Of a stretch of 64,000 nt of DNA, positions 1-64,000 are shown one piece after another. Where the stretch lies: positions 64,001 to 128,000 of the forward strand of contig CAWKHF010000001.1 of the NCBI GenBank assembly GCA_963849325.1, read 5' to 3'. A program made the translations under genes and the position numbers. The first letter of the stretch is position 1, and every line of letters begins with the position of its first letter. A model generated the notes under the pieces. That model did not search any database. It saw nothing but the letters and a program-made list of their open reading frames with translations, and had not been told where the DNA came from. The DNA is from an uncultured Planctomycetota bacterium (GTDB lineage Bacteria; Planctomycetota; Planctomycetia; Gemmatales; Gemmataceae).

Positions 1-635
1 CCGACCCGCTCCATCTCGCAGAGTAGCCGATGGAATTTGACGCGGCGCAGCAGTTGGCGGTAGCGCTGCGGCGGCTCGTTGCGGATGGTGACGTGCAGGC
101 GCGTGCAGCGGTACAGCACCGCCTGAGCCAGCGCCACGTTGTAGCGCTGCAGCAGACGCTCGGCGCTGATGTCCTTGAAATGGACCAAACGCTGCTCGCT
201 CTTGAGGTCGGCGAAGAGTCCCTGATCGACCGCCTCGGGCGTCAGGGTCAGCTCGTTCGCCGCCTCGCGCAGCACGGCGTCGCGGTCGAACGGCGCCAGT
301 GCGGCGTCTCCGCTAGCGGCAGTTTGTCGCTGCCGCGCCGCCGCCCGAAACACGGCGGCGCGGATCGCCTCGGGCGGATGGCCGGACACCACCTCGAACT
401 CACAGCGGTCCTCGATCAGTTTCGCCAATCCCTGATGAACAAGCTGGCTGGGATCGTCGCCCAGCAGTTCCTCCTGATCCTCCTCCAACTCGCCGCGCGT
501 TCGCCCTTCCTGACCACGAAACAGGGCCAGCAGGCGCTCGGCCGTCTCGCCCCAGCCGGGGTCGTTCGCGTCGAGGTAGCGGGGAATGATCCGATCGCGA
601 GCGTAACGGACGGATACCATTTTGCCGGTGAGCAT
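1..635 (-). CDS. DUF790/Bax1-like nuclease, N-terminal part (runs off window, frameshifted)
   Basis: Manual translation from ATG 635: MLTGKMVSVRYARDRIIPRYLDANDPGW..., resembling a DUF790 N-terminus. Lies downstream of an XPB helicase, its usual partner. Confidence 0.7.
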   Translation of the reverse strand, partial: MLTGKMVSVRYARDRIIPRYLDANDPGWGETAERLLALFRGQEGRTRGELEEDQEELLGDDPSQLVHQGLAKLIEDRCEFEVVSGHPPEAIRAAVFRAAARQRQTAASGDAALAPFDRDAVLREAANELTLTPEAVDQGLFADLKSEQRLVHFKDISAERLLQRYNVALAQAVLYRCTRLHVTIRNEPPQRYRQLLRRVKFHRLLCEMERV

Positions 636-647
636 GACGGGTTTTTC

Positions 648-971
648 TCATTCATCCGGTTCGAGACCGCTTCCCGAGAAGAGGGTAAATTGTAGGACAA
701 AAACAATTCGCCTCGCGGTATCGACCGCATAGGCAACATACAAAGGCATGCAAGCACGCTGGTAAACCTGCAAACCAAGATGGCTCAGGTGGTAGCAAGG
801 ATCTCCCCAGACCAACGGATTCGTCGTTCGTTCGTGATGGATGATCTTCAGCACAGCGAGATATTCTGACTTCCTGCCCAGAGCGGCAGCCCGCTCCGCC
901 CAGGACTTCAGTTGCTTGTGCTGCGCTGCCCTGAGAACAACCTGATAAGAGGCGTCAGAGTTACTTGCCAT
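648..971 (-). CDS. Putative RelE/ParE-like toxin-fold small protein
   Basis: 107 aa. YQVVL start, P..G motif (NPLVWGDP), C-terminal LYVAYAVD..RRIVFVL strands. Overlaps the upstream ORF by 11 nt. Confidence 0.5.
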   Translation of the reverse strand: MASNSDASYQVVLRAAQHKQLKSWAERAAALGRKSEYLAVLKIIHHERTTNPLVWGDPCYHLSHLGLQVYQRACMPLYVAYAVDTARRIVFVLQFTLFSGSGLEPDE

Positions 972-1230
972 CGGGCATTCCTCGCGTGTCCAGATCGCGC
1001 TCTAATTCGGCGATGAATTCGCCCAAGTCGATTCCATTTTCATCCATATCAGCGATCCGTTCCGCCCAAAACATCTCAAGGTGTTGTAAACACCGATCGC
1101 GCTCGGCTGTGATGGTGGCCTTGTCGCGCACGGCAGTCTCAAGTGCTTGCCGCAGTTCGGACACTTCGGCACGAAGGCGACTCACTTCGCTCCGCAACTG
1201 ATCCGCACTGAAATCGACTAATTCCGACAT
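961..1230 (-). CDS. Small acidic coiled-coil protein, putative antitoxin
   Basis: 89 aa with heptad pattern and acidic C-terminus (IDLGEFIAELERDL). GAAGGAG RBS upstream. Confidence 0.5.
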   Translation of the reverse strand: MSELVDFSADQLRSEVSRLRAEVSELRQALETAVRDKATITAERDRCLQHLEMFWAERIADMDENGIDLGEFIAELERDLDTRGMPDGK

Positions 1231-1253
1231 GATACGTCTCCTTCGGGATGAAG

Positions 1254-2630
1254 TTATCGGTAAGCATGATGCTGCCTCCGCCGATCACTGGTGAACTCTT
1301 CGGCGGTGCCGCGCGTCACCACCTCGTAGAGCAGCGCCTGCTTGTCGCCATACTTTCGCAGCAGCCGGCCCAGACGCTGAACGTGCTCGCGGACGGTGCC
1401 GCTGCCGGACAGAATGATGCCGATGTTGGCGGCCGGCACATCGACGCCCTCGTTGAGGACGCGGCTGGTGACAACCGTATTGTACTCTCCCGACTGAAAA
1501 CCCTGCAGGATGTGTCGGCGTTCCTTGACCTTGGTCTGGTGCGTGATGGCCGGCACCAGGTAGCGGCGCGCGATCTGATAGACCGTGGCATTGTCATAGG
1601 TGAAGATGAGCACGCGATCCTGGCGATGGCGGTCCAGCAGCTTGTGCAGGACGTGCAGCTTGGCCGGCGCCGCCAGGGCCAGGCGACGCTGCTCGCGGTA
1701 CGCCTCGAAGGCGGCCCGCCCCTCGCGCGAGCGACACGTCTCCTGGATGAAGCGCTGCCAGCCGTTGGCGCCGCCCAGGCTGATGCCGTGGTCGGTGCAG
1801 AACTGCCGATACTGCTCGCGCGCCTGCCGATAGCGCTGCTCCTCCTCCGGCGACAGCTCGACGTACAGGCGCTCGGCGCGATACTCGGCGAGAAAATCGC
1901 CGGCCAACTCCTTGATCTCGCGGCGGTAAACGATCGGCCCGATCAGCCCTTCGAGAAGGAACTCCTGTCCGTCCTGTCGCTCCGGCGTGGCGGTCAGACC
2001 CAGGCGGAACGGCGCCAGACTGCCGCGCGCGGCCTCCAGGTACGACGGACCGGGCAGATGATGACACTCATCGAAGACGAGCAGGCCGAAACGGCTGCCC
2101 CAACGGTCGAGGTGGATGTGGGCCGAGTCGTAGGTCGTAACTGTCAGTGGTTGGATTTCGTAGTGGCCGCCGCCGATGAGTCCGACCGGCGTGTCGAAGG
2201 CGACGAGCAACTCGCCGTACCACTGGTTGAGCAAGTCGATGGTCGGCGTGATGATCAGCGCCGGTCGGGCCGCCTTGTGGATGGCGAGGACGGCCAGGTG
2301 CGTCTTGCCGGTGCCGGTTGGCAGCACGACGACGCCTCGACCGCCGGCGCCCCACCAGGCTTGCAGTGCCTCGGTCTGGTGGGGAAAGGGATCACGGCTG
2401 GTGCGCAGCGGCCACGGCGTCGGTTGGTAGGCGCGCGCATGGTCCTCGTAGGCGATGCGCTCGCGGCGCAGGTGCTCAACAAGGGGGCGATAGTACACGG
2501 CCTCGGTGCGGTAGACGCCGGAGCGCGGATCTTGCCGGCAGTACGGCATCGCCGCGAGGCGCTCCTCCGGCAATCCCGTGACGACCAGGGTTCCGCCCTC
2601 GAAGGCGAGGTGAAGGGAGTGTTCGCTCAT
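1254..2630 (-). CDS. XPB/Rad25 (SSL2)-type SF2 DNA helicase
   Basis: Motifs PFPHQ, LPTGTGKT, DECHH, GLTATP, LNEGVDVP, QRLGRLLR. Start MSEHSL chosen. Confidence 0.9.
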   Translation of the reverse strand: MSEHSLHLAFEGGTLVVTGLPEERLAAMPYCRQDPRSGVYRTEAVYYRPLVEHLRRERIAYEDHARAYQPTPWPLRTSRDPFPHQTEALQAWWGAGGRGVVVLPTGTGKTHLAVLAIHKAARPALIITPTIDLLNQWYGELLVAFDTPVGLIGGGHYEIQPLTVTTYDSAHIHLDRWGSRFGLLVFDECHHLPGPSYLEAARGSLAPFRLGLTATPERQDGQEFLLEGLIGPIVYRREIKELAGDFLAEYRAERLYVELSPEEEQRYRQAREQYRQFCTDHGISLGGANGWQRFIQETCRSREGRAAFEAYREQRRLALAAPAKLHVLHKLLDRHRQDRVLIFTYDNATVYQIARRYLVPAITHQTKVKERRHILQGFQSGEYNTVVTSRVLNEGVDVPAANIGIILSGSGTVREHVQRLGRLLRKYGDKQALLYEVVTRGTAEEFTSDRRRQHHAYR

Positions 2631-2731
2631 GGTGGTGGATTGTAGGCGGCGACCGGAGCCGCCCGCAAGGGGGTGGTTCGCAGTTGACCTTTCGACCGTA
2701 CAGCTCGTAGAATAGTGCGTATGTACAGCGA

Positions 2732-2761
2732 TTGACAAATAATGCCGTTGTAAGTTACACT
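2732..2761 (+). promoter_or_regulatory. Putative sigma70 promoter
   Basis: TTGACA-N18-TACACT in an AT-rich segment upstream of 2906. Confidence 0.35.
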
Positions 2762-2905
2762 TTACTCCTTTTTTGACAATCAATAGTCATAGAACGGCGC
2801 CCTAGTCAGGGTGGAGAACTTGTGTTCTGAGTCGGAATAGCAAGCACCTGTCTTGCTCCTAGGGAATCGAGGAGGAGGGCCACGATTTTTCGCGGTAGGC
2901 GTGGA

Positions 2906-3094
2906 ATGGCATCGACGCTAGGAGGGGACGATCCTTCCCATGACTTCTCTCCAGAGGATAAAGACAAGGAGGAAAAGCGTCTGAGAGAGCAGGCGAGGAA
3001 ACTGGTCGGAACGGATAAGAGCAAAGAACGGAATAAGAAGCTGAACAGGGCGAACGAAATCTCACGTCAGAAGTCGAAAAAGGCACACCAGTAA
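2906..3094 (+). CDS. Small highly charged hypothetical protein (62 aa)
   Basis: ORF in low-GC islet, ending 10 nt before the next ORF. Confidence 0.45.
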   Translation: MASTLGGDDPSHDFSPEDKDKEEKRLREQARKLVGTDKSKERNKKLNRANEISRQKSKKAHQ

Positions 3095-3104
3095 GGGAGA
3101 TCGG

Positions 3105-3920
3105 GTGATGGCGGCTCCCACGATTCATGTTCGAGCAAAGCCTGCTGACGAAGAACGATACCGAGAGTTGTTGAAATCAGACTGGTCGAAAAACACGGTC
3201 GAAACGACGCTCGCGCTGCTTTGGTCGTTAATTGCGTCTGCCGCTACCCCAGCAAAAGCCGCCTGGCAGAGAGTGCTTGAGTTCGATGAGCAACGTGTAA
3301 CTTCGGCGAGAGCCCTCGACCAGACGATACTCGCCCCCATTAGGCAATATGCTCCTTTCTTCTACAGGAAGCCATTGCCGAGAATGCCATCTGCATTTTC
3401 CGCGAAAAGGACCAATTCAGTGGCAATAGCGGAAAAAACCTGGACTTTCCTCGTAATCCAGATGCTCGCCTCTTTGAAAGGAGATACGGGGATTTTCTGT
3501 GACTCTCAGAGTCTTTTATTTCTCTGCGCCATCGACAGTCTTCTACCGCAACTCAAGAGTCAGAATTTGATGCCGGAACACGACTGTCTCGTCAACGCCA
3601 TGTATCAACATGCCGTCTTCGTCTGGAGGGACCATCCGTCCCACATGTACTACCTACTAAGCGTCCTCATGGATTATTTGGGAGATTCAAGCAAGAAATT
3701 TGAACTGTTGCACCGTTCGTTCAGCCTAACGCCGAAAGAAGATCATTCCTATCTTACAAAGGCCCAGGCGTTATGGTCTGACTTGCTCGATCATCAGCAT
3801 TATCGGTCGGCCATGCAGTTCATACTCTCTGTCGCCAGGGAAGGTCCGCGGGATAACGTCTCCGAGTTGGCGCAGATGCTAATGGAGACCGCGCGTGTAC
3901 AGAGGGGAAATGGGAAGTGA
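3105..3920 (+). CDS. Hypothetical alpha-helical protein (TPR-like C-terminus), atypical codon usage
   Basis: 271-aa ORF with AAGGGAG RBS, visibly lower GC than flanks. Confidence 0.7.
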   Translation: MMAAPTIHVRAKPADEERYRELLKSDWSKNTVETTLALLWSLIASAATPAKAAWQRVLEFDEQRVTSARALDQTILAPIRQYAPFFYRKPLPRMPSAFSAKRTNSVAIAEKTWTFLVIQMLASLKGDTGIFCDSQSLLFLCAIDSLLPQLKSQNLMPEHDCLVNAMYQHAVFVWRDHPSHMYYLLSVLMDYLGDSSKKFELLHRSFSLTPKEDHSYLTKAQALWSDLLDHQHYRSAMQFILSVAREGPRDNVSELAQMLMETARVQRGNGK

Positions 3921-3954
3921 AGTTGGATCATTCTCGAACGCTTAACGAGCAAAC

Positions 3955-6900
3955 CTAGGGAAGCCCGTTGAGACGGGCGTGCAGACGAGGCGACGCCTCT
4001 CCACGCCATCCGCGCACCGGTGAGGGGTCCGACTGGACCTCGCGGGTCAGATAGCGCTGGAGATAGGCGAGGTGCGACTGGTCGCGCGGATAGCGCTGCT
4101 CCGGTCCGTAAGGGTAACGGCGCATGGCCCGGAAGGGCAGAGGCTCGACGGAAGCGCCGTGGGCTGTGGACAGGGCAGTGTCCTTGCAGTAGCCCGCCGT
4201 CCGTAGGACGAAACTGCGCCGCCAGTCCGCCGGCAAGGACGGCAATCGGCCGGCGTCAAACCGCACCGTCAGATCATCGCCAGGCCCAAACACAACGAAG
4301 CGATCATCGCGCCGGCGCAGCAACTCCGTCACGTCGCCGAAGCGCGTCAGTTGCCCCGACTGGCGCACCAGCGGCACATCCTCATGGCGGTCGTAATCGT
4401 ACAGGACTGGCGCCCGGCCATCCGGCGAATGCGATGCGACGACGCGGCCGGATGTCAGGTTCGCCTCGTGAACGTCCAGGCAGACCGCGCGGCCCGCCGG
4501 GGGTGTCGGCCCCTGGAGCGACCGTCCGGCAATCCGCGGCCACGAAAATCTGGTCCCAGTAAATGCGCATGTTCGTCTGTAGACGCAGACGACAGCGCGG
4601 GCCAGTTAGCTGGCCGGTGACGTCGAGCATCGTCATGCGCGGCAGTCCCGCCGGGAAACCCGCCTCGCCCAGCGCGTGCCAGCGGCCCGAATCGTCCTGT
4701 CGCTCCAGGACCGGCCATTGCTCGCCGACGCCGGCCTGACGCGCCGCCCAGCTCGATTCGGGGAACGGATATTCGGTCCAGCCGGCCAGGCACAGGTACA
4801 AGCGCTCGTCCGCCCGCAACGAGGACATTCGATCGCCGAAGTCCAGCTCGACGCCGTGCTCCTCGGCGAAGCCGACCCAGGCGCGCGTGGCTAAATCCGT
4901 AACTGCGTCGCGGTCCCAGTGACGCAGCGTCGCCGTCACGTCGCGGCCACGGTGATCGCGGACGTGGACGGGGTGGACCTCCCGACGGAAGGCGATGAGT
5001 TGCTGGCTGGGCGGCGGCCCGGACGTCACGAAACGCTCGTCGGGATAGACGCGCACGCCCGGCGGCTCATCGAGGACCACCAGTTGCAGGCGGTCGAGGT
5101 AGGTCGTCTCGTCCATCGGCTCGGTGATTTTGAGGACGTACTGACCATCGCGTGTCACCAACTGCCCCGACTCGATCTTGATGGATTCCTCCGGGCGCGG
5201 CGGGCGGCACGTCCCGTCCGGCCCGGTTTCACCGATCGAGCCGGCGCCGAGGAAGTCGTTGATGAAGGTGAAGCGCCGGCCGTCCCAGGCGAACAGGATG
5301 GGACAGGAACCGGGCATGCGATTGCGCTGGAGGATCGGGTGCAAGCGGCCGGCACTCAGTTCCACATCGGAATGCGCAAATGGCTCCGCCTGCAAGGTGC
5401 CGTCCGGCCAGCGCAGACGGAGAACGTCGATGCGAGGATGGCGGCCGATGCCGAACAGCAGTGGTTGCCGCGATTGTGCCGGGCCGGCGCTGAACGTGGT
5501 GTTCTCCTGGCCTGCCCACAGTTCGCCGGCCAGGGCGACGACCCGGGCGCCGACACCGTCGGCGTTGCAGCGCAGCTCATTCTGTCCATCCTTGGCGTTG
5601 CGGCCTTGCAGCCGCACCTGCACGCCGCGATTGCCGTTGCCGCGATTGTCGTAGCGCTGCAATCCCTGGCCCTCGGACCAGACGAACAGGTGAGGAACAC
5701 CATCGCCGTCGCCGGCGCAGACCGTCAGGGCGATGAGATCGCGGGGCCAGTCGGCGTCACGACCGAGCGCTTCGGGCCGAACGACCAGGCGTCCTGCCGC
5801 GTTGTGCAGCAGGACCGGCAAACCGTCCCGGCTCAGACCAACCACGTCCGTCCAGCTATCCAGGTCCAGATCGACGGCCACGGCCTGGCGGAGCGGCGGC
5901 GCGTTGGTCGCCGCCGACTCGAACCACTCACCCACGGATTCCCGGCTCGGCGCGGCGCGATTGTGGAGCAGCCGCGGCCGCTCGGCGGAGGAAAGCAACA
6001 GCAGATCGGATCGTCCGTCGTGATCGACGTCGATTACCAGTGCTCCGTTCCAGCCGGCGGCGGGAGTGAGCTTCTCCGGCAGAGCTTGCCGACGGAATTG
6101 CAGCAAGCGGTCGTTCATGACCACGGCCGGCACGCCTCGGTCTTGCAAAAGGAGATAATCGAGATCGCGATCGCCATCCATGTCGCTGGCTGTCAGTCCC
6201 ACCAGGGAGGCGGACGGACCTTGGAGCGGCGGGAGCGAAGTCTTCTGGAACCGGCACTCCAGCGGCGACACTTTCTGCTCTGGAGAGTTGACCGGCGGCG
6301 CCGCACCCGTGTTCAGGTACACGACCAATCCGCCCGACGGTTCGGCTTTCGTCGCATCCTGGAGGAGCTTGACGGACTCTTTCGCATCGCGGGCGAACTC
6401 ACATAGCAGCAGATCGAGGTCGCTGTCCTGGTCCAGATCGACGAAGGCGGCGCCGAGGCAGACCGACGAGACCTTGTCAAGCGTCGCCCGAGCGGTCACG
6501 TCCTCGAACTTACCTCGGCCGGTGTTGCGAAATAGTTTCTGGACGCCGACGCCGGTCAGGAGCAGGTCGGGCCATTCGTCGTTGTCGAAATCGCCGACGC
6601 AACAGCCGAGCGTCGGCCGTGCCTCCGCCAATCCCGCCTCGGCCGTCACGTCGGTAAAGCCGCCGTCGCCATCGTTATGCAGCAGCAAATCATGCACATG
6701 TCCCTTCTCGAACACGGCGCCGGCCAGGAACAGGTCGGGCTTGCCGTCGCCATCGTAATCGAGGACGGCCAGGGCGGCGCCGAAGCGGGAACGCATCAAT
6801 CGCCGTACTTGACCAACCGCGTCCTCACCCAGGTCCGCCGCCGTCGCCCAGCGCGAACCGGCGGCGAGCTGTACTCTCAGCGACTCGCGGCGCTGGAACA

Positions 6901-7651
6901 GGGGGAGCGGGCCGGTGCGCGCGGAAGCCAGCGGGTCGCCACTGCGACCGACGACTTCGGCATATGGCCCCATCTGGCTGTACTTGAGGTCGGAGACGTT
7001 CTGCCAGTGCGCCTGCGTCAGCGCCTCGTTTTCCTCCATCAGCTTGTTCGCGGCCTTGGGGTCTTTGCGGCGTAAATTCAGGAACAGCCCGTAGAGGGCG
7101 CCGCTCAGGTGCCGGTTCCGTTGCAGCGCCTTTTGGAAGCATTCCGTCTGTTCGTCGCCGCCCGGCGTCTTCAGCGTGCCGAGCCAGTACCAGGAATAGG
7201 CGTCGTCGGGGTCGCGGCGAAGGACCGCTTCAAAATGCTTGACGGCTTCTTGCCCGTCCTTCTGGTACATCAGGAGCAGGCCCAGGCAGAAATGCGCGTG
7301 CGGATTGTCCGGATCGCGTCGCAGCACTTCGTCGAAAGCGGTCTGGCAACGCGGGGCGAGTTCGGCGCGCGTGCTGCTGGCGTTGAGCAGGGCGATGCCG
7401 AGGTTGATGCGACCGGGCAGCCAGTCGGGGGCCAGATGCACGACCTGCTCGAACGGGGGGATGGCCTCTTCGTAGGCGTATCCTTCCAGGACGGCGATCG
7501 CGTGATTGTTGGCCTCGTAGACGGACTCCCAGTCCACGGAGCGACGCAGCCACCACCACACGCCGACGCCGACGGCAGCCAGAAGAATGACGGCAAGAGC
7601 ACTCCCCAATATCCACGAAAATAGTCGATTCGGAAGGTTTTCCGGACTCAT
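3955..7651 (-). CDS. TPR + FG-GAP/CRTAC1 + ASPIC/UnbV membrane-anchored protein (frameshift near 4400-4470)
   Basis: N-terminal TM, TPRs, repeated DxDxDG.xDL motifs, NADGVGARV and LRWPDG. The C-terminus continues in ORF 3955..4377. Confidence 0.85.
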
Positions 7652-8679
7652 GATCGGTCCTTCGCGGATGAAACCCGCCGTTTGGCGATGGCGATGGCCT
7701 GCTCGTTCCCGTCCACGCTCGGCGGCCGGCCACCCTCGATCCGCCCACCCGGATACACCGGTCGGCCGTAAGCGGGATATGCTTCCATGCGGAGATGTGC
7801 CAGCATGTGATGACCGCGGCGCCTCTGTCGCTCGGCCCGCAGCGCGGCGAGATCAATGGGGCCGACGACGATCTTCTCTCCTGGTCCCGGATCGGCCTGG
7901 CTGAGGATGCGACCGTCGTAATCGACCACCATGCTGCCTCCAGGCCAGGTGAAGGGCGGGTAATGCTCCGCTCGCGCTCCCTGGTTGGACGCCACCACAT
8001 ACGCGAGGTTCTCCAGCGCTCGGCAGCGGTTGACCAGCGTCCACCAGTCCATCGGCGGCGTCGTCCCCCACGGGTCCATGTACGCCGATACGCGGACCAA
8101 CACCTCGGCCCCGCCAAGGGCAAGTTGACGGATCGCCTCCGGAAACAGCCAATCGTAGCAGGTCGCCGCGCCGAGACGACCGATCTCCGTCTCAGCCACC
8201 GGAAACAACGGCCCCTCGTAATCGGGCAGATCGTGCGGGCTGGTGTGGACCTCCCACGGCAGCCACGGATGGACCTTGCGGTAGCGCGTCAACAGTCCCT
8301 CCGGCCCGATCAGGCAGGTCGTGTTGAAGACGTGGCCGGGGTAGCGCTCGTCGCGTTCGAGGAAGCTGCCAGTCTGGATGAAGACGCCGTGCTCGCGAGC
8401 CTTGCGGTGGTAACGGTCGGTGTGCTCGTTGGGAATCGGCACCGCCAGGCGGTCGTGCAGTTCCTCGGCGGTGGGGTAGATCGGCGCGGCGTGGGCGAAC
8501 TCGGGGAAGACGACGAGGCGCACCGGCATGAACGGAGCGTAGCCGAGCACGGCCCGATCGATCATCGTCAACATGTGGTTGACGGCGGAAACGATGCCGT
8601 GACGATCGCGCGGATTGGGCAGGTCGGTCTGGCAGGCCGCGGCGGCGTAACGGATGTCGAGTGCCGGCAGGGACGACAT
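7648..8679 (-). CDS. Carbon-nitrogen hydrolase (nitrilase/amidase family)
   Basis: E-K-C triad motifs VVFPE, YRKVH, TCYDW. 4-nt overlap with the downstream gene. Confidence 0.9.
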   Translation of the reverse strand: MSSLPALDIRYAAAACQTDLPNPRDRHGIVSAVNHMLTMIDRAVLGYAPFMPVRLVVFPEFAHAAPIYPTAEELHDRLAVPIPNEHTDRYHRKAREHGVFIQTGSFLERDERYPGHVFNTTCLIGPEGLLTRYRKVHPWLPWEVHTSPHDLPDYEGPLFPVAETEIGRLGAATCYDWLFPEAIRQLALGGAEVLVRVSAYMDPWGTTPPMDWWTLVNRCRALENLAYVVASNQGARAEHYPPFTWPGGSMVVDYDGRILSQADPGPGEKIVVGPIDLAALRAERQRRRGHHMLAHLRMEAYPAYGRPVYPGGRIEGGRPPSVDGNEQAIAIAKRRVSSAKDRS

Positions 8680-8718
8680 GCCCACGTTCCCTTTTGCGTT
8701 AGAAGGGAGGGAAAAAAA

Positions 8719-8839
8719 AACCACGGATTACACGGATAACACGGATAAAAAAGACAAAGAATAATCAATTAAGTCAGTGTGATTGGCGATCCGTTTTCTT
8801 TCCTGTCTTTTATCCGTGTGATCCGTGTAATCCGTGGTT
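8719..8839. repeat. Inverted repeat with CACGGAT sub-units
   Basis: aaccacggattacacggataacacggataaa ... tttatccgtgtgatccgtgtaatccgtggtt. Confidence 0.85.
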
Positions 8840-8864
8840 GATCTTTTTTCTCTCTACTCGTTGG

Positions 8865-9472
8865 TTATTCGTGTGTCGCGCCGTCGGCCTCCTTGGTGGC
8901 CGCGGCATTGGCGGACTTGAGCTTCTTGACCAGGGCCAGGGTCTTTTCGGGATCCTTCGCGCCGATTTCTCACAGCCCTTGCAGCACAGGAACACCGGCT
9001 GATTCTCGATCAGGATCTTGGCCGGCGCTCCCATCGAGCCGAGACGGCTCTCGGGATCGCCGGCGCAAAACTTCTGCTCTTGGGCCAGCCGGCGGTCGGC
9101 CGGATCGAGTTGCTCCAGCGCCGCCTGAATTTTCAATTCCTCGACGCGGGCCAGCGTCTTGTCGGGGTCTTTCAACGCCGCCTTTTCGCAGCCCTTGCAG
9201 CACAGCCATATCGCCTGGTCCTTCATCGTCACCTTGACCGGCTTGCCCATCGAGCCGAGGCGATTGTCCATCTCGACGGCGCAATACTTCTGCTCCTCGG
9301 CCGACTCGCGGTCGGCCGTATCCAGTTTGGCCAGAGACGCCTTGATGCGGGCTTCCTTGTCCTTCTCCTTGTCCGGCGTCTTGTCTCGCGGCGCGGCGGC
9401 GTTGTCGGCACAGCCGAGCACCAGCAGCGGCAGGATGAGGACCACAATCGCCCAGCGGCGGGATGCCTTCAT
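8865..9472 (-). CDS. Lipoprotein with two YHS/TRASH-like Cys clusters (frameshift near 8960)
   Basis: Lipobox VLGC, then two copies of QKxC...RLGSMGxP...LCCKGCEK. Confidence 0.75.
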
Positions 9473-9610
9473 GAAAGTCGCTCCTTGAGGGACAGAGACG
9501 GGCGATCACTAGAATCACCGCATGGATACTAGCAGAGAAACGCCGAGTAGGTCCAACTTTTTCGGCGCATGTCCTATGCTTCCGAGGGAAGAGCAGCAGC
9601 GAGGGCCGCC

Positions 9611-10339
9611 ATGATCCAGGTCGAGAACCTCATGAAGTCGTTCCGGGACTTGCGGCGCGGCCTGGTGCATGCCGTCGATGGCGTCAGCTTCGAGGCACGG
9701 CCGGGCGAGGTATTCGGCCTGCTCGGCCCCAACGGCGCCGGCAAGACGACCACCATGCGCATCCTGTGTACCGTGCTGCGGCCAACGGGCGGATCGGCAC
9801 GGGTGGCCGGCTACGACGTGGCCACGCAGCCGGCCCTGGTGCGCCAGCACATCGGCTTTTTGTCGGCCAATACCGCCATCTACGACCGCATGTCCGCCCG
9901 CGAACTGGTCGAATACTTCGGCCGCCTTCACGGCATGGACGAAGAACAGCTCCGTCAGCGGCTGGAGACAGTCTTCACCGCGTCTGCACATGAACGACTT
10001 CCGCGACACGCTCGGGGCCAAGATGAGCACGGGCATGCGGCAAAAAGTGTCGATCGCCCGAGCCATCATCCACGATCCGCCGGTGCTGATCTTCGACGAG
10101 CCGACGGCGGGACTGGACGTGCTCGTCGCTCGCTCCGTCCTCGACACGATCCAGCAGCTGCGTGCGCTGGGCAAGTGCATCCTGTTCTCGACCCACATCA
10201 TGCGCGAGGTGGAGCGATTGTGCGACCGGGTGGCCATCGTCAGCCGGGGGCGCGTGCAGGCGTGCGGGACGCTGGCGGAGCTGCGCAGCGCCACGGACAG
10301 AACGACCTCGAAGAGTTGTTCTTCCAGCTGGTGTCGTGA
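9611..10339 (+). CDS. ABC transporter ATP-binding subunit, NatA-like (frameshifted)
   Basis: [24 protein letters not shown] and STHIM across two frames. Confidence 0.9.
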
Positions 10340-10351
10340 GGCGGAGTTGCC

Positions 10352-10398
10352 CAAGCCGCTTGCGGCTTAGCGGCGAACACGAAGCCGCAAGCGGCTTG
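10352..10398. repeat. REP-like palindrome between convergent genes, possible terminator
   Basis: caagccgcttgcggctt ... aagccgcaagcggcttg, a 17-bp perfect stem. Confidence 0.8.
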
Positions 10399-10412
10399 TG
10401 GCACACCGACTC

Positions 10413-11086
10413 TTACAGGGCCTTCCTGCCGTTGAAGCCGCCCATGCCTTTGCCGGCGAAGCCGCCCATGCCCATGCCGCCCATCATCATGCCGCCCATG
10501 CCCATCATGCCGCCCATGCCGCCCATGCCCATCATGCTGCCCATCATGCCGCCCATCATGGACATTCCGCCCATCATCATTCCCATCATCCCGCCCCTCA
10601 TTCCCATCATGCCCATGCCGCCCATGCCCATCATGGACATGCCGCCCATCATGGACATGCCGCCCATCATCATACCGCCCATCATGGACATGCCGCCCAT
10701 CATCATACCGCCCATCATGGACATGCCGCCCATGCCCATCATGCCGCCCATCATGCCCATGCCGCCGCCCATCATGCCCATGCCGCCCATCATGCCGCCG
10801 CGCATGCCCATCATGCCGCCGCCCATCATGCCCATCATGCCGCCGCCCATCATGCCCATGCCGCCGCCCATCATACTCCCGAGTCCGCCCATGCCGCCGC
10901 CGATGCCGCCGCTGGCGAAGCCGCCCGTCGAGTCGCTCATGGCGTTATTCATCGGCGGCATCATCGGAATCGGAGGCATGGTGCCGCGGAACTGGGCCTC
11001 CAACAGGTTTGGGCGGAGAAGCAGAGAAAGGACAAGGACTAGACGAGAATGTAACCGACCTTCGCAGCCCGAGCGAGTGAGAACAT
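10413..11086 (-). CDS. Secreted Met/Gly-rich low-complexity protein, copy 1
   Basis: GGAGGG RBS and ATG at 11086 (an indel is needed in the signal region). Hydrophobic stretch, LEA|QFRG, GGM/GMM repeats, tail GGFAGKGMGGFNGRKAL. Confidence 0.8.
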
Positions 11087-11475
11087 GACGACCCTCCAAA
11101 CTGGATCCCCGATAAGTCCAGGACGGCAGGCGTTTCCTCCTCTGGACCCGGCACCGAAGGAAGCTCCCCGGCAGGAGTCGTCACTCCACTACCTTTTGGC
11201 GCATGTTGAGAGACGAACTGCTCCTACGGATAATTGTCGTTTTCGTCAAGCCCCAAGTCAAGGGAATCTGAAAAAAAAAATGTCGCCCACGCCGTACCTT
11301 CCAAGATCGCGGACGCGGTACGCTCGGCAGGAGCGAGGGTAGCGCCGGTCGAACGACATTTAGAATGCCTTGGCTCCGCTGACCAAGTTGATAATGAGGC
11401 GAACGATTAAAAGCACGAGGTCCGTGATATGGAAGATCGCGGACCCGGTCGTCTCGATGCGGAGAGGAGACGGGT

Positions 11476-12137
<662 letters not shown>

Positions 12138-12402
12138 GACGACTCCTGGTGGATTGCCTGGAAAGACCGGGACGCCGAACGGCTCCTCAAGCGGCACTCG
12201 AATGTCGTCTTTGCCTTCCCCTGGCAGAGGCCGCCACTCCGATGGAGATGAAGAGACAAGCTGACATTAGCTTAAGTTCCGATTGTCGAGACGCCCCCGG
12301 AGCGGTCGTCAAGCGATTATTCCGGAAAAAAGTTCGTTTTTCTCCAAGAAATTCTTGCCGAGGCGAGTCGTCGCCCCGGGTGCCTCTTGGCAAGAGGCTC
12401 GC

Positions 12403-12430
12403 TTGCCGGACGCCGGGGCCTCGCTATACT
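12403..12430 (+). promoter_or_regulatory. Putative sigma70 promoter of rpmB-gatCA
   Basis: TTGCCG-N16-TATACT, 42 nt before the ATG. Confidence 0.5.
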
Positions 12431-12472
12431 AGCATTTTCCGTCAGGACGCCGGAGAGGACGGGAGAACGATC

Positions 12473-12736
12473 ATGGGCATGCAATGCGACGTGTGCGGCA
12501 AGAAGCCGGTGCTGGGCAATCAGTACGCCCATCGCGGCAAGGCCAAGTACCTGGGCGGCGTCGGCCGCAAGGTCACGGGCATCAGCCGCCGCGCCTTCAA
12601 GCCGAACCTGCAGAGCATCCAGTGCCAGGTCGGCGGCTCGGTGAAGCGCATGCGCGTCTGCGTGCAGTGCATCCGCAGCGGCCGCATCCAGCGGCCGCAG
12701 AGACGCCGGCCGTTCCAGATGCCGACCCACCTGTAA
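12473..12736 (+). CDS. rpmB: 50S ribosomal protein L28 (CxxC/CxxC form)
   Basis: CDVCGKKP..GN, RRAFKPNLQ, RMRVCVQCIRSG. Confidence 0.95.
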   Translation: MGMQCDVCGKKPVLGNQYAHRGKAKYLGGVGRKVTGISRRAFKPNLQSIQCQVGGSVKRMRVCVQCIRSGRIQRPQRRRPFQMPTHL

Positions 12737-12755
12737 GTCTGCCGCGAGGTCCGCC

Positions 12756-13045
12756 ATGTCGCTGACGGCCGCAGGAAGTTCGCTGGGTCGCCCACCTGGC
12801 CCGCCTGCAGTTGACCGACGCCGAGCTGGAGACGATGACCCGCCAGCTCAGCGCCATCGTCGACTACGTCGATCAGCTGCAGCAGGTCAACACCGACGGC
12901 GTCGAGCCGATGGCGCACGCGCTGGCGGTGCAGAACGTCTTCCGCGACGACGAGCCGGCGCCCTCGCTGCCGGTCGCCGACGCCCTGGCCAACGCCTCCG
13001 CAGCGCCGCGGCGATTTCTACGGCGTGCCCGCCGTGCTGGACTAA
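12756..13045 (+). CDS. gatC: Asp/Glu-tRNA amidotransferase subunit C (frameshifted)
   Basis: EVRWVAHLARL, IVDYVDQL..VNTDGVEP, NVFRDD, FYGVPAVLD. Confidence 0.9.
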
Positions 13046-13072
13046 CGCCAAACGTGCCGGGATTGCAGCCCC

Positions 13073-14582
13073 ATGATCGAACGCACCGCCTCCGAGTTGT
13101 CCGTCCTCCTCTCGCGACGGCGAGATCACCGCCGAGGCGCTGACCGAGCAGTTCCTGCAAGCCATCCGCCAGCGCGATCCGCAGGTGCGCGCCTTCCTGC
13201 ACGTCGATGAGGCCGGCGCCCTGCGAGCAGGCGCGCGACGTCGATGCGCGCCGGCGGCGCGGCGAGCCGCTCGGTCCGCTCGCCGGCCTGCCGGTCGCGA
13301 TCAAGGACGTGCTCTGCACGCGCGGCCAGCCGACCACCTGCGGCAGCAAGATGCTGCAAAACTATCGGCCGCCCTACGACGCCCACGTCATCGCGCCGGC
13401 TGCGCCAGGCCGACGCCGTGCTGATCGGCAAGACCAACCTGGACGAGTTCGCGATGGGCTCGTCCACGGAGAACAGCGCCTATCAGGTCACGCGCAATCC
13501 GTGGGACCTGGAGCGCATCCCCGGCGGCTCCAGCGGCGGCTCGGCCGCCGCCGTCGCCGCCTGCGAGGCGCCGCTGGCGCTGGGCACCGACACCGGCGGC
13601 TCGATCCGCCAGCCGGCCGGCCTGTGCGGCGTCGTCGGCCTCAAGCCGTCCTACGGCCGCGTGTCGCGCTTCGGCCTCGTCGCCTTCGCCAGCTCGCTCG
13701 ACCAGGTCGGCCCGTTCGCCCACGACGTCGCCGACGCCGCCCTGCTGCTCGAAGCGATCGCCGGCCACGATCCGCCGCGACAGCACCAGCGTCGATCGGC
13801 CGGTCCCGGCCTACACGCGAGAGCGCTCGAGCAGCCGGTCGCGCCGCTGACCATCGGCGTGGCCCGCGAGTATTTCGACGAGGGACTCGACGCCGAGGTC
13901 GAGCAGGCCGTGCGCGCGGCGCTGAAGGTCTACGAGAGCTGGGCGCGAAGGTCGAGGACGTGTCGCTGCCGCACAGCCCGTACGCGGTGGCCACCTATTA
14001 CCTGGTGGCGACGGCCGAGGCGTCGAGCAACCTGGCCCGCTACGACGGCGTCCACTACGGCCATCGCTCGACCGACCACGCCGACCTGATCGACATGTAT
14101 TGCCGCATCGCGCGGCGAGGGCTTCGGCGCCGAGGTCAAGCGCCGCATCATGCTCGGCACCTACGCCCTGTCCAGCGGCTACAAGGACGCCTATTATCTC
14201 AAGGCGCTGAAGGTCCGCCGGCTGATCCGCGACGACTTCGACCAGGCGTTCGCCGCTGCGACGTGGTGATGGGCCCGACCTCGCCGACGCCGGCGTTCAA
14301 GATCGGCGAGCGAAGCAGCCGACCCGCTGGCGATGTACCTGGCCGACATCTACACCATCAGCGCCAACCTGGCCGGCCTGCCCGGCATCAGCATCCCGTG
14401 CGGCTTCACGAAGGCGGGCCTGCCGATCGGCCTGCAAATCCTGGCCGCGCCCGTTCGAGGAGGAGAAGCTGCTGCGCATCGCCCGCATGCACGAACGCGC
14501 CACCGACTGGCACACGCGCCGGCCGAAGGTCCCCGATCTTTCGCTCACGGGATTGGCTGAGTCTCCTCCGTCTCAACCTTGA
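13073..14582 (+). CDS. gatA: Asp/Glu-tRNA amidotransferase subunit A (multiple frameshifts, 3' end approximate)
   Basis: [59 protein letters not shown]. Confidence 0.95.
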
Positions 14583-14796
14583 CGATGTGTCGCAAGTCAA
14601 TGTGAACAGTTCGCTCAATCAGCGGTTTCTCCATGTCGCCCTGGTCGGGCAGCGGCACGACGAGCATTGCCATCCCCGTGCCAACCCAGATCAACTCCTG
14701 TCTGCGGATGTCATGCACCGTCCCGTCGCTCACGTACAGCCGCAGAGGCACGAACGGCTTCTGCCCTACCAGCTTCTGCAAATCGGCCGACGTCAT
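14545..14796 (-). CDS. Small planctomycete-type hypothetical protein
   Basis: [20 protein letters not shown]...[10 protein letters not shown] pattern. Confidence 0.65.
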
Positions 14797-14928
14797 GTGT
14801 ACCTCCAAGCTCCGGCTGCCTTTACGACTATTTTATCGACCCTTTCCCTTGCTGTCATCGTCCGGAACGATATAGTCAACAGGTTGTCACAGAGAGGTCA
14901 TTCACGTTCTCGGGAAAGGACGGCGAGC

Positions 14929-16099
14929 GTGGGGTACAAGCAAACGGCCCAGCATCGTTTCGGCAAGTCGTCGTATCATCAGATCGGCCTGGTCCGCGGC
15001 CAGTTCGGCAACGTGCCGATGGATCAGTGGATCAAGTTCCTGCAAGACACCGGCTTCGACGGCTGGGAGGAAGCGAGCTGGGAGCTGGACCTGAACCGCT
15101 GCGCCACCGACGCCGGCGCCGAGGCGTATGCCAAGGAGCGCGTCGAACTGGCCAAGAAGCACGGCCTGGAAATCTTCACCGTCGCCTCCCACCTGCAGGG
15201 CCAGGCCCTCGGCGACGAGCCCAGCGCCAAGACGCTGCAATTCGTCAAGGGCGAGCCGATCGAGGCGTACAAGGCCTGGCGCGCCAAGGGCAACAAGCCG
15301 CCGCGCACCAACCCCTATTTCGTGCCCGACGACGTCGGCAAGCTCATCCACGCAGGCGGCCACGCGCGATCTGCTGGCCATCGTCCGCCTGGCCCACTAT
15401 CTCGGCAAGCTGCAAGATCGCAAGGTCGCCGTGCCCGGCTTCGTCGGCTCGCCGGCCCACTGCTGGAGCCATTTCTTCCTCTTCCCGCCCTTGCCGGCCG
15501 ACATCGGCGGCCACGCCATCCCCGACGTGCGCGACGTCAGCCTGGAACTGCTCGTCGAGCGCTTCGGCCCGGTGCTCGACGCCTGCAAGAAGTACGGCGT
15601 GACGTTCGACCTCGAATGCCATCCCAGCGAGCGGGCGATGGGCGACCTCGAATCGGCCAACGACTACCTCAAGGCGATGGACAAGGCGGGCTACGGCAGC
15701 GTCGTCGGCTTCAACCTCGACGGCTCGCACATGGAATGGCAGGGCGTGTCGGTGGTCCAGTTCATCCGCGAGTTCGGCGAGCGCATCCACTGTGCCCACG
15801 TCAAGGGCGTGCAGGTGATCCGCGAGCACTGCCGCGGCGGCCGGCTCGGCGGTCATCGGCCGATGGGCCACTGGACCAACGGCTGGAACTTCGTCACCGC
15901 CGGCACCGCCCGCGACGCCAACAGCCTCGAAGAGATCTTCATCGAGCTGAACCGCGTCGGCTTCGACGGCGCCGTGAGCATCGAGTGGGAGGACAACGAC
16001 GCCGAGCAGCACGCCGGCGCGCAGACGGCCCTGGCCAACTGTCACAAGGCCGACAACCCGCCCAGCGGCATGCGCCACGATGAGATGCTCAAGGCGTGA
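14929..16099 (+). CDS. Sugar phosphate isomerase/epimerase (xylose isomerase-like TIM barrel), frameshift near 15355
   Basis: GFDGWE, LECHP, NLDGSH, HCAHVK, SIEWED. Confidence 0.85.
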
Positions 16100-16115
16100 G
16101 GTTGGCCGTTCGCGT

Positions 16116-16343
16116 TCACTGGGCGGGTGTATCGGCCCCCGCCGGGGCCGGAGGCGGAGGCGTCGGACCTGTCCGAGCGAGAGGGTTGTAGCGGGCGGTA
16201 TTCGGCCGACCCTCGACGGCCGGTTTGCTCACCAGCAACGGGTCGGGAGGCTCTTTGTGCTGCACCGCCGACTTGTGGCAGCCGAGTAGGGTGCCGCCCA
16301 GAAGCAGGGTGATCCAACCGATGCGCCGCAAGTTCGGCCCCAT
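16116..16343 (-). CDS. Small Pro-rich lipoprotein
   Basis: MGPNLRRIGWITLLLGGTLLGC lipobox, then PPDPLL..K. Confidence 0.55.
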   Translation of the reverse strand: MGPNLRRIGWITLLLGGTLLGCHKSAVQHKEPPDPLLVSKPAVEGRPNTARYNPLARTGPTPPPPAPAGADTPAQ

Positions 16344-16501
16344 GTCCGGCCTCGTCTTCGCTGAGGTCCACCGAGGAATGGTCTGTCCATGCAACTCTAC
16401 CCGGTCGTTTCTTCTTCGGTGGAGGGCGGCGCGGTTCTTGAAAAGAAAGGGAGTGCGGAAGAAAGGCCGACTTGATTCCGCCGGCAAAGACGGCAAAGCA
16501 G

Positions 16502-16598
16502 AAAACAATTAACCACGGATGAACACAGATGAACACGGATAAAAAAGACAATTAATTTTTATCCGTGTTCATCGTGTTCATCCGTGGTTAATTGTTTT
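16502..16598. repeat. Inverted repeat with CAC(G/A)GAT sub-units, same family as 8719
   Basis: aaaacaattaaccacggatgaacac... / ...gtgttcatccgtggttaattgtttt. Confidence 0.85.
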
Positions 16599-16599
16599 T

Positions 16600-18176
16600 C
16601 TAATTGTGCCGATAGTTCATGTCTTCACAGAGGCGTTCGAGCGCCTCGCGGGCGTGGTGGGCCACGTCGCCGTCCTCGGCGTCGGCCAGGCGGTCGAGGT
16701 CGGGCCACAGCAGGGTCAGGTTCTCGCCGGCGACGGTCTGAATCGTGTCGTGGACGCGCTGCGGATCTTCGCTGGTCAAGGTCTGGCGGAACCACTGCAG
16801 CGCCTGCCGTTCGCCGAGGCGGGCCAGGGCGGCGCGGGCGGCCTGCCGCACGTCGGGGTTGGGATCGCGGCGCGCGTCCTGGAGCGTCAGCAGCACCTCG
16901 TGGCGCTGCAGCGGCTCCCACCAGCCCAGGCTGCCGACGGCGCTGAGGCGGATGGTCGGATCCCAGTCGCGGGCAGCCAGGAGCAGGAACGCCTCCGTCT
17001 GCGGCGAGGGATGGCCGCGCAGGGTGCGCAGGATGGCCCGATAGGGCAGGTCGGACGGGATCGACGGGCGGCGCGGCGACGCGGCGCGGCGGCGGCGCTG
17101 GGCGCGGCGGACCATCGGCACGCGCTCGAGCACCCAGTCGCGCAGCAGCGGGGCGATGCGCGGATGGGACGACCAGGTAAGCACTTCCAGGGCCAACTCG
17201 GCGTGCGGATAGTGCGGCGTCGGCCAGCAGCGGCAGCACCGCCTCGCCCGCCTCGGCTCGCAGGTCGATCAGGGCCAGCAGCAGGTCGCGCTGCTCCTCG
17301 CTGGACGCATCCGGCAGACGCTGACACAGCAAGGACGGGCGCTTCGTGCAGGAAGTCGGTCAGGGCCGGCTCCAGCGCGGTCAGGCGCGACATCTGCCAG
17401 CCGAACGCCTCCTGCTCGGACGCCTCGCCGGACAGCATCGTCTCGGCGTGCGGCGCCCGCCGCAGCAGGCGCAGCGCTTCGACGTAGACGCGCACGGCCA
17501 GCGGATCGATCCGTTCCGTCGCGGTTGTCCCACAGCGTCTCGATCAGCTCGCCGACGCGCGCCTCGGCGACGACGTTGGGCGGCACGCCGAAGCGCAGCC
17601 CCTCCAGGGCGCGGTGGAAGACGCGCAGGGCGGAGCGGCCCAGCGGCGTCTCGAACTGGCGCAGGTAGCCGGAGAAGCCGAGGAAGCAGATCGTCTCGGC
17701 GGCGAAGAACTGGCCCAGCGGCGGATCGCCGGCCGCCTCGGCGCAGCGCAGCAGGTGCGGCAGGCTCTGCGCGCGGTTGAGCGTGCGCAGGCCGTTGGCC
17801 AGGTCGATCCAGTACCACGCCTGTTCGATCTGGTCGTCGGTCAGGCGGCGGTGCAGCTGGCGTTCGAGGATGCGGCCGGCGTCGTCGGTGCCCAGCTCGG
17901 CCAGGGCGCGGACCTGGACGACGTACTGCATGCCGGCGCGCAGGCTGGCCTCGACGGCCGCCACCTCGCCGCGCTCCAGCAGATCGCGGAAGCGCGCCTT
18001 GGCCGATTCGACCGCCGACTCGCTGAGTTGGCCGCCCTGGAACAGGTCGATGTGCTGGCGGCTGATCGGCGACAGCTCGTCGCGCAGGCTGCTGCTGGCG
18101 GTGCCGGCGCACCAGCAAGCAGCGCCGCCGCCAGCAGCAGAGGCAGCAACACGATCAGGATCATCACGGCGTGCAT
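16600..18176 (-). CDS. Membrane-anchored HEAT-repeat protein (frameshifted)
   Basis: N-terminal TM. Repeats DWDPTIRLSAVGSLG, DPNPDVRQAARAAL, DGDVAHHAREAL. Pieces lie in several frames. Confidence 0.7.
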
Positions 18177-18195
18177 GTGCATCCGCATCCCATGG

Positions 18196-18260
18196 CCGGC
18201 GAGCCGGGGCGTCAGCCCCCTGTTGGAAGCAACAGGGGGCTGACGCCCCCCGCTCGCCGG
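18196..18260. repeat. REP-like palindrome
   Basis: ccggcgagccggggcgtcagccccctgttg ... caacagggggctgacgcc...gctcgccgg. Confidence 0.8.
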
Positions 18261-18265
18261 ATTCC

Positions 18266-19558
<1,293 letters not shown>

Positions 19559-19562
<4 letters not shown>

Positions 19563-20580
19563 GATGGATCTCTCAGGGTGCGGAGGATCGTGCCATCCAG
19601 GCCCCGCGAACCGAAGTCCGCGGGCACGAGCTGGAAGGACACGCCGCGCGGCGGCTCCTGCACCAGCTCGAAGTCCTTTGGTAATTGTAGCTGAACCGGC
19701 TCGTGATATCTGCCCGCCGGGAAACGTCCGCGCGTCAAATCGACGAAGGCGTACACCTTCGGCAGCTCCTCGCGCGCCGGCCCCTGGACGCGCAGGCTGA
19801 TGCGTCCGGCGCGTTCGTCGAAGAACTTGCGGCCGCAGCGGGAAGTCCACCGGACAGAGAAAGTGGACCGGCACCTCCGGCAACTCGTAGACCTTCCGCG
19901 CCTGCGCCGGCAGCCGCACGGTGACGCGGTTGGGCACCACCTGCACGGGCCGGCCTTCCAGTTCCTGCACCAGCGGCACGCGGACGGCAGCGCGCGGCCA
20001 GGGCGCGACCGCGATCGGCAGTTCCGACGGCTGCGTGGAGATCGACGCGGGCGCGGTCGAGCACTTCCTGCGGCCCGCGCACCAGCACCGTCGCCGGCTC
20101 GATGACCACCGGCCCGACCGGCTCGTCGCTGACCGAGTCGAAGCGCACCGGCAGACGCCGCTCGACCAGCCGATGCAGCGTCAACGAGATGCGATTGCGG
20201 CCCTCGACCATCATCGCCGTGACGCCCGGCGGCGTGTGGATGTCGGAGCTCTCGACGAGGATCGAATCGGTGTAGCGAGCCTTCGTGCAGATGCTCGGCC
20301 GGCACGGTGAACGTGAGCGGCGACCTGCAGTTCGTTGTGCTGGAGCATGCCCTGCAGTTCGCGGATGCGCAGGGGCGAGCCGGTGAACGAGACCATGACG
20401 TGATTGGGGCCGCTCAGTTCCAGGCTGTAGTGTTCGGCCTGCTCGGGGGCCAGGCGTCACCTGCACCGGGACGGGCACGTTGTCGAGGATTTCCTGATCG
20501 CGGCTGCGGGCGTACAGCCAGACCAGGAGCGCCAGGCTCAGGGCGACGAGCAGGGAGAGCATGCGATCGATCATCGGCAC
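19559..20580 (-). CDS. CdaR/YbbR-like protein (frameshifted)
   Basis: N-terminal [11 protein letters not shown] and [11 protein letters not shown]. Directly downstream of the diadenylate cyclase. Confidence 0.65.
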
Positions 20581-20589
20581 CCGCTTCCT

Positions 20590-21491
20590 TCATCTTATCT
20601 CACCACTTATCCCCGAATCGCAGAGCAGAGGAGGCAACATGCGGTTCAAGCGGCGGAGCGTTGCTCGTCGGACTTGCGGCGCTGTCGCCGGCGGCTCTCG
20701 CCGTTGTCGCGGCTGCTCAGCAGGGCGGCCAGGCGGCGCGACAGGTTTTCGCGCGGCACCGGCTTCGAGCCGGCCGCCGACGGCCAGCGAGATGCGGCCC
20801 GTCTCCTCGCTGACCACCAGCAGCACGGCGTCGGTCTCCTCGCTCATGCACAGGGCGGAGCGATGGCGCATGCCCATGTGCATGCTGGCGCCTTCGGGCG
20901 GCTGGCCCAGCGGCAGCTGGCAGGCCGCCGCGGCGATGCCGGCCGCCGCACAGGATCACCGCGCCGTCGTGCAGCGGGCTGCGCTTGCAGAAAATCGCCC
21001 GCAACAGAGTTGGCCGACACCTCGCCGTCGATCCGCTCGCCCGTCTCGACGTACATGGCCAGGGCCATCTCGCGCTCGATGGCGATCAGGGCGCCGACGC
21101 ACTCGCGCGACATCGCCTCGGCGGCGTCGGCCAGCTGGTCGGCGACCGGCTGCTGCGGCGTGTGGACGAAGTAACGCAAGATGCGATAGCGGCCCAGCAC
21201 CATCAGGCCGCGGCGCAGCTCCGGCTGGAAGATGACCAGCAGCCCCAGCAGGACCGTGGTCAGCAGGTAGTCGAGGACGCGGCCGAGCACGGTCAGGTCG
21301 AAGCTGGCGATGACGACCTGGGCGACGAGGAACAGGCCGACGACGACCAGGCCCAGGCCGCGCACAATGCCGGCCCCGCGCGTCTTGCCGAGCAGACGCA
21401 GAATCAAGTAGATGGCCACGGCGAGGATGGCGATCTCCACGCCGTCGCGCGTGCCCACCGATTCATAGAGCTGGGCCAGGCGTTCTCTCAA
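20590..21491 (-). CDS. cdaA: Diadenylate cyclase, CdaA type (frameshifted)
   Basis: Three TMs, VIFQPELRR, LHDGAVI, GMRHRSA, VVSEETG. Confidence 0.9.
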
Positions 21492-21515
21492 TGATCCGCC
21501 TCCGGACCAAACTCT

Positions 21516-21565
21516 TCCGAGCCTGAAGCGTAAGGTCGTTTCTTCGCTTACGCTTCAGGCTCGGA
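21516..21565. repeat. REP-like palindrome (gagcctgaagcgtaag family)
   Basis: Same arms and same actcttcc flank as the 49649 copy. Confidence 0.85.
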
Positions 21566-21599
21566 TCAATCCCGTTTATCCGCTCGTACGGAACATTCA

Positions 21600-22444
21600 T
21601 CACGCAGCGCCTTGAGCAACACGATCGACGTCGCGCGTCTCGGCCACGTCATGCACGCGGACGATCTGGGCGGTCTGGCGAACGAGGGCGTAACAGGCGG
21701 CGGCCAGCGAGCCGGCCAACCGCTGCTCCAGCGGCCGGCCCAGCACCTGGCCGAGGAATCCCTTGCGCGACACGCCCAGACAGACCGGCCGGCCCAGACG
21801 CTGCAATTCCTCCAGACGGGCCAGCAGTCGCAGGTTGTGCGCGGTCGTCTTGCCGAAGCCGATGCCGGGGTCGAGCACGACCTGCGAGGCTGCTATACCC
21901 AGATCGACGACGGCCTGCAACCTCGCCTCCAGGAAGGCGGCCACCTCCGCGACCACGTCGTCATAGTGCGGCTGGACCTGCATGGTGGCGGCGTGCCTTG
22001 CATGTGCATGAGGATGACGCCGGCCCCGAAGGACCGCACGACTTCCGGCATGGCCGGGTCGCCTTGCAGGGCGGTGATGTCGTTGATGACGTGCGCGCCC
22101 GCCTCCAGCGCCTGGCGGGCGACCTCCGCCTTGCACGTGTCCACGGACAGCGGCACCGTGGTTAGCGCGGCCAGGCGGCGGACCACCGGGACGACGCGGC
22201 GCCAGTTCTTCTTCGGTCGAGACGGGCTGGGCGCCGGGCCGGCTCGATTCGCCGCCGATGTCGAGCAGGTCGGCCCCCTGCTCGACCAGCCGCAGGGCAT
22301 GCGCGACGGCCGCGTCCGGCGTCGGCGAAATCGGCCGCCGTCGGAGAAGCTGTCGGGCGTGACGTTGACGATGCCCATGACCAGCGGCGGGTCGCCGGGC
22401 GTCAGAGTGCGGTCGCGCAGTTGCCAGGTCCGGGAGGCAGCCAT
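21600..22444 (-). CDS. folP: Dihydropteroate synthase (frameshifted)
   Basis: MGIVNVTPDSFSDGG, SVDT, LMHMQG, LDPGIGFGK, GVSRK, VRVHDV. Confidence 0.95.
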
Positions 22445-22448
22445 CGGC

Positions 22449-23329
22449 TCACCAGGGCACTTCCATCATCGACACGATCTGGTCGGCCATGCGATTGACG
22501 TTGTCCTGCTGGGCCGTCGAGATCGACTGGCCGAGTTCCGGCCGGTAGTAGGCGAGCGAGCGCACGAGCACGCCCTGGAGATCGGCCGGCCGGTGAGGCC
22601 GACGGAAGCCGGCGTGGGCCGGCATGCCGCCGGCACGGAGACGCCGGGCGAGCCGGGAACCTGGTGCCGACCGCCGGACGGCGGATGCCGGCGTCGCGGT
22701 GGGCGGTCGTCGGCCATCGTGGCCGGCTGTCCGCCGGGGTTGTTCGGCGCGGTGAGGAGAGGCGCCTGCGATCACGCCGGGCGAACCCGGCGGCGCGTTC
22801 AGCGGGTCCAGCTGATTGGGCAGCAGCCCGGCCGGCGGCAGCGGCTCGGTCGGACGCTGCGCCGCGACGACAGAATCTCGCCGGTGCGCAGGTCCTTCCA
22901 CAACACCTCGACCGTCAGCGTCGTCTGCACCTCGCGCTGTTCGTTTTGCTGGGTGTAGTTCAGGGCCAGCTTCGTGGAAGCTGAGGATGGAGCCGGAGAT
23001 TTCCGTGTCGGCATCGCCGGAGACGACCTTGTACGGCGTCTTCTGCTCGATGGCGCGCACGATGGCCAGCGTCAGCTCATCTCCAGGCCGGGCACCGGCA
23101 CGACGGCCCAGAACGTCGGGTCCTTGAAGATCTTCACGCGCACGGTCTTGAAGCGTTTGTCGTAGTTGGGCGCGGTGCCGTAGCCGAAGAGGACAGGTTT
23201 GCCGCCGTTCCAGCTGAACACCTGGCTCCAAGTGCAGGCGGGCACGGACAGGCTGACGCCGGCCAGTGCCAGCAACACGGAGCGGCGCGACCATTGCCGC
23301 GGTGTCCCTCGCTCGGCGAGTTTGTCCAT
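22449..23329 (-). CDS. lptE: LptE-like lipoprotein with Pro-rich insertion (frameshifted)
   Basis: Lipoprotein signal, KTVRVKIF, IEQKTPYKVV..ADTEISG, GQS..TA..MADQIVSMMEVPW. Follows bamD. Confidence 0.65.
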
Positions 23330-23369
23330 GTCCTCCTCCGTTTGGCGACACGCCAATGACATCGATTTG

Positions 23370-24718
23370 TCAGTTCCCGCCGGCGCCGGGGGGCAGTGGC
23401 CGCGGCGGCGGGGCCGTCTCCGGCGTGCGGGTGCGCCATCGGCGCCGCGTTGAGTCCGCCCGGCAGCGGCCGCGGCGGCGGCATAACTTCCGGCTCGTTG
23501 GTCACGCGGCGCGGCTGGCGCCAGCTGCTCGATCGGCCGGCGCAGCTCCGGCTCCGGCGGCGGACCCAGCCGGTCGCGCTGTTCCTTCTCCATCTTGGCG
23601 CGGATCTCCAACATCCGCTGCGTCGCTCGGCTGGCGGCCGAGTCCGGTCGCGTGTCCGGGTAACGACGGCGGACGATCTCGTAATAGAAGTAGGCCGAGC
23701 CGGGATGGCCGGTGCGGCGCCAGAACTCGGCCATCTGGAAGTCCTTCTCCGCCTGCTGGGCGCTGATGCTGGCCAGCAGTTTGACCAGGTCTCTGCTTGC
23801 GCTGATCGTTCATCTGCGGCATGCGCAGCGCCTCGTCCACCAGCTTGCGGGCCTCGGCGACCTTACGGCCATCGTACAGCTCGCCGCCGGTGCTCATCAG
23901 CTTGGCCTTGATCGCCAACTCGACGGCGTAGGGCGCGAACGGGACTGTCCGGGTAGTGCTCGTGCAGCGTGGTGAAGTCGTGGTCGGCGTCCGTGTAATC
24001 CTCGTTGAACCAGTTGACGTGTACCGCACAGGTACAGCGCCTTGTCCGCCAGCGCCCCGCCCTTGCCCTCGTAGGTGTACACGTCCTTCAGTCGCTCGAT
24101 GGCCCGGCCCTCGCGGTCGATCAGCGGCTTACGTTTGTCGAGGTTGACGAAGCGCGGCCAGACGACCCAGCGCTTGCCCTCGCGCTTCTCCTCGGTCTCG
24201 CGCACCTCGACCCAGGTGTCTTGCAGCCAGAAGCGGGCGATGTCGTAGATGTGCTGGATGGCCTGGTCGCGGTAGGGGTTCTGCGTATGGTTCTTCAGCA
24301 GGTCGGCGTAGGTGTCGGCCGCCTTGGGATAATCGCCCTGCATGCGCAGGCACTCCGCCTCGTAATACAGGGCTTCCTGCACGAGGTGGATGGGGTTTTT
24401 CTCGTTGTTGGCGACGTGGTGATACAGCTTCTCGGCCTTGGCGTAGTCTTCACGGCGGAAGAACTCGCGGGCCCCGGCCAGCTCGGCCTCGGCGCCCTTG
24501 TCCTTGGGCGTCGTCTCGGCGACGAGGGCGCCGTTGCGCAGCACGAAGCTCTCGACGGGCGGCGGCGGCGGCATCGGGCGGCTTGAAGGGATTCATCTGG
24601 TCCCAGGTGCAGCCGCCGACGAAGTACGAAGTAGCCAGTACGAAGTACGACAAGAGAGGCGATCCTCTTCGTCCTTCTTTTCTTGTACTTCGCAGTTCGC
24701 ACTTCGTGCGTCGTTCAT
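23370..24718 (-). CDS. bamD: BamD-like TPR lipoprotein (frameshifted)
   Basis: Lipobox VGGC, TPRs (EALYYEAEC), AEFWRRTGHPGSAYFYYEIVRRRYP. Located between recO and lptE. Confidence 0.7.
24619..24712. repeat. Degenerate inverted heptamer arrays (ACGAAGT / ACTTCGY) inside the bamD 5' end
   Basis: acgaagtacgaagtagccagtacgaagtacga ... tacttcgcagttcgcacttcgtgcg. Confidence 0.65.
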
Positions 24719-25479
24719 CAGCTCCCCAGGTAAGACAGCAACCGCGGCCGGCGGCCCAGCAGGTAGCGTCACGTACTGCCCGAGCAGCTGCCGAACTTCC
24801 GCCCGCACCTCCGTGCCCCAGGGACGTCGCCAGGCCTCGCCGGGTTCGGCCAAGTCGCACAGCGTCCGCCAGGTTCGCGGCGACAGCGGCCGGCTGTCGC
24901 GCTGTCCGCCCCGGCAGCCGCGACAGAGCACGCCGTTGGCCGACGGACTGAAGGCCAGCTCCGTTTCCAGCGACCGGCCCGCCGCAGCCGGCACAGTGAT
25001 CGAGGACGGGGCTATACCCCAGCTCGCGCAGCAACACCATCTCAAATCGCGCCATGCGCGGCCCACATTCGACCGTTCGCGGTCCCGCCTCCGTCAAGCC
25101 GATTTCCCGCAGCGTGTCCAGCGGCCTCGTCGAACAGCGGCGGATGCGGATCGTAGTCCTGCGTCCAGTCGGCCAGCAGCTCGGCGACGTAGTAGGCGGC
25201 ATACAGGGCGGCGAGGTCCGTCCGCAGCCGCGGGAATCGCTGGATGACCTGGGCCTCCGTCAACAGGTCCAGACTGCCCGATGATTTGCGGAGGAAGACG
25301 ATACTGCACAGCGGTCAGCAAGTCAAGGGCATTCTCGAAGTTGGACTTGAGCCGCCGTCCCGCCCTTGGCCAGGGCGCGCACCTTGCCGAACTCGCGCGT
25401 CCACAAGGTGGCGATGCGGCTGCTCTCGCTCCAGTCGGTGGTCCGCAGCACCAGCGCCATGCGCCTTCTCCGCAGACAT
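24718..25479 (-). CDS. recO: DNA repair protein RecO (frameshifted)
   Basis: LVLRTTDWSESSRIATLWTREFGKVRALAKG, LRELGYSP, CAGCG...LCRGC. Confidence 0.9.
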
Positions 25480-25518
25480 GCGTAACTCCAAATAACCACC
25501 ACAATAAAGAATAACTTC

Positions 25519-25582
25519 GTTTAGCCGCGACGCGCAGCGGAGCGCGGGAGTCTCCGCGCTCCGCTGCGCGTCGCGGCTAAAC
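25519..25582. repeat. Family A REP doublet, copy 1
   Basis: gtttagccgcgacgcgcagcggagcgcg-loop-reverse complement. Confidence 0.95.
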
Positions 25583-25586
25583 TCTT

Positions 25587-26028
25587 CTACTCCGCGATGT
25601 CGGGCAGACCGAGTTGCGCCAGGTAATGGCGCTCGCGCTCGACGCATGGCGGCCCGGTCGGCGTCGTCGTGGTCGTCGTAGCCGCACAGGTGCAGCAGGC
25701 CGTGAATGACGTAGAGGGTCAGCTCCGCCTGCACGTCATGGCCGCGAGCGGCGGCCTGCTCGACGGCGACCTCGACGCCGAGGACCAACTCGCCCGCCAG
25801 CTTCGCCGCGCTCGGCTCGCTGAGAGGAAAGCTCAGCACGTCGGTCGGCTCGTCGTGTTGCAGATAGCGTTGATTGAGGCGATGAATGGTGGGGTTATCG
25901 ACGAAGGCCAGGCTGATCTCGTAATCGGCCACGTCCTCGCCGGCCAGGACGGCGCGCACCGCTTCGCGCATGCGGCCGCGGTCGATGGGCACGATCTCCT
26001 GCGGGCTGGCGATGGAGATGCGACTCAT
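25587..26028 (-). CDS. ybeY: rRNA maturation RNase YbeY (frameshift near 3' end)
   Basis: LNQRY..PTDVLSF, IHGLLHLCGYDDH. Confidence 0.95.
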
Positions 26029-26047
26029 GATGTCACGCACAGACGTC

Positions 26048-26112
26048 GGCGAGCGGGGTCGCGTTAGCGCCCCGAGGGAAGCACTCGGGGCGCTAACGCG
26101 ACCCCGCTCGCC
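26048..26112. repeat. REP-like palindrome
   Basis: ggcgagcggggtcgcgttagcgcccc ... ggggcgctaacgcgaccccgctcgcc. Confidence 0.85.
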
Positions 26113-26120
26113 TCATTGTA

Positions 26121-27009
26121 TCACGCCGGCACCGGCGGTTCCTGCTGCTCCTGGCGCTCGACGCTGAGGACGGTGGCCTGGCCGCGCTCGTCCAGCTCGA
26201 CGCGCGCCGACATCACCGTCGGCGTCTCGCCGAGCACTTCGCGGGCCAGGGCGGCGTAGTCCTCGGCGCCGTGGCAGTGCGGCGCGTAGGCGAAGATCGA
26301 CTGGCCGAAGCTCGGACACTCCGCCAGCTTGATGTTGCGGCGGATGCGCGTGCCGAAGATGCGCGCCTTGGCCCACGGAGCGTTGGTGCCGCGGCTCTTG
26401 TCGAGATAGTCCTGCAAGTCCTGCACCACTTCCTGCGCCAGCCGCGTGCTCGACTCGTACAGCGACAGCACGATGCCCGTCACCTTCAGGGCCGGGTTGA
26501 TGCGCTTGGCGACGAGCGCGGTCGTCTCGAGCAGCTTGCCCATGCCGTGCAGGGCGAGGAAGTGCGGCTGCAAGGGGATGAAGACTTCGTTGGCCGCCGA
26601 CAGGGCGTTGAGCGTCAGCACGCCCAGCGACGGGGCGCAGTCCATGAAGACGAAATCGAAGGCGCCTTCGTCCTGCAGCAGCAGGTCGCGGAGGATGACT
26701 TCGCGGCCGACGACGCCGGCCAGCTCGACCTCGGCGGCGGCGAGGTTGATGTCGGAGCCGGCCACCCACAGGTTGTCGCTCGACCTTGCGGCGCACCTCG
26801 GCCAGCGGCCGGTTGTTGACCAGCACGTCGTACATCGACGGCGACTTGCCGTCCGGTTCGATGCCGAGGTGGGTGGTGGCGTGGGCCTGCGGGTCGAGGT
26901 CGAGGACGCAGACGCGCTGGCCGCACTCGGCCAGGGCCGCGGCCAGGTTGACCGCCGTGGTCGTCTTGCCCACGCCGCCCTTTTGATTGATGATCGCGAT
27001 CCGTCGCAT
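26121..27009 (-). CDS. ParA/Soj family ATPase (frameshift near 26785)
   Basis: [43 protein letters not shown] on the minus strand at 27058-27063. Confidence 0.92.
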
Positions 27010-27126
27010 GAGTGGTCCTCGTTTGGGGCCGTCCGTGGTTCCTTTACGAGAACGGGGATTATACGGCGGACGGGCAGAGGCGCGAACCCCAAGGCGAGGC
27101 CGCGACATGGTATCATGAACACCATA

Positions 27127-27196
27127 TCTCCGTTTAGCCGCGACGCGCAGCGGAGCGCGGAGTCGCGCTCCGCTGCGCGTCGCGGCTAAACGGAGA
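27127..27196. repeat. Family A REP doublet, copy 2
   Basis: Same arms with tctcc/ggaga flanks. Confidence 0.95.
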
Positions 27197-27214
27197 ATGG
27201 TCACGAGGTCTGCC

Positions 27215-28132
27215 ATGAGCGCATGGAAACTGGACGTTCGCCCGGAGGTGGCCGACGCCCTGGAAAGGCGTCGGCCCGTGGTGGCGCTGGAATCGACGCT
27301 GATCACCCACGGCTTGCCGTGGCCGACGAACCTGGAGACGGCGCGGGCGGCGGAGGAGGCCGTGCGCGCCGAGGGAGCGGTGCCGGCGACGGTGGCGGTG
27401 TGGCAGGGTCGGCCGGTCATCGGACTCGACGCGGCGCAGCTGGAGCAGTTGGCGCGGCAGCCGGACGTGCGCAAGGCCAGCAGCCGCGACCTGGCCGCCG
27501 CCGTCGTCCAGGGCGCCTTCGCCGCGACGACGGTGGCGGCGACGATGGTGCTGGCCCATCGCGCCGGTCTGCGCGTCTTCGCCACCGGCGGCATCGGCGG
27601 CGTCCACCCCGGCCGCAGCGGCGCGGCCTTCGACATCTCCGCCGACGTGATCGAGCTGTCGCGCACGCCGGTCGCCGTCGTCTGCGCCGGCGCCAAGGGC
27701 ATCCTCGATCTGGCCGCCACGCTGGAAATGCTGGAGACGATGAGCGTGCCGGTGGTCGGCTATGCGACCGACGAATTCCCGGCGTTTCTGCTGCGGTCGA
27801 GCGGTCTGCCGGTCAGCGCCCGCGTCAACTCGCCGGCAGAAGCGGCGGCCTTGCTCGACGCTCACTGGCGCCTGGGCGGCGCAGGCGTCGTACTGGCCCA
27901 GCCGTTGCCGGCGGAGGCGGCCCTGGATGCCGCCGACTTCGACAGGGCGCTGGTGCGAGCCGAGAGCCAGGCTCGCGCCGCCGGCGTGCGCGGCCCGGCG
28001 CTGACGCCGTTTTTGTTGGCCCGCCTGGCCGAGTTAACCGAGGGACGAACGCTGCGGGCCAACCAAGCCCTGATCGTGGCCAACGCCCGCCTGGCGGCCC
28101 GCGTCGCCGCCGCCCTGATCGCGGGAGGTTGA
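27215..28132 (+). CDS. psuG: Pseudouridine-5'-phosphate glycosidase
   Basis: [52 protein letters not shown]. Confidence 0.93.
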
Positions 28133-28133
28133 C

Positions 28134-28844
28134 ATGCGGCTGCTGGCCATCGGCGACATTCACGGCTGTTTGCGCGCCTTCGACACCCTGCTCGACATCG
28201 TGGCGCCCACCACGGACGACCTCCTCCTCACACTCGGCGATTACGTCGATCGCGGCCCCGACTCGCGCGGCGTCCTCGACCGCCTCCTCGCCCTGCACGA
28301 GACCGGCCGCCTCGTCGCCCTGCGCGGCAACCATGACGTGATGATGCTCGAAGCCCGTCATCTCACGGACCCGCTCTGGCTCGCGTGCGGCGGAGTCACT
28401 ACCCTCCGCTCCTATGGCGCCACCGATCCGCAAATCGAGAACGCGATCGACGGCATCGACAGCCTCGACGATCTGCTGGCCGGAGTACCGCCGCGTCACT
28501 GGCAGTTCCTCGAAAACGATTGTCGGCGCTGGTACGAAACCGAGACCCATTTTTTCGTCCATGCCAACGCCGACGCCGACCTGCCGTTGGATCGGCAGTC
28601 CGATGACATGCTGTACTGGCAGAAGCTAATCCGGCCGTGCAACCACGTCTCCGGCAAGACCATGATCTGCGGCCACACGCGGCAGAAGACGGGCCGGCCG
28701 CTCGATCTGGGCACGAGCATCTGCCTCGACACCAACGTCTACGAAGACGGCTGGCTGACGTGTCTGGACGTAGACACCGGCCGCATTTGGCAGGCGAACG
28801 AGCTGGGCAAGACCCGCACCGGCTGGCTCGGCGACGACGCCTGA
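28134..28844 (+). CDS. PPP-family (calcineurin-like) metallophosphoesterase
   Basis: GDIHG, GDYVDRG, RGNHD, FVHA, CGHT, LDT. Confidence 0.9.
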   Translation: MRLLAIGDIHGCLRAFDTLLDIVAPTTDDLLLTLGDYVDRGPDSRGVLDRLLALHETGRLVALRGNHDVMMLEARHLTDPLWLACGGVTTLRSYGATDPQIENAIDGIDSLDDLLAGVPPRHWQFLENDCRRWYETETHFFVHANADADLPLDRQSDDMLYWQKLIRPCNHVSGKTMICGHTRQKTGRPLDLGTSICLDTNVYEDGWLTCLDVDTGRIWQANELGKTRTGWLGDDA

Positions 28845-28949
28845 CGTGGACGGCCGCTTGTGGCCGTCGTTTCGATTTCCTACAATGTCCCGACATTTGC
28901 GGAAAAGCGATCCCGCGACTCCAGTTTGGCCCCAGCAAGGGAGAGCATC

Positions 28950-31169
28950 ATGATGCAGCAGAAGCGATGGCGTACCCCGCGGAAATGTCTGCTTCTCCTG
29001 GCCGCGGCAGCGCTGTTGGCCGCCGTCCCACAGGCCCGGGCCGAGGACAAAAAGCCGGATGCCTCGCTGGCCCTCATCCCCGCCGACGCGGCCTACTACA
29101 GCGCCATGCTCCGCAACCGCGAGCAACTCGACGCCGTCGCCAAGAGCAAGGCGTGGGCCCGCATCACGCAATTGCCCACCTTTCAGCTAGCGTGGGGGAT
29201 CGTCCAGTCGCAATACACCGGGGACGAAGGCAAGCTCGCTCCCCTGCGCGAATGGGTCGAACAGCCCGACAACCGCGAGTTGATCGACGTGCTCGCCGAG
29301 GCCGTCTCCGACGAAATTTTCTTCTACGGCGACGCCACCTGCACCGACTTCTCTCACCTGTACGCCCAGGTCAACATGGCCCGTTACCTGGGACCGGCGG
29401 AGGAAATCATTCGCAACCCAAAAATCCTCCAGAACAAGCAAGAGCTGAACCAGGCCATGAGCCAGGCCCAGGTGCGGGCCGTCCTGCGTGTGCTGGCCCG
29501 CAACCCCGACAAGGTGCGCATTCCCGATTTCGTCATCGGCTTCAAGATCGCCAGTCCCAAAAAGGCCGAGGCCCAGCTCAAACGACTGGAGGCGCTGCTG
29601 GAAGCGGTGGCCGCCCAGCAGCCGATACTCCAGGGCCGCGTCAAGCGCGTCAAGCTCGGCACCGGCAATTACCTCACCTTGAACCTCGACGGTTCGATGG
29701 TGCCGTGGGATCCCGGCGCCATCACCGATCTGGCCGAGGCGGCCGGCGAGTTCGATGGCGTGGTGAAGAAACTCAAGGAACTGAAGCTCACCTTCAGCCT
29801 CGGCGTGCGCGACAACTTCCTGCTTTTCGCCATCGGCTCGTCCGCCGACGTACTCGGCAAGCTGGGCGGCTCGACCGAACGCCTGACCACACGGCCGGAA
29901 CTCAAGCCGCTGGTGCGCGTCGCCGACAACCGCCTCACCGGCATCAGCTACACCAGCAAGGCGCTCAACGCCAGCTCGCAGATGAACCAGAAGGACATCG
30001 ATCGCTTGGCGCTCCTGGCCCGGCAAGGATTGGAGGCAGCCGGAGTGCCGGAGGAACGGCGCAAGGCCATCGAGAAGGACGTGATCGACCTGGCTGGCGA
30101 GATGAAGAAGGGCATGCCCGATCCGGGGGCGGCGCTGGCCTTCGCCTTCCTCAGCGAGCGCGGCTACGAGAGCTACGATTATCAGCACGGTCAGTTCCCC
30201 GATCGGGACGGCTCCAAAGCGCTGACGCTGCTCAACCACGTCGGCGGCGATCCGATCCTGGCCGTCGTCGGCCGCTCCCGGGGAGCGCTCGAACAGTATC
30301 GGAGCCTGTCGAAGTGGGTTCGCAAGGCGTATGGCCACGTTGAGCCGCTGATTGTGGAGAAGCTGGACAAGGACCAACGAGAGCAGTACGAGAAAGGCCG
30401 CGACGCCTTCATGCCGCTGTTGAAGCGGCTCGATAAGGCGACGAGCGAGATGCTATTGCCGGCGCTGGCCGACGGCCAGGCCGGATTCGTCCTTGATGCC
30501 AAGTGGAAGAGCAAGCAGTGGCACAAGGACATGCCGGCCAGCGACAAGGCGCTGCCGATGCTGGAGCTGGGAGTGATCGTCGGTGTCAGCGACGCCGACC
30601 TGCTGGAAAAGGCGATGAAATCGTACACGAAGATCGTCGAGGACGCCTTGGCCAAGGCGAGGGAGATGGCCCCGCCGGGTGAAGTGCCGCCGATCAAGAT
30701 CCCCGGACCGGAGGTCAAGACGGTCAAGGCTGGCAAACTGTACCTCTATCCTCTGCCGTCCGAGTGGAAGCTCGATGCCCAGGTGGCGCCGACGGCCGGG
30801 CTGTCGGCGCGAGTGGGCGTGCTGGCGCTATCGGCCGGCCACGCCGAACGGCTGCTGGAGAGCAAGCCGCTCCAAATCGATGGCGGCCCCCTGTCCGACG
30901 CGAAGCGGCCGCTGGCCGGCGCTTCCTACTTCCGCTGGCCGGCCTTCGTCGATGCCGTCACGCCCTGGATCTTGTTCGGGCTGGAGCAGGGACACGCCGA
31001 GAAGCTCTTGCCCGGCGCCGGCGATGAAAAGATGGCGCGCGAGCAATTGTTCAAGCAGGTGCGCACCGTACTCGACGTACTGAAGGTCTTCCGCGTCTCG
31101 ACCAGCGCCACCTACGTTGAGGACGGCGTTCTCATCACGCATAGCGAAACGGTGGTCCGCGACGAGTAA
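28950..31169 (+). CDS. Large secreted hypothetical protein
   Basis: Clean ORF with signal peptide (ARA|ED) and AAGGGAG RBS. Confidence 0.85.
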   Translation: MMQQKRWRTPRKCLLLLAAAALLAAVPQARAEDKKPDASLALIPADAAYYSAMLRNREQLDAVAKSKAWARITQLPTFQLAWGIVQSQYTGDEGKLAPLREWVEQPDNRELIDVLAEAVSDEIFFYGDATCTDFSHLYAQVNMARYLGPAEEIIRNPKILQNKQELNQAMSQAQVRAVLRVLARNPDKVRIPDFVIGFKIASPKKAEAQLKRLEALLEAVAAQQPILQGRVKRVKLGTGNYLTLNLDGSMVPWDPGAITDLAEAAGEFDGVVKKLKELKLTFSLGVRDNFLLFAIGSSADVLGKLGGSTERLTTRPELKPLVRVADNRLTGISYTSKALNASSQMNQKDIDRLALLARQGLEAAGVPEERRKAIEKDVIDLAGEMKKGMPDPGAALAFAFLSERGYESYDYQHGQFPDRDGSKALTLLNHVGGDPILAVVGRSRGALEQYRSLSKWVRKAYGHVEPLIVEKLDKDQREQYEKGRDAFMPLLKRLDKATSEMLLPALADGQAGFVLDAKWKSKQWHKDMPASDKALPMLELGVIVGVSDADLLEKAMKSYTKIVEDALAKAREMAPPGEVPPIKIPGPEVKTVKAGKLYLYPLPSEWKLDAQVAPTAGLSARVGVLALSAGHAERLLESKPLQIDGGPLSDAKRPLAGASYFRWPAFVDAVTPWILFGLEQGHAEKLLPGAGDEKMAREQLFKQVRTVLDVLKVFRVSTSATYVEDGVLITHSETVVRDE

Positions 31170-31178
31170 GGACTCGTC

Positions 31179-31245
31179 CGTTTCGCCGCGACGCGCAGCG
31201 GAGCGCGGGTTTGTCCCGCGCTCCGCTGCGCGTCGCGGCGAAACG
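31179..31245. repeat. Family A REP doublet, copy 3 (tttCgcc/ggcGaaa variant)
   Basis: Compensatory change in both arms. Confidence 0.95.
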
Positions 31246-31351
31246 AAGAAGAGCCAAGTCGCAAGCGGCGCAATCTCCTCCCGCCTCTCCTTCGTCTTAG
31301 GAGAGGAGCGTCTGCGAACTCTCTCTACCCGTTTTCGCGCAGGAGTCAGCC

Positions 31352-32491
31352 ATGTCCGATCGTTTTTCCTTCCGCTGGGCCGCGGTGCTGGCCGTCCTGG
31401 GTGGTTCCGTCCTCCCCGCTGGTGCCGCCGACAAGCCCGAGACCAAGAAAGCCAAGCCGAGTATCGAGGTGGTGTTCTGCCTGGACACGACGGGCAGCAT
31501 GGGCGGCCTGATCGAAGGGGCCAAACAGAAGATTTGGTCCATCAGCAACCAGATCGCCGGCGGCAAGCCGACGCCGGAATTGAAGATCGGCCTGGTCGCC
31601 TACCGCGACCGCGGCGACGCCTACGTCACCAAGGTCATCGACCTGACCGACGACCTCGACGCCATCCACGGCAAGCTGCGCGAGTTCCAGGCCGGGGGCG
31701 GCGGCGATGGGCCGGAGAGCGTCAACCAGGCGCTGGACGACGCGGTACACAAGATCAAGTGGAGCACGGACAAGAAAACGCTGCGCATCCTTTTCCTGGT
31801 GGGCGACGCGCCGCCGCACATGGATTACAAGGACGACGTCAAGTATCCCGATACCTGCAAGAAGGCTTGCGAGAAGGGTATCCTCATCAACACCATTCAG
31901 TGCGGCGGCGATGCCGAGTGCCAGAAGCACTGGAAGGAAATCTGCAAACGCGCCGAAGGTTCTTACGCCCAGATCGCCCAGAGCGGCGGCGTGGTGGCCA
32001 TCGCCACGCCGTTCGACAAGGAACTGGCCGAGATCAACACCGAACTGGCCCGGACAACGCTGGTCTACGGAGCCGGTGAGATGAAGGCGCGCGGTGCGCT
32101 CAAGCTGGAGGCTGCCCGCTCGCTGCCCGCCCCCGCCGCCGCCGACCGCGCCGCCAAGGCCGCCAAGGACGGCAAGGCCGCCGCCTACGACCTGCTCGAC
32201 GCCGTCAAGGAAGGCAAGGTCGATCTCGACAAGCTCAAGAGGGAAGAACTGCCTGCTCAGATGCAGAAGATGGATCCCAAGGAGCGCAAAGCCTATCTCG
32301 ACAAGCTGGACAAGCGACGCGCCGAGCTGAACAAGAAGGCGCTGGAACTCGACAAGAAGCGCGGCGAATACATCAAGGAGGAGTTGGCCAAGAAGGCGAA
32401 GAAAGAGGGCAAGGACGGCAAGGACAGCTTCGACAATCAGGTTCTCGAAGCGTTGCGCAAGCAAGCGAAGACGCACGACATCGACTATTAA
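31352..32491 (+). CDS. Secreted VWA-domain protein
   Basis: Signal peptide, VVFCLDTTGSM (MIDAS-like), GLVAYRD, GGGDGPE, LVGDAPPH. Confidence 0.9.
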   Translation: MSDRFSFRWAAVLAVLGGSVLPAGAADKPETKKAKPSIEVVFCLDTTGSMGGLIEGAKQKIWSISNQIAGGKPTPELKIGLVAYRDRGDAYVTKVIDLTDDLDAIHGKLREFQAGGGGDGPESVNQALDDAVHKIKWSTDKKTLRILFLVGDAPPHMDYKDDVKYPDTCKKACEKGILINTIQCGGDAECQKHWKEICKRAEGSYAQIAQSGGVVAIATPFDKELAEINTELARTTLVYGAGEMKARGALKLEAARSLPAPAAADRAAKAAKDGKAAAYDLLDAVKEGKVDLDKLKREELPAQMQKMDPKERKAYLDKLDKRRAELNKKALELDKKRGEYIKEELAKKAKKEGKDGKDSFDNQVLEALRKQAKTHDIDY

Positions 32492-32512
32492 ACGACTCGT
32501 CCAATCCTGCCT

Positions 32513-32585
32513 TCTCGTTTAGCCGCGACGCGCAGCGGAGCGCGGGAGAAACCCGCGCTCCGCTGCGCGTCGCGGCTAAACGAGA
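32513..32585. repeat. Family A REP doublet, copy 4
   Basis: Same arms. Confidence 0.95.
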
Positions 32586-32701
32586 TACTTGTTGTTGGAC
32601 AAACCGCCAGCGGCTTTTCTTTCCCACTCCGTTGCAAACCGCGCCGTCCTGCCGTACATTGCGTGCTGCCCGCGAACATCCTACCGAGTGGAGACCTTCT
32701 G

Positions 32702-33754
32702 ATGAAACGGCGCGACTTTCTCAAACGAACGACCGCGGCCGGCGCGGCCGCCCTGGCGGCGAACGCGGCCCCGACGGTCCTCGGCGCCCGCGATAAGAGC
32801 GGCACCAAAAACCCCATCATCGGCCACGGCGACTATCGCTACGAGTGCCTCCACGACTGGGGCCAGCTGCCCAAGCACATCCGCTGGCAGACGACTCACG
32901 GCGTCACCCTCGACGATGACGGTTTCGTCTACATCAAGCATCAGGGCCACGGCGGCGCGGCCATGGACACCATCGTCGTCTTCGACCCCAAGGGCAAGTA
33001 CGTCCGCTCCTTCGGCAAGGGCTATTACCCCGGTGGTCACGGCATCGACCTCCGCAAGGAGGGCGGCGAGCCGTTCCTCTACCTGAGCGACATCCACAAT
33101 CGGCAGGTAGTCAAGACCACCCTCAAGGGCGAGGAGGTCTGGAAGCTGTGCTACCCCGTGGAGTCCGGCGTCTACGCGCGCGTCAACCAATATCGTCCGA
33201 CCAACGTGGCCTTTGCGCCGGACGGCGGTTTCTACGTCGGCGATGGTTACGGCTCCAATTACATCCATCAGTACGACAAGAACGCCCGGTGGGTCCGCAC
33301 CTGGGGAGGCACCGGCAGCGGCAACGGTCAACTGAAGACGCCGCACGGACTCTGGCTCGATGACCGCCCCGGCCGTCAGCCGTCCCTGGTCGTCGCCGAT
33401 CGCGCCAACGCGCGCTTGCAATACTTCACGCTGGACGGCAGGTATCTCCGCACCATCAAAGACGTGCTATTTCCCGCTCACTTCGACATCCGCGGCGACG
33501 TGTTGCTGGTGCCCGACCTGCACGCGCGCGTTTCGCTGTTCGACAAGGACAACAAGCCGATCGTGCATCTGGGCGACGACCCGGCGTGGCGCAAAAAGGT
33601 GCTGGACGGCTTCAAGGTGCGCGCCAGGCCGGAGGATTGGCTGCCGGGCAAGTTCGTCCATCCGCACGACGCCTGTTTCGACCGCGACGGCAACATCTTC
33701 GTCGTCGAGTGGGTGCAAACCGGCCGCGTCACGCTGCTGCGCCGCGTCGTTTGA
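32702..33754 (+). CDS. Tat-exported NHL-repeat beta-propeller protein
   Basis: KRRDFLK Tat motif, PTNVAFAPDG..YVGDGYG, TPHG, VADRAN.R, HPHD. Confidence 0.88.
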   Translation: MKRRDFLKRTTAAGAAALAANAAPTVLGARDKSGTKNPIIGHGDYRYECLHDWGQLPKHIRWQTTHGVTLDDDGFVYIKHQGHGGAAMDTIVVFDPKGKYVRSFGKGYYPGGHGIDLRKEGGEPFLYLSDIHNRQVVKTTLKGEEVWKLCYPVESGVYARVNQYRPTNVAFAPDGGFYVGDGYGSNYIHQYDKNARWVRTWGGTGSGNGQLKTPHGLWLDDRPGRQPSLVVADRANARLQYFTLDGRYLRTIKDVLFPAHFDIRGDVLLVPDLHARVSLFDKDNKPIVHLGDDPAWRKKVLDGFKVRARPEDWLPGKFVHPHDACFDRDGNIFVVEWVQTGRVTLLRRVV

Positions 33755-33780
33755 TGCTCCCGGCAGAGTGTCGAGCTATG

Positions 33781-33842
33781 TTCACTTGCTCACGTGTGAA
33801 ACAGAAATTTCATTTGCCTGTGGTGGAGACAATGGTTAACCT
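33781..33842 (+). promoter_or_regulatory. Putative promoter with upstream palindromic operators
   Basis: TTGCCT-N17-TAACCT (33814-33842), TTCAC-N10-GTGAA (33781-33800), TGAAA-N6-TTTCA (33797-33812). Confidence 0.4.
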
Positions 33843-33914
33843 TGGGTTATCTCACCACCGTGCCTCTCCTTCGCCCGGGAGAGCGTCTCTCAACCTGTTA
33901 GGGGGGTCTCACCT

Positions 33915-35191
33915 ATGTTGACACTTTGGGGCCAAAGGCAGAAGTTCTGCGACGGATTGTCGCGGCGAAACTTCCTCAAGATCGGCGCCTTCGGCGCCGG
34001 CCTGACCTTGGCCGAGATGCTGCGGCTGCGCGCCGCGAGCCGGCACCGGCTCGTCGAACAAGGCCGCCATCATGATCTACCTGCCGGGGGGCCCGTCGCA
34101 CATGGACATGTACGACCTCAAGCCGGACGCACCCAAGGAATTCCGCGGCGAGTTCAAGCCGATCGCCACCAACGTGCCCGGCGTGCAGATCTGCGAGCAC
34201 TTCCCGCTGCAGGCGAAGATGTGGGACAAGCTGGCCGTGCGTCCGCTCGCTCGTCTCCGTCGATGAGCACTCCGACTCGCTGGTCATGACCGGCTACAGC
34301 GAGAACGACAACCGCACGGCCCATCATCCGTCGTTCGGCGCCGTGATGTCGAAGCTGCGCGGCGGCGCCAACGACATCCCGCCGTTCGTCAGTCTGCGCG
34401 GCATGTCGCGCTCGGCACCGAGCCCGGCTATCTCGGCGTGGCGCATCGGCCGTTCACGCCGGACGGTCCCGGCTTCCAGAACCTGCGCCTGGCCGGCGGC
34501 GTCGATGCTGGCCGCATGGACGACCGCAAATCGCTGCTGTCCAACTTCGACGACGTTCGCCGCGACATCGACGCCAGCGGCACCATGAAGGGCCTCGACT
34601 CGTTCACCGCGCGCGCCTTCGACATGATCGCGTCGGGCAACGTGCGCAAGGCCCTCGACCTGAGCAAGGAGGAGCCGCGCTCGCGCGACCGCTACAAGGG
34701 CATCGAGCAGTTCCTGACGGCTCGCCGTCTGGTCGAGGCCGGCGTCGGCTGCGTCACGCTGTCCATCGGCGGTTGGGACACGCACAGCAGCAACTTCAAG
34801 ACCCTGCGGCGGCAGCTGCCGGAGGTGGACCGCGGCATCGCCAACCTGATCCAGGATCTGCACGACCGCGGCATGGACAAGGACGTGGTGACGGTGATGT
34901 GGGGCGAGTTCGGCCGCACGCCGAAGATCAACAACAGCGACGGCGGCCGCGATCACTGGGCGCCGGTCATGAGCGCCCTGGTGGCCGGCGGCGGCCTCAA
35001 GATGGGCCAGGCCATCGGCACGCACCAACGCCCGCGGCGAGTATCCCAAGGACCGCCGCGTCACCGTGCCGCAGGTGCTCAGCACGATGTATCACGCCAT
35101 GGGCATCGATCCGTCGCAGACGTTCCCCAACGGCAGCGGCCGGCCGATGTACATCCTCGACGACCGCGAGCCGGTCAGCGAATTGATCTGA
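33915..35191 (+). CDS. DUF1501 family protein (frameshifted)
   Basis: [49 protein letters not shown]. Confidence 0.92.
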
Positions 35192-35196
35192 GAGGA

Positions 35197-35309
35197 GGGA
35201 ATAGGGAATAGGGAATAGGGAATAGGGAAGAGACTTTTTCTCTCTTTCCTATTCCCTATTCCCTATTCCCTATTCCCTATTCCCTATTCCCTATTCCCTA
35301 TTCCCTATT
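35197..35309. repeat. Inverted heptamer arrays (GGGAATA)x4 / (TATTCCC)x8
   Basis: Direct count. Lies between convergent genes. Confidence 0.95.
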
Positions 35310-35315
35310 TCTTCA

Positions 35316-36482
35316 TCAACGTCGGCCGCTGGCGCCATAGCGCAGGTTCAGGTAAATAAAGACGTTGGCCACAATCCAGTAGGTGAGCATCGGACCGCAG
35401 GCCAGCCCCAGCAGGACGGCACGCATTCCGTCGGCCACCTCGTGCAGCTCTTGGGGTGGACAGAACGTCGGCAGGAACAACGGGGCGATCAGCAGCAGAA
35501 ACGGCGCGGTCGCCAACATGCCCAGTCCCACGGCCATCGTCTGATATAAAAATACCCGGCCGAGGTGCTGTCGCAGCAAGGCCAACCATCGCCGCAGGCC
35601 GTGTCGGAGCGAGCACTCCTCTACCACCAAGACCGACGGCATCAGCCACCAGAAGAAGAAGAGGGGCCACAAGAACGCCTCCAGGACCATGCCCAGGGCC
35701 AGGGCGGTCCCCGCGACGGTCTGCCGGATCGCGGTCTGCGAACCCTCGGGACCGGGTCCGAGCCAGTACGGCAGCCAGCGCAGGAGCACGATCAGCCCCC
35801 AGGTCGAACCGCGGACGATCACCTGCGTCAGGATCAACCGGATGGTCAGCGGGACGATGTGGGACAGCCCCTCGCGCCAGCGGGCCGGACGCAGCCGGGC
35901 CAGTTCGATGTAGGTCAACTGCGTCAGCAGCGCCGTCAGGAAATCGAGCACAATCATCGCCGCTCCGGCCAGGCACCAGGCCGGCACCAGCCGGCGACTG
36001 TCCGTCTCGAACCAGGCGGCGCGCTCGGCGGCGAGCAGAACGCCCAGGAAGAGGCCGGCCCCGAAGCCGAGCAGGATTTTCTTGGCGACGAGCGTGCTGT
36101 CGAGGGCGGCCAACAACTCCTCGACGTGGCCGCGCACACCGACGAGGTGCGGCCGAGACGAGTCCAGACGCGAACCGACGGTGGCGGAGTGTTCGACGGC
36201 GGGGTGGTTCGCCGCCTCGCCGCGACGGCCGGGCTTATGGCGGCGCGACTCCGGCGACGGGACCGGCTCGGGCGGCGGAGGCGAGGCCGAATGCTGCCCG
36301 ACCAGATCGGCGAACTCTTGCGTCCATTCCAGTGACACCCACTCGTCACTGGGTGCGCGGCGCACCGTACTGCCGAGCGGGATGTGTCCGGCGTCCACCT
36401 CGTGACGCAGGATCGCCGTGCTGGCGGCGCGGAGGATGCGCCCGTCGGGAAAGCGGACGTACCAGAAATCGGCCTGGCTCAT
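35316..36482 (-). CDS. Membrane protein with N-terminal GYF_2-like domain
   Basis: WYVRFPDG...LR..V..G.I....V...W..L....EF, followed by about 6 hydrophobic segments. Confidence 0.7.
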   Translation of the reverse strand: MSQADFWYVRFPDGRILRAASTAILRHEVDAGHIPLGSTVRRAPSDEWVSLEWTQEFADLVGQHSASPPPPEPVPSPESRRHKPGRRGEAANHPAVEHSATVGSRLDSSRPHLVGVRGHVEELLAALDSTLVAKKILLGFGAGLFLGVLLAAERAAWFETDSRRLVPAWCLAGAAMIVLDFLTALLTQLTYIELARLRPARWREGLSHIVPLTIRLILTQVIVRGSTWGLIVLLRWLPYWLGPGPEGSQTAIRQTVAGTALALGMVLEAFLWPLFFFWWLMPSVLVVEECSLRHGLRRWLALLRQHLGRVFLYQTMAVGLGMLATAPFLLLIAPLFLPTFCPPQELHEVADGMRAVLLGLACGPMLTYWIVANVFIYLNLRYGASGRR

Positions 36483-36679
36483 GGGACAACCGGGATAACG
36501 TCTCGGGCGGAAGCACTCTCCGCGAGGGAAGACGCTGTTCTTCCACCTTACGGCGGACGCCGCCCGTGCGCCAAGCGGCAACTGCGCCGATTACCCGGAA
36601 AAAACGCCGATCGCACGGCACGAGCCGCTTGCAGTCCGCAGGGCAGAGGGATAGGCTAAAGGAACCTGGAGATGTACCC

Positions 36680-37243
36680 ATGCGACGTATCCCTCGTTGT
36701 TGCGCTGTCCTGGTCTTGTTCGGTGCGGCCGTCTGTTCGGCGGAGGAGCCGTGCCAGTCGGGGCCGAAGCCAGGCCAGCGTCCGGGTCCGTATTCGTCCC
36801 TCGTCTCGGTGGGTCCGCAGCGCGGCCAGCCACACTGCTTCATCTGCGAGACGGCCGATCGGCCCGCCGTCATCGTCTTCGCCCGCACGCTCGGCGAACC
36901 GCTCGGCAAGCTCGTCCGCGGACTGGACAAGGCGCTGGTCGATCACAAGGACGCCGAACTGCGTGCCTGGGTGACGTTTCTGAGCCGCGATCAGACCGCC
37001 TTCGATCCGAAGGTCGTCGAGTGGAGCAAGAAGCAGGCCCTGCGCAACGTACCGCTGGCCGTGTTCGAGGACGTAGTCGGGCCGCCGAGCTACTTGCTGG
37101 GCCGTGATGCCGACGTGACGGTGCTGCTCGCGGTCAAGCAGAAGGTCGTCCGCAACTTCGCTTTCCGCGCCGGGGAGCTGAACGACGAACGAATCGCCGA
37201 AATCCTCAAGGCAGTACCGGAAATCACGAAGTCATCAAAGTAA
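36680..37243 (+). CDS. Secreted hypothetical protein with CxxC (possibly thioredoxin-like)
   Basis: GGAG RBS, signal peptide, HCFICE, alternating alpha/beta pattern. Confidence 0.7.
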   Translation: MRRIPRCCAVLVLFGAAVCSAEEPCQSGPKPGQRPGPYSSLVSVGPQRGQPHCFICETADRPAVIVFARTLGEPLGKLVRGLDKALVDHKDAELRAWVTFLSRDQTAFDPKVVEWSKKQALRNVPLAVFEDVVGPPSYLLGRDADVTVLLAVKQKVVRNFAFRAGELNDERIAEILKAVPEITKSSK

Positions 37244-37244
37244 T

Positions 37245-37309
37245 GGCGAACGGCCGGCGTCAGCCGGCTGGTGTGTACCAAACCAGCCGGCTGACGCCGG
37301 CCGTTCGCC
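37245..37309. repeat. REP-like palindrome between convergent genes
   Basis: ggcgaacggccggcgtcagccggctgg ... ccagccggctgacgccggccgttcgcc. Confidence 0.85.
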
Positions 37310-37315
37310 CCTTCG

Positions 37316-38963
37316 CTATCGTACGCGGGCCTGGAAACGAACGACGCCGCTGGTCCCCGGCATCAACCGGCCGCTGATTTCCCAGCGCAGAATGACGGAG
37401 CCGGCCTCGTTGGCCTGCGTCGTGAACACCGCCGGGCGGTCGGACTGGGCGCTGCCGGGAACATACTCCAGGCGCGTCGTCAGACTGTCGGTGACGGCCA
37501 CGTCCGTGATCGGTCGGCCGCCGTGGTTGCTGTATTTCAAGAGGAACGTCACAACGTCGCCGACGTTGGCGGCGTGACGATCGGCGCACTTGATCAGGAC
37601 GAGCGGCTTGTCCGGCGGGCAGGGCGTCTCGTTGCAACAAACCGTCAGGTCGCGCGTCTCCACCTCGGCCCGGACAACCTGTGGCCCCGCCTCGACGCGA
37701 CCGACCACCGCCGTGCCGACCACCTGCTCCGTCCCCTGCACGTTGACGCGGTTACTCAACTGACGCGCCAGCTCCATTTGTTTCGCCAGCCGCGCGCGTT
37801 CGACCTCGCTGAGGGTCCGCACGGCCTTCGTGTCCAGCAGGGCAATCGGCCCGAGCGGGACGTCCATCGCATCGAGCACTTCCAGGTGGATCAAGCCGCC
37901 GGTGCCCGTGACGGCTTCGTTGACGCTCGGCCGGGCCCGGCCGTGCGCTCCCTGGAGTTGCTCGTATTTGCGTGCCTGCAACGGGGGCGTGAGTACGTCG
38001 AGGCGTTCGTGGAATTGCACGCGGCGAGCGTCGTTGACGGCCTGGACGCTGTCATATCGGCTTAGCGGCGTCTGACCGCGCAACACGGCATAGCGCGGCA
38101 CGCACAGGCAGACGCGATTGGAGTGCGTGACGTGGCGTCGGCCGTGGCTGTCGGTGTACTCGGCGACGGTGTCCTCCGGCTCGACGCCGGCCAACCGGCC
38201 GTCGGCGTCGAAGCCGGCGCGGTTGCCCTGGTCGCCGCCGTCGTGCAGGCACTCCTCTTCGGGCGGTTTCGGGCCGTACCGTGGATCGAAAAACGGCCGG
38301 CAATCCCAGAGCAGGCAGGGCGGTCGAGCCGCCAGCAGAATCACCTTCTCGCCGGGATGCAAGATCGTGCCCGGCACCGACGATTGAGCCAGTTCCTCGT
38401 CGGACACCAGCAGACGGCCGCCCATGCGGATGACGAGCATGGGCCGGCCGCGGTCGCGCGCCTCGGCCAGCAAATTCCGGCCGGGCGGCAGGTCGGTCTC
38501 GGTCGGCAGGTCGGGCGATGTCGTGGTCGGCAGCGCGTGGTCGGGGTGCTCCAGGTATACCACCTTGGTAATCAGGTTGCCGGCCAGGACGCTTTCGACG
38601 TCGTCGTCGGTCAGCACGACAGGAGCAGGATAGGCGGAGGCGTTCAGCCGCGGCGGCAGATTCAAACTGCCGCGTACTTCCAGCGTCGGATAGATGCTGA
38701 CGCCGGGACGGCCCGGCAGGTGGCTGAGCTGCACGCGGTAGAAATAGCCCGGCCTCATACCGACGGCCACCGGGGCGTCGAAGGCCCGGCCGCGCGACTG
38801 CCCCTGGTAGAAGGTCGCCCGCAGGCCCGGCGGGCCGAGGAAGCGGACGAACAGCAGCGGCGAGGGGCCGCGCCCCGGCAGGGGCGGGACCATCTGAGCG
38901 ACCGCCGGCGCCGCCACGGCGGCCAGCAGCACGAGCAGCCAGCTTGAGATGACGGAGGTTCAT
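37316..38963 (-). CDS. Secreted protein: unnamed N-terminal domain plus C-terminal DUF11
   Basis: Signal peptide (indel near the start). C-terminal KCAD..A.VGDVVTF.L.YSN.G...V.DSL..RLEYVPGS. Confidence 0.85.
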
Positions 38964-38995
38964 GCGGAGATCCGAGGGTAGGTATCATCGGCCAG

Positions 38996-39065
38996 TCCGT
39001 TTAGCCGCGACGCGCAGCGGAGCGCGGGGCTTACCGCGCTCCGCTGCGCGTCGCGGCTAAACGGA
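38996..39065. repeat. Family A REP doublet, copy 5
   Basis: Same arms. Confidence 0.95.
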
Positions 39066-39084
39066 GTTATGGTTCCACAAACGC

Positions 39085-40590
39085 TTAGCGTGCGCCGGGC
39101 GCGGGTCGGGAGTCCGACGGTCCCCAGCTGGTGAGCTGGCCGGCCAACTCGGCCAGGGTCGGCCGGCGTCGGGGCGTCTGCTGCGTTTGCTTCTGCGACT
39201 CGACCGGCGGCGCGAAGGGGCTATACTGCGCCTGCTGCACATTGCCGGGCGGCGGAATGGCCGCGCCCAGTGGCGTGCCCGGCTGACCGGGGAAAGGCGC
39301 GCCTACCGGGGACGTGTTCGGCGGAACCGGCATCTGCGGCCCGGACGCGCCCGGCACCGGCGGCAACATCTGGCCCGGTGGCACCAGGTTCGGATTCGGC
39401 GCCTCCGGCAGCGGCATCTGACCGTTCACCACCCCGTAGGGCACCATCGGCGGACGCGGCGGCAGACCCGGTCCCATCTGTCCCATCTGCATGGGCATGC
39501 CTGGCGCGGCCGGCATACCCGGCGGCATCTGTCCCGGCGGATGCACCGCCTGCTGCTGGAATGGGTTGGGCGCCTCCATCGACGGCGTATTCGGCGCCTC
39601 CAGGTCGATATTGCCCAGCCGGATCACCAGCAGGATGCTGCCGCGCCGCTTGGCCTCGACGATCGGATCGACGCCCGGCTCCAGCCGCGACGACACCACC
39701 TCGTCCGGTCCCGTCGCCGCCAGATCCTGGAATTGCGGATCGGGCAGGTAGATGACCTTGACCACGAAATTGCCCGCCGCCACCTGCTCGAAGTCCTCCT
39801 CGGTGAAGGCGACCGGCACGGCACTGTGGGCCAGGAACGTGCACGTCTTGGCCTTGGACGGCACCACTTCCAGGGTCGGATACAGCTCGACGCCCGGCCG
39901 ATTGGGAATGTCGCTCAGCTTGAGGCGATAGATCGACGCTTGCAGGAAGTTGTAGCGTGCCGGCGCTTCGAGGAACTGCGGCCCGAAGCCGCCGCGGCCG
40001 TCGGCGGTCGGTCCATACCAGGCGATCTTCATGCCGGCCGGGCCGACGAAGCGCACCTCGGTGCGCTGAATGGGAAAAGGCGCGGCCACGCCGCCAGTGA
40101 GGGCGCCGACGGCGGCGACGGCCCCCGGCGGACGCATGCCCGGCGGCAAAACGCCCGGCGGCATGCCGGCGATGCCCGGCGGCGAGATCAGTTGTCCCGG
40201 CGGCATCAGGCCCGGCGGCATCGGACCACCGGCCCCCGGCATGGGGCAGGCGCCGCCGGCGCACTGTCCGCCGACCGGCACGATCGGCAAAGCGCTATCC
40301 TTGAAGTAGCCGCTCTGCTGGACCAACTCCAGCGGCATGCTCTGCGCCAGCATGGCGCGAGCGGCATCCGTCCCGTTGGGCGGCTTGACGTTGTACGGCG
40401 CCGCCATCGCCACGGGTTGACCCCACGGGCCTTGCACCGTCGCCACCTCCGGCATCGACTGCGGACCCCAATGGACGCCGTCGGGCGCCTCCTTGTTCCA
40501 GTACTGGCTCATGAAAGGCCCGCCCAGCGCCGAGGCCGCGCCGCCGCCCAGCACGGCCAGGAGCAGCAGGATCGCCCGGGTTCGCTTCAT
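39085..40590 (-). CDS. Secreted Pro/Gly/Met-rich protein with a central domain paralogous to 37316..38963
   Basis: Signal peptide, VRFVGP.G, YRLKLS.IP.RPGV.LYPTLEV, GN.V.KV.YL, RG..LLVIRLG. Confidence 0.85.
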   Translation of the reverse strand: MKRTRAILLLLAVLGGGAASALGGPFMSQYWNKEAPDGVHWGPQSMPEVATVQGPWGQPVAMAAPYNVKPPNGTDAARAMLAQSMPLELVQQSGYFKDSALPIVPVGGQCAGGACPMPGAGGPMPPGLMPPGQLISPPGIAGMPPGVLPPGMRPPGAVAAVGALTGGVAAPFPIQRTEVRFVGPAGMKIAWYGPTADGRGGFGPQFLEAPARYNFLQASIYRLKLSDIPNRPGVELYPTLEVVPSKAKTCTFLAHSAVPVAFTEEDFEQVAAGNFVVKVIYLPDPQFQDLAATGPDEVVSSRLEPGVDPIVEAKRRGSILLVIRLGNIDLEAPNTPSMEAPNPFQQQAVHPPGQMPPGMPAAPGMPMQMGQMGPGLPPRPPMVPYGVVNGQMPLPEAPNPNLVPPGQMLPPVPGASGPQMPVPPNTSPVGAPFPGQPGTPLGAAIPPPGNVQQAQYSPFAPPVESQKQTQQTPRRRPTLAELAGQLTSWGPSDSRPAPGAR

Positions 40591-40639
40591 ACTTCCCCCC
40601 TAGTTACGGTTAGCCTGTTCCGGCGAACGGTTTCCCACC

Positions 40640-40692
40640 AGCCCGGAGCGCTAGCGACGGGTTGCTACAACCCGTCGCTAGCGCTCCGAGCT
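40640..40692. repeat. REP-like palindrome (agcccg.agcgc.agcgacggg family)
   Basis: Related to the 60583 copy. Confidence 0.85.
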
Positions 40693-40819
40693 AGTAGGTC
40701 ATCGGCGCACCCCGAGGGCGACGCGCAGTGTCCAGTTCGTCTTTTGTCTTTCCCCTCCTGTGGGTATAAGTCGGCCCGCCGTGCGGATGATCTTTCGTCA
40801 AACCCGGAAGGCTTTACCC

Positions 40820-41788
40820 ATGTGGATGTACCGATTCCTTCTGGCGATTCTCGGCGGCAGCTGCCTGGTGGTCCTGTCGGCCACGTTGACGCGGACGGCG
40901 GCTTCCCTGGCTCCCGTCGCTTCCGCGGCCGTCGCCGCTCCCGCCGCTGCCGAACTTCCCGCGATTTCGCCCGCTCCCGATCCACGGCCGGACCCCGAGG
41001 CCGAGCGCGGCATGGAGCGGGCCATCGAGGCGCTCAAGGGCGATCGCTTCGTCTGGCAGGAGATGGCGATCTGGCAAAAGGTCCAGCTGCCCGGTTACGC
41101 CTACGAGGCGGACGGATGCTACCGGATGGCGCCGGGACAGCGCTTCCGCCTGGAGATGCACACCCACCTGGGCGAGTCCGAGGGCACGATGCTGATGGTC
41201 AGCGATGGCCGCGATTTGTGGCAGGCCGTCCGTTCCGGCGAGGGACCGTGGGAGAACGTCACGCGCCTGAACCTGTCGGAAGTGTTCGCCGTTATGAATG
41301 GCCCATCGGGACCGCGGCTGCGCGACGAGTTCCTGCAACGGCCGCATTTCCAGGGCATGGCGCCGCTGGTACGCAACCTCCGCCATTGCCTGGTATGGGC
41401 GCGGATCGAGACGATCGAACGCCCTGCCGGCGGGCAGATTCACTTGGTCGGCGTCTGGTCGAAGGAGGACGCGATCCGGCACGCGCCGGCGGGCGAGGCG
41501 TGGCCGGCCGGCTTGCCGCGTCAGTGTCATCTGTACCTCGACGCGCGCACGCACTGGCCGCAGCGCGTCGAGTGGTGGGGTCCTCACGCCGCCGCGGGCG
41601 CCGACCGCTTGCTGGTGCAGATGGAGTTCCGTAATCCCGTCTTCGACCGTCCCTTGTCGGCGGAGGCGTGCGAACGTCTGTTCGCCTTCCAGCCCGGCGA
41701 CGCCGAGGTCGAGGACGAAACCGCGAGCGTGACCGCCGACCTGACCAACCGTGCCCGCGAGCTGGCGGCCCAAACGGCGACGCATTAG
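40820..41788 (+). CDS. Exported hypothetical protein, possibly LolA/LolB-like fold
   Basis: Signal peptide, FRLEM, LMVSDGRDLW, LYLDART.WP.RVEW, F.FQP. Confidence 0.65.
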   Translation: MWMYRFLLAILGGSCLVVLSATLTRTAASLAPVASAAVAAPAAAELPAISPAPDPRPDPEAERGMERAIEALKGDRFVWQEMAIWQKVQLPGYAYEADGCYRMAPGQRFRLEMHTHLGESEGTMLMVSDGRDLWQAVRSGEGPWENVTRLNLSEVFAVMNGPSGPRLRDEFLQRPHFQGMAPLVRNLRHCLVWARIETIERPAGGQIHLVGVWSKEDAIRHAPAGEAWPAGLPRQCHLYLDARTHWPQRVEWWGPHAAAGADRLLVQMEFRNPVFDRPLSAEACERLFAFQPGDAEVEDETASVTADLTNRARELAAQTATH

Positions 41789-41803
41789 AAGGTCCAACAA
41801 AAT

Positions 41804-41914
41804 GAGCCTCACGCAAAGGCGCGAAGAACGCAAAGGAAAAGAAAATGGAGACCCAAGCGACTCGCGCCTCTTTTTTGTCTTCCTTTGCGTTCTTTGCGCC
41901 TTTGCGTGAGGCTC
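41804..41914. repeat. Inverted repeat with CGCAAAG sub-units between convergent genes
   Basis: gagcctcacgcaaaggcgcgaagaacgcaaagga ... tcctttgcgttctttgcgcctttgcgtgaggctc. Confidence 0.85.
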
Positions 41915-41921
41915 TTCATCT

Positions 41922-43998
41922 TCAATCCACATACGGATCGGCGCCGAGATCCTTGAGGATTTCCTGGCGCTGGTGTTCGTGGACGAGCAGATCGACGCGG
42001 CTACGGAAGTGGCGGCGTTCGACGCGGCGCTGGGCGCGGCGAAACAGGAAGAGGTACTTGTCCCAGTCGAGGTTGCCGCCGCGCCGGCCGAACTCCTTCC
42101 ACTTCTCCTGCGTCCGGGGGCCGAGTCCTTCGAGCAGCTCGTCTTCCAGCGACAGGAAGAACTGAGCGCTGCCGGGGTCGCCCTGGCGTCCGGCGCGGCC
42201 CATGAGCTGGCGGTCGATGCGCAGCGCTTCGTGCCGCTCGGTGCCCAGGACGTGCAGGCCGCCGGCGGCCAGCACCTCGGGAGCCGGCTTGATGTCGGTG
42301 CCGCGGCCGGCCATGTTCGTGGCGATCGTCACCCGACCCGCCTGGCCCGCCTGGGCGACGATCTTCGCCTCCTGCTCGTGCTGCCGGGCGTTGAGCACCT
42401 GATGCTCGATCGCCCGCCGCCGTCAGCCGTTCGCTCAGCTTCTCCGACTTCTCCACCGAGCGCGTGCCGATCAGCACCGACCGGCCCCCGGCACGCAGTC
42501 GGCACCACCTCCTCCACCACGGCGTCGAACTTGGCGTCCTCGGTCGGGAAGACGCGGTCGGGCCAGTGGTCGCGACGGATCGGCCGGTTGGTCGGCACGC
42601 ACACCACCCAGAGCTTGTAGACGCGGCGCATCTCCCAGCGGTTCTGCAGGGCCGTGCCGGTCATGCCGGCCAGCTTCTTGTACAGGCGGAAGTAGCTCTG
42701 GAAGGTGATCTGGGCGGCGTGGTCGGACGGCATGTGTGATCGGCACGCCTCTCCTTGGCCTCGACGGCCTGGTGCAGCCCCTCGCGCCAGTGGCGATCCG
42801 GCATGCGCCGGCCGGTGAACTCGTCGATGATGACGATCTTGTCCTTGTCGATCATGTAATGCTGGTCGCGGCGGAAGCGGTAGTGCGCTTGCAGCGCCTG
42901 CTCGAGGCGCTCCTGCAGCTTGTCCATCGCTTTGCCGTGCGGCCCGGACGGCGGGTTGGAGTAGCGGGCCAGCTGCTTGCCCACGCCGGTCAGCTCGAGC
43001 TTCTGCTTCTTCGGTGTCGAAGTAGAAGTGCTCGCTCGTACTTCATCTGCTGGACGAGTTGGTCGGCCCAGAGGTAGACGATCTGCTCCTCCGGCGTGGC
43101 CGGCCGCGCTCGGCCGGCTGATGATGAGCGGCGTGCGCGCCTCGTCGATGAAGATGTTGTCGGCCTCGTCCACCAGGGCGAAGTGGTGCGGCCGCTGCAC
43201 GTTGGCGTCCTCCGGCGAGGCGCCGGCGCTCGCTCTTGAGCCAGGCGTCCCAGAACGGCGTGTCCTGGCCGCGCGCGCCGGCCACCTTGAGGCGGTCGCG
43301 CAGGAAGTCGAAGCCGAACTCCGAGGCGGTGCCGTAGGTGATGTCGCAGCGGTACGGCGCTGTGCGGTCCTGGTCGCCCATCTGCTCTGCATGACGCCGA
43401 CGCGTCAGGCCAAGGGCGTTGTAGATCGGCCCCATCCACTCGGCGTCGCGGCGGGCCAGGTAGTCGTTGACGGTGGTGACGTGGACGCCCTTGCCTTCCA
43501 GGGCGTTGAGGAACGCCGGCAGCGTGGCGATGAGCGTCTTGCCTTCGCCGGTGGCCAGCTCGGCCAGGGCGCCCTGGTGCATGACGACGCCGGCGGCCAG
43601 CTGCACGTCGAAGGGCCGCAGGCCCAGGTGACGGCGAGACGGCCACGCAGACCAGGCCGAACGCCTCCGGCAGCAGTCGTCCAGCGATTCGCCGCCGCGC
43701 GCCCGGCCGCGCAGCCGCAGGCCGGTCAGTCCGAAGCTCCGCGTCGGACAGGCGATCGTAGGTCGCTCTCCCAGTGGCGGATGCGCGGCACGTACAGGGC
43801 GGCCCGCGCCAACCGTCGCTGCCACGGCAGACCGACCAGGGCCAGCAGGGCGTTGCGCCAGCGATAACCCAGACGGTTGCGCGGCAAGGGACGGCAGGAG
43901 TGTACAACGGCTTCCGGGGATTCGGGCCGGTCACGGTCGATGCTCGCTCAAGGCGACGGACCTCCGCAAGAGACGGGCGACGTCTGGTCCGCCAGCAT
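41922..43998 (-). CDS. secA: Short SecA paralog, SecA2-like (multiple frameshifts, start approximate)
   Basis: [78 protein letters not shown]. Confidence 0.9.
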
Positions 43999-44018
43999 AC
44001 CAACACCGTCCGGCGCAG

Positions 44019-44110
44019 GCTGTACGACCTCTCCCGTGGCCAGCAAGCCGGAAGGCTGCAAACCGAAAAAAAACCGGCCGACTCGCTGTACCACCTCTCC
44101 CATGGCCAGC
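44019..44110. repeat. Two 26-nt direct repeats, period 66 nt
   Basis: gctgtacgacctctcccgtggccagc (44019-44044) and gctgtaccacctctcccatggccagc (44085-44110). Confidence 0.8.
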
Positions 44111-44507
44111 GCGAGCCGGTCGGTTTTGGTTCGCTCTCTCTCCCAGAGACGAACGGCCCTCTGAGAGCAAACGTCGGACCAATTGCGAAACCTTCGATTC
44201 CTGCGGGGTCTTCTCATCCCGCTAATGCTTTTTACAAGCGAGTTTACGTCCAAGTGCTTCGGCGGGTCGGATCGCCGGAGCGGACGCGCTCTTCGGAGGA
44301 TCGCCCAATCGCCATGCGTTGCCTGCCCGTTCTCTGGGCGAGGGACCGGCTCGGCATCGTCGATCGGCAGAGCGAATGCGGTTGGTTGGGTCGTTTGAAT
44401 TTTCTGCATTTTGTCGATCTTGTGTCCGAAGGATAAACAGGAGCAAATTGACCTCGCCCCGCCAACCTCCTAGCATGAAGCGGGGGTTGCATCCGGGCCG
44501 ATGCGAC

Positions 44508-44559
44508 TTTGTTTCGCCGCGACGCGAGCGAGTCGCACTGCGCGTCGCGGCGAAACAAA
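44508..44559. repeat. Family A REP doublet, copy 6 (internally deleted, C/G variant)
   Basis: tttgtttcgccgcgacgcg ... cgcgtcgcggcgaaacaaa. Confidence 0.85.
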
Positions 44560-44593
44560 GAGCATAAGCGGTCCCCAACCAGTGAGCATTGCG

Positions 44594-45556
44594 ATGGCCA
44601 CCGACATCCGACTGAAGGAAGCGCTGCCGGAGATCACCGAGACCGTCGTCGCCACCTATACCGAGTGCAGCCGCACCAGCCACCTCGGCCACAAGCCGCT
44701 GCCCAGCCGCGAGGCCGTCGTCGAGATCCTCTGCGACTTGCTCGACATCCTTTATCCCGGTTACTGGCGGCGGCAGAACCTGCACATCGGCAACGTCGAG
44801 TACCACGTCGGCGACCTGATCGACGGCCTGCACGACAAGCTGACGCAGCAGATCGCCCGCGCCCTGCGGCACGAGCAGGATTGCTCGCCGGCCGAGGCGC
44901 GCGCTGCCGATCGACTTCGAGGCGTTGGCCCAGCAGAAGACGGTCGAACTGCTCAAGCGGCTGCCCGACGTGCGCATGGATCCTGGAGCAGGACGTGCAG
45001 GCGGCCTTCGAGGGCGACCCGGCCGCCAAGAGCTATCACGAAATCATCTTCTGCTATCCCGGCCTGGAGGCGGTGTCGGTCTACCGCATCGCCCACGAGT
45101 TGCTGCTGCTCGGCGTGCCGCTGATTCCGCGCATGATGACCGAACACGCCCACTCGCAAGACCGGCATCGACATCCACCCCGGCGCCCGCATCGGGCCGG
45201 GCTTCTTCATCGACCACGGCACCGGCGTCGTCATCGGCGAGACGTGCGACATCGGCCGCAACGTCAAGCTGTACCAGGGCGTGACGCTGGGGGCGCTGTC
45301 GTTCCCGCGCGACGCCGACGGCAACATCATCCGCGGCATGAAACGGCATCCGACGCTGGAGGACGAGGTGGTGGTCTACGCCAACGCCACCATCCTCGGC
45401 GGCGACACGGTCATCGGCCGCCACGCGGTCATCGGCTCCAACGTCTGGCTGACGCAGAGCGTGGGTCCGTTCGCCGTGGTGTCGCTGGAGAAGCCGTCGC
45501 TGCGCATCCGCCAGCCGGGCACCAGCGTCGAGGAGGCGCTGAACTATCAGATTTGA
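44594..45556 (+). CDS. cysE: Serine O-acetyltransferase (frameshifted)
   Basis: GDPAA, YPG...[36 protein letters not shown]. Confidence 0.92.
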
Positions 45557-45595
45557 ATTCGGGACGTGCGCCTTCTCGTTCCCGATCCCTGCGCG

Positions 45596-45964
45596 TCAGA
45601 TTAGTTCGGACAGCTGCGCTTCGCTCAGAGGCACGACGAAGGTGCAGCCGGCGAGGAACGTACCGTCGCCGAGCGGTTGCAGATGTTTGACGCGGACGAG
45701 GACCGATCGCGTTTCCAGGGAGGTGCCGGGAAAGCGGATTACCAGTACGGAACCCTGGGCGAACGAACGATCGACGATGAGACCGACGCCCTGCATGGAG
45801 AGATCCTGGATCTTGGCCGGGCGCGGCTCCGCTGGTTTCATGCCGAACAAATGCCAGAGCATTTGCAAGCGACGCGGTGGATAGCGCACCCACGCCCGCC
45901 GCTCCGCGGTCTGCGGCACCTTCGGCGTGCGGGTCGGCGTTGGAGCAGGATCGGCCATGCTCAT
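45596..45964 (-). CDS. PilZ domain protein
   Basis: ERRAWVR (RxxxR) and DLSMQGV (DxSxxG). Confidence 0.85.
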
Positions 45965-46074
45965 TCCTTGTTGGGGTGTTTCTCTCGTTGAGGCAACCCT
46001 AAAATATCTTTTCGCACCTGTCAAACAAATGGGAAAGACCGAGGAGGAATCTCCTCGCTGGGCGGCCGTCGCGG

Positions 46075-47082
46075 ATGAAAACTTCCGTCTTCACGATCGA
46101 TCCGAACGCGCCGGACGCGAAAAGCATCGCCGAGGCGGCGCGCGTGATACGCGACGGCGGCTTGACGGCCTTCCCCACGGAGACGGTCTACGGACTGGGA
46201 GCGAACGCCCTGGACGCCTCGGCGGTGGCCCGCATCTTCGCCGCCAAGGGCCGGCCAGCCAACAACCCGCTCATCGTCCACGTCGCCGAGTCCGGTGAGG
46301 CGAAGCAGCTGGTCGCCGACTGGCCGGCGACGGCCGCGCGCCTCGCCGAGCGATTTTGGCCGGGGCCGTTGACGCTGGTGCTGCCCCGGTGCGACCGGGT
46401 GCCGGACGTGGTGACGGCGAGCGGGCCGACGGTGGCCGTGCGCGTGCCGGCTCATGCGGTGGCGCAGGCGCTGCTGCGCGCCGCGGGGGTGCCGATCGCC
46501 GCCCCCAGTGCCAACCGCTCGACGGAGCTATCGCCGACGCGGGCCGAGCACGTCCTGCGCGGCCTGGACGGGCGCATCGACGTGCTGCTGGACGGCGGGC
46601 CGACGGCGGGAGGCATCGAATCGACGGTACTGGATCTCACTGCACCCTCGCCGCGCCTGTTGCGTCCCGGACTGCTCGGCATCGCTGAATTGGAATCCGT
46701 GGTCGGGCCGGTGACTCTTATGGTAAGGGGCGAGGAAACGACTCGGACGCTTCCCTCGCCGGGTATGCTGCCGCGCCACTACGCGCCGCGCACGCCGCTG
46801 GAAGGCGTCGAGGCGGCCAGCGCCGAGCGCGTCGCGGCCCTGGTTCGGGAGGGACGGCGCGTCGGCTGGGTGACGTTCGCCGATTCCGACCAGACGGCGA
46901 TGCCCGGCGTTTGGCAGCGCGTGCTGCCGGCCGACCCCGCCAGCTACGCGGCTGGCCTCTATGCGGTGCTGCACGAACTCGACACCGCCGGCCTGGACCG
47001 CATCATCGTGGCGCTGCCACCGGATACCCTCGACTGGTTGGCGGTACGCGATCGCCTCCGCCGTGCCGCTGCGGACGGATAA
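46075..47082 (+). CDS. sua5: L-threonylcarbamoyladenylate synthase, Sua5 type
   Basis: FPTETVYGLG, KGRP.NNPLIVH, AAPSAN, ESTV, C-terminal PGML.RHYAP. Confidence 0.95.
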   Translation: MKTSVFTIDPNAPDAKSIAEAARVIRDGGLTAFPTETVYGLGANALDASAVARIFAAKGRPANNPLIVHVAESGEAKQLVADWPATAARLAERFWPGPLTLVLPRCDRVPDVVTASGPTVAVRVPAHAVAQALLRAAGVPIAAPSANRSTELSPTRAEHVLRGLDGRIDVLLDGGPTAGGIESTVLDLTAPSPRLLRPGLLGIAELESVVGPVTLMVRGEETTRTLPSPGMLPRHYAPRTPLEGVEAASAERVAALVREGRRVGWVTFADSDQTAMPGVWQRVLPADPASYAAGLYAVLHELDTAGLDRIIVALPPDTLDWLAVRDRLRRAAADG

Positions 47083-47140
47083 GTGGAGAACTCGGATCGA
47101 GTTATCCGTTGAAAATACTCCTCAACTCGGAGGAATGCTC

Positions 47141-48445
47141 ATGTCGTCTCGCATTCCCAGGTGGCGACGGTGGATCATCGCTTGCGGATGGACCGCTGCC
47201 ATGATGTCGGCCGCAGCACGGGCGGAGTCGGCGGAACCACGTCCCGTCTGGCCGCAGTGGCGCGGCCCATCGCGCGACGGCAAGGTCGAAGGACCGGCCT
47301 GGCCGCAACGTCTGCAAGGCACGGCCCTGCAACTCCTCTGGCGCGTCGAGCTGGGACCGAGCTACTCCGGCCCCATCGTGGCGCCGGATCGCGTCTTCGT
47401 CACCGAGACGCGCAACAAGACCAACGAGGTCGTGCGTGCTCTGGATCGCGCGACCGGCAAGGAACTCTGGCAGGTCCACTGGAAGGGGTCCGTCACCGTG
47501 CCGGCCTATGCGCGCGGCAACGGCGAGTGGATCCGCTCGACCCCCGCCTACGACGGCGAGGCCGTCTACGTCGGCGGCATGCGCGACGTGCTCGTCTGCC
47601 TGGAGGCGAAGGATGGCCATGAGCGTTGGCGTGTCGATTTCCCGGCCCAGTTCCGGACGGCGGTGCCCATCCTCGGCCTGGTGAGTTCGCCGCTGGTGGA
47701 CGGCGATGCGGTGTACATCGTGGCCTCGGCCGCGCTGGTCAAACTGGATAAGCGGAGTGGAAAAGTGCTGTGGCGCAGCGTCGAGGACAGGGACAAAGGC
47801 GACGCCTACGCCTCGGCGGTCTCGTCGCCGACGATGGCCACGCTCGCCGGCAAACGACAAGTCCTGGCGCAGAACCGCAAGGTCCTGGCCGGCGTCGATC
47901 CCGACACCGGCGAGGTGCTCTGGCGGCGGGACGTGCCGTCCTTCCGGGGCACCAACATCATCACGCCAACCCTTTACGGCGATCGCAGCGTCGTCACCAG
48001 CGCCTTCGGCGGTCGGACGTTCCGCTTCGATGTCATGGCCAAGGATAGCTCCTTGCAGGTCCGCACCGCCTGGGACAACCCCGCCCAGGGTTACATGTCC
48101 TCGCCGCTCGTTATCGGCGACTATCTCTACATACACCTGCGCAACCAGCGATTCACCTGCCTGGACCTGCGCACCGGCAAGGAGCGCTGGACCACCTCCG
48201 GAGCCTTCGGCAAGTACTGGAGCATGGTGGCACGGAAGGACCGCATCCTCGCACTCGATGAGCGCGGCATCCTTTACCTCCTCCGCGCCAACCCGGAGAA
48301 GTTCGACTTGCTCGACCAGCGCCGGGTGAGCGAGGCGGAAACCTGGGCCCACCTGGCGGTCTGCGGCGAGGAACTCTACGTCCGCGAGTTGAACGCCCTC
48401 GCCGTCTACCGCTGGACCTCCCCATCTCCGGGGAAGGAGGACTGA
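47141..48445 (+). CDS. Secreted PQQ-binding-like beta-propeller protein
   Basis: WPQWRGP.RDG and repeated A.D..TG..LW. Confidence 0.9.
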   Translation: MSSRIPRWRRWIIACGWTAAMMSAAARAESAEPRPVWPQWRGPSRDGKVEGPAWPQRLQGTALQLLWRVELGPSYSGPIVAPDRVFVTETRNKTNEVVRALDRATGKELWQVHWKGSVTVPAYARGNGEWIRSTPAYDGEAVYVGGMRDVLVCLEAKDGHERWRVDFPAQFRTAVPILGLVSSPLVDGDAVYIVASAALVKLDKRSGKVLWRSVEDRDKGDAYASAVSSPTMATLAGKRQVLAQNRKVLAGVDPDTGEVLWRRDVPSFRGTNIITPTLYGDRSVVTSAFGGRTFRFDVMAKDSSLQVRTAWDNPAQGYMSSPLVIGDYLYIHLRNQRFTCLDLRTGKERWTTSGAFGKYWSMVARKDRILALDERGILYLLRANPEKFDLLDQRRVSEAETWAHLAVCGEELYVRELNALAVYRWTSPSPGKED

Positions 48446-48556
48446 GCCGGTTCCTCAAACCGCGGCTCCTTTACGGTTGTGCCGAATTGGCTGATTGTGT
48501 GGAGCGTGGCGAGTCGATAAGGCTCTCGGGATGATGCGCTCATCGGGGGAGCCAAC

Positions 48557-49629
48557 ATGACGGGGGGCGAACGACGGAAAGCGAACGGCGGGGAAACGAC
48601 GCCGCTGGTGTTGCTCGCGTTGCTGGCGCTGACGGTTTCGGGTTGCCTGCACCCCGTCAAGGCCATCCTCCGCGTGGACGGCCCGATCTTCGGCGACATG
48701 GCCCACAACAACAACGACCGGCCGATCGTGGCCATGCCGGTGGACGACGCGGGGCGGGTTTGCAAGACACCGCACGTCGCCATCCTCGACGTGGACGGCC
48801 TGCTCCTGAATACCAATCTCACCGGCCCGTATTCGTCGGGCGACAATCCCGTCGATGTGTTCCGCGAAAAACTCGACGCAGCGATGGCCGACCCTTGTTG
48901 CGTCGCCCTCGTGGTGCGCATCAACAGTCCGGGCGGCTCCGTGACGGCCACCGACATGATGTGGCGCGAACTGCAATCGTTCCGCGCAAGACGAAACGCC
49001 CGGTCGTCGCCTGCCTGATGGACCTCGCCTGCGGCGGCGCCTACTACCTGGCCACGGCGAGCGACTGGATCATCGCTCATCCGACCACCGTGACCGGCGG
49101 CGTCGGCGTTGTCTTGAACCTGTACAATTTCCGCGACGCGATGGGCACCATCAGCCTGGTCGATCAATCGATCAAGGCCGGTCCCAACATCGACATCGGC
49201 TCCGCCCTCAAACCTCTGCCGCCGGAGGCGGAAAGGTTGCTGCAGGAGATGGCCGACGAGTTGCACGGTCGTTTCCGTGCCGTCGTGCGGGGTCGCCGAC
49301 CCGGCGCTCCCCCGATGGAGGACACTGCTCTCGACGGCCGAGTCTTCCTCGCCTCGAAAGCCCTGGAGCGCGGCCTGGTGGATTGCGTTGGCTACTTACC
49401 GGATGCTCTCGCCGCGGCACGGGAGATGGCCGGCCAACCGCAAGCGGGCACCGTCCTGTTGCACCGTACCGGCGACGTTGCGCGGACGCCGTATGCGACC
49501 ACGCCGAACGTCCCCATTCAGGCGAACTTGCTGCCGTTCAGCATGCCCGGCCTGGAACGCAGCAAGCTGCCGACGTTCCTCTATCTGTGGCAGCCCGACC
49601 CGACACTCGAACGACTCAGCGGCCGATAG
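48557..49629 (+). CDS. SppA/S49-family lipoprotein, probably catalytically altered (frameshift near 48990)
   Basis: Lipobox VSGC, RINSPGGS, V...R, DGRVF.A..A...GLVD. Confidence 0.85.
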
Positions 49630-49648
49630 CAGAAGGAATGTACTCTTC

Positions 49649-49699
49649 CGAGCCTGAAGCGTAAGCGAAGAGGATCCCTTCGCTTACGCTTCAGGCTCG
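49649..49699. repeat. REP-like palindrome, same family as 21516
   Basis: cgagcctgaagcgtaagcgaag ... cttcgcttacgcttcaggctcg. Confidence 0.85.
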
Positions 49700-49831
49700 G
49701 TGGATTGCGGCAAGGCTCTTGCCCTCCCCGCACGATCCGATTACATTCACATCTGGTGATTGATCGCCCGCCCACCTGCCTGCCGTCCCGCCGGATTGGT
49801 CCACCCCACCCGCCTTCGCAGGAGTTTCCGC

Positions 49832-51094
49832 ATGTCGCGACGATTGCTCTGGTCCGCGGCGCCATTGTCGGCGTTGCTCCTCATGGTGTCGGCTTTCGCG
49901 GCCGACAATTTCCAGCCTCAGAAGTTCGATTGGCCGCAGTGGCAAGGGCAGGACCGCACGGCCGTCTCGCGCGAGACCGGCCTGCTGCAAGACTGGCCCA
50001 AGGAGGGACCGCCGCTCGTCTGGAAGCTCGATACGCTGGGCGGCGGCTACAGCACGCCCTCGATCGCGGCCGGCCGCATCTTCGGCATGAGCTATCGCGG
50101 CGACAACGAGGTCGTCTGGGCCTTGGAGGAAGCGACCGGCAAGGAACTCTGGTCGGTGCGCATCGCCACGGCCAACCGCAAGATCGGCTGCGGCGAGGGA
50201 TCGCGCTGCACGCCGACGGTGGACGGCGACGTGCTCTACACCCTGGGCGTCAGCGGCGATCTCGTCTGCCTGGAAACGGCCACCGGCAAGGAACGCTGGC
50301 ACAAGAACTTGCTCAAGGACTTCGGCGGAAAGGTCGGCGGTTGGCGCTACAGCGAATCGCCCCTGATCGACGGCGACAAACTGCTGTGTACGCCCGGCGG
50401 CAAGACGGCGACGCTCCTGGCCCTGAACAAGAAGACGGCCGAGACCATCTGGATGGCCGCGGTGCCGGGCGGCTCCGAGGCGGCCTATTCGTCAATCGTC
50501 GCCGCCGACGTGGACGGCCAGCGGCAGTACATCCAGTTCCTCGGCGCCGGCGTGGTCGGCGTGACGGCCGACGGCGGCAAGTTCCTGTGGCGCTATACCC
50601 ATCCGTCGGCGGGCATCAACTGCTCGACGCCGATCTACCACGATCAATGCGTCTACGCGGCGGCGGCCTACCGCAAGGGCGGCGGGATGGTCCGACTGAC
50701 CCGCGACGGCGACAAGGTCAACGCCCAGGAAGCCTACTTCCACGAGAACATGGAGAACCATCACGGTGGACTGGTGCTGGTGGACGGCTACCTGTACGGT
50801 GAGGGCAGCGGAAAGCTGGTTTGCCTGGAATTCAAGACCGGCAAGGAGATGTGGCGCGGCGACAAGCCGGGCAAAGGCTCGATCGCCTACGCCGACGGCC
50901 GGCTCTACTACCGCAACGAGGGCGGGCCGATCTACCTGGTGGAAGCCAACCCCGAGCGGATGGTCGTCCACGGCCGATTCGATCAGCCGAAGCGTTCGCG
51001 CAACGCGGCCTGGCCACACCCCGTCGTCGCCAACGGCAAACTGTACATCCGCGATCAGCAATATCTGTTTTGCTACAACGTCAAGCAGCACTAA
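49832..51094 (+). CDS. Secreted PQQ-binding-like beta-propeller protein
   Basis: DWPQWQG.DR, ETGLL..WP..GP, NHHGG, WPHPVVANGKLYIR. Confidence 0.9.
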   Translation: MSRRLLWSAAPLSALLLMVSAFAADNFQPQKFDWPQWQGQDRTAVSRETGLLQDWPKEGPPLVWKLDTLGGGYSTPSIAAGRIFGMSYRGDNEVVWALEEATGKELWSVRIATANRKIGCGEGSRCTPTVDGDVLYTLGVSGDLVCLETATGKERWHKNLLKDFGGKVGGWRYSESPLIDGDKLLCTPGGKTATLLALNKKTAETIWMAAVPGGSEAAYSSIVAADVDGQRQYIQFLGAGVVGVTADGGKFLWRYTHPSAGINCSTPIYHDQCVYAAAAYRKGGGMVRLTRDGDKVNAQEAYFHENMENHHGGLVLVDGYLYGEGSGKLVCLEFKTGKEMWRGDKPGKGSIAYADGRLYYRNEGGPIYLVEANPERMVVHGRFDQPKRSRNAAWPHPVVANGKLYIRDQQYLFCYNVKQH

Positions 51095-51107
51095 TACAAG
51101 CGCTCGG

Positions 51108-51196
51108 TGATGATGTCTCGTTTAGCCGCGACGCGCAGCGGAGCGCGGGATACTCCCGCGCTCCGCTGCGCGTCGCGGCTAAACGAGACATCATCA
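51108..51196. repeat. Family A REP doublet, copy 7, with extended stem
   Basis: tgatgatgtctc / gagacatcatca flanks. Confidence 0.95.
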
Positions 51197-51202
51197 GGTC
51201 CG

Positions 51203-52031
51203 TCATTTCTCACTGCGAGCCGTGCGATCTCACGGCGAAGTTGCTCGACCTGTTCCTCCAGCGCTCGCAAGCGCTGCTCCCGATCGCTCGAACGATCCGG
51301 GCCGGCCCGGCGCCGGTCGGGCGGCGGAGGCCCGTCGTTGACGCCGGAGCGATTCGTGCGCAGGTTCGTCAGGTTTTGTACTTCGAGATGGCTGTCGCCT
51401 TCCGGCCCGGTCTCCATCCGGCCCGTCACGCGGACGCGATCGCCCTTCGAGGCGATTTTCGCAAATCGATCCTCGCGGTGCGGCGGCCAGTGGATCACGG
51501 TGCCATCCTCCAGGACGGCGCCGTCCACTTCCCCTCTCGGGGCGGACGTGAAGCGGCGGATCACGCCTTCGACCGTCTTGTCGGCCGAGGCGCTATCGAT
51601 CCGCGCGAGGGCCGCGAGGGCCACGGGGACCACGACGCCGCGGCGGCGGGCCGTCGTCGTTGTTTTCGCGTGAGACCTTGGTGCGGAGGTTCGTCAGCGC
51701 GAACACTTCCAGGTGCGTGTCGCCTTCCGGACCCGTCTCCATCCGGCCGGTGACGCGGACGCGGTCGCCCTTGGCGATGATGCTCGTGAATCGATCTTCC
51801 AGGTGCGGCGGCCAGTGAATCACCGTGCCGTCGTCGAGCACGGCGCCGTCCACCTCACCTCGCGGGGCGGTCGTGAAACTCTTGATCGTTCCCTGCACCG
51901 TCCGAGCGTCGCGCCGCTCGGCGCTGCGCCCTCGTCTCCGCGCAGACGATTAGCAAGAGAAACGCCGACGCCAGTGCGGCCGCCGTGCGGACCCATCGGT
52001 TTCCCACGCCGCTTGCGCTTGGCCGAATCAT
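51203..52031 (-). CDS. Secreted protein with two tandem OB-fold-like repeats and a C-terminal coiled coil (frameshifted)
   Basis: AGGAGAGG RBS and MIRPSASG...signal peptide. Two copies of FT.APRGEVDGAVL.DGTVIHWPPH.EDRF..I..KGDRVRVTG. Confidence 0.75.
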
Positions 52032-52388
52032 AGAATCCTCTCCTCGTCATGCCGGGCGCCGAGCCGAAGCTCCCGGAACCAGGTAGGGGGTGTGGCTTTC
52101 TCAACGTGTCGCCTCAGCCCCTCGGCTCTCCAGGGAGGAATCGCTATCGCGATGCCAAAGGGAGGAGCGGGTCAACTCTCGAAGTGCGGATCGCCGGTCG
52201 CCTCACGGCCTCGACACCGACGGCTCGTTACAAGCGATAGATGGCAGGGAAGATAGGACGAACGAGTCCCGGCCGATCCATGGCGCGAAGACGTGCCGAT
52301 TCGCTCGGAGCCGAAGCGGAATCACCCCCTCGGCGTGGGCGAAATCCCCCCGTCACCGGGGGCTTGGCGCCCGGCTTCGGAGGTTCGC

Positions 52389-54233
52389 CTACAGATGAAA
52401 GGCTTCCTTCAGACAGGCCAGCGCTTCCTCGCCGCGAGCGCGATCGACGACCACGCTGACGCGCACCTCGCTGGTGTTAATCATGCTGATGTTGATGCCG
52501 CGCTGGGCCAGGGCGCCGAACATGCGGCGGGCGACGCCGGTGTGCGTGCGCATGCCGACGCCGAGCACGAACAGCTTGGCGATGTCCGGCGTCGGCCGCG
52601 ACGCGCGCGCCGGGATCGATCGGCGGCGACCACCGTCGCGCGTCACGTCCAGGGCGCGGTCGAGGTCGGCCTGCGGCACGCTGAACGACAGCTCGGCCCG
52701 GCCGGCCGCTCAGGTTCTGCACGATCATGTCCACGACGATGCCGCCGGCGGCCACCGCCTGGAAGACGCGCGAGCAGCTGCCCGGCTGGTCGGGCAGGTC
52801 GAAGACGGTGATGCGGCCCTGGTCGGTCGCCAGCAGCACGTCGCTGACGACGATGTCCTCCATGCTGGCCAGCTGCTGCGTCAAGGCGGCCAGGTCGCGG
52901 CCGGGCTTCGGCGCCACCGCGCCGCCGGGACGGCGCTGGAACTGGCCGGCTGCCCGTGCCGCCGGGCCGTGCCCGCGCCCGGACGCGGCTGATCCAGGCC
53001 GAACGCCTGATGGACCGCCCGCAGCGCCTTGACGCCGTCGGCTTGTGTCCGACCAGCACGGAAATCTTGATGTCGCCGGTCGTGATCATCTTCATGTTGA
53101 CGTTCTCGGCCGCCAGGGCCGCGAACATCCGCTCGGCCACGCCGGTGTGCGTCCGCATGCCGGTGCCGACGATCGACACCTTGCTGACCTCCTCGTCGTA
53201 CTCGACGCGTGGCGCCCAGCTCGGCGGCCAGCGGCCGCAGCACGTGCCAGGGTCGTCCGGCAGCTCGTTGCGCCAGCACGGTGAAGCCGATGGCCGCCCG
53301 GCCGCCGCTGCCGACGTTCTGGGCGATCATGTCCACGACGATGTTGCTGCTCGGCGATGGCGGCGAAGACGCGATGGCTGACGCCCGGCTGGTCCGGCAC
53401 GCCGTTGAGCGACGACGCGGGCCTCGTCGCGGACCATGGCGGCGCCGCAGACGACCACGTCGCGCATCCAGTCCGCCTCCGGCACGATCCAGGTGCCCTC
53501 GGCGTCGCTGAACGAGCGAGCGCACCTGAACCGGCACGTCGAACTTCTTGGCGAACTCGATGCTGCGCGAGTGCATGACGCCGGCGCCGACGCTGGCCAG
53601 CTCCAGCATCTCGTCGTAGCTGATGGCGTCCATCTTGCGCGCCTCGGGCACGATGCGCGGGTCGGTGGTGTAGACGCCGTCCACGTCGGTGTAGATCTCG
53701 CAGTCGACGTCGCCGTTGCCCGGCTGGGCCGCATCGTGCTTCATGACGGCGGCCAGGGCGACGGCGGTGGTGTCGGAGCCGCCGCGGCCGAGCGTGGTGA
53801 TGTTGTAGTTCTCGTCGATGCCCTGGAAGCCGGCCACGATGACGATCTGGCCCTCGTCCAGGGCCTGGCGCATGCGGGCCGTCGAGATGCTCTTGATGCG
53901 GGCCTTGGTGTGCGTGCTGTCGGTGACGATGCCGACCTGGGCGCCGGTGAAGCTGATGGCCGTCTCGCCGAGCGTCTGAATGGCCATCGCCATGAGGGCG
54001 ATGGAGATCTGCTCGCCGGTGGACAGCAGCATGTCCATCTCGCGGGCCGGCGGCTGCTCGCTGATCTCGCGGGCCAGTTCGATCAGCTCGTCGGTGGTGT
54101 CGCCGCGGGCGCTGACGACGACGATGACCTGGTTGCCCGCCTGCTTGGCGCGGATGGCCCGCCGCGCCGCCGCCATGATCCGCTCCGCGTTCGCCACGCT
54201 GGTGCCGCCGAATTTCTGCACGACCAGACGCAA
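52389..54233 (-). CDS. lysC: Aspartate kinase with four ACT-like segments (multiple frameshifts)
   Basis: [37 protein letters not shown], and two [10 protein letters not shown] units. Confidence 0.95.
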
Positions 54234-54252
54234 GGGTAGATCTCCAAAAAGT

Positions 54253-54400
54253 GATCAGCGGTCAGCGATCAGCGGTCAGCGATCAGCGATCAGCGATCAG
54301 CGATCAGCGATCAGCGATCAGCGATCAGCGATCAGCGATCAGCGATCAGCGATCGCGCAGCTTTTGTCCTTTGCTGATCGCTGACCGCTGATCGCTGACT
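54253..54400. repeat. Inverted heptamer arrays (GRTCAGC)x14 / (GCTGAYY)x4
   Basis: Direct count. Starts 19 nt upstream of the lysC start. Confidence 0.95.
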
Positions 54401-54424
54401 GCTTTCTTTGTACTTCGCCGTCGC

Positions 54425-56257
54425 TCAGGCGGCAGCGCGGCGCGGCCGGGCCTGGAGGTCGAACAGGCCGAACACGTCGTCCTCGCTCAGGCCCAGCGAT
54501 GGCGGCGGGCCGTTCTGCTCGATCAGCTCGTTGAACAGCTGCCGCTTCTTCTCCAGCACCTCGGCGATGCGTCCCTCGATGGTGCCCTGGCGTGATGAAG
54601 CGCGTCACGAACACCGGCGACTTCTGGCCCAGGCGGTGGGCGCGGTTGATGGCCTGGTCCTCGACGGCCGGGTTCCACCAGCGGTCGAACAGGAAGACGT
54701 AGTTGGTGAACTGCAAGTTCAGGCCGACGCTGCCGGTGCCGTAGCTCATCAGGATGACGTGCTTGCTCGGGTCGCTCTTGAAGCGGTCGAGGATCGCCTG
54801 CCGTTCCTTGTGCGGCACCTTGCCGTGGTACTGCAGCGGGCCGAACTGGCGCAGCGCCTCGGCCAGGTACTCCAGCGGCTCGACCCACTGCGAAAAGACG
54901 ATGGCCTTGCGGCCGCTGCTCGGCCACCTCGGCCATGTCGGCCATCGAGCTGCTCGAGCTTGGCGCTCTGCCCGGTCCGCGGGTCGAAGTTGCAGATCTG
55001 CTTGAGCCGCATGACCAGCTCGAAGACGTGCTGCACGGTGATGGTGTCGCCCAGGGCGTTGAGGTGGACGACGCCTTCCTTCTCGGCCAGGTCGTAGGCC
55101 TCGCGCTGGGCCGGCGTCAGTTCCAGGTAGGCGTCGCGGATGATGCGCGGCGGCATGTCGGTCGCCACCTCTTCCTTGGTCCGCCGCAGGATGCAGTCGC
55201 TGGTCAGGGCCGGCAGCTGGCTTGGCCGGCGTCTCCGGCGGGATGCGGTCCGGATCGACGAAGGCGAAGATGTTGACCAGGTCGTCGATGCGGTTCTCGA
55301 TGGGCGTGCCGGTCATGGCCCAGCTGCGGTCGCGGTGCAGGCTGCGCACCACCTGCGCCGTCTTCGACTCGCGGTTCTTGATGCGCTGCGCCTCGTCGAG
55401 CACCACCACGTCGAAGCGGACCTTCTCGTCGCCGACCTCGGCGGCGTCGCGGGTCAGCAGCTCGTAGTTGACCAGCTTGAGCGGGCAGTTGGAGACGTGC
55501 CAGGCGGCCCGCCGCGTCTGGGTGTCGCCGCCGATGACCTCGAAGGGCAGGTCCGGCGGCCCAGGTGCGCAGCTCGCGCGTCCAGTTGATGACCAGCGGC
55601 TTGGGGCAGACGACCAGGGCGCGGCGGATCAGGCCGGCGTGGAAGAGCAGCCGCAGCGCGACGATGACCTGCACCGTCTTGCCCAGCCCCATCTCGTCGG
55701 CGATGCAGGGCGGCGTGCCGCGGCATCAGGAAGGCGATGCCGCTTAGCTGGTAGGGATACGGCTTGAACGGCAGCGACACCTGCTTGCCGGCGAAGAGGT
55801 CCTCCAGCGGCGGCTGCAGCAGGTAGAGCAGGCGATCCTTGAACAGCACCGTCTCGCGCGGCGGCCGCAGCCGCGTTCGCCCTGGCTTGCTCGGCGGCTC
55901 AGACCCTTGCTCCGCCGGAGGAGTCGGTTCCGGCTCCAACTGGGCCAGGCGCGGCTTCGTGGCCGACGCGATTTGATCGGGCGGCGTCGGAAAACGCCAG
56001 CCCTGCGTGGTCACGTCCATGCCGAGCTTGCCCAGCGGCCGTATCCACGGCGGACTGTTCAGGAGCGTCGCTTGCCGGACCGTCACCTCCAGCGGCCGAT
56101 CGAAACGCGGGAGGGTCCGCACTTCCACGGACAGCGCCAGGTCGATCTCGTCAATCGAGATGGACGGCAGCGCTTCGTCCGGGGAGGGAACCTCGGACGA
56201 TGGCCCGCCCGTCGCGGACTCAACCCAAGTATTGGTCTCGGCTGGTGTCGGTATCAT
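54425..56257 (-). CDS. SNF2-family helicase/ATPase (frameshifted)
   Basis: [52 protein letters not shown]. Confidence 0.93.
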
Positions 56258-56630
56258 TCGGTGCGCGAACTATCCGCGAGAATCGATCTCCGTCGATAAA
56301 ACCGGCAAGTCGGGAGGCGCCGGCAGTCTGGCGAAGCGCCGGCCTCCAGGCACCTCATAGATTCGGGTCGGAGAGGGGGAAGACTTTAAGGACGATTGCC
56401 TACGTTCCTTTCACGAATCAAGGTAACTCCAGGGCCGCTTTCAAGCAGGCATTCAACTGCCGTACTGCTGCGGGTAGAACGACAAGGAGGGGTCATCCCG
56501 GCAAGTCCTGGATCCCAGTCCGCATCTGCCCGAGATGGGTCCGTGTGAGGATCGGCGACTCGTGGTGGAGCTTCCGACAATGGCGTATAATAAGGGAGGA
56601 CTACCTATCGCCTGCGGGGAGGCCCAATGC

Positions 56631-57293
56631 ATGAGCTACCGTTCTCTCTCCCGTCCTCGGGCGATCCTGACGTTAGCCGTTCTACTTTTGGCGGGCCGTC
56701 CGGTTTGGGCTCAGCCTCAAACCACCGTGACGCCGCGCGCTGCTGCCCCGCCCGGTGGCGGCAGCCCGATCTCTCCCTTCCTGTTCGGTCCGCGCGCCTA
56801 TCCCTACCTGGCAACGGCACCGAGCAGTTTCACGCCTGCACCGTCGGCCGTCCAGATCAGCAGCGGAATTTACCGTGGACCTTCCCTGGGTTCAACCGTC
56901 TCCCCTCCTCCGGCGCTCGGTCTGAGCCAGTCGATGCAGAACCAGCCGAGGATAGGAGCGTTCGTCGGCTTTGCCCCCCTGTCCTCCCTGGCCCTGACCG
57001 ACCCGAATTCACTACTGCCCGGAGGCAATTACAAACCGACACCGGACAACCGCGCCCATATCTGGCTGCGCGTGCCGGCCGATGCCCAGGTGTGGTTCGG
57101 CGGTAAGGAGACGAAACAGACCGGCGCGTTGCGCCTGTACGATACGCCGCCCTTGACTCCCGGCGAGAAGTATCACTACGAGGTGCGCGTTCGCTGGATG
57201 AAGGATGGCAAACCGATCGAGGAGAAGCGACGCATCGCGGTTGAGGCCAGGGATTGGCTGCGCTTCGATCTCACGCCATCGACCGCTCCCTAA
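56631..57293 (+). CDS. Secreted TIGR03000-domain protein
   Basis: AHI.LRVPADA.VWF.G..T.QTG..R.Y.TPPL.PG..Y.Y.V..RW. TATAAT about 40 nt upstream. Confidence 0.85.
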   Translation: MSYRSLSRPRAILTLAVLLLAGRPVWAQPQTTVTPRAAAPPGGGSPISPFLFGPRAYPYLATAPSSFTPAPSAVQISSGIYRGPSLGSTVSPPPALGLSQSMQNQPRIGAFVGFAPLSSLALTDPNSLLPGGNYKPTPDNRAHIWLRVPADAQVWFGGKETKQTGALRLYDTPPLTPGEKYHYEVRVRWMKDGKPIEEKRRIAVEARDWLRFDLTPSTAP

Positions 57294-57314
57294 GGCCGCG
57301 TCCTCGAATAACTT

Positions 57315-57381
57315 CGTTTAGCCGCGACGCGCAGCGGAGCGCGGGATACTCCCGCGCTCCGCTGCGCGTCGCGGCTAAACG
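57315..57381. repeat. Family A REP doublet, copy 8
   Basis: Loop gggatactccc is identical to copy 7. Flank gaataacttc is shared with copy 1. Confidence 0.95.
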
Positions 57382-57760
57382 AGGAAGTCATTCGTGGACG
57401 CATCACGCTTCCGGCTCGGACTGTTCTCGTCATCTCCGTAAGACCGGATAAAGCCGAATTTATCCTGCGGTCCTCATCGACGGCCCCGCGCCAACGGTTA
57501 TAATCCACAAAGGCTCGCGAATTTGAGCAAGAGTTGTCGTTGGTGGGAAGGGGGGCCGGCCGGGCGATCCCGGAAGAGCTTCCGGTCGGCCGAGGTCTGC
57601 AATAAATGCGATTTCATAAGACTTCGCGGCCCTTTACCGATAAGAAATAGACGTGATAATCGGCAGAGCAGGCAGGACCATCATTGGGGAACGACAAAAG
57701 AAGATGACTGGGCAAATCGGTCGAGCTACCACCTGTCCGGCGTGGGATAGGAGATTCAGG

Positions 57761-59158
57761 ATGCGGTCAAGGCTTATTCCGCGGGATGCTCCGCTCGGAT
57801 GTGTGTGGATCCTGCTGGGCCTGCTCGGCCTGATCCTGAACACGACTTCGGCATCCGCCCAGTCGGCCTCCAGGAGCCTTCCACCCCCGATGCCGCCGGC
57901 CGGCGCCGCCGAGGAAGCGCCGCCGCCCCGGCGGGCGAATTCCCCGACCGACGCCGCGCCCTCCCTGCCCGTCCTGTCGCTGGCGGACGCCCTTCGCTGG
58001 ACCATCGAGCATAATCCGCAGTTGGCCCTCGTGCGCAAACAACGAGGCATCGCCCAGGCCGGTATCGTCATCGCCAAGACGTATCCCTTCAATCCCATTA
58101 TTCAGGACTTCGTCTGGGGTTCGATGGGACCGTATCCGGCCGTCACCAATCGCGTCTTCAACGAGCACACGACGCGGTTGGACCTGGAGTTGCGCGGCCA
58201 GGGCAAACATCGGCGGACCCAGGCGCAGGCGGCCCTGTCGCGCACCGAGTGGGAAATCGCGGCCCAGGAAGTCCTCATCGCCATTCAGATGGTGCGGGCC
58301 TTCGATACGGTGCTGTATCGCCAGGAGAAGCTGCGCATCCAGGAGGACATGCTGCGCCTGCAGGGGCAGGTGATGGAAAAGGTTGAGCCGTTGGTTCAAC
58401 AGGGCCATCTGCCGCGCACCGAATTGATGCTGGCGCGGGCGGACCTGGTGGATGCGAAAACCGCGTTGGGTCCGGCCCGCAATCAGCTGGTCGTGGCCGG
58501 CAACGATTTGCGTCGCCTGCTGGGCATGGTGGACGAAAACTTGACGCTGGATGGGACACTGGAAACGTCTCCTCCCAAGCTGGAAGCGGCGGAGTTAGTG
58601 GAGGAGGCCAAGCAGCGGCGGCCCGATCTGCGTGCCCTGGAGGTGGCCGTCAAGGAAGCGGAGGCGGCGCTGCAGCTGCAGATTGCCAACCGCTACGGCA
58701 ATCCTTCTCTCGGTCCCGCCGCCGAAGTGAACGAGACCAGTGTCGCCTTCGCGGGCATGTGGCTCATCTGGAGTCCTCCCGTCTTTAATCGACGCAAGGG
58801 CGAAATCATGCAGCGACAGGCCGACGTCGCACGGGCCATGCAGGCCGTTCGCTCCCTGGACGTCACCATTCAGCAAGACGTGTACGCGGCCCTGAGTCGG
58901 CTGGACTCCGCTGTCGAGTTGGTCCGGACGTTTCGCACGGAGACCATCCCGGCCGTGGAAAGCGCCCGCGAGGGGTTCGATCAGTTGTTCGCGCGGGGAG
59001 AACCCAATGTGACCCTCGCCCGCGTCATCGCCATTCGCCAGCGCTTGATCCAGACGCGCAGCTCCTACCTCGACGCCCTGTTGGAATTGAGTCAGGCGTG
59101 CGCCGACCTGGCCGCGGCCATTGGCGATCCGTCCCTGGCGCTGCCGCTCCCGAAATAA
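57761..59158 (+). CDS. TolC-family outer membrane factor
   Basis: LSLADAL...HNPQL, RRPDLRA, PVFNR.KG. First gene of an OMF-MFP-RND operon. Confidence 0.9.
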   Translation: MRSRLIPRDAPLGCVWILLGLLGLILNTTSASAQSASRSLPPPMPPAGAAEEAPPPRRANSPTDAAPSLPVLSLADALRWTIEHNPQLALVRKQRGIAQAGIVIAKTYPFNPIIQDFVWGSMGPYPAVTNRVFNEHTTRLDLELRGQGKHRRTQAQAALSRTEWEIAAQEVLIAIQMVRAFDTVLYRQEKLRIQEDMLRLQGQVMEKVEPLVQQGHLPRTELMLARADLVDAKTALGPARNQLVVAGNDLRRLLGMVDENLTLDGTLETSPPKLEAAELVEEAKQRRPDLRALEVAVKEAEAALQLQIANRYGNPSLGPAAEVNETSVAFAGMWLIWSPPVFNRRKGEIMQRQADVARAMQAVRSLDVTIQQDVYAALSRLDSAVELVRTFRTETIPAVESAREGFDQLFARGEPNVTLARVIAIRQRLIQTRSSYLDALLELSQACADLAAAIGDPSLALPLPK

Positions 59159-59160
59159 TA

Positions 59161-59248
59161 GTTCTGAGTTCTGAGTTCTGAGTTCTGAGTAAAAAGACCT
59201 CGGGATCCTCCGACTCAGAACTCAGAACTCAGAACTGGGAACTGGGAA
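59161..59248. repeat. Inverted heptamer arrays (GTTCTGA)x4 / (TCAGAAC)x3 then TGGGAAC
   Basis: Direct count. Intra-operon. Confidence 0.9.
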
Positions 59249-59268
59249 ATTGTGCTGGAGCCGTACTC

Positions 59269-60562
59269 ATGAAGCCACACCGTTTGGGTTTGCTCTTCGT
59301 CACCGGCCTCTTCGGTCTCGGTCCCCTGGGTTGCCACAAGGCGTCGCCACCGCCGGAAGAGGAGGTCAAGGCGCCCGTCAAGGTCGTGACGGCCCAGCGC
59401 GTGTCCCTGGGCGAGCACACGGAATTGCTCGGCGCCACGCAGACCTTGCCGCAGCACGCCGCCCGCGTCACCGCTCCGGTGGAAGGCCATGTCCTGTGGG
59501 CGTTGAGCGATGGCTCCGGCCCGGCCGTGGTCGAGGGCCAGCACGTCGAAAAAGGGCAGGTGATCGTGCAACTGGACGATCGCATCATTCGGGCCAACCG
59601 TGCCAAGACGGAGGGCATGTTGGAAGACCTGCGGGCGCAGAAACGGCAGGCGGACATCGCCGTGCAACTGGCCCAGCTGGAGCGCGATCGACTGGAGACC
59701 CTTCTCCCCGGCGGCAACGGCGCCATCCCCCTGGTGTCGAAGGTGGAGCTGGAGAAAGCGAGCCTGCTCTACAAAGACGCCGAGGCCAAGCGAAACGCCG
59801 TCCTGGCCAAGGAGAAGTCCTTGCACGCCGATCTCGACGTGCTGGACGTGCAGCTGGAATTCCACAAATTGCGCGCCCGATCGCGGGCCGACTCGGCACC
59901 GTCCAGGCCGTGCCGGGACAGACCCTGCCCATCGGCACCTCGGTAGCCGACGTGGTTGATCTGCGGGAAATCGATGTCGTCTGCGTCGTCCCGCCCGACA
60001 GCGCCGCCAAACTCGCCCTCGGCCAGTCCGCCCGGCTGGAGATGAATCAGGGTCCGGCGCTCTCCACGAGTCCGGCCCCGAGGGTAAGGTGGTGTTCATC
60101 GCTGTCCAAGCCCAGGCGGACACGGGCAATTTTCTCGCCAAGGTCCGCTTCCCCAATCCGGACCTGCGTCTCCGCGCCAACATGGTCGTGCGCGTCCAGG
60201 TGTTGACGCAGCCCGAAGAAGAACGGCTGACCATCCCCGAAGCGGCCGTGATGGAGGACCTGAATCAGCCCTTCGTCGTCGTGGTCGAGGATGTCAAGAC
60301 GGAGAAGGACAAGGAGGGGCACGACCAGAAACTCGGCGAGGCCCGCAAGCTCCAGGCGGTCCTCGGTATCCGCGACCGCGAAAAACACCTGGTAGAGATC
60401 CTCGGCCTGGAAGACCCGGAGAAGAAAGAGAAAGTCCCCTTGGACGATCTTTTATTCGTCATCGAGGGCGGCCGCGGTTTGCACAATGAGGATGCCGTGC
60501 GCGTGGAAGAACCCGAGGGCAAGGAAGAAGCGGACGGCAAGGAAAAACCGGCGGACAAATAA
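59269..60562 (+). CDS. RND periplasmic adaptor (MFP) lipoprotein (two frameshifts)
   Basis: Lipobox PLGC, VTAPVEG, EGQHVEKGQVIVQLD, APIAG, NPD.RLR..M, IPEAAV. Confidence 0.9.
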
Positions 60563-60582
60563 AGGACGATTTCCCTCCGACT

Positions 60583-60634
60583 AGCCCGAAGCGCGAGCGA
60601 CGGGTCTTTCCGCCCGTCGCTTGCGCTTCGGGCT
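60583..60634. repeat. REP-like palindrome, same family as 40640
   Basis: agcccgaagcgcgagcgacggg ... cccgtcgcttgcgcttcgggct. Confidence 0.85.
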
Positions 60635-60661
60635 GGTTTGGCAATAGAGGCGCTCTTCATC

Positions 60662-63600
60662 ATGTGGAACCTGGCATCCCGAGCGAAGCCGTACTTCGGC
60701 GCCGTTGTGCTGACCGCCGCCTTGCTGACCGCTGGCGGCATCTACAGCGCCCTACGTATGCCGAGCGGCGTCTACCCGGAAGTCACCTTTCCCCGTCTCG
60801 CCGTCGTGGCCAAGAAGCCGGGACTGGCCGTGCCCAACATGGAGGTGATGGTCACGCGGCCGCTGGAACTGGCCGTCAGCGAGGTCATCGGGGTCGAGCG
60901 TGTCCGCTCCAAGACCATCCGCGGCGGTTGCGACATCTCCGTGGACCTGGCCGCCGGCACGGACATCGCCCGCGCCGAATTGTTGGCCTGGAACCGTATC
61001 GGCGCCGCCCGCTCCTCAATGCCGCCGGACGTGGAACTGACTGTCGAGCGCATGACGCCGGCGGTCTTCCCCATCATGTCCGTGGTGCTCAGCGGCGGCG
61101 AGGGCCCTTCGCAGCTACGCGACTACGCCTTCTACCAGTTCGCCCCTCGACTGAAGAACATCCCCGATGTCTATCGCGTCAGCGTCGCCGGCGGCGATTT
61201 TCGGGAGATCGAGGTCGAGGTCAAGCCCGACGCCCTGCTGGCCGCCGGCCTGAGCGCCGCCGACCTCGCCGACCAGATTGGCAAGGCCCATCGTCTGGAG
61301 CCGGTCGGCCGCATCGAGCGTGGCCGAGACGCCTACACGGTCATCGTCAACACCCAGGGAAGCAGCGCCCGCGAGATCGAGGAGTTGATCGTCACGACTC
61401 ACAGCAATCAGCCGCTGCGGGTGCGCGACGTGGCCAGCGTCAAGGTGCTGTCTCAGGACCGCGTACATTCGGTCGGCTTCGCCGGGCAGGACGCCGTCGT
61501 CGCCACCATCTTCCGCAGCCCCGGCGGCAACACGCTCAACATCTCCCGGGCCGTCAAGGAGATGCTGGACCAGCAGTCGCTGCCGGCCAACGTCAAGGCG
61601 ACGGTCGTTTACGACCAGGCGCGCTTCGTCAGCACCGCCATCGACAACGTGCGCGACGCCATCCTGGTTGGCGGCCTGTTCAGCATCCTCATCCTGCTGG
61701 CGTTCCTGCGCAGCTGGCGCGCGACGCTCATCTCGGCGCTGGCCATCCCGACGACGTTGGCCATCACCTTTCTGTTCCTGCACTGGTATGGCGAAACGCT
61801 CAACCTGATGTCGCTGGGCGGCCTGGCCGTGGCCATCGGCCTCATTATCGATGACACTGTGGTCGTCATCGAGAACATCGCTCGCCATCTCGCCCCGGCG
61901 AAAAGGGTGAAGGGCGAGGCCGCCTCTCTCTCCGGGAACGGCCAGACGGCCGCGAATGGCGAGGCAACGGCGAGCGGCCAACCGGCGGCGGTCCCGGTCC
62001 CGTCCGACCCGATCGATGCGGCTTCCGGCGAAATCACCGGGGCCGTCATCGGCTCGACGTTGACGACGGTGCTGGTGTTCGTACCGCTGGCCTTCATGGC
62101 CGGAGTCTACGGCCAGTTCTTTGCCTCGCTGAGTCGGGCGCTGTCGATCGCCGTCCTCGTGTCGATGGTCATCAGTCTCACCCTGGTTCCCGTCTTCGCG
62201 GCCAAGTTCCTGGCGGGCAAGCCGATGCCCCAACCCGGCCCGATCTATCGCTTTTTCGCCAACGTCTACGAATTCTTCCTGGCCATCGCCCTCCGCTTCC
62301 CCTGGATCACCCTGACTCTCTCGGTGGCCGCCGTCTTCGTGGGTATCGTCCTCTACACCGGCATCCCCGATCCTCACCGCGAGAAGGCCGGCGACGAGCC
62401 TCTGGTTCCGGGAGTGCAGACCGGCCTGATGCCCGCCATGGACGAAGGCGCCTTCGTCGTGGACTATTTCGCTCCGACCGGCACTCCCCTGGAGCGGACG
62501 GAAGAGATGGTGCGCACCATCGAGCACATTCTGCTGGAGAACCCAGACGTGCAGGTCTACGTTCGTCGCACCGGGACCCAGCTGGGCATGTTCGCCACCC
62601 GAACCAACACCGGCGACATCCAGGTCGTGTTGCGACCGGCCGAGAACGATCCGGTCAGCCTGCTCCGCAAGCCGGTTCGTCCTCCGTTCGAGGAGATCGA
62701 GAAGGACATGATGGAATGGGGCAAGGAAGCGGCCGCAAGCAAGTACGGTTCCCATTTCAGCGAGGAACAGGCGCTCAAGGAGGGCAAGGCCGTCGTTTGC
62801 TCGAAGTATCGTCGCCGGCCGTTGAAAGCGATCATGGAGGAGATCGAGGACCACATCAAGGAGCATTACAGCGAGCATCAGCTCCAGTTCGAGCTGATCC
62901 AGATCATGGAGGATGAGCTGAACGACCTGTCCGGATCGAATCGGCCCATCGAGGTGAAGCTGTTCGGGCCGGACTACGGCGAGTTGCGACGGCTGGGGAC
63001 CGAAGTGGCGGAGATGCTGGAGACCAAGAGCAAGGAGAAGGGCGGCGGCCTGAAAGAGATCAACAGCAACGTCTTCGCCGGCAACCCCGACCTCATGATC
63101 GAGGTGGACAAGGTACGGGCGGCGAACCTGGGACTGCCGGTCCAGGAAGTGGAACGGCAGCTGAAGGCGATCTATTTCGGCCAGGTGGCCACGCAGGTCC
63201 GCGAATCCGCCGAGCGCATGACGGACGTGCGCGTCCGCTATCCCGACCGTCTCCGCTTCGGCGTGGGCGGCTTCAATCCCGAAAGCGTCCTCAGTCCGTG
63301 GATCCTTCTCCCTGGCACCGCGCCGGCGTCTTCGGGCGGGCCGACGATTGCCCTGTCGGGATTGGCTCGCGCCGTGCCGTTGTCCGCCGTGGCGCGCGTG
63401 GACCGCATCCGCACGCCCGACGAGCAGGTGCGCGAGAACCAGCAGCCGGCCGTCATCATCAACTCCGAGATCGACGAAGCGAAAACCGGCCTGGGCGCCG
63501 CCGTGAGCGACATTCGCCGCTGGATGGCCGACGTCCATATGCCTGCCGGTTATCGCTGGGAGCTGGGCGGACATTACCTCAAACAGCAGGAAGCCTTCGA

Positions 63601-64000
63601 CACCCTGGCCCTGGTCATGGTCGTGGCCGTCTTGCTGGTCTTCATCATGCTGGCCTTCCAGTTCCGCTCGGTCGTGCTGCCGCTGTTGATCTTCCTGACA
63701 CAGCCGCTCTCTCTGGTGAGCGGCTTGTTCGCCCTGTGGATCACGCATACGCCGCTGAACGTCTCCAGCTACATGGGGGCCATTCTGCTGATCGGCCTGG
63801 ACATGAAGAACGGCATCCTGCTGGTCGAGTACATCCAGCAGCTGCGCAGCGAAGGCATGGAATTACGACCGGCCCTCTTGCTGGCGGGGCGGACGCGGTT
63901 TCGGCCGATCTTGATGACGAGCCTGGCGGCCATCCTCGGTCTGTTTCCGCTGGCCCTGGGCATCGGGCCGGGCGCGCAGATGCAGCAACCGTTGGCCATC
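60662..64000 (+). CDS. RND efflux permease, AcrB/AcrD/AcrF family (runs off window)
   Basis: Manual translation: VYPEVTFP, VTRPLE, AIGLIIDDTVVVIENI, MPAMDEG, KNGILLVE, RFRPILMT. Confidence 0.95.
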   Translation, partial: MWNLASRAKPYFGAVVLTAALLTAGGIYSALRMPSGVYPEVTFPRLAVVAKKPGLAVPNMEVMVTRPLELAVSEVIGVERVRSKTIRGGCDISVDLAAGTDIARAELLAWNRIGAARSSMPPDVELTVERMTPAVFPIMSVVLSGGEGPSQLRDYAFYQFAPRLKNIPDVYRVSVAGGDFREIEVEVKPDALLAAGLSAADLADQIGKAHRLEPVGRIERGRDAYTVIVNTQGSSAREIEELIVTTHSNQPLRVRDVASVKVLSQDRVHSVGFAGQDAVVATIFRSPGGNTLNISRAVKEMLDQQSLPANVKATVVYDQARFVSTAIDNVRDAILVGGLFSILILLAFLRSWRATLISALAIPTTLAITFLFLHWYGETLNLMSLGGLAVAIGLIIDDTVVVIENIARHLAPAKRVKGEAASLSGNGQTAANGEATASGQPAAVPVPSDPIDAASGEITGAVIGSTLTTVLVFVPLAFMAGVYGQFFASLSRALSIAVLVSMVISLTLVPVFAAKFLAGKPMPQPGPIYRFFANVYEFFLAIALRFPWITLTLSVAAVFVGIVLYTGIPDPHREKAGDEPLVPGVQTGLMPAMDEGAFVVDYFAPTGTPLERTEEMVRTIEHILLENPDVQVYVRRTGTQLGMFATRTNTGDIQVVLRPAENDPVSLLRKPVRPPFEEIEKDMMEWGKEAAASKYGSHFSEEQALKEGKAVVCSKYRRRPLKAIMEEIEDHIKEHYSEHQLQFELIQIMEDELNDLSGSNRPIEVKLFGPDYGELRRLGTEVAEMLETKSKEKGGGLKEINSNVFAGNPDLMIEVDKVRAANLGLPVQEVERQLKAIYFGQVATQVRESAERMTDVRVRYPDRLRFGVGGFNPESVLSPWILLPGTAPASSGGPTIALSGLARAVPLSAVARVDRIRTPDEQVRENQQPAVIINSEIDEAKTGLGAAVSDIRRWMADVHMPAGYRWELGGHYLKQQEAFDTLALVMVVAVLLVFIMLAFQFRSVVLPLLIFLTQPLSLVSGLFALWITHTPLNVSSYMGAILLIGLDMKNGILLVEYIQQLRSEGMELRPALLLAGRTRFRPILMTSLAAILGLFPLALGIGPGAQMQQPLAI

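Follow-up and report, generated by a model that had tools for sequence, protein, structure and literature searches.

Paralogous exported proteins sharing an unnamed domain form a candidate envelope module of Planctomycetia

Genes A, B and UP

The window analysed here is a stretch of 64,000 nucleotides from an uncultured bacterium of the Gemmataceae, in the class Planctomycetia, and all positions below refer to it. A sequence-only reading of this DNA had pointed to two adjacent secreted proteins that share a domain of ~150 aa. Both correspond to ORFs on the minus strand, which we call A and B, and a third gene, UP, is divergent to A. The features are as follows.

39085..40590, minus strand: gene A, 501 aa; signal peptide, Pro/Gly/Met-rich N-terminal arm, core domain, Pro/Gly/Met/Gln-rich C-terminal arm
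40519..40590, minus strand: signal peptide of A, residues 1-24 (MKRTRAILLLLAVLGGGAASALGG), from the translation; without a lipobox Cys in this genome
40069..40518, minus strand: N-terminal arm of A, residues 25-174, low complexity, from composition
39595..40068, minus strand: core domain of A, residues 175-332; N-terminal beta-sandwich and alpha/beta lobe in the AlphaFold2 model
39088..39594, minus strand: C-terminal arm of A, residues 333-501, low complexity, from composition
37316..38932, minus strand: gene B, listed at 538 aa; a signal peptide and the core are followed by a beta-rich middle domain, a disordered linker that includes a helix, and DUF11
38408..38860, minus strand: core domain of B, residues 25-175, paralog of the A core (by BLASTP; pLDDT >90)
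38048..38380, minus strand: beta-rich middle domain of B, approximately residues 185-295, from model pLDDT and motifs of the alignment consensus
37322..37603, minus strand: DUF11 Ig-like domain of B, residues 444-537 (PF01345, TIGR01451)
40760..41788, plus strand: gene UP, 342 aa, divergent to A; probably LolA-like, third member of the module
40591..40759, no strand: divergent intergenic region between A and UP, 169 bp, from the ORF coordinates

The intergenic region is presumably a promoter region common to A and UP. B as listed starts with GTG at 38932, its relatives are ~10 residues longer, and at 38963 there is an ATG shifted by one base from the frame of the B ORF. The true start of B is probably this ATG, with a one-base error in the assembly.

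The sequence-only reading had described one copy of the shared domain as lying between Pro/Gly/Met arms, and the composition of A agrees: its N-terminal arm is 19% P, 15% G and 7% M, and its C-terminal arm 27% P, 11% G, 11% Q and 6.5% M (GC3 of the ORF, 0.87). The motif LPPAxxLxxPGPGVxGPGPGV, which is kept in the A N-termini of other families (41 A orthologues), is present in the N-terminal arm of this genome in degenerate form. The other copy had been described as fused to a Cys-containing middle region and a DUF11 domain, and this too holds. B has 9 Cys between residues 206 and 449, of which those in the middle domain are at 206, 211, 228, 275 and 277, and the consensus of the alignment shows the conserved motifs E-x-L-x-DGGD, DTVAEY and SNRV..PRF in the same domain. 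In this genome the signal peptides of A and B have no lipobox, with no Cys inside or just after them. Among 1.84 billion representatives searched, A has 1596 relatives at E<=1e-3 and 390 at E<=1e-30. B has 693 at E<=1e-3, with full-length Gemmataceae forms of ~547 aa, and the sole name that these carry is 'DUF11 / TIGR01451 repeat protein'.

The DUF11 domain of B is above the cut-offs of both PF01345 (30 bits against 24.6, E 7e-7) and TIGR01451 (37.9 bits against 24, E 1e-9), and at E<=1 the only Pfam matches of B are DUF11, DUF7507 and DUF7927. By VIA-align the domain resembles Ig-like sandwiches at Z 7-8.7 (pilin domains, the CLIPPER domain 9ifr and mu-homology domains). Similarity to Gram-positive pilin domains, at Z 6.5-7.9, is consistent with the proposal of the sequence-only reading that A and B are the major and minor subunits of a heteropolymer, which could be a surface layer, fibre or appendage. 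The conserved pairing of the two paralogs and the Pro-rich composition of A also point this way. The classic planctomycete envelope fraction is proteinaceous and rich in Pro and Cys, and the composition of A echoes it. In addition, the short conserved motifs in the arms of A could be equally compatible with polymerisation. However, B has no sortase motif, its C-terminus (...VVRFQARVR) being without LPXTG or a hydrophobic tail, and the model of the isopeptide-forming domain, TIGR04226, reached only 15.2 bits against a cut-off of 30.

The shared core domain

BLASTP aligns residues 179-326 of A with residues 29-171 of B at 57/153 identities (37%) and 52% positives, with E 3e-23. At the level of sequence, this similarity is far above chance, and the four pairs of motifs quoted by the sequence-only reading all fall inside the alignment. 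Exactly two copies of the core are found in this genome, those of A and B. The domain had been taken to be unnamed, and indeed neither core matched a Pfam or NCBIfam family at E<=1. Whole A matched 0 families of either collection, and the ESM Atlas clusters nearest to its core are planctomycete hypothetical proteins, none with a family name.

These results bear on the possibility that the core catalyses a reaction on some substrate in the envelope. Conservation of the domain, and nothing else, speaks for such a role, whereas no known enzyme family was matched in Pfam or NCBIfam and no catalytic-type residues are kept across diverse cores. In 12 of these, the invariant or near-invariant positions are V105, A139, G143, D92 and V96, with a single polar residue among them. 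An enzymatic function seems barely credible.

The fold of the core is confidently predicted, the AlphaFold2 model of the A core (69-row alignment) having a pLDDT of 88.8 and a pTM of 0.85. Against the PDB, Foldseek gave zero matches at E<=1e-3 for the A core and likewise for whole B. The best VIA-align matches of the A core, to transthyretin-like, CnaB and CBM20 sandwiches, have Z 5.2-4.0 and rmsd 3-4 Å over 68-91 aligned residues, all within model residues 1-109. With Z ~5, the modelled core is matched only by generic beta-sandwiches, and a Z under 8 is common among unrelated sandwiches. The model of whole B has a pLDDT of 77.3 and a pTM of 0.70, with pLDDT >90 over the core stretch and 81-97 over residues ~190-290; its VIA-align match list is filled by the DUF11 domain. 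A prediction of the complex of A core and B core scored 0.00 against a mark of 0.32, a result that counts neither way on binding.

Distribution, lipid anchors and re-use of the core

The core domain was found in 295 of the 301 class genomes sampled, in all 22 families covered and nearly always as two matches, with one copy each of A and B per genome. Genomes of other classes gave weak single matches in 2 of 377, and our searches saw no A/B core outside Planctomycetota. B comes after A on the same strand in 121/121 loci with room. For loci of Gemmataceae type that offer 1100 bp of room or more the count is 73/73, and for loci from other families it is 23/23, 20/20 and 5/5; A and B are always neighbours. 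One branch, with an SH-aLRT of 100, separates the 37 A cores from the 32 B cores of a quick ML tree. The sequence-only reading had called the two proteins old paralogs, and judged by their sequences A and B are ancient paralogous exported proteins.

UP adjoins A in 46 of 47 loci with room outside the Gemmataceae-type family, and it is absent beside A in one complete-looking locus, L083. These counts come from an HMM of the UP alignment (an iterative HMM search drifted to antisense ORFs in rounds 3-4). Several weak, mutually consistent and sub-threshold hints suggest that UP is probably LolA-like. A profile search of PDB sequences gave colinear matches to LolA at sub-threshold E values of 0.13-0.6; DUF2092 was matched at E 0.023 in 1 of 32 UP orthologues, which at E<=1 matched no other Pfam family; and the nearest named ESM Atlas clusters are DUF1571, DUF2092 and MucB_RseB, with scores of 0.90-0.92. 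UP itself matched no Pfam family at E<=1e-3, PF03548 included, and a search of the whole genome (84.7% complete) with PF03548 found nothing. Strong UP orthologues occur only inside the class.

Because the module of A, B and UP is found in nearly every member of the class and almost nowhere else, it probably performs a basic envelope job. Full-text searches of the literature found no description of it. Papers with both 'DUF11' and 'planctomycet*' deal with other subjects, judging by title and abstract, and the main text of a transposon study in Planctopirus limnophila, as far as it was available, makes no mention of the module (PMC10632474).

Although B is one chain here, many families have two proteins in its place, B1 with the core and a lipoprotein B2 with the middle region and DUF11; the middle domain of B corresponds to the N-terminal part of B2. 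The B core forms one chain with the middle and DUF11 parts in the family of this genome, f1 (66 of 72 loci with a DUF11 match), and also in f105, f107 and f108, and B is split in nine other families. This pattern implies that B1 and B2 work together. Outside f1 and f107, every family examined has an A with a lipobox Cys, and most A orthologues have a lipobox followed by a flexible low-complexity linker and a small globular domain. Most of the split loci tabulated have a B2 with a lipobox Cys (28 of the 29 rows in the table of anchors are B2), and this anchor is missing wherever B is fused. Both the signal peptides of this genome and the lipoprotein signals of many relatives agree with the earlier claim that these are exported envelope proteins. 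Since A has lost its lipid anchor in f1 and f107, and B2 has lost its own when fused, lipid anchoring cannot be essential to the mechanism.

Cores of the A type also occur in other proteins. In four divergent clusters (P0147, P0274, P0139 and P0141; 31-67% identical overall) a secretin domain, matched by PF00263 at E 3e-21 in P0147, is followed in the same chain by a C-terminal core about 60% identical to A. A, with B, could accordingly be a pilotin-like or ring-forming partner of a secretin-type outer membrane (OM) channel, with the LolA-like UP delivering lipoproteins. Pilotins, small lipoproteins of the OM, bind secretins at the C-terminus and rely on the Lol pathway. However, the secretin parts of P0147 and P0141, used as tblastn queries, revealed no secretin gene in 209 loci around the module or in the window, and no secretin domain was matched by Pfam in A or B. 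The fusions are rare, with 4 clusters against hundreds of plain A genes; none was found at full length in 201 class genomes, and two metagenome scans for their context (P0141, P0277) gave nothing. In a class genome, the closest secretin without a fused core (L221:8882-10387) has as neighbours a TPR protein and a second, CpaC-like secretin rather than the module. Alternatively, the secretins may simply have borrowed a generic binding module, and we regard a role as secretin accessory as quite unlikely. Separately, in one genus of f107 A seemed at first to extend into a secretin (query range 353-565); this was rejected, as the signal reflects low-complexity similarity and over-long ORFs opposite UP and contains no secretin domain.

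Further A-type cores, at 45-58% identity and on the periplasmic side, are carried by three ECF-sigma-domain proteins, two Ser/Thr kinases and an M56-type protein, those of the ECF-sigma proteins, the kinases and some others following a single TM-like segment, and a Planctomycetaceae genome has one on the periplasmic side of a kinase. This raises the possibility that A is a lipoprotein reporter of envelope state, read by kinases and sigma/anti-sigma proteins that bear the same domain, for which RcsF and NlpE would be the model. Yet the sensor fusions are scattered (10 such long proteins were found) whereas the module is universal, and most class genomes show only its two copies. As the main function of the module, signalling appears highly improbable.

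The re-use of the core as the sensor end of signalling proteins also speaks against the heteropolymer, as do the lipid anchors that A and B2 carry in most families and the finding that no assembly machinery is conserved beside the genes. Thus the sequence-only reading stands for old paralogs that are exported, always neighbours and of no known enzyme family, and does not stand for major and minor subunits: nothing was found that points to polymerisation. Given single copies, lipid anchors, a LolA-like neighbour and re-use as a periplasmic sensor, a membrane-anchored binding complex fits better than a filament, and we consider polymeric subunits very unlikely.

A stronger competitor is an OM tether, in which A (and B2) would be OM lipoproteins, the core would bind the cell wall and the arms would set or buffer the width of the enlarged periplasm. 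In its favour, most families combine a lipobox, a long linker and a globular domain, and the module is class-wide and essentially single-copy. The wall-binding modules AMIN, LysM and PASTA occupy positions in other bacteria comparable to those of the core fused to secretins and kinase sensor ends, and the sandwich weakly resembles CBM20 starch-binding domains (VIA-align Z 4.0-4.7). The genome has a single weak match to the OmpA domain PF00691 (28.7 bits, on another contig), and A and B have none at E<=1. An OM-tether survey, in the part available, detects no known tethering system for the Planctomycetes and suggests that a novel one may exist (bioRxiv 10.1101/2021.05.31.446380). If true, the tether would supply an OM attachment system that Planctomycetia otherwise appear to lack. 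On the other side, the core is unlike any known peptidoglycan-binding domain in Pfam or NCBIfam, its fold matches are generic, and A is without a lipid anchor in this genome and f107. We judge a tether to be unlikely.

It is tempting to speculate more broadly that the core represents a new domain for binding the wall or a partner and that A, B and UP are the missing OM attachment and organising system of Planctomycetia, with lipid-anchored proteins on long elastic arms tying the OM and its channels (secretins) to the wall across a wide periplasm, and with the domain copied by kinases and ECF sigma systems to monitor the link. This wider picture is doubtful.

A proposed binding complex and its likeness to known systems

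The reading that we prefer, and to which we give about an even chance, is that A, B and the LolA-like UP form a class-wide, non-enzymatic envelope module, a membrane-anchored periplasmic binding complex. We infer that the three proteins may associate physically at a membrane and that the complex may bind a ligand. The shared 150-residue domain would be the periplasmic binding module. In most families an N-terminal lipid would tether A to a membrane, with its globular domain held between long flexible Pro/Gly-rich arms that bear short conserved motifs. The core of B would work physically with the beta-rich middle domain and DUF11, as one chain here and as soluble B1 and lipoprotein B2 elsewhere, and UP would handle the lipidated members. 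The complex could then act as an adaptor or tether that holds or senses another envelope component. Since the signal peptides of A and B are plain in this genome, the two would be held here by protein contacts rather than lipid.

Planctomycetia multiply by budding and their periplasm is much enlarged, according to the available text of one source (PMC11958385), and crateriform structures mark their cell surface in that of another (PMC5394234). The module, with three or four genes for exported proteins, is a concrete candidate, accessible to genetic tests, for an envelope function that defines the lineage. The domain at its base has no name and no convincing solved relative, and gene fusions link the module to secretins, envelope-sensing kinases and sigma-type proteins.

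Similar to LolA/LolB-type carriers that lie beside their cargo (PF03548; DUF1571, DUF2092, MucB_RseB), UP adjoins lipoprotein genes (A, B2) in most families. Unlike LolA, it is ~340 aa long, nearly twice the matched LolA chains (166-209 aa), fails PF03548 and is class-specific, and in contrast to LolA-cargo pairs neither A nor B of this genome has a lipobox. LpoB/LpoA, RcsF and Pal/Lpp are OM lipoproteins whose long disordered linkers cross the periplasm. Most A orthologues share with them the lipobox, flexible linker and small globular domain, but no relation in sequence or fold was found, and A differs by another long arm that follows the domain and by its paralogous partner.

The last 95 residues of B superpose at Z 7-8 on DUF11/TIGR01451 Ig-like proteins of Gram-positive pilin type and the CLIPPER adhesin (PDB 9ifr, 5xcc, 3kpt). 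However, B has a single DUF11 domain without a sortase signal or isopeptide match, and its core and middle domain have no counterpart there. Within the same PVC superphylum, chlamydial OmcA, a small lipoprotein, and OmcB, Cys-rich with DUF11 repeats, are an envelope pair. The likeness is that a lipoprotein gene adjoins one for an exported protein that contains DUF11 and Cys, but B matched no chlamydial OMP family (Pfam, E<=1) and has only 9 Cys, and the core is unseen outside Planctomycetota.

Pilotins and the beta-sandwich partners PilP/GspC are secretin accessory proteins. Although no homology to them was detected and the module is not beside secretin genes, the module resembles them in combining a lipoprotein, a disordered region and a beta-sandwich, and an A-type core stands at some secretin C-termini. 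Compared with the periplasmic sensor domains already used in bacterial signalling, the core adds a new one.

A pair of adjacent genes with a common core domain

The sequence-only reading had described two adjacent secreted proteins with a common unnamed domain. Its region corresponds exactly to two neighbouring ORFs, here called A and B:

39085-40590, minus strand: gene A, ORF of 501 aa; signal peptide, Pro/Gly/Met-rich arm, core (residues 175-332), second arm (27% Pro)
37316-38932, minus strand: gene B, ORF of 538 aa as listed; signal peptide, core (residues 25-175), Cys-containing middle region, C-terminal DUF11

Both behave as real genes in codon-position GC, with GC3 of 0.87 for A and 0.86 for B (window GC 66%). 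BLASTP recovers the common domain as an alignment of 153 residues, 37% of them identical (E 3e-23), and every motif pair quoted earlier falls inside it. The surroundings of the core were also described correctly: it lies between two arms in A, and in B a Cys-containing region separates it from a DUF11 that clears the cut-offs of both Pfam and NCBIfam. Just two core copies, those of A and B, occur in the window's own genome (8.16 Mb in 14 contigs, 84.7% complete).

B's relatives exceed the listed ORF by about 10 residues and begin with MK(L/P).. upstream of its GTG start. An ATG at 38963 (minus strand) is offset by one base from the frame of the GTG-started ORF, and this is probably the true start, with a one-base assembly error in the region 38932-38965. 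Two other genes of the window are broken in a similar way:

41922-44006, minus strand: SecA, fragmented over three reading frames (SecA_DEAD and P-loop pieces in ORFs 43043-43825, 42661-43392, 42329-42733 and 41922-42398)
33915-35211, plus strand: DUF1501-family gene, split among three frames (33915-34289, 34286-34588 and 34438-35211)

For SecA, assembly indels are more likely than a decayed secA paralog, and the three cases together suggest that one-base errors are scattered through this assembly. Nearby, a small gene convergent with B (36800-37243, plus strand) and a 421-aa ORF (35316-36581, minus strand) belong to no Pfam family; the small gene is 78-89% identical in the closest relatives and weakly kept in some others.

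The A core was modelled with good confidence from a 69-row alignment (pLDDT 88.8, pTM 0.85) as a predicted two-part fold, in which a beta-sandwich (about domain residues 1-109) precedes an alpha/beta lobe. Foldseek against the PDB returned nothing at E <= 1e-3. An exhaustive VIA-align search matched only the first lobe, to transthyretin-like, CnaB and CBM20 sandwiches, and its best result (Z 5.2, rmsd 3.6 Å, 79 residues) is at a level, Z of about 5, that is commonplace among unrelated sandwiches. Could the core belong to a known enzyme family? Neither Pfam-A nor NCBIfam has a model that matches it, even at E <= 1, and the positions that are invariant or nearly so in 12 very diverse cores (V105, A139, G143, D92 and V96) do not look like an active site. 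We consider an enzyme highly unlikely; the core fits a non-enzymatic periplasmic binding domain.

In the whole-B model (pLDDT 77.3, pTM 0.70), the core, a beta-rich middle domain (about residues 190-290) and DUF11 are confident, while residues 292-433 form two disordered stretches flanking a helix. DUF11 can be superposed on Ig-like domains of the pilin, CLIPPER and mu-homology types (Z 7-8.7). The earlier proposal that A and B build a heteropolymeric envelope or appendage filament gained no positive support, and we find it very unlikely.

Distribution, synteny and lipid anchors

Among 1.84 billion representative proteins, A has 1596 relatives at E <= 1e-3, of which 390 reach E <= 1e-30; a word-indexed search gave 693 relatives of B, often from Gemmataceae, whose most specific name was 'DUF11 / TIGR01451 repeat protein'. 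Of 401 genomes sampled evenly across the phylum, 26 had a match: the window's genome itself, every one of the 23 others from its class (Planctomycetia), and two from one other family with weak single matches, the only ones outside the class in that sample. A profile built from 69 cores matched 295 of 301 class genomes and 22 of 22 families sampled, almost always exactly twice per genome, so that the core is near-universal in the class; the six genomes with no match are 78-98% complete. The relatives seen outside the class are all small lipoproteins (about 190-205 aa), with a lipobox AVAGC and little beyond the core, and may represent the ancestral form:

L106, 7016-7630, minus strand: small lipoprotein
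L107, 5576-6142, minus strand: small lipoprotein

A and B are neighbours wherever there is room to see them. Among 80 Gemmataceae-type loci, 73 continue for 1100 bp or more past A, and each of these 73 has a B core on the same strand, 250-1409 bp downstream; the remaining seven end within 878 bp of A. The same order holds in 23/23 phylum-sample loci, 20/20 loci of further families and 5/5 more. In a quick maximum-likelihood tree, for which a careful search is unfinished, a single branch (SH-aLRT 100) separates 37 A cores from 32 B cores, and families group alike within the two halves. The duplication therefore predates the sampled families, as expected of the old paralogs proposed earlier. B evolves faster than A.

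B is a single protein in 66 of the 72 window-family loci with a DUF11 match, the remainder of which may be frame errors in MAGs, and also in families f105, f107 and f108. It is two genes in Planctomycetaceae (f2) and in f3, f4, f112, f113, f115, f117, f119 and f121, with B1 carrying the signal peptide and core and B2 the middle domain and DUF11. Such a fusion/split pattern is a classic sign of functional partnership, and it suggests that the B1 and B2 parts work together. Most of the split loci among those listed have a lipobox Cys on B2. On A, a lipobox Cys occurs in all other families examined except f107, and is absent in the window's family too; in Planctomycetaceae it takes the conserved form ...LVVVCVGC followed by A. 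After the lipobox, A orthologues have a common motif, LPPAxxLxxPGPGVxGPGPGV, which the window's A retains only in degenerate form.

The divergent gene beside A, UP, forms the third member of the module:

40760-41788, plus strand: UP, divergent from A

By a profile of 32 UP orthologues, UP adjoins A in 46 of 47 other-family loci with room, the exception (L083) having a different gene upstream of A. Strong UP matches are confined to the class, at one per genome, and matches elsewhere are weak and partial. The window's UP has no Pfam match. UP is probably LolA-like, on three weak lines that agree: the profile aligns colinearly but below threshold with PDB LolA chains (E 0.13-0.6), one of the 32 members matches DUF2092, and the named ESM Atlas clusters closest to it are DUF1571, DUF2092 and MucB_RseB (scores 0.90-0.92). 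The canonical LolA model PF03548 found no match in the own genome (84.7% complete), where OmpA-domain matches amount to a single weak one (28.7 bits, contig 2).

The core in signalling proteins and secretins

A full A-type core, 45-58% identical, occurs in 10 proteins much longer than A. Three of these contain ECF sigma-factor domains, another two are Ser/Thr kinases (one also with WD40 repeats), one joins an M56 peptidase domain to a PQQ propeller, and one is a further WD40 protein. These seven are P0389, P0392, P0394, P0391, P0396, P0390 and P0393, and their cores are placed on the periplasmic side, in the M56/PQQ protein as well. A kinase in a Planctomycetaceae genome (L108:4925-7675) has a divergent copy. 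The sigma, kinase and WD40 proteins each have one TM-like segment between the cytoplasmic module and the core, which would there be the periplasmic sensor end. On this architecture, the A-type core is a candidate sensor domain, and a new one, for the signalling proteins of planctomycetes.

Four divergent metagenome clusters (P0147, P0274, P0139 and P0141; 31-67% identical overall) carry a secretin and then an A-type core in one chain, the core being about 60% identical to A. These rare fusions, seen only in metagenome proteins, form a subfamily of short secretins with the core at the C-terminus. It is conceivable that A-B-UP is a secretin accessory. A search of the 209 module loci and of the window found no secretin, nor was the fusion found in 201 class genomes, and we regard this role as quite unlikely. 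In one Gemmataceae-family genome (L221:8882-14372), the closest secretin relative that lacks the fused core has as neighbours a TPR protein and another secretin, CpaC-like and carrying a BON domain.

A possible adaptor or tether

We propose that a binding domain was duplicated into a conserved A/B pair that would act with a LolA-like UP, the pair being lipid-anchored in most lineages. Taken together, the binding domain, conserved pair, LolA-like partner and lipid anchors point to a membrane-anchored adaptor or tether complex, a reading we hold with middling confidence and within which the secretin role would also fall. A sharper form, a tether between outer membrane and wall, is rather unlikely. 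If true, it would resolve a puzzle set out in the Discussion of bioRxiv 10.1101/2021.05.31.446380: known tethers go undetected in Planctomycetes.

Neither Pfam-A nor NCBIfam assigns the core to a named family, the PDB offers it no convincing solved relative, and the full-text literature searched, a limited collection, gave no description of the A-B-UP module. The parts of the module are ordinary in envelopes: lipoproteins, a LolA-like protein and an Ig-like domain.
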